From the IMG/VR virus record IMGVR_UViG_3300029951_000448: a DNA stretch of 20,000 nucleotides, one strand, 5' to 3'. How positions within the stretch are numbered: position 1 is the first letter of the stretch; each line of letters opens with the position of its first letter. The notes beneath the pieces are model-generated. The model was given only the letters and a program-made list of their open reading frames with translations. It ran no database searches and had not been told where the DNA came from. Position numbers and translations under genes: made by a program. Source of the stretch: an uncultured virus (IMG/VR IMGVR_UViG_3300029951_000448) (lineage: Duplodnaviria > Heunggongvirae > Uroviricota > Caudoviricetes). Below are positions 1-20,000 of this stretch, piece by piece.

Positions 1-564
1 CGAAACGAGGAGCAGCCACGAACGGAAGCGCCGGAGCCGGAAGACTTCGCGGCGTTCGCTACCTGGCTTTCTCAACAGGGCGGCCAGCGGGCGGTGATCG
101 GGATGGCAGCAGAGTATGCGGCGCTCGCCGGCAACCGCAAGGTGGAGTTTCTGGACCTGTCTTGGCCACAGGTAGATGAGGCGATCGGCGTGATCCGCGT
201 CAAGCGCGCGAAGCAGCGGGGCAAGAAGCGCGGCGAAGTCATCGAGCATATCGAGATGACGCCGAGGATTCGGGGATTGCTGGGTCGACTCAAGGGAATC
301 GAGAAAGGCGGTCTGTATGTTTTCCCGAACCGTTCAGGGACGCACTACACCCAGTCAGGCTTCAAGGCGATGTGGGGGAAGTTGATGAACGAGGCGCTGA
401 GGCTAAAGAAGCTAGTCCGTCGATTCACATTTCACGACCTGCGCGCATACTACGTGACGCAGCATAAACAGGAACGCGGAGCACTGCCGGATATGCACGC
501 GAACCCAGCGACAACGGCGCGAGTTTATGACCGCAGCAAGATCGTGAAGAGACGGGGGCTTTAA
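1..564 (+). CDS. int: Phage tyrosine integrase, C-terminal catalytic part (5'-truncated by window edge)
   Basis: Frame 1 is open from base 1 to TAA at 562-564. The tyrosine-recombinase catalytic set is present in order: R (AGNRK), K (RAKQR), HxxR (TFHDLRA), H (DMHAN), Y (RVYDR). An att core follows 85 bp downstream. Confidence 0.95.
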   Translation, partial: RNEEQPRTEAPEPEDFAAFATWLSQQGGQRAVIGMAAEYAALAGNRKVEFLDLSWPQVDEAIGVIRVKRAKQRGKKRGEVIEHIEMTPRIRGLLGRLKGIEKGGLYVFPNRSGTHYTQSGFKAMWGKLMNEALRLKKLVRRFTFHDLRAYYVTQHKQERGALPDMHANPATTARVYDRSKIVKRRGL

Positions 565-604
565 CGGAGGATTCCCGAATTGGGAATTTTCTGGGAATTA
601 TCTA

Positions 605-620
605 CTGTGAGTTTACACAG
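605..620. promoter_or_regulatory. LexA (SOS) box 1, in the left att arm
   Basis: CTGT-GAGTTTAC-ACAG within the palindrome CTACTGTG-N6-CACAGTAG (602-623). It lies in the spacer of a possible TTATCT(598-603)-17-TAGGAT(621-626) promoter. Confidence 0.65.
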
Positions 621-648
621 TAGGATGTCTTGAGAAGCTTATGGGGAT

Positions 649-697
649 TGGGGTGGCTGATGGGGCTCGAACCCACGACAACAGGAATCACAATCCT
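649..697 (-). mobile_element. att core (attP): 3' 49 nt of tRNA-His(GTG), not a complete tRNA gene
   Basis: The reverse complement reads AGGATT-GTG-ATTCCTGTTGTCGTGGGTTCGAGCCCCATCAGCCACCCCA: anticodon arm with GTG, T-arm GGTTCGA, acceptor 3' strand and CCA. The D-arm and 5' acceptor strand are absent. Confidence 0.93.
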
Positions 698-802
698 ATG
701 CATCAAGCCATATTCTGCAAGGGTTCGATCTGTGAAAATGGGAACGATAGTCGTAAACTGACCATTGATTTCATTGTGTTTTTACAACGTCATTCCCACG
801 AT

Positions 803-844
803 TTGATGGTGCGCCGGGCGATGCTAAACTGTACAAACATACAG
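803..844 (+). promoter_or_regulatory. Sigma70-type promoter overlapped by LexA box 2
   Basis: TTGATG (803-808), 16 bp, extended -10 TGcTAAACT (822-830). CTGT-ACAAACAT-ACAG at 829-844 overlaps the -10/start region, 15 bp before ATG 860. Confidence 0.75.
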
Positions 845-859
845 TCATTTGCACATGCC

Positions 860-1168
860 ATGCCCCGCCACCAACTCCCCGACTTCGCCAGTCCCAGCAC
901 CGAAAACCTGCGCGAGCTTTACCGCACATCGGATGACGATCTAACGCGGCGAACAGTGCTCGAAGTCATCCGGTTACGTGCATTGGTGGCAGAGGCCGAC
1001 TACTACCGGGAGGTTATCCACAAATGCTGGAACGCAGAGGGTCTGGGCCGGCTGGTAGCGCTTGAGAATTTTCGGGTTCTAATGCTGGATGAGCGGTCGA
1101 GAATGGGGCTTCCGAGGGTGCGGGTTGATGACGGGGCACCGAGTGATGGGCAAAAGGAGGGAGTGTGA
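860..1168 (+). CDS. SOS-regulated hypothetical protein (102 aa, MPRHQLPDF...)
   Basis: The ORF-track start at 641 runs through the att core and is unlikely. In-frame ATG 860 follows the LexA-box promoter, and the stop overlaps the next start (GTGA). Confidence 0.75.
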   Translation: MPRHQLPDFASPSTENLRELYRTSDDDLTRRTVLEVIRLRALVAEADYYREVIHKCWNAEGLGRLVALENFRVLMLDERSRMGLPRVRVDDGAPSDGQKEGV

Positions 1169-1437
1169 ATACCAATCCATTGATCGCGCTGGCCCGATCA
1201 GACCGACATACTGAATGCTGCGGTCATGACATTTGCGCCGCCTGCGGCTCCCCAGTTAGCACCTATAACGCGAACGCTGATCTGGTCGATCAACGTCCAG
1301 AGGCGAGTGAATGGGACTGGTGGTGCGCTTGCGACAATGCAGATTGCATTCATGCATATGGCGAAGGGTTGTTTCAGGAACCGCTTGGGTGGATGGGTAA
1401 GGTGGACGCGCCGCTAGTGCGGGCAGGGGAGAATTGA
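1165..1437 (+). CDS. Cys-rich, probable zinc-binding hypothetical protein (90 aa)
   Basis: Strong SD AAGGAGG, GTGA overlap with the upstream gene; motifs ECCGHDICAAC and WCACDNADCIH. Confidence 0.7.
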   Translation: MNTNPLIALARSDRHTECCGHDICAACGSPVSTYNANADLVDQRPEASEWDWWCACDNADCIHAYGEGLFQEPLGWMGKVDAPLVRAGEN

Positions 1438-1703
1438 TGGACGAAGACGAATTCGCCGCCGAGATGAAGTCAGCAATTGAACGCGCGCTGCTTAATCCAG
1501 ACTACCCGGTTATCAAATCAACCGAGGAGGCTGACGCTCTGCATGATGACTTCATGACCAGGCTATGGGGATTTGTGCTTGAGGGATTCACGCCTGCCGT
1601 GGCAACGGGCGAATATCTTGATCTCTGGTGCACCAACAACACTGCCCCAGCCGACAAGCCCAAGCCCAACCACGTCCGCGATGCTGTGCGGGCGAATCAA
1701 TAA
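1437..1703 (+). CDS. Acidic hypothetical protein (88 aa)
   Basis: TGATG overlap with the upstream stop, SD GGGGAG. Confidence 0.6.
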   Translation: MDEDEFAAEMKSAIERALLNPDYPVIKSTEEADALHDDFMTRLWGFVLEGFTPAVATGEYLDLWCTNNTAPADKPKPNHVRDAVRANQ

Positions 1704-1714
1704 CCGCCTAAATC

Positions 1715-1744
1715 TTGTGCAACTGTACTTTTATACAGTAGAAT
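1715..1744 (+). promoter_or_regulatory. Sigma70-type promoter with LexA box 3 in its spacer
   Basis: TTGTGC (1715-1720), 18 bp, TAGAAT (1739-1744). CTGT-ACTTTTAT-ACAG at 1723-1738 is near consensus. Confidence 0.85.
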
Positions 1745-1750
1745 GAAGGC

Positions 1751-1838
1751 GGGGCATAAGAGCGCGTCAACGCTCAAATGCCCCTGACCACGCAACCGAT
1801 CCTCAGGAGATCCGGGCCACATGGCTTCTGCCATCATA
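1751..1838. ncRNA. Structured symE/symR-like 5' leader, with a possible cis-antisense RNA on the - strand
   Basis: Hairpin GGGGCAT-aa-GAGCG-cgtcaa-CGCTC-aa-ATGCCCC (1751-1784), then TGACCAC, SD AGGAGA (1805-1810), ATGGCT (1821) and ATCATA (1833-1838 = minus-strand -10 TATGAT). The resemblance to symE-family leaders is recalled, not computed. Confidence 0.45.
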
Positions 1839-1904
1839 CCTTACGCGGCTATCGCCCGCGAGATTCCCCTGAGTCCCCAACCTTCATTCGGGACAAGAAA
1901 TTGA
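1821..1904 (+). CDS. 27-aa leader peptide MASAIIPYAAIAREIPLSPQPSFGTRN (not in ORF track)
   Basis: SD AGGAGA 10 nt upstream; its TGA (1902-1904) overlaps the TTG start of the HNH gene (TTGA). Confidence 0.55.
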   Translation: MASAIIPYAAIAREIPLSPQPSFGTRN

Positions 1905-2611
1905 AGCAAATGCCTTTGACAAAAGGCCTCTTCGCACTAGTGGACGATGAGGACTACGAAGTGCTTTCCAGGTACAAATGGCATGCCGATTCGAATGGCT
2001 ATGGGGCTAGAAGGGCAATGCATCCCGATGTGCCCAGAAAAGAGATTACGATATATATGCATAGAGGCATCATGGGTCTCTGTCGGGGAGACAAAATGGT
2101 GATCGATCACATTGACAGGAATCCACGGAACAATCAGCGGAACAACCTAAGAATTTGCACCGTTGCCGAAAACGGGCGAAATACCGCGCTCAACAGTAGA
2201 AATACGAGCGGGTATAAGGGCGTTTGTTGGAACAAGAATCAAAAGCTGTGGATGGCGTCGATCCGGGTGCATGGAAAAAGAACGCATCTTGGGTGCTTCC
2301 CGACAGCGGAGTTCGCGTACGATGCGTACTGTCGCGCTGCCGTGGTTCTCCATGGAGATTTCGTCAACCATGAATTAATTGCACCCGTTGCTGGGTCGTG
2401 TGGCACGCTGACGATTGAATGCAAGCAAAAGAACAAAACTGGATACACAGGAGTTAAGCGTATCGCCGATTCCAGATGGGAGGCCTACATTAAGATAGAT
2501 CGCAAGAAAAAGTATCTTGGGTCTTTCCCATCGCCAGAATCTGCACATGAAGCATATCGTAAGGCCAAAAAAGAGCGCGATGGATCAATCGATATCAAGG
2601 AAGCGGCATGA
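1901..2611 (+). CDS. HNH endonuclease with two tandem AP2 DNA-binding domains
   Basis: Typical N-terminus (M)KQMPLTKGLFALVDDEDY; HNH motif YMHR...IDHIDRNPRNNQRNNLR; AP2 repeats NTSGYKGV...LGCFPTAEFAYDAY and NKTGYTGV...LGSFPSPESAHEAY. Start re-called at TTG 1901 (ATG 1910 is an alternative). Confidence 0.9.
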   Translation: MKQMPLTKGLFALVDDEDYEVLSRYKWHADSNGYGARRAMHPDVPRKEITIYMHRGIMGLCRGDKMVIDHIDRNPRNNQRNNLRICTVAENGRNTALNSRNTSGYKGVCWNKNQKLWMASIRVHGKRTHLGCFPTAEFAYDAYCRAAVVLHGDFVNHELIAPVAGSCGTLTIECKQKNKTGYTGVKRIADSRWEAYIKIDRKKKYLGSFPSPESAHEAYRKAKKERDGSIDIKEAA

Positions 2612-2808
2612 CCAAACCGACATGGGACCAAGCGCCCTACTGGGCGAAGTATCTAGCCATGGACGACGACTATGAATGGCATTGGTGGAGCGCGTGGCCC
2701 GAGTACAATCGGATGACGGGGAAATGGGAATGTGAGTGGGCGCAGAGGCTGGTTGCCACTGTCCCGTATGACGCGTCGGAGACGCTAGAAGGGCGTCCCG
2801 AGGAATGA
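2608..2808 (+). CDS. Small Trp-rich phage hypothetical protein (66 aa)
   Basis: ATGA overlap with the HNH gene, SD AAGGAAG; KPTWDQAPYWAKYLAMD motif resembles small phage proteins. Confidence 0.75.
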   Translation: MTKPTWDQAPYWAKYLAMDDDYEWHWWSAWPEYNRMTGKWECEWAQRLVATVPYDASETLEGRPEE

Positions 2809-2813
2809 GGGGT

Positions 2814-2844
2814 GGGCGGTACAGCTTATTGACTGTGACCGCCC
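2814..2844. terminator. Hairpin between convergent transcription units
   Basis: GGGCGGT-ACAG-cttattga-CTGT-g-ACCGCCC; no clear U-tract on either strand. Confidence 0.45.
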
Positions 2845-2862
2845 AAAACAGCGGATAGCCTG

Positions 2863-3330
2863 TCAAACTTCGACCAGTGCGCTGAGAATAAGAAAAAGAT
2901 CGTCCGGGTCAACCTTGTTCGCCGGCTCGCTCAGATGCCGCAGCCATTTGCAGGACATGAGTTTCGCCGTCACGAGTTGCGAGCAGAACCATGCGCCGAT
3001 GCTAGTCCAGTTGGCATTGACGACAAACGCGAGAATGCCGATCTTGTTATACGGTCGGCCAATCTCATCGTGCATGAACTGGTAAAACTCTCGAGCCTGT
3101 TCGTGAGTGGCCGGCAGAGAGATGCGCGTGACCTTTTCTTTTGCCACGTAATCGGCTGGTCTGATCTGGACGCCCGCAGGAATGCCGTCAATGACATCGC
3201 TCCGCGCGCCGAGCAGCGACCCATCAGGGAGCACCGCGTCGACGTGCGAATACGAGCCGTGCCCGAACCAGCGGATCATGCCCGAACCCAGGCCGGTCCC
3301 CTCGACGAACTGGAGAACGATTGCAGACAT
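2863..3330 (-). CDS. Permuted papain-like NlpC/P60 enzyme (YiiX/YebB-like)
   Basis: His precedes Cys: GSYSHVDAV ... GRPYN ... AWFCSQLV ... VDPDDL; SD GAGGGG. Confidence 0.8.
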   Translation of the reverse strand: MSAIVLQFVEGTGLGSGMIRWFGHGSYSHVDAVLPDGSLLGARSDVIDGIPAGVQIRPADYVAKEKVTRISLPATHEQAREFYQFMHDEIGRPYNKIGILAFVVNANWTSIGAWFCSQLVTAKLMSCKWLRHLSEPANKVDPDDLFLILSALVEV

Positions 3331-3331
3331 A

Positions 3332-3463
3332 TCAATTTCCCCTCGTAATCGTCACATGGCAGTCGTGGACCTGCATATCCAGGTTCTTCGGCAGCAGTTG
3401 CTGCGCGCAACCGGCGAACGTCAGAACGGCCAAGAAGGCCGCCAGCATCTTGACCGTGCGCAT
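3332..3463 (-). CDS. 43-aa lipoprotein, o-spanin candidate (not in ORF track)
   Basis: Manual translation MRTVKMLAAFLAVLTFAG-CAQQLLPKNLDMQVHDCHVTITRGN shows a basic n-region, h-region and lipobox FAGC. It fills the intergenic gap almost exactly (3-bp and 1-bp spacers). Confidence 0.75.
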   Translation of the reverse strand: MRTVKMLAAFLAVLTFAGCAQQLLPKNLDMQVHDCHVTITRGN

Positions 3464-3466
3464 GAT

Positions 3467-3808
3467 TTAGCTCGCAGTGACAGCCGAGCCGACTTCAGCG
3501 CCAACCGAGGCGGGCGTGATGGTGCCAGCAGCAGCGACGAGCTTCGCGTTGACTGCGGTGATGATCGCGCCGACCAGTTGAGCGGCGCCGGTAACGGCAG
3601 TCGATTCCATCGTCGGTAGCGTGGCCATGATGTTCACGAGGAACGCATTGCCCTTCAGGATGGCCGAGGCGGGGTTCACCCACGTTTGCGGATTGGCTTC
3701 GATGTCAGCCAGGGTCGATGTGACGATGGGAAGGACGTTCTGGAACACGTCCTGGCCGGCGAGTTCGGCGAGTTGAGTGAAAACTTGCGATGCGGTGAGG
3801 GTAGTCAT
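3467..3808 (-). CDS. Ala/Thr/Val-rich amphipathic hypothetical protein (113 aa, MTTLTASQV...)
   Basis: SD AAGGAAA before ATG 3808; the longer ORF-track start overlaps the upstream lipoprotein gene. Confidence 0.75.
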   Translation of the reverse strand: MTTLTASQVFTQLAELAGQDVFQNVLPIVTSTLADIEANPQTWVNPASAILKGNAFLVNIMATLPTMESTAVTGAAQLVGAIITAVNAKLVAAAGTITPASVGAEVGSAVTAS

Positions 3809-3840
3809 TTCAGTTTCCTTGATGGGATTGGTTGTTACAG

Positions 3841-4038
3841 TCAAAACGTGTGGTGGAATTTCGAGACGATCGACCAGGTGGTCACGCTCTTTTGGAATTC
3901 GATGCTGCCGCTGGTCGAGTTGCTGAGGCGCCAGTAGGCTTCGCAGCAGGACAACTGATTGGTCATCTGATTTGCTACTGGCAGCACAATCACTCCGCAA
4001 CCCGAGAGCAGCAGGCAGAGGAGCGCAATGCGGATCAT
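3841..4038 (-). CDS. 65-aa lipoprotein, spanin-like candidate
   Basis: MIRIALLCLLLSG-C lipobox; ATGA overlap with the holin; internal CC; C-terminal Phe. Confidence 0.75.
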   Translation of the reverse strand: MIRIALLCLLLSGCGVIVLPVANQMTNQLSCCEAYWRLSNSTSGSIEFQKSVTTWSIVSKFHHTF

Positions 4039-4247
4039 GCTGCCGGAGACTTCTGTGCTTCTACCGCCTGAGCCTTGGCGTCGATCAATCCTTTCGCGGT
4101 GTGGCCGAGGTAGATCAGCGTGCCGGTCAGGATCGGCAGGACTTCAGCCGGAACGGGATGGCCGTACGAGGTGAATAGCCACTGAATCAGGGCTGCCACT
4201 GAAGCGGACGTAACGCCGATGCCGGCGCTAACGAGTGCGTTGTTCAT
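4035..4247 (-). CDS. Putative holin (2 TM segments, basic/polar C-tail)
   Basis: 70 aa, two hydrophobic stretches separated by GHPVP; SD GGAG; lies in the lysis region. Confidence 0.6.
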   Translation of the reverse strand: MNNALVSAGIGVTSASVAALIQWLFTSYGHPVPAEVLPILTGTLIYLGHTAKGLIDAKAQAVEAQKSPAA

Positions 4248-4250
4248 GAG

Positions 4251-4610
4251 TTACTCCGTATCAGCCAAAGGCCGGCGCTTGATCTTGTCCGACCAGTGCG
4301 CAGCATCGGTCAGGACTTCGGTGTTGAAACTGCGGAAATTTCCCAGGTGGCCCACAAAAAGGTGGCAATTGACACCATCCTTATTCGCTTCGCACAACGT
4401 CGCGAGGTTGTTGGGATCAAGCTCGAGATCGGGATGCAGATGGAAAGGATGGATGTGATGCACCTCGAGCTTTTCCGACCCGCCGCAAACCTCGCAAACC
4501 GGATGCAGCGCGAGGTGATTCTTGCGGACCGTGGGCCAATGGCCAGAACGAGCGGTGCCTAGCGGGTGTTTGCCTTGAGCAACCCCGATCAAATGCGTTA
4601 CGATTTGCAT
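4251..4610 (-). CDS. Small HNH endonuclease (CxxC...HH...N...CH type)
   Basis: RSGHWPTVRK...CEVCGG...EVHHIHPF...DPNNLATLCE...CHLFVGH. Confidence 0.9.
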   Translation of the reverse strand: MQIVTHLIGVAQGKHPLGTARSGHWPTVRKNHLALHPVCEVCGGSEKLEVHHIHPFHLHPDLELDPNNLATLCEANKDGVNCHLFVGHLGNFRSFNTEVLTDAAHWSDKIKRRPLADTE

Positions 4611-4621
4611 GGACGTAAACG

Positions 4622-4647
4622 AAAAAAGCCGCCCCGAAGGACGGCTT
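4622..4647 (-). terminator. Rho-independent terminator
   Basis: Minus strand AAGCCGtCC-TTCG-GGgCGGC-TTTTTT just after the stop at 4667. Confidence 0.85.
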
Positions 4648-4666
4648 GTGTGATTGAGTTGGAGTT

Positions 4667-5413
4667 CTACGGATTCAGCACTTCGACCGAATACCAGTAA
4701 AGCGTCACCGTCTCCGTTGTGGCTCCCGGTGCGGCTGTAATCGTGAGAGTCTGTGCGGCAGTCATATTGACCGCAGATGTGACAGGTGCAGATGTTCCAC
4801 TGCTGACGACGCCGATCGGAAGTGCTATCTGGGATTGCTGCGAGTTCTGGCTAACGATGTCGCACTGAAGGACGTACGAGACTGAGGCGCTCGCGATCAT
4901 CATCATCGCGGTACCCGCCAGGCGCACTCTCAGCGTATGACTTGCCGTGGCGACAGAGGACCATCCCATCGTGACGCGAATCCGGCCCGATGCGCCCATG
5001 GCATTTGCCGGAATCGTAATCGTGGCAAGCGTCGTCTCGGTAGTCGTACTGGTGACCGAAGCGGCAACGCCCGATTGAGCAATGACCTGTGCAACGCCAT
5101 GGCCACCGACTTTCGAGACGGTCGGATTCGGCAATGAGCCGGTCAGGTCGCCGGATAGCGCGCCAACATTCGATGCTGCGGCACCGCTTGCCAGATTGCT
5201 TGCGGCGACTGAACCGGGCGTCGCTGAGAGATACGCGGACGGATTGATCGACGCTGCAGCTTCTTCTGCTGCTGTAGCTGAATTGGCCGCCGCAATAGCA
5301 CTAGCCGCCGAGTTCGTGACCGCCTGCGTGATCTGTTGGTTGACAGCAGGGCTGAGTGTGCCGAGCTGGATCGTTTGCGCGGATCCATTCACGGTGATGG
5401 TTAGCGCACTCAT
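4667..5413 (-). CDS. Fibre-like virion protein (248 aa)
   Basis: ATGA overlap at 5410-5413 supports the MSALT start; Ala-rich helical stalk (AASAIAAANSATAAEEAA), LSGDLTGSLPNPTV motif, beta-rich C-terminal domain. Confidence 0.6.
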   Translation of the reverse strand: MSALTITVNGSAQTIQLGTLSPAVNQQITQAVTNSAASAIAAANSATAAEEAAASINPSAYLSATPGSVAASNLASGAAASNVGALSGDLTGSLPNPTVSKVGGHGVAQVIAQSGVAASVTSTTTETTLATITIPANAMGASGRIRVTMGWSSVATASHTLRVRLAGTAMMMIASASVSYVLQCDIVSQNSQQSQIALPIGVVSSGTSAPVTSAVNMTAAQTLTITAAPGATTETVTLYWYSVEVLNP

Positions 5414-5838
5414 GGCGTCACACAAGGGTCAAGAGACACAGTGCCTTCCAGCAGATAGCCAACGTTGCCGGACGGGTCCGTATATTGCAAATCGTAGACG
5501 CCGAGGGATGAGACGGGCAGGCCAGCCAGGGAGTTACCCGACGCGAAGCCGCTAGGCGTCAGGCCTATGGTGTCGGCATGAGCGAAGACTAGGGCAATCG
5601 TTCCCGCCGCTCCGCCATTCTGGATTTCACTTCCGCCCGCTGTCGGCGCCGTACTGTTCAGTGTGAGAACTGCTACGGTTGACGTGACGAAAGCGCGGAT
5701 CGTCAAGACAAAGTTATAGCCAGTCAGATTCATGGCCGCACCGTTGTCATTGGTCCACGCCATGGCGATGGTCGTGTCCGCGCCAGCCTTCAGGGTAAAG
5801 CTGAACTGCCCAACGCCGGATGTCGTTGTGAGTGCCAT
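5410..5838 (-). CDS. BppU-like / fibre-attachment beta-sandwich structural protein
   Basis: Pattern 'MNLTGYNFVLTIR...GTIALVF...GVYDLQYTDPSG...LLEGTVSLDP' recalls phage fibre adaptor proteins. Confidence 0.55.
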   Translation of the reverse strand: MALTTTSGVGQFSFTLKAGADTTIAMAWTNDNGAAMNLTGYNFVLTIRAFVTSTVAVLTLNSTAPTAGGSEIQNGGAAGTIALVFAHADTIGLTPSGFASGNSLAGLPVSSLGVYDLQYTDPSGNVGYLLEGTVSLDPCVTP

Positions 5839-5871
5839 GTATGCCTGGGCTATGGTGAGGGGATGCGGGAG

Positions 5872-6309
5872 TCAGGCGGGGTCTGGCGTAACGAACAATG
5901 CGCGTTCAGCGAGACGGCGGCGCAGCAGTCCAGCAACCACGACACCGCCAGCCAAATCCCACTCTTCGAATTCGTTCGCGGCGCCTTCAATATCGCGCGC
6001 GTTGAGCAACTTCAGCAGCGTCGAACCGGCGAAATTGCCGATGCCGAGATTGAACGTGAAGTCGACGAGAGCATCGAACTCGTCTTGCGACATGGCGATA
6101 TGGACGAGGCGATTTACCGCGGCAACTGCGTTCGCTACATCAGCGAGCAGCCATTGTTCGGCTTGTGCCTGAGTGCAGGTCATGCCCTCAACAACGCCTA
6201 GCGTGTGGCCGTAGCCGATCGTCCAGATGCCGGCCGAATCCTGGTACGCAACAAGACGACAGCCTTCGAAGGATTCCGTCAGGGCGAGACCGCTTTTCGA
6301 GTACTGCAT
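5872..6309 (-). CDS. Endolysin, GH24 phage lysozyme (145 aa)
   Basis: E-x8-D-x5-T triad in FEGCRLVAYQDSAGIWTIGYGHT; FDALVDFTFNLG; GLLRRRLAERALF. SD GAGGT before ATG 6309; no SAR domain. Confidence 0.95.
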   Translation of the reverse strand: MQYSKSGLALTESFEGCRLVAYQDSAGIWTIGYGHTLGVVEGMTCTQAQAEQWLLADVANAVAAVNRLVHIAMSQDEFDALVDFTFNLGIGNFAGSTLLKLLNARDIEGAANEFEEWDLAGGVVVAGLLRRRLAERALFVTPDPA

Positions 6310-6316
6310 GGCTACC

Positions 6317-6613
6317 TCACTTGTCAGCCTTCCCATTAATCTGCTGTTGCAGTCCACTGAAGCTCGTTCGCATCTCTGTAGATAGGTCGCGGATCGAATC
6401 AATGAGGCGTGTGATATCGGCAGAGAGTTGATTGACGGATCGCGTCAGATCAGCCTCGGTGACGAAGTGCCCTTCGGCATAGGTCTTGTACTTCGCCAGA
6501 TCCTTCTCGAGAGAGCCCACCCGGTTCACGATCCACCAGAACAGAGCGCCCGAGAAAGTGAGAAACGCCGCCAGGATGACACCGACGATCTGCGCAATGA
6601 GTTCCATGCTCAT
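6317..6613 (-). CDS. Single-TM coiled-coil protein upstream of endolysin (holin-like or i-spanin-like)
   Basis: N-terminal TM (IVGVILAAFLTFSGALFWWIV) followed by a heptad-like helix. Confidence 0.6.
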   Translation of the reverse strand: MSMELIAQIVGVILAAFLTFSGALFWWIVNRVGSLEKDLAKYKTYAEGHFVTEADLTRSVNQLSADITRLIDSIRDLSTEMRTSFSGLQQQINGKADK

Positions 6614-6643
6614 GTGTACTGCCCTGTTGGTTACTGGAAATAG

Positions 6644-6666
6644 AAAAGCCTCCGAGAGGGAGGCTT
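6644..6666 (-). terminator. Rho-independent terminator at the moron boundary
   Basis: Minus strand AAGCCTCC-ctctc-GGAGGC-TTTT; also T-rich on the + side, so possibly bidirectional. Confidence 0.7.
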
Positions 6667-6680
6667 ATGTTATTTGTTAC

Positions 6681-6709
6681 TTGACAAATAGGTCCGATGG
6701 GCCTACCTT
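6681..6709 (+). promoter_or_regulatory. Strong sigma70 promoter with a 17-bp palindromic operator
   Basis: TTGACA (6681-6686), 17 bp, TACCTT (6704-6709). TAGGTCC-GAT-GGGCCTA (6689-6705, one mismatch) covers the spacer and -10. A 5' hairpin ACCTCGC-acacc-GCGAGGT follows at 6722-6740. Confidence 0.85.
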
Positions 6710-6762
6710 ATCCGTACTGGTACCTCGCACACCGCGAGGTCCGATATCCCGAAAGGACGATC

Positions 6763-7932
6763 ATGAAACTCAGCTTTCGTGCGATTTTTCGCGCGCTTGG
6801 AATTCCCGATGCACTACGAACCACCCACACCGGAACAGATCGAGGCGCTGAAAAAAACACTCGGCATGGACGGAAACCAGATGGCCGATCTGTTCGGAAT
6901 TGCGGACAGGCGCGCGTTTCGCCGGTACACAGCCAGAAATGGGAAGGACGAAAACAAGCGGCAGATCAGCGCGTACATGCTCTTCTTCGCCATGGCAAGG
7001 CTCGAATTGAGCGACGAGGCTATCGAACGAATCCTTGCTCGCATGCGGCAGGCAGGGGCTACGATCGATCTGTCGGCATCCGCTGGCGACTCGCAGCAGT
7101 AGCCGCGCTGTCGGCATGTCTTGCTGCGTGCGGCGGCGGTTCAGGCGCAAACCCGACAGACGTAGTCAAGCCCGTCATTCCGGCATCTACGCTAGCCAGT
7201 TCGCCAGTAGCGGCATCCTCGCCGGCCCCCGCGTCAAGTCCCGCGGCATCTGCACCTTTGGCCGGATCCACGCCAGCAGCACCGTCAGCCATGGCATCAA
7301 CTCCAGCCATTGGCATCGTCTTCTATGGCGACGATCAGGTATTTGGCGATGTCATCAACCAGTTCGGCATGGTGACCCTGACTTCGCCGACCGAGCCGGC
7401 TGCGCTCCAATCCCTTCTGCAATCCAGTCTCAACGACTCTGGCGTGACGGTGGCGAACTCGTCATCAGGCGGAACATCGTCATCGCTGCAGAACGAACTC
7501 GCCGGCATGGACGGGATGGGCCAAGGCGAACCCGCGCGAATGATCGCCTCGGGCGCCAAGGTCACCGTCCAGGCGCATTCAATCAATGACTTCCTAGGTG
7601 GCGAAACAGTCGAGGAATATCAGGCGGATCTCGTCACATGGGTTGAGGATGCGCAGGCAAACGGCATCCAGCCGGTCTTGCAGGAACCGTCTCCGGTTTG
7701 CGATGCGAGCAACCCACTCCAATCGGAATATGTCGCTGCGATTGATAGCGTCGGGCAGCAACTCAATGTGCCGGTGATTCCGATATACAACTACGTGCAA
7801 TCGCTGCCAGACTGGTCTGCGCACATGCAGAGTTGCGAGATTCCGGATGCGTACCTGGATCAACTGGAGGCGGAACAAGCACAAGCGATCATCGCGCCGC
7901 TCGTCAAAGCAATTATCGGAGGTCAATCATGA
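6763..7932 (+). CDS. SGNH/GDSL-fold lipoprotein with degenerate catalytic residues; start uncertain (ATG 6763 or non-canonical ATC 7078)
   Basis: Lipobox LAAC (Cys codon 7129-7131), Pro/Ala/Ser linker, then SGNH blocks FYGDD, SSGGTS, HSIND, QEPSP, CEIPD. Confidence 0.8.
   Translation: MKLSFRAIFRALGIPDALRTTHTGTDRGAEKNTRHGRKPDGRSVRNCGQARVSPVHSQKWEGRKQAADQRVHALLRHGKARIERRGYRTNPCSHAAGRGYDRSVGIRWRLAAVAALSACLAACGGGSGANPTDVVKPVIPASTLASSPVAASSPAPASSPAASAPLAGSTPAAPSAMASTPAIGIVFYGDDQVFGDVINQFGMVTLTSPTEPAALQSLLQSSLNDSGVTVANSSSGGTSSSLQNELAGMDGMGQGEPARMIASGAKVTVQAHSINDFLGGETVEEYQADLVTWVEDAQANGIQPVLQEPSPVCDASNPLQSEYVAAIDSVGQQLNVPVIPIYNYVQSLPDWSAHMQSCEIPDAYLDQLEAEQAQAIIAPLVKAIIGGQS
6809..7102 (+). CDS. XRE/KorC-like helix-turn-helix repressor (97 aa)
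   Basis: MHYEPPTPEQIEALKKTLGMDGNQMADLFGIADRRAFRRYT is an HTH pattern; the gene lies directly behind a palindromic operator. Confidence 0.8.
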   Translation: MHYEPPTPEQIEALKKTLGMDGNQMADLFGIADRRAFRRYTARNGKDENKRQISAYMLFFAMARLELSDEAIERILARMRQAGATIDLSASAGDSQQ

Positions 7933-8669
7933 AGCGCTCCGCGAGAAACACTGTCAGTCGTGGCCGTGGCTGGCGTGCGGCAGCTGTTGCCGCAACTATG
8001 GGATGCGCTTCTGTGTCTCATGCCGATGGCATTGATGACTACGTCCATCTAGAACTCGGTGCCGGTGCGTCGAGATACGAACACCAGGCGGATGGCACGT
8101 GGTGGCAAGAGGGCATGCAGCACGATCTCGGTCTAAGCGCACCAGTGCTGATGCTTGGCCTGACTGGGCCGCTGTACACCCGAGAATCGTGGGGCATCGA
8201 CTGGCATATCGACTATGTTTCGCTCGGGCACGTATCGAGCCAGTGCGAATGCACGCCCGACGACTCTAATTACAATACCCAGACCCATCAGCTAAATCCG
8301 GTGCTGCACGCTGTACCGAACGCCAATTTCGTCGGCAACGGGAACGCCCAAGGCGTAGCGCTTACGATCGAACCGTACTTCCGGTATCAAAAATGGCGCT
8401 TCGGCATCGAGGGCGGCCTGTTCCCTTACCGGCCCGACTGGAACGAGACCATCTACGGCTGGCAGGGCAATACGAGCGTGGCTCCGCAAACCCTGCACGC
8501 CGATACGCCGCACGCGTGGCAACTCGGCGAGGTTGTTGGCGTGTCGGTCAGCCGCGGGCCATTCTCTGTCGCCTATCAACACTATTTCATGCCCACCCGG
8601 TTCGACGCGCAGCACTCTCCGGCGATCTGGAAAGGGGCGGATGTGGTGATGGTGAAGTACCGGTTCTAG
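7929..8669 (+). CDS. Outer-membrane beta-barrel protein (246 aa)
   Basis: ATGA overlap with the SGNH gene; signal peptide ending SHA; alternating amphipathic strands; C-terminal beta-signal VMVKYRF. Confidence 0.8.
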   Translation: MKRSARNTVSRGRGWRAAAVAATMGCASVSHADGIDDYVHLELGAGASRYEHQADGTWWQEGMQHDLGLSAPVLMLGLTGPLYTRESWGIDWHIDYVSLGHVSSQCECTPDDSNYNTQTHQLNPVLHAVPNANFVGNGNAQGVALTIEPYFRYQKWRFGIEGGLFPYRPDWNETIYGWQGNTSVAPQTLHADTPHAWQLGEVVGVSVSRGPFSVAYQHYFMPTRFDAQHSPAIWKGADVVMVKYRF

Positions 8670-8681
8670 CCGAAGAATCGT

Positions 8682-9650
8682 CTACAGTCGGTTGCTCTTT
8701 CGAAGAACAAAGAACAGGTCATCTGAGCGGATTTTCTTGGACGCGATCATTTCACGCTCAATGATTTGGAGCAGCCGCACTATCGCTACATGGTCTGGGT
8801 TGTCCGCAAAAAAATTGCCGGCGCGATATTGAAGAAGCCAGCGCAGCAGCGTGCCGCCCATTGGCTTCATGTCTACGACCGGGAAATTCGAAAACAGAAG
8901 CGTTCGGAGATCGGAGCTTCTAACAGATTCCGATACGTCGGCGTCACGCACCTCCTTAATGGTGCCAACTTCAAACCTTTCTGTGATCGCCCCCTCATTG
9001 TCCCGGAGATCGCGCCGGAAACTAGGGGGCAACAGATCGAACAACTCGATGATGATCGGCAGCACATCATGCTCGATCTGGAATCTGGTCGGCCCGAAGA
9101 AATCGATGCCGACAAAAATCCCATCGTCCTTCAAATAGCGATTGACGGCTGGCAAGAATGCTTCGAGGTCGGTAGCGTGGTGAATTGCGTGGCAACAAAA
9201 CACAACATCGAACTGCTCGTCGAGTTCCACGGGGTGATTAAAGTCAAACGCCTTGAACTCTGTCGAAACCAGTGGAAAGTCCTGGCCAAATCGCGATGAC
9301 GCGTGAGTCCGCAGACTCGAATCATATTCCAGCCCAACTAAACGGGATATAGGCCACGCATGCTGGCCGAGTAGCGTCGCCTCGATATGACCACTGCCGG
9401 AACCCAGCGATAGCATGCTCAGAGTGGGGCTGCCCGCCGCGCTGTTGGCAAGAGGCTGAATATGCTCTCTTCTAGCGTACGCCGCCCAGTGTCCGCCGTC
9501 TTCGATGGGGCGGCTAGAAACCAGTTCATTGACATATGCTCGCATGCCCGGTGCATGCATCCAGTCCAGCTTCTTTCGCATCTCCTGCCACTCAGCCGAC
9601 AGGGTGTGGCGGGTCGCCGTTACTTGATGATGCTCGGGTTGTTGTTCCAT
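8682..9650 (-). CDS. Class I SAM-dependent methyltransferase (moron)
   Basis: Motif I LSLGSGSG, acidic VGLEYD, motif II FDVVFCCHAIHH, motif III YLKDDGIF. Confidence 0.85.
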   Translation of the reverse strand: MEQQPEHHQVTATRHTLSAEWQEMRKKLDWMHAPGMRAYVNELVSSRPIEDGGHWAAYARREHIQPLANSAAGSPTLSMLSLGSGSGHIEATLLGQHAWPISRLVGLEYDSSLRTHASSRFGQDFPLVSTEFKAFDFNHPVELDEQFDVVFCCHAIHHATDLEAFLPAVNRYLKDDGIFVGIDFFGPTRFQIEHDVLPIIIELFDLLPPSFRRDLRDNEGAITERFEVGTIKEVRDADVSESVRSSDLRTLLFSNFPVVDMKPMGGTLLRWLLQYRAGNFFADNPDHVAIVRLLQIIEREMIASKKIRSDDLFFVLRKSNRL

Positions 9651-9731
9651 GGTGCGAGATGTCCGATTGAAGGGCCAATTAGTCAGCGCATACTAGCAGA
9701 ATGGCTACCTCAATCGGGCATCATCGCGAGC

Positions 9732-9980
9732 TCAAATTGCCGTTCCTTGCGGTGGTGCGAAGGACCATGCGCCATTCGCTTCTACGGCCGTCCACCAACA
9801 CGCCGGCTGAGGCGTCGCAGCCGTGATGTCGACGAGATCCGCGACAAACTCCGCAGTGAACCGATCGTTAATAGGAACCTCGTTGCCTTCTGCGTCCGTT
9901 GCGGGACCGATGATTTCCATCACCGTAGGTTGCGAGAATGTCGAATCAATGCGCGCGTACGTTTTCACGATGGTCCTCAT
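9732..9980 (-). CDS. Tail fibre assembly/chaperone-like protein
   Basis: 82 aa, ATGA-coupled to the fibre gene; YARID...RFTAEFVADLVDIT...WSFAPP. Confidence 0.7.
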   Translation of the reverse strand: MRTIVKTYARIDSTFSQPTVMEIIGPATDAEGNEVPINDRFTAEFVADLVDITAATPQPACWWTAVEANGAWSFAPPQGTAI

Positions 9981-11677
9981 GCGTATTCGTAAATGACTAT
10001 CTGGCCTTTGACGCCCGCACCCCCCACCTGTGCGGCGCCACTCGATGCGGTGAATGACCCTGAGCCGCCTTGACCAAACTGCGAACCGCTAGCGCCAGTC
10101 CCGGTGCCAGAACTCCCGACAATGCCGCCGCTATAACCCGGCGATATGCCTCCTGTCCCGGATATTGCAACGCCTGAATTAATACAGATAATGCCCATGC
10201 CGGCATTTCCCGGCTGGGTAAGAATAGTTTCAAGTACTGCACCAATCGTAGGATTTGGCAATGTAGTCGAATTGCCCGCTATGATCGGTCCCGGGGTCGG
10301 CCCCTGTGGGCCGCCTCCGGGACCGCCTGGGCATGACGCTAGCGTACCCAGGCTACTGGTACCGCCAGTTTGGCCCGGGGCGCCGGTTCCTGCAGTACTG
10401 CCGGCCGCACCGACAGTCCCGGCAATCGAAGTCACACCCGACAGCGAAAATCGAATTACTGCGCGGCTACCCGAGTGTCCTGCGGTTCCAAATCCGGCTG
10501 TGCTCGAAGTCGCTGCAGGACTGCCACCACCTTGTCCGCCGCCTCCCTGAATGTCGGCAATGGCCGTCGTAGCGCCTGGCGTCGGCGTATAGGTGAATGC
10601 TCCCGGCGTGTTGAAGATCTGGACATTGAGCAACCGCCCCGTTGCCTGCCCAAGCTGCATGGCATGCTGGGATGCGGTGGCGGGGGCGATTTGAATTGCA
10701 GCGCCCGTGCATTCAACGAGTACCCACGAAGTGACGTCCTGACGCCAGATCAGGTTTGCGCGACCGCCGGCAATCAGTTCGCCGCCTTGCAGTGCTGAAT
10801 GTGCCGCGCCGATGACGGGCGATGCGGTGACGACACCGGGGTTCGGCGTGAAGGTCGATGCACCTGTGTTGGCTGTCTTGATCTTGACCCAGACGTCCAT
10901 TCCATCGGTCAGCGTCGCGACCGGGATGGGGAAGGTGGCCTGATACGTGTTCGCGCTGCCGTTGTCGACCCCGTACGTCAGGTTGCTCGTCAGGATAGAT
11001 TGCAGGATGCCGTTAGGCAGGATCGGCGAGCCCGTGTATTGGGCGATGTTGCTGGAGGTCAGCGACGTGGCGCCAAACGGCACCGTGACGACCCAGATAC
11101 CGATCCAGCCGGTGTCGGGTGACGGAGTGACCTGGCTGCCGGTCGTGGCCGCAGTGCCCGCCTTGATCTGATAGGCAACAACGCCATCACGGAACGTGTT
11201 CGACGTCGATCCGCTGTTGTTCGGGCCGGACCAGGGCGAAGTCGGGTTGGTGCTATTGAAGAACTGCAGCACGACCGGCGAATTGCCCGTAGTCGGATCC
11301 AGACTGATGTCCGAATCTTGGTACTGCGTTTCGATCAAATATGCTATCGACTGGCCGCTGGTCGTCGGGGCGGCGAATGTTGCAGTCGTGACCGTGCCGA
11401 GCTGGATACCCTGCTTGAGGATACTGCTTGAGGTGTTTTGGGGGAGCGTGCCGCAAGCGGTCGCCTCGAGCGGCTCAATCTGGTACACCTCACCCGCACC
11501 GAGTTGAACGGCCATCGTAGCAGGGCCAGTCGGCGTACAGGCAAGACCGTTCACCGTGCCGCCAACGCCAAAGAGTGCAGAGCATACCTTGGCAATGCCC
11601 GTCATGGTGTACTGGGCCTGAGCGGAGAACGCCCACTCGTACACCTGTTGGCCCACGTACGTTTCGATTCGACGCAT
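9977..11677 (-). CDS. Tail fibre protein with Gly-rich C-terminal domain (566 aa)
   Basis: Follows the baseplate wedge genes; SD GGAG before MRRIETY; 'GRLLNVQIFNTPGAFTYTPTPG...GGGGQGGG...GQIVIYEYA' glycine-rich domain. Confidence 0.88.
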   Translation of the reverse strand: MRRIETYVGQQVYEWAFSAQAQYTMTGIAKVCSALFGVGGTVNGLACTPTGPATMAVQLGAGEVYQIEPLEATACGTLPQNTSSSILKQGIQLGTVTTATFAAPTTSGQSIAYLIETQYQDSDISLDPTTGNSPVVLQFFNSTNPTSPWSGPNNSGSTSNTFRDGVVAYQIKAGTAATTGSQVTPSPDTGWIGIWVVTVPFGATSLTSSNIAQYTGSPILPNGILQSILTSNLTYGVDNGSANTYQATFPIPVATLTDGMDVWVKIKTANTGASTFTPNPGVVTASPVIGAAHSALQGGELIAGGRANLIWRQDVTSWVLVECTGAAIQIAPATASQHAMQLGQATGRLLNVQIFNTPGAFTYTPTPGATTAIADIQGGGGQGGGSPAATSSTAGFGTAGHSGSRAVIRFSLSGVTSIAGTVGAAGSTAGTGAPGQTGGTSSLGTLASCPGGPGGGPQGPTPGPIIAGNSTTLPNPTIGAVLETILTQPGNAGMGIICINSGVAISGTGGISPGYSGGIVGSSGTGTGASGSQFGQGGSGSFTASSGAAQVGGAGVKGQIVIYEYA

Positions 11678-11695
11678 GAATGCTCCGGACAAATG

Positions 11696-11722
11696 AAAAG
11701 GGCCGCGCAGTGGCGGCCCTTC
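11696..11722 (-). terminator. Terminator-like hairpin upstream of the fibre gene
   Basis: Minus strand GAAGGGCCGC-cactgc-GCGGCCC-TTTTCATTT. Confidence 0.7.
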
Positions 11723-11740
11723 AATGGATTGGTGTTGCGA

Positions 11741-12424
11741 TTAGTTCGAGATTGCGACGCCGATGTTTGTCGCGATCGGGCGGCATGCGTTGATTGCCGC
11801 AAAGATGTCGGCGTCAGACGCAGCGGTGGTCTCCTGGGAAAGAGAGCCCGTGTATCCGTGCGAAAGCGGCGTGGCCAACGCAGACCAGACTGCCGCATTG
11901 CAGTACGCGGCGCCCGCAGACCCTCCGCTAACGAGAGGCCGGAACGCAGTAATCAGGCATGTGAACGGCGCGGCAATTGAGCCCATACGAGATACGCCGC
12001 AGAAACTCGCGACGCCGGTATTTGCGCCCATGCATCCGGTGTCGAATGGTCGCGCCGGCTCGAAAATGATTGGCGCCCGACCCGTCAACTGCGTCAGCGT
12101 CTGGAACATCGCTGGACGCGTGGCCTTGGGCTGAAAGATCGCAATCTTGATGCGCGCGATATAACTCGCGTCGGACTCGTTAGGCTTGCGCGGCAGACTA
12201 TTGCCGAGAAAGTCATACGCCCAGATATCGATCCAGCCACCGCTTGATGTATCCAGACGCGTCTGCGCCCAGAAAAACATGATCAGCAGGTACATCACCG
12301 CGAAAACAGAGGCCATCCCGGCAATCAGGCCGCCAATGATCGGGGCCTGCGTGAGATCGCCAAACCAGCCCCGCGGGAGGTAAGTCTCGATGCGTGATTC
12401 GATATCGCCTTGATCTCCCGTCAT
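11741..12424 (-). CDS. Baseplate wedge protein (P2 gpI / Mu gp48-like)
   Basis: LPRGWF...SGGWIDIWAYDFLG...RKPNESDASYIARIK; position after the J-like gene. Confidence 0.75.
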   Translation of the reverse strand: MTGDQGDIESRIETYLPRGWFGDLTQAPIIGGLIAGMASVFAVMYLLIMFFWAQTRLDTSSGGWIDIWAYDFLGNSLPRKPNESDASYIARIKIAIFQPKATRPAMFQTLTQLTGRAPIIFEPARPFDTGCMGANTGVASFCGVSRMGSIAAPFTCLITAFRPLVSGGSAGAAYCNAAVWSALATPLSHGYTGSLSQETTAASDADIFAAINACRPIATNIGVAISN

Positions 12425-12425
12425 A

Positions 12426-13550
12426 TCAGGTCACCGTCACGCTGCCAGTTGTTGCACTAAAGACTTGCGTATAGGGAATCGATACGTCAGCGGTACCGCC
12501 ATTCAGCAGAAACCCCGCCGCGACGTTCGTCACGCCTGTCACGCCATAGGCTTGGGCGGAAAGACTCGTGTACGGCAGCGTTGCGCCGCTCGCAGTGGTT
12601 TCTATGCCGTTGATGTAGGCGATTAGTGCGGCCTGAACTGCCGACGCCAACGAGGCGGGCGTCACGCTCATAGAGACGGTGGTTGTTTCCGGCACGGGCG
12701 CATGTACGCTGTACGTCGAACACAGCGGGCGAACTGCCTCGACGACATTCTCGACGTTGGTCTGTTCGGTCGAATTCAGATTACCGCTGCCGTCGTTAGC
12801 AACGACCGTGAAGTACCCGTTTTGTGCCTGACCGTTGTACTGCTGGTTCTCAGCAATGATGCCGGTCATGTCTTGCTGCACGCTCTCGATGGCATTCATC
12901 ACCGCGAGAAGGGTGGCGGCTTCGAGGCTTGCGATAAACAGCACGAAACGCGCGCGCGCGGCAGTATCAGTTTCGGCGGCGACGCCGTTCTGGACCGTCG
13001 AACCGTTCGATACGAAATCGATGCCCGGGATCGCAGTTCCTAGTGTGTTCAGTGCGCCGGCAACGACATTGCCGATAGTGCCGGCGACCGTACATTGGAC
13101 TGTCGCATTGACACTCGCCTGACCAGCGGGGATGACATAGCCACCTTGAGCCGCGCTGTATGCGGTATTCGTGGTGTCTACGATGGTCGTGAATATCACT
13201 GAGCCATCGGACGATGTAACGTTGGCACCGACCGGGACCAATGCTGCATTCGTCGGCGTGAACCGTCCAAACGTCTCTTGCGTTGTGGCAGCAACTGCGG
13301 GTAGGCGCGAGAATCCGAACTGCGCAAACCACGAATCGAGATCCGTTTCGCTTGACGTCGCCGCACGCGTGAGCGCTGCGACCTGAAGAATCAGCCCTTG
13401 CAGCCAGAGCGCGACGCCTCCCATGGCTTCGCCGAGAGCAAGCAGTATCGACCCTACGCTGAAGTCGACCAATGACGACGCAGCACCTTGCACTGCCGTC
13501 GCCCAGTTCGAAATGATCGAGCCGAACGATTGTGTATTGAGATTCGCCAC
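12426..13550 (-). CDS. Baseplate J / gp47-family wedge protein
   Basis: DLDSW...FGFSRLPA, GTIGNV, GVAAETDTAARARF motifs. Confidence 0.9.
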   Translation of the reverse strand: MANLNTQSFGSIISNWATAVQGAASSLVDFSVGSILLALGEAMGGVALWLQGLILQVAALTRAATSSETDLDSWFAQFGFSRLPAVAATTQETFGRFTPTNAALVPVGANVTSSDGSVIFTTIVDTTNTAYSAAQGGYVIPAGQASVNATVQCTVAGTIGNVVAGALNTLGTAIPGIDFVSNGSTVQNGVAAETDTAARARFVLFIASLEAATLLAVMNAIESVQQDMTGIIAENQQYNGQAQNGYFTVVANDGSGNLNSTEQTNVENVVEAVRPLCSTYSVHAPVPETTTVSMSVTPASLASAVQAALIAYINGIETTASGATLPYTSLSAQAYGVTGVTNVAAGFLLNGGTADVSIPYTQVFSATTGSVTVT

Positions 13551-13961
13551 TTATGGTTCCTGACTCGTATCGAAGCTCACAAACTGCGGCGTCGCCGTAT
13601 TGGCGTCCGTGTACTGGATCACTGCGCTGACCGCGTTATTCGTTTGCGTCAGGGTGATGACTGGAGCGGGTTGAGCAGCAACCGCAGATTCAAGCAGCAT
13701 CTGGCCTTTGATCAGTGCGCGGGTCGCTGGGACGTTCCCGGGTGAGCCGACCTTGCGCGGCACGCCAGCCCCATAGGTCGGATGCCAGGTGTAGTCGGCT
13801 GACGCGACTGGATTGCCGCTCGCGTCTGAGAGCTGAGGATTGGTCAGCAGGCGCCGATAGACGCGCTGCGTGCCGGTTGTTGGCTGATCGGCAAGCAATA
13901 GGTCGCCCGAGGCAGAGACGGACAAATCGTTTCCGAAATAGTGAAAGCAATCGATGGTCAT
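13551..13961 (-). CDS. Baseplate/sheath initiator (gp25 / Mu gp46 / P2 W-like)
   Basis: DLSVSASGDLLL...QRVYRRLLTNP...WHPTYGAG; lies between spike and J-like genes. Confidence 0.75.
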   Translation of the reverse strand: MTIDCFHYFGNDLSVSASGDLLLADQPTTGTQRVYRRLLTNPQLSDASGNPVASADYTWHPTYGAGVPRKVGSPGNVPATRALIKGQMLLESAVAAQPAPVITLTQTNNAVSAVIQYTDANTATPQFVSFDTSQEP

Positions 13962-14674
13962 TGCGGTACGCCGCCGAGTCCAGAGCCGCCAGAGTTGACG
14001 TGCTGGTGAGTGCTGTCGACGCGGTGACCGTTGTTTGTGATCGATCCCGTCGAAGCGATGTTGCCGTTGATATTGAAAGTGCCGGTGATGTTCGAGGCGT
14101 TGCCGCTAGGATTCGTACCGGTGATCGTGATGCCAGCCTCACCAGTGATCGTTTCCGTCACCGTCAGCGTCCCGTTGATGGTCGTGTTGGCGTCGATCGT
14201 CAGTCCGCTGGCAAATGTCGCCGTGCCCGTACCATCGCCATTCATGACGACTGTGGAACCAGCTTTGTCGTTGAGCGTGACCTTCCCGTCGTTGGTCAGT
14301 TTCAGGAACTGCCCCTGCTGATGCACCGCCCAAATCTCGCCAGAAGGTACCGCAATAGCCTGCTGCGCCACCGAAAACACGCGTGCGACGATGGTTCCGC
14401 TGCTGAAGTCCCCGTTTTCGTAGACGACAAGCACCTGATCGTTGATCTGCGGGCCGACCGCAACACCCCATCCGTTACCGATCCCGATTGTACCGAGCGG
14501 CATCCAGTTAGACTCCTGCTCGCCCAGTTCCGGATCGACCGGCTGGACGATGACCTTGACCGCATGGTTCGATGCGTCGTAACTGCTGATCGTCGCAAGC
14601 CTGGGCGTCGTGAATTCAGCCTGCGATGTGCGCGCCTGCTGACGGATCGCGTTCGCCAGTTTGGCCATGCTCAT
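13958..14674 (-). CDS. Baseplate central spike (gpV/gp5 OB-fold)
   Basis: N-terminal OB fold (ISSYDASNHAVKV...SNWMP...GPQINDQVLV), beta-helix repeats, apex HxH (STHQH). Confidence 0.9.
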   Translation of the reverse strand: MSMAKLANAIRQQARTSQAEFTTPRLATISSYDASNHAVKVIVQPVDPELGEQESNWMPLGTIGIGNGWGVAVGPQINDQVLVVYENGDFSSGTIVARVFSVAQQAIAVPSGEIWAVHQQGQFLKLTNDGKVTLNDKAGSTVVMNGDGTGTATFASGLTIDANTTINGTLTVTETITGEAGITITGTNPSGNASNITGTFNINGNIASTGSITNNGHRVDSTHQHVNSGGSGLGGVPQ

Positions 14675-15789
14675 AGCGTTACCTGCGAGTCCGGTGCGTG
14701 ATTCTTGGCACCAACAGTCATCTCATAACCGCCGTCGAAACTCATGGTGCGATGGATGCTGTCGGGGAAGTACTGCTGATCGAAGGCTGTACCAGTGCCG
14801 GAAAACTGGATGATCGATGTGATGTCGAGGTTGTTGTCACCCGGCATCTCGAGATTTTCCAGCTTCATCTCATGGGCGACGAGTTGCTGATACCAGTTCT
14901 GCGCGTATTGCAATGCCTGGTCCTGCGTCAGGTTCGCGATCGTCTTGGAGTAAATCTGGCCACCCGCACCCACTGATGAGGATCCGACCTTGATCGTCTT
15001 GACATTCGACGGGTAGGAGACCGTAAAGCCCTTGGCGTACTTCTTGTTCCAGCTCCGGATCTTGACCTGAATGCCGCGGGAAACAGTCAAGGCCCGCTTC
15101 ATCTGCAGGTTTTCGAAATTCGCTTTCGGCCCCGCGCTGGTTGTCGCCACCTGATAGACGATCGGGTAAGGCGTCGTCGTGGCCGGGTCGGGAGGCGGTT
15201 GGAAGTAGAGCGATTGACCCCTCACCCACACCTTGAACCCTTCCTGATCGGCCAGATAGTTCAGGATGTCCCATTCCGACCGCTCATCACTCATGTTGAC
15301 GTGATCGATTTCGTAGTACTTCCCAACCTTCATCGTCGTTGCTGTGACAACCGGCGTCAGGCCATGCGCCTGGGCTAGTTGAGTCGCAATCTGGCTCGAT
15401 GTCTGGTTCGGCCACTTCTGCGTCGTCTTCGTATCGATGAAGACACGCGTCAGATCCCGTCCATCCACCTCAATCACGTTTGTAATTGGGTTGACATCGA
15501 TGTTGTCGACCTGGCCGTATATCCAACTTTGCAGGTCCGAGGCTGAGTAAGCATTCGGGTTCTGTGGGAAACCAATGAACAGCTCGATAAACATGTCCTG
15601 CTGGTTCGAAAACCAGATGGCATTGCGGTCTGTCGGCAGAAGTGCGCCGGCAAACTTGCAGCGGAACGTGTCGGCGCTGAAGAAGGAGGTATTGGTCAGA
15701 TCGAAATCCACCCAACCAGTAATCAGTTCGCCATTCAATTTGACTGCGCCCCGCGGCTGACGGCCAACCGGTGCGAGGAAAGCCGTCAT
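14671..15789 (-). CDS. Baseplate hub (P2 gpD / Mu gp44-like)
   Basis: ADTF...GQVDNI...GRDLT...SEWDILNYLADQEGF; position before the spike. Confidence 0.85.
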   Translation of the reverse strand: MTAFLAPVGRQPRGAVKLNGELITGWVDFDLTNTSFFSADTFRCKFAGALLPTDRNAIWFSNQQDMFIELFIGFPQNPNAYSASDLQSWIYGQVDNIDVNPITNVIEVDGRDLTRVFIDTKTTQKWPNQTSSQIATQLAQAHGLTPVVTATTMKVGKYYEIDHVNMSDERSEWDILNYLADQEGFKVWVRGQSLYFQPPPDPATTTPYPIVYQVATTSAGPKANFENLQMKRALTVSRGIQVKIRSWNKKYAKGFTVSYPSNVKTIKVGSSSVGAGGQIYSKTIANLTQDQALQYAQNWYQQLVAHEMKLENLEMPGDNNLDITSIIQFSGTGTAFDQQYFPDSIHRTMSFDGGYEMTVGAKNHAPDSQVTL

Positions 15790-16754
15790 GAGGAAAGGAC
15801 GCCGCCAGAAGTGCCGTTGTTATACGGCGGGATGATCAGGGTGTTGACGCCGGTCAGCGTCGGATCACTGAGGTTGTTGGCCTGCGCAATCTGCGTCCAC
15901 GCGCTAGGGTCGCCATACTCTTTCGAGGCGATATCGAACAGGTTTCCGCCGCCGACCGTGATTACTCGGCCACTCGAATTGATCTGACCGAGGTTCGTCT
16001 GCATCCGGCCCAGGAGGGCGCCAATCTGCGTGTACTGGACCTGCAATGTGGTCGCGTTAAGAATCGATGTGAACACGCCCACGTTTTGCAGGACCGGCAC
16101 GGATGGGAGAACGCCGGCCGGAACACCGACGCTCGCCAGAATGTTGTCGACAGAGCCAATCTGCGACTCAACGTACGAGACCGCCTGATGGATCGGACCC
16201 AATACCGAGGCAACCGTACTCAACGAGGCACCCACGAACGTTTTCACGATCGAGACTGCCGATGAAACCGTGCTCATCAGGCCGGAAAGCGTACTGTCTC
16301 CGGTTGCTGATGTGAGGGTATTGGCCGAGTCCAGATCGCCATTGATCAGGTCGTCAGCGTCAGGACCGGCATCGGCATAGACCGGCGCCGTCAGATCCTG
16401 AAGCACCTCGCAGACGATCTTGTACGGAATGCGGGCAAAGCGGTAATCCGGCTCGAACGACCTGATGTAGACCATCAGATACAGTTCATCCCACGACAGC
16501 GCGACCGGTTGCGCCGCGTCCTTCATTTGCGAGAGCGTCAGCGCGCGGTCGAGCGCCGACTGACCGTCCTGCGTTGGGAAAAAGTAACCGGACCACTCCA
16601 GCGGGCGCGGATCGCTGCCCATCGCATCGATGACACGTACACCGCCAACCAGTTTCTTGATCGAAAGTCGCTGATCCCCGCCAAACCCGATGACTTCCGG
16701 TATCTCGATATCCTGAAACGTGAAGTCTCCAAGGACGAGGGTGATGTCGCTCAT
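15786..16754 (-). CDS. Tail tube initiator with C-terminal LysM domain (gpU/gpX-like fusion)
   Basis: N-terminal LVLGDFTF...GGVRVIDAMG; C-terminal GGNLFDIASKEYGDPSAWTQIAQANNL...LIIP. Confidence 0.8.
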   Translation of the reverse strand: MSDITLVLGDFTFQDIEIPEVIGFGGDQRLSIKKLVGGVRVIDAMGSDPRPLEWSGYFFPTQDGQSALDRALTLSQMKDAAQPVALSWDELYLMVYIRSFEPDYRFARIPYKIVCEVLQDLTAPVYADAGPDADDLINGDLDSANTLTSATGDSTLSGLMSTVSSAVSIVKTFVGASLSTVASVLGPIHQAVSYVESQIGSVDNILASVGVPAGVLPSVPVLQNVGVFTSILNATTLQVQYTQIGALLGRMQTNLGQINSSGRVITVGGGNLFDIASKEYGDPSAWTQIAQANNLSDPTLTGVNTLIIPPYNNGTSGGVLSS

Positions 16755-18658
16755 TTCAGGGCCGGCATGGGGAGTGAAACGTTGTTGTCGACGCCGCCGA
16801 TGTACATACCGGAGCCGAGCGGGCCGGCGAAGTATGGCGAAACGGCGGTGGCGATCTTCCTGCCATCAAGATTGATCGTGGTATGGACTGGGCCACTTGC
16901 GCCACCCGAACCGCCAGCGACAGACGTGCTCGCATGCCCTTTGTCACCACCACCAAACATCGAACTGATCGCGCGGTACGGCCAAGCGAACGCATGGAGC
17001 ACGCTGCTTGTGGCATTCGATGCGGTCTGAACCGGAGCGGTATTGGATGCTGCTGCGATCGTGCGCAGGATGTCTGCGCCTTCCTTCAGCATGTTCGTGA
17101 TCGCCGGCAACATGGTCTTGCCGAACTGGTTCTTGAAGTCCGTCCACGCCGCGGTAAAGTCGTCTTCTGCACCACCGGCAGAACCTTTGTACATGTTCGT
17201 GACCTGATCGGCGCCCATCGCTCCCTTGGCGAGCTTGTAGTCCCGCACCAACTGGAATTGCTGGGTCGTCATGATCGACGCCTGATTCGACGCATTGCGG
17301 TTCGACAGCACGTCATTGACGGCCTTCAGGATTGCAGCCTGCGAGGTAATGCCTTTCTTCGCCAGCGCGGGCAGCAGGACGTCATTCATCCACCGTGCGG
17401 GGTCGGACTGGAGCAGGGCGCTATCCTTGATGTCACTCATAATCAGCGACTTCATCGGCTTGCCATTGATCTCGCCATGCGTCTGCATCTGCAAGGTCGC
17501 CAGGCCAAGGTCTTGCAGCAGGCCCATGGTCTTCTTCGGCGTACGGCCGGCGACCAGGTTCTGGTAGATGCTCATCATGGCGACGGCGGCTTTCGATCCC
17601 CCCTGCTCGATCATCAGGCCTTCCATGTGCTGGAGGCCTTCATCAGACAAACTGCGGAAAGCTGTACCGCCCTGCTGCGAGAAGTTGCCGAGGTCCTGAA
17701 ACTTCAGGAAACCGCCCGAACCGGTGACGAGCTTTTCGGCGAGGTCCAGATTGCGGGCAAATGACGCATCGTCTTTCGTCCCACCGCGCCGGTCGATGAA
17801 CTTCATCAGGCTTTTCAGGCCTTCGTCATCCAGTTCACCGACCTTGCTGCCGTAAATCGCAGCATTTGCCTTGCCGAGCGTCACTACCTGAGGTGTAAAA
17901 CGCTTCACCTCGTCAAACGAATTGAAGAGGCCGGCCGATTCGGCCATTGCGCTCATCAGTTCGGTCTGCGATACGCCGTATGCCTGGGTCGCCCTGGCAA
18001 ATTTATCGGCTTCTTCGTTGACCGCATCACCAAGACCCAGCGCCTTGAAGCGCATTGTGGCGTCCTGATAGTCCTTGGCGCCTTCGTAGAACTTATGCCC
18101 GACATACCCGGCCACCATCGCGGCGCCCAGCGGGATAAGTGCGTCATCCATCAGGCCGACACCGATACCGCCAATGCCTACGCCATGGTTGCCCATGTGC
18201 AGGTTGCCACCGTGGATTCGTCCACCGCCGTGACGACCGCCGCTCCCGCCGGCACCAGGAATGAGAGGTGGAACACCATTCCCGCCACCGCCCGGAACGC
18301 GACCGAGTGCGCGCATTCCAAGCAATTTCTTTTCGAGCAGATCCGCTTCAAGATTGGCGCGGTTCAGTTCCCGTTCAAGCCCAATGCCTGCGGTCGGGAT
18401 AGCACCATTGATGCCACGAAGCCGCTTTTCTGCGACGATTGCCTGATCACCGACACCCTTCAGGCCCGCATCGAGCTTGGCAGAGGCCACAATCAGGCCT
18501 TTGATGCCAGCGACTTCGGTGCCCATCGCCTTCAGTTGACGGGTGACGCCCGCAGCGAGTACGTCAACCCTTTCAAACTGTTCCGACAACTTGAGCAGTT
18601 GCGGCGTTACCAGGTCATTGAGCTTGAGCGTGGCGCCGATCGCATAGACGTCAATCAT
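16751..18658 (-). CDS. Tape measure protein (635 aa)
   Basis: Long Ala/Gly-rich helical protein upstream of the LysM/hub genes; C-terminal TTINLDGRKIA motif. Confidence 0.85.
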   Translation of the reverse strand: MIDVYAIGATLKLNDLVTPQLLKLSEQFERVDVLAAGVTRQLKAMGTEVAGIKGLIVASAKLDAGLKGVGDQAIVAEKRLRGINGAIPTAGIGLERELNRANLEADLLEKKLLGMRALGRVPGGGGNGVPPLIPGAGGSGGRHGGGRIHGGNLHMGNHGVGIGGIGVGLMDDALIPLGAAMVAGYVGHKFYEGAKDYQDATMRFKALGLGDAVNEEADKFARATQAYGVSQTELMSAMAESAGLFNSFDEVKRFTPQVVTLGKANAAIYGSKVGELDDEGLKSLMKFIDRRGGTKDDASFARNLDLAEKLVTGSGGFLKFQDLGNFSQQGGTAFRSLSDEGLQHMEGLMIEQGGSKAAVAMMSIYQNLVAGRTPKKTMGLLQDLGLATLQMQTHGEINGKPMKSLIMSDIKDSALLQSDPARWMNDVLLPALAKKGITSQAAILKAVNDVLSNRNASNQASIMTTQQFQLVRDYKLAKGAMGADQVTNMYKGSAGGAEDDFTAAWTDFKNQFGKTMLPAITNMLKEGADILRTIAAASNTAPVQTASNATSSVLHAFAWPYRAISSMFGGGDKGHASTSVAGGSGGASGPVHTTINLDGRKIATAVSPYFAGPLGSGMYIGGVDNNVSLPMPALK

Positions 18659-18672
18659 TTTTGGATTACACT
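18645..18672 (+). promoter_or_regulatory. Putative promoter for the antisense moron
   Basis: TAGACG (18645-18650), 16 bp, TACACT (18667-18672); overlaps the tape measure start codon on the opposite strand. Confidence 0.4.
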
Positions 18673-18695
18673 CAAGTACTTAGCACGGAGGAACG

Positions 18696-18911
18696 ATGGA
18701 AATCGCCGAATTCTTTGATCAAATGGAGCGCCAATATCGCAATCCCCCTTGGGATTGGCCTCGATCAATGGCCGAAGATCAACTCGATTTTTGGCAACGG
18801 GCATTCCCGCAGTGCGAGTTGGAAAGCGGCGCATATATCGGGGAGCAAATCATTCTTCGAGTAAAGGGCGGCGCCAATGTGATCACCCTCTCGAACCTGG
18901 AACTGGCATGA
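18696..18911 (+). CDS. Hypothetical protein (71 aa), antisense moron gene 1
   Basis: Strong SD GGAGGA; fills the gap between late genes; ATGA-coupled to the next gene. Confidence 0.7.
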   Translation: MEIAEFFDQMERQYRNPPWDWPRSMAEDQLDFWQRAFPQCELESGAYIGEQIILRVKGGANVITLSNLELA

Positions 18912-19159
18912 GGTTCATCTACCGCACGCACGAATGGCTGGCTGACCGGATTTCCTGGGTGCAATACCCGAAACCGCGCGTCAGGAACCACAACGGCTAT
19001 GCGACTGGCTGGAAACTTAGATGGCAGATGCGCAAGCCCATGAACCGGCTGTTTGCGCTGTTTCTGCCTACGATGATGCTGTTCGTGCCGTATGTCGGCG
19101 TGTATCTGGCAATTCTCAGCGTGATTTTTCTGTTTGCTTATTTCAATCGCCGCTGGTAA
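18908..19159 (+). CDS. Small membrane protein (83 aa), antisense moron gene 2
   Basis: ATG 18908 overlaps the upstream TGA; basic N-half, then ~33 hydrophobic residues (LFALFLPTMMLFVPYVGVYLAILSVIFLFAYF) and NRRW. Confidence 0.7.
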   Translation: MRFIYRTHEWLADRISWVQYPKPRVRNHNGYATGWKLRWQMRKPMNRLFALFLPTMMLFVPYVGVYLAILSVIFLFAYFNRRW

Positions 19160-19625
19160 TCCGTGGTCTGCGCCATCCCATGCCGGCGAGCCACGCAAAC
19201 ATCGTCTTGCCGATGATCATTCCGACACGCTCACGGCTATGGATTGCTGCAGGGCCGATGATCGGGCGAGGCGGTTGATTCGGCGTACCGAGGTCGAACC
19301 ACACCAGATGCGGATCGTCTGAACCAACCGCTGCCTCGTTCTTCTCTACCGTCCGCTGGACCGACTTCTGCATCTCGCCCGTGCGGTAACCTGGGTCGTT
19401 TTCCGAGTAACCAAGGCGCGCGCGCTCCTGTTTCGTCCGGTCGGCGAGTTCTTCCCACGCCGGATAGGGACCAATCTCGGGCTGGTACTCGCCGATGATC
19501 CCTTGCGCCGTCTTCTGGATCTCTTCAGCCGACTTGTCGACGATGTGATGCGTGACTTCCGGGCCTGAGACCGCAAGTCGCTCAAGATGCGCCGCAAACG
19601 CTGCGAAACTCTTGAACTCGGTCAT
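19143..19625 (-). CDS. HK97 gp10 / Mu gpG-like tail-completion protein
   Basis: WEELADRT...RTGEMQKSV...AVGSDD...FDLGTPNQPPRPIIGPA motif. Confidence 0.75.
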   Translation of the reverse strand: MTEFKSFAAFAAHLERLAVSGPEVTHHIVDKSAEEIQKTAQGIIGEYQPEIGPYPAWEELADRTKQERARLGYSENDPGYRTGEMQKSVQRTVEKNEAAVGSDDPHLVWFDLGTPNQPPRPIIGPAAIHSRERVGMIIGKTMFAWLAGMGWRRPRITSGD

Positions 19626-19798
19626 TTTTTGGCCTCGAAAGTGCGCGAAATGAAGCTGTACTGCTTGCCGCTTTCCAGTTCGGAAAACATGATCGACCAG
19701 GCCGTGCGCTTTATCTCATCCAGCGCAAACGCCACATCAAACGGAACGCCGTTCTTGACTAGCCACAGGCATTGCCGGATCGGTGTGGCGTCGACTAT
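19622..19798 (-). CDS. -1 frameshift extension ('T' part) of the tail assembly chaperone
   Basis: The -1 frame reads IVDATPIRQCLWLVKNGVPFDVAFALDEIKRTAWSIMFSELESGKQYSFISRTFEAKK*. It has no plausible independent start at its 5' end, and its stop overlaps ATG 19625. Confidence 0.85.
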   Translation of the reverse strand: MVDATPIRQCLWLVKNGVPFDVAFALDEIKRTAWSIMFSELESGKQYSFISRTFEAKK

Positions 19799-20000
19799 TT
19801 TTTTACGGCTTCGTCTTCCTCGTCATCTTCTTCAGGGTTTGGAAAGTGCTCCCTGATGCCCTGCTTGATGGCAACAAACCCTTCCTCGCCAAGACGGGAA
19901 ATCAGCGCGCGCATCTGGGCACGATTGCTCGGCGGCGGCGCCACTTCGCCCTTGATCGAAACCACGTAGATCGCGGGGATGCACATGATCCGGTAGACAT
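19795..20000 (-). CDS. Tail assembly chaperone ('G' part), 5'-truncated by window edge
   Basis: ...ALISRLGEEGFVAIKQG...EAVKK* ends on a slippery heptamer upstream of the tape measure region. Confidence 0.8.
   Translation of the reverse strand, partial: VYRIMCIPAIYVVSIKGEVAPPPSNRAQMRALISRLGEEGFVAIKQGIREHFPNPEEDDEEDEAVKK
19798..19804 (-). other. Programmed -1 ribosomal slippery site A-AAA-AAA
   Basis: GT[A AAA AAA] TAG at the end of the chaperone ORF. Confidence 0.85.

What the first reader, a model, noticed from the sequence alone, without database searches (positions are those of the whole stretch)
1715..2611. symE/symR-like control cassette wired to an HNH-AP2-AP2 nuclease through a coupled leader peptide
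Seen: LexA-box promoter, long 5' hairpin, TGACCAC, SD, then ATGGCT...ATCATA (antisense -10 TATGAT). This opens a 27-aa uORF whose stop overlaps the SD-poor TTG start of the nuclease. Known: E. coli symE is repressed both by LexA and by the cis-antisense RNA SymR covering its 5' end. Inference: the same double lock (SOS plus antisense RNA) has been co-opted to license a DNA endonuclease only on DNA damage. This could be a type I TA-like/suicide or competitor-cleaving module, or a homing nuclease that captured a symE leader.
Basis: partly seen in the sequence, partly recalled or inferred. Interest (0 to 1): 0.75.

Follow-up and report, generated by a model that had tools for sequence, protein, structure and literature searches.

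The report
DNA-damage-switched phage homing nuclease gene
A temperate phage of a soil betaproteobacterium carries a selfish DNA-cutting (homing-type) gene behind its own DNA-damage-controlled promoter and a folded leader, a new twist on known nuclease gene control but not a relative of the E. coli symE/SymR system.

Summary
There is a perfect LexA box (1723-1738) inside a promoter (TTGTGC-18 nt-TAGAAT). A very stable hairpin sits at the predicted transcript start (1751-1784). A 27-codon upstream ORF has an AGGAG ribosome site, and its TGA stop overlaps the TTG start (1901) of an HNH-AP2-AP2 nuclease gene. Homologue alignment supports TTG 1901 as the start.

The symE/SymR reading is not supported. 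Rfam gives no SymR hit, blastn finds no similarity to any E. coli genome, and no SymE domain is present.

The window is a peat-metagenome temperate phage whose attP core equals the 3' part of betaproteobacterial tRNA-His. Its three LexA boxes all lie within about 1.1 kb, next to attP.

The nuclease is one of five HNH-type genes in the phage. It has lower GC than its flanks, and phages with an orf89 homologue lack both it and its leader.

Best reading: a free-standing homing-type endonuclease under SOS-gated transcription and weak, probably uORF-coupled, translation. This resembles the layered control known for T4-type homing endonuclease genes.

A cis-antisense RNA remains possible but unproven. 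Only identical copies exist in the databases, so no covariation test could be made. This scan has noted SOS-controlled HNH genes before on other DNA.

The parts
1715..1744 (+). LexA-controlled sigma-70-type promoter: -35 TTGTGC (1715-1720), an 18-nt spacer containing the LexA box CTGTACTTTTATACAG (1723-1738), and -10 TAGAAT (1739-1744)
   Evidence: The box motif is confirmed as the SOS box upstream of lexA in 4 of 5 Burkholderiales genomes that share the tRNA-His core.
1751..1784 (+). Stable imperfect hairpin at the predicted 5' end of the transcript. It is strand-symmetric; on the minus strand it is followed by GCC-UUCAUUCU.
   Evidence: -21.9 kcal/mol, z -4.66, 0 of 200 shuffles as good.
1786..1830 (-). 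Hairpin that forms only on the minus strand (16 pairs, 6 of them G-U). Its loop CCUGA is complementary to the uORF ribosome site region. It is the candidate 5' hairpin of a cis-antisense RNA.
   Evidence: -19.1 kcal/mol, z -2.64, 3 of 200 shuffles as good; plus strand 1788-1832 folds at only -9.3 kcal/mol.
1833..1838 (-). TATGAT, a candidate -10 of an antisense promoter, without a usable -35
   Evidence: best -35 is 2/6 and there is no TG extension. It is one of 12 strong -10-like hexamers in 40 kb.
1805..1809 (+). AGGAG ribosome-binding site of the uORF, 11 nt before ATG 1821
   Evidence: -7.4 kcal/mol. It is predicted to be partly paired in the mRNA.
1821..1904 (+). 27-codon upstream ORF (MASAIIPYAAIAREIPLSPQPSFGTRN). 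Its stop TGA 1902-1904 overlaps the nuclease start TTG 1901-1903.
   Evidence: No homologue found. GC3 gives no coding signal.
1901..2611 (+). HNH-AP2-AP2 free-standing homing-type endonuclease gene, 236 aa from TTG 1901 (alternative start ATG 1910). HNH_3 spans about 2075-2179, AP2-1 about 2208-2341, and AP2-2 about 2432-2563.
   Evidence: Pfam; PHROGs; PADLOC 'homing endonuclease'; alignment A1; paralogue; GC 48.8% against 55-59% in the flanks.
1912..1927 (+). 6-bp stem-loop GCCUUU-GACA-AAAGGC immediately after the start codons, inside the ribosome footprint
   Evidence: reported on the minus strand as terminator-like.
2608..2808 (+). orf66, the last gene of the unit. Its ATG overlaps the nuclease stop (ATGA).
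   Evidence: Homologues in four other phage contigs are not next to HNH genes or LexA boxes.
829..1703 (+). Upstream SOS-controlled operon into whose 3' end the cassette is set: LexA box 829-844, orf102 (860-1168), zinc-binding protein (1165-1437), orf89 (1434-1703)
   Evidence: The same box-then-gene layout is seen in relatives L224 and L228.

Best explanation
This is an SOS-gated expression cassette for a free-standing HNH-AP2 homing-type endonuclease. It sits at the 3' end of a LexA-controlled accessory operon next to attP in a temperate phage of a betaproteobacterium.

Shown:
- A perfect host-type LexA operator fills the spacer of a promoter.
- That promoter faces a nuclease gene of foreign composition.
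- The nuclease belongs to the described HNH+AP2 homing endonuclease family.
- It starts at a TTG with no usable ribosome site.

Inferred:
- In a lysogen LexA keeps the promoter shut. DNA damage opens it, so the nuclease is made only when prophages are induced and replicating and recombination repair is active.
- The transcript begins about 1751, at the foot of a stable hairpin that probably protects its 5' end.
- Nuclease translation is kept low and depends mostly on ribosomes that finish the 27-codon uORF and restart at TTG 1901 or ATG 1910.

This is the same layered logic known for T4-type homing endonuclease genes: an own promoter, RNA structure, and overlapping stop/start. Here a LexA promoter takes the place of a late promoter. 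It is not homologous to symE/SymR.
For: LexA control:
- Box statistics: 3 perfect sites against 0.17 expected. All three sites of the record are clustered.
- The same motif occurs twice upstream of lexA in 4 of 5 Burkholderiales genomes that carry the identical tRNA-His 3' part.

Nuclease identity:
- Pfam HNH_3 + AP2 x2; PHROG 'HNH endonuclease' 1.6e-56; PADLOC 'homing endonuclease'.
- The HNH+AP2 family is described as homing endonuclease genes in passages of PMC10448857.

Start codon:
- 12 of 15 aligned homologues start at the column of TTG 1901, and none shares the 41-residue extension of the 277-aa ORF.
- The closest IMG/VR relative, L010, has only TTG there.
- The 49%-identical paralogue in the same phage starts MKLIPLNKG.

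Foreign cassette:
- GC is 48.8% against 54.8% (orf89) and 58.7% (orf66).
- 7 of 7 non-self loci with an orf89 homologue lack the box, leader and HNH downstream.
- The phage has five HNH-type genes.

Coupling:
- SD-poor start (-4.0 kcal/mol) against -7.4 for the uORF.
- Overlapping TTGA.
- A hairpin right after the start.
- Shuffle test: 31 of 2000.

Precedent: promoters, RBS-sequestering hairpins and stop/start overlap (mobE UAAUGA) in T4-type homing endonuclease genes, from passages of PMC2988022.
Against: - No experimental or comparative support is available. Every other copy found is identical or differs at one base outside the leader, so neither uORF conservation nor structure covariation could be tested.
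- The -35 is weak (3/6) with an 18-nt spacer, and the stock promoter scan does not list the site.
- The uORF start codon lies in a 5-bp stem. Its predicted unpaired probability is 0.05-0.37, and the SD's is 0.24-0.65.
- The SD-to-ATG spacing of 11 nt is long.
- The uORF frame has the lowest GC3 of the three frames.
- 0 of 80 IMG/VR HNH-AP2 relatives has a LexA box just upstream, so SOS control is not a family trait. It could be an accident of where this copy landed.
- Read-through from the upstream SOS operon could express the nuclease without this promoter.
Confidence: 0.6

Rival explanations
1. Double lock with a cis-antisense RNA, as the first reader proposed (symE/SymR-like or hok/mok/sok-like in architecture only). 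A roughly 85-nt minus-strand RNA would start near 1827 from TATGAT and end at the 1784-1751 hairpin plus UUCAUUCU. It would cover the uORF ribosome site and start codon, blocking uORF translation and hence nuclease translation unless SOS transcription outruns it.
For: - The minus strand 1830->1740 folds into two clean hairpins: -44.0 kcal/mol, MFE frequency 0.28, z -3.97, 0 of 200 shuffles as good. The plus strand gives -32.5, z -2.21, 4 of 200.
- The 5' hairpin exists only on the minus strand. Its loop is complementary to the SD region.
- TATGAT is one of 12 strong -10-like hexamers in 40 kb and faces the LexA promoter about 94 nt away.
- SymR is a 77-nt RNA opposite the 5' end of an SOS gene, with its promoter inside the coding sequence (Introduction of PMC1891008), so the layout is comparable.
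Against: - The best -35 is 2/6 and there is no TG extension.
- The U-tract is weak (5 U in 8, and only if the GCC extension of the stem is counted).
- 6 of the 16 pairs of the minus-only hairpin are G-U, and its z-score is only -2.64.
- The region is C-rich on the plus strand, which by itself favours minus-strand folding.
- No Rfam antisense family matches.
Confidence: 0.2
2. Relic leader. The LexA promoter, hairpin and 27-codon ORF are what is left of an older SOS-induced gene or of the phage's own intergenic region. The nuclease gene inserted behind it and merely hitch-hikes. The stop/start overlap would then be a by-product of the insertion, not an evolved control.
For: - The composition break lies at about 1900: the transcribed leader is 59.0% GC like the backbone, and the nuclease is 48.8%.
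- 0 of 80 HNH-AP2 relatives carries such a leader or a proximal LexA box.
- The paralogue in the same phage has no leader at all; there are 12 nt from the upstream stop to its ATG.
Against: - 7 of 7 non-self loci with an orf89 homologue have no leader or box after that gene either, so the leader is not visibly older than the nuclease at this site.
- No homologue of the 27-aa peptide was found in phage records.
- The overlap arrangement is rare in shuffles.
- The high GC of the leader may simply reflect its stems.
Confidence: 0.25
3. SOS-induced toxin or weapon. The nuclease would act as a suicide or abortive toxin, or as a competitor-cleaving enzyme (logic like the LexA-controlled HNH DNase colicins, recalled), with orf66 as a possible immunity protein.
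For: - The nuclease is under LexA control.
- The small acidic Trp-rich orf66 is translationally overlapped downstream (ATGA at 2608-2611).
Against: - There is no translocation, receptor or secretion part; the protein is only HNH + two AP2 domains.
- orf66 homologues in four other phage contigs (L005-L008) are not next to HNH genes.
- PADLOC gives only a generic 'homing endonuclease' model and no defence-system hit for the neighbours.
- The phage holds five HNH-type genes, as homing-endonuclease-rich phages do.
Confidence: 0.1
4. The 277-aa ORF from ATG 1778 is the real gene, as the gene callers annotated it, and there is no separate leader peptide.
For: - The frame is open from 1778, and database records hold the 277-aa form.
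- That frame has the highest GC3 in 1778-1900 (0.659, 41 codons).
Against: - ATG 1778 lies in the 3' arm of the stable hairpin and has no ribosome site (-2.1 kcal/mol).
- None of the 15 aligned homologues shares the extension.
- Best query coverage among the 120 listed homologues is 85%.
Confidence: 0.05

Closest known systems
Regulated free-standing homing endonuclease genes of T4-type phages (segB, mobE of Aeh1, I-TevI to III); review PMC2988022, passages read
   Same: A selfish nuclease gene set between phage genes. It has its own dedicated promoter, a structured RNA around the translation start, weak initiation signals, and an overlapping stop/start suggesting translational coupling (mobE/nrdA UAAUGA).
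   Different: Here the phage is temperate and the promoter is a host LexA-repressed sigma-70 promoter, not a T4 middle or late promoter. The upstream reading frame is a 27-codon leader ORF, not a full gene. The start codon is TTG. Nothing here has been tested experimentally.
HNH + AP2 homing endonuclease family (Magnani et al. 2004, as cited in PMC10448857; 'IPA-HNH' homing endonuclease genes of ICP1)
   Same: An N-terminal HNH_3 nuclease domain followed by AP2 DNA-binding domain(s). The gene is free-standing in phage genomes, with several nuclease genes per phage.
   Different: This copy has two AP2 domains and a LexA-box promoter. 0 of 80 IMG/VR relatives examined has a proximal LexA box.
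E. coli symE/SymR (Kawano, Aravind, Storz 2007, PMC1891008; abstract and Introduction read)
   Same: A LexA-repressed promoter, and possibly a short RNA encoded opposite the 5' end with its promoter just inside the first ORF. Several layers of repression act on a nuclease-type product.
   Different: No sequence or covariance-model similarity. The product is an HNH-AP2 DNA endonuclease, not a SymE (AbrB/MazE-fold) protein. The covered ORF is a 27-codon leader. The antisense RNA is hypothetical.
LexA-controlled accessory or antirepressor operons outside the immunity region of temperate phages (Gifsy prophages, Lemire et al. 2011, PMC3121763; abstract read)
   Same: Phage genes outside the immunity region under direct LexA control. 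Here three boxes lie beside attP, and the first gene's box is conserved in two related phage contigs.
   Different: No antirepressor function is shown for any gene here. The Gifsy operons are not known to me (recalled) to carry a nuclease gene with its own second LexA promoter.
LexA-regulated DUF222/HNH (REP13E12) genes of Mycobacterium tuberculosis
   Same: An HNH nuclease gene of a selfish, multicopy kind directly behind an SOS operator.
   Different: A different HNH family (DUF222, no AP2), a different LexA motif, and a chromosomal rather than phage setting.

Membership tests
symE/SymR type I toxin-antitoxin locus | SymE protein (SymE_toxin / AbrB-MazE fold) as the regulated product | tested here: not met
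   Pfam scan of 8 ORFs, including the nuclease and the uORF, gives HNH_3 and AP2 only and no SymE domain.
symE/SymR type I toxin-antitoxin locus | SymR-like antisense RNA (sequence and structure family) | tested here: not met
   Rfam 15: 0 hits at gathering score in the window. In 1600-2100 at E<=10 there are only Plasmid_R1162 (17.7 bits, cut-off 55, E 1.5) and TCL6_1. That Rfam holds a SymR model is recalled, not checked. blastn against the E. coli genomes finds no match at E<=10.
symE/SymR type I toxin-antitoxin locus | LexA operator at the sense promoter | tested here: met
   Perfect CTGT-N8-ACAG in the promoter spacer.
symE/SymR type I toxin-antitoxin locus | An expressed cis-antisense RNA covering the ribosome site and start codon | not testable with these tools
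   Only sequence hints are available. Expression was not tested with RNA data.
HNH + AP2 free-standing homing endonuclease genes | N-terminal HNH nuclease domain with conserved catalytic residues | tested here: met
   PF13392 HNH_3, 34.4 bits (cut-off 24.8). D110, H111, N119, N123, N132 and N135 are invariant across the 16 aligned sequences.
HNH + AP2 free-standing homing endonuclease genes | C-terminal AP2 DNA-binding domain(s) | tested here: met
   PF00847 AP2, 51.1 bits (cut-off 33.3), two stretches. PDB AP2 proteins are the only solved relatives.
HNH + AP2 free-standing homing endonuclease genes | Free-standing gene, present or absent between conserved neighbours, with atypical composition | tested here: met
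   Absent after the orf89 homologue in 7 of 7 non-self loci. GC 48.8% against flanks of 54.8% and 58.7%. There is a paralogue elsewhere in the same phage.
HNH + AP2 free-standing homing endonuclease genes | Site-specific cleavage of a nuclease-less allele, and homing | not testable with these tools
   No nuclease-less allele of this site was found.
SOS (LexA) regulon of Beta/Gammaproteobacteria | Operator matching the host LexA motif and placed to block RNA polymerase | tested here: met
   The box lies between -35 and -10. The motif is present twice upstream of lexA in 4 of 5 Burkholderiales genomes sharing the attP core.
SOS (LexA) regulon of Beta/Gammaproteobacteria | LexA binding and damage induction | not testable with these tools
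   This needs a gel shift or reporter assay. The host is inferred only from the tRNA-His core.
Translationally coupled leader ORF | A translated upstream ORF whose stop overlaps or abuts the start of an SD-poor gene | tested here: inconclusive
   The geometry is met and is rare in shuffles (31 of 2000). However, the uORF start is predicted to be paired and there is no conservation data.

The most novel reading that the evidence does not exclude
A three-layer lock on a homing endonuclease in a temperate phage. The layers would be LexA repression, a cis-antisense small RNA over the leader ORF's ribosome site, and obligatory leader-ORF coupling to a TTG start (hok/mok/sok logic moved onto a DNA nuclease). 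Homing would then be licensed only during the SOS response, when co-resident prophages replicate and recombinational repair is at its peak.
Probability: 0.15. Interest if true: 0.7.

Novelty: new variant of a known kind. Interest (0 to 1): 0.42.

Why it matters
Homing endonuclease genes must cut rarely and at the right time, and how they are timed has been worked out almost only in virulent T4-type phages. A temperate-phage copy wired directly to the host DNA-damage repressor would show a different solution. The nuclease would be silent in the lysogen and made exactly when prophages are induced and recombination is active.

It would also add a nuclease to the short list of phage genes under direct LexA control. 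My two literature searches (listings and abstracts only) did not turn up a LexA-controlled phage homing endonuclease. These were keyword searches of open-access text and do not prove that none is in print.

The practical value is modest, because the element is known from one clonal phage population only.

Tried and rejected
Searches for relatives of the leader:
- blastn against phage records found no match.
- blastn against plasmids found four 27-nt matches at E 0.6.
- blastn against E. coli genomes found no match.
- 401 Burkholderiales genomes gave only two 31-34-nt matches inside the nuclease and orf66 parts.
- A genome-contig scan with the nuclease protein found nothing.
- Metagenome and IMG/VR scans returned only the same phage. 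It shows 1 mismatch in 5.8 kb.
- The 90% cluster has two full-length members that differ at one residue outside the leader.
- For these reasons no covariance model or covariation count was attempted.

uORF peptide:
- tblastn against phages found no match.

RNA evidence: no RNA holder is listed among the 24 peat-metagenome runs.

Laying contigs of 4 runs:
- It showed only fragmentary identical cover and no contig joining across the nuclease gene.
- One joint, 1424->1668, had a 26-letter side, too short to trust.

Other checks:
- No difference in predicted accessibility of the starts between read-through and promoter-proximal transcripts. A T4-style 'hairpin only on long transcripts' switch is therefore not supported.
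- The alignment of the window leader with the L010 leader shows no homology.
- The LexA box read as a minus-strand promoter was rejected, because I saw no -10 better than TAGAAT when reading the reverse complement by eye (no scan was run on it).
- A put- or nut-like antitermination RNA, a leader-peptide attenuator and an intrinsic terminator on the plus strand were considered and dropped. There is no U-tract after 1784 and no terminator between the uORF and the nuclease.
- Pfam and PHROGs found no repressor in the 16.7 kb upstream, so the phage's induction route could not be settled.
Full report
**What the window is.** The window lies on the minus strand of a 42.3-kb IMG/VR virus record with an estimated completeness of 80%. 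The DNA is held by 24 peat-metagenome DNA runs.

PHROGs and Pfam show a temperate tailed phage:
- an integrase C-terminus at 1-564;
- endolysin, baseplate and tail fibre genes on the minus strand from about 2860 onward;
- RecT and exonuclease genes upstream.

ARAGORN finds no complete tRNA. However, 648-697 is the 3' 50 nt of a tRNA-His on the minus strand (read). A 48-base stretch of it is identical in at least 121 contigs, almost all betaproteobacterial (Burkholderiales, Methylophilaceae, Neisseriales-type genera). Contigs of the peat runs cover this stretch at high depth and continue into the rest of a tRNA. This is an attP core, and the host is most probably a betaproteobacterium.

**The observation.**
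- The box CTGTACTTTTATACAG is at 1723-1738. The window holds three perfect CTGT-N8-ACAG sites (605, 829, 1723) against 0.17 expected, and 0 of 200 shuffles reach three.
- The remaining 22.4 kb of the record holds none.
- In 4 of 5 Burkholderiales genomes that share the tRNA-His core, lexA itself is preceded by two such boxes. The motif is therefore the operator used in this host group.
- The box fills the 18-nt spacer between TTGTGC (3/6) and TAGAAT (5/6).
- The stock scan does not list this promoter because of the weak -35. Strong -10-like hexamers are rare here: 12 on both strands of 20 kb.
- A transcript should start about 1751, exactly at the foot of a hairpin (1751-1784; -21.9 kcal/mol, z -4.66, 0 of 200 shuffles).
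- AGGAG (1805-1809; -7.4 kcal/mol against the anti-SD) lies 11 nt before ATG 1821.
- The 27-codon ORF ends with TGA 1902-1904, overlapping TTG 1901-1903.

**The nuclease and its start.**
- Pfam gives HNH_3 and two AP2 stretches. PHROGs gives HNH endonuclease at 1.6e-56. PADLOC gives only a generic homing endonuclease model.
- The large protein search returned 518 relatives. Among the 120 listed, none covers more than 85% of the 277-aa ORF.
- In an alignment of 15 of these (chosen among the best, 12 two-AP2 and 3 one-AP2 forms), 12 begin at the column of TTG 1901 with MK[EQK][IL]PLT. One begins one residue earlier, one nine residues later, and one has an unrelated extension.
- The closest IMG/VR relative (L010, 54% identity) has only a TTG at that position, and two others use GTG.
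- A 49%-identical single-AP2 paralogue elsewhere in the same phage starts ATG-MKLIPLNKG, 12 nt after the preceding stop and with no leader.
- TTG 1901 is therefore the ancestral start. ATG 1910 remains a possible second start.
- Both have a poor ribosome site (-4.0 kcal/mol; 27% of sampled positions do as well). A 6-bp stem-loop follows at 1912-1927.

**Is the cassette foreign to the site?**
- The nuclease gene has 48.8% GC. For comparison: orf89 54.8%, orf66 58.7%, the window 57.7%, and the transcribed leader 59.0%.
- I built an alignment of orf89 homologues and fetched 7 non-self IMG/VR loci.
- In all 7, the orf89 homologue is followed directly by another gene or by the operon's end. None has a LexA box, a leader-like sequence or an HNH gene there.
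- Two of them (L224, L228) carry a LexA box 8-9 nt before the start of an orf102-like first gene. In the window, box 829 lies 15 nt before ATG 860. The upstream operon is therefore a conserved SOS unit, and the block 1704-2607 is an addition at its 3' end.
- The phage carries five HNH-type genes in all.
- Conversely, of 80 IMG/VR HNH-AP2 loci (the best of 439 confirmed), none has a LexA box in the 700 nt before the gene. Two boxes occur in 226,563 nt: one inside a gene and one 720 nt upstream. None resembles the leader; the best blastn E-value is 0.46.
- SOS control is thus a property of this copy, not of the family.

**symE/SymR.**
- Rfam gives nothing at gathering score. At E<=10 over 1600-2100 it gives only two chance-level hits, neither SymR.
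- The leader has no blastn match in 5,426 E. coli genomes at E<=10.
- No ORF has a SymE domain.
- The resemblance here is one of layout only, and membership fails on two defining features.

**The uORF.**

For translation and coupling:
- the geometry;
- the SD-poor TTG start with a hairpin just behind it;
- a shuffle test in which only 31 of 2000 (ATG) or 52 of 2000 (any start) shuffled leaders gave an SD-preceded ORF ending at that TGA (post hoc).

Against:
- the ATG lies in a 5-bp stem and is predicted mostly paired (unpaired probability 0.05-0.37; SD 0.24-0.65);
- the SD spacing is long;
- GC3 gives no coding signal;
- no homologue of the peptide was found.

I put translation-with-coupling at about 0.4-0.45.

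**The antisense RNA.**

For:
- The minus strand 1830->1740 folds into two well-defined hairpins (-44.0 kcal/mol, z -3.97, 0 of 200). The plus strand is less structured (-32.5, z -2.21, 4 of 200).
- The 5' hairpin is minus-strand specific.
- The terminal hairpin is followed by UUCAUUCU.
- TATGAT at 1838->1833 is rare.

Against:
- The -35 is 2/6 and there is no TG extension.
- The U-tract is poor.
- 6 of the 16 pairs of the specific hairpin are G-U.
- The local C-richness of the plus strand favours minus-strand folding in any case.

I put the antisense RNA at about 0.2.

**What is known.**
- HNH+AP2 proteins are a described homing endonuclease family in phages (passages of PMC10448857).
- T4-type homing endonuclease genes are controlled by their own promoters, RBS-sequestering hairpins and stop/start overlaps such as mobE's UAAUGA (passages of PMC2988022).
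- L010, the closest relative with context, also has a structured leader of about 100 nt with its TTG start inside a helix. It has no sequence homology to this leader.
- LexA-controlled phage operons outside the immunity region are known from Gifsy prophages (abstract of PMC3121763).
- Earlier notes of this scan record SOS boxes before other HNH genes (DUF222-HNH, and a tRNA-adjacent HNH cassette) on other DNA. I did not test those notes.

**Verdict.** The nuclease is a free-standing homing-type endonuclease with a private LexA-gated promoter and a structured leader that probably limits translation. The symE/SymR label should be dropped. It is a new variant of known kinds: regulated homing endonuclease genes, and LexA-controlled phage accessory genes. 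It is known from one clonal phage population, and none of its regulatory steps has been tested.

Noticed in passing
window 648-697 (minus strand): This is the 3' 50 nt of a tRNA-His, including the anticodon loop, and no full tRNA is present. It is identical to tRNA-His genes of many betaproteobacteria. It is therefore the phage attP core beside the integrase gene, and it identifies the host group.
   Followed up: yes
window 605-620 and 829-844; L224 1938-1953; L228 1740-1755: Two further perfect LexA boxes flank attP. Box 829 lies 15 nt before ATG 860 of orf102 (102 aa, no family). Two related phage contigs have a box 8-9 nt before a weakly similar first gene (25% identity over 51 aa, pairwise E 6e-4). 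This is a conserved SOS-controlled operon that could hold a Gifsy-type antirepressor.
   Followed up: partly
window 4251-4610 (-); L090 14639-15106 (-), 8342-8995 (-), 714-1532 (-): There are four more HNH-type nuclease genes in the same 42.3-kb phage. They include a single-AP2 paralogue (49% identity) with no leader and one gene next to RecT. The genome is rich in homing endonucleases.
   Followed up: partly
L010 1095-1215: The closest IMG/VR relative of the nuclease also starts with TTG and has a structured leader of about 100 nt (z -2.92) with the start codon inside a helix. It is not homologous in sequence to the window's leader.
   Followed up: partly
window 602-607 (minus strand): GATAAT on the minus strand lies 2 nt from LexA box 605. 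That box could therefore serve a leftward promoter as well as, or instead of, the rightward TAGGAT at 621-626.
   Followed up: no
window 2608-2808: orf66 is Trp-rich and acidic and matches PHROG 1972. It has homologues (37-46% identity) in four other phage contigs, lying among small genes and in L005 directly after a 454-aa ORF. None of these is near LexA boxes or directly next to HNH genes.
   Followed up: partly
window 6697-7932 (+) and 8682-9650 (-): A GDSL-lipase-like ORF (just under Pfam's cut-off) and a SAM-methyltransferase ORF are set among the late genes. They are possible morons.
   Followed up: no
window 2815-2850: The inverted repeat GGGCGGT...ACCGCCC lies between the convergent orf66 and the last minus-strand gene. 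It has no U-tract on either strand.
   Followed up: no
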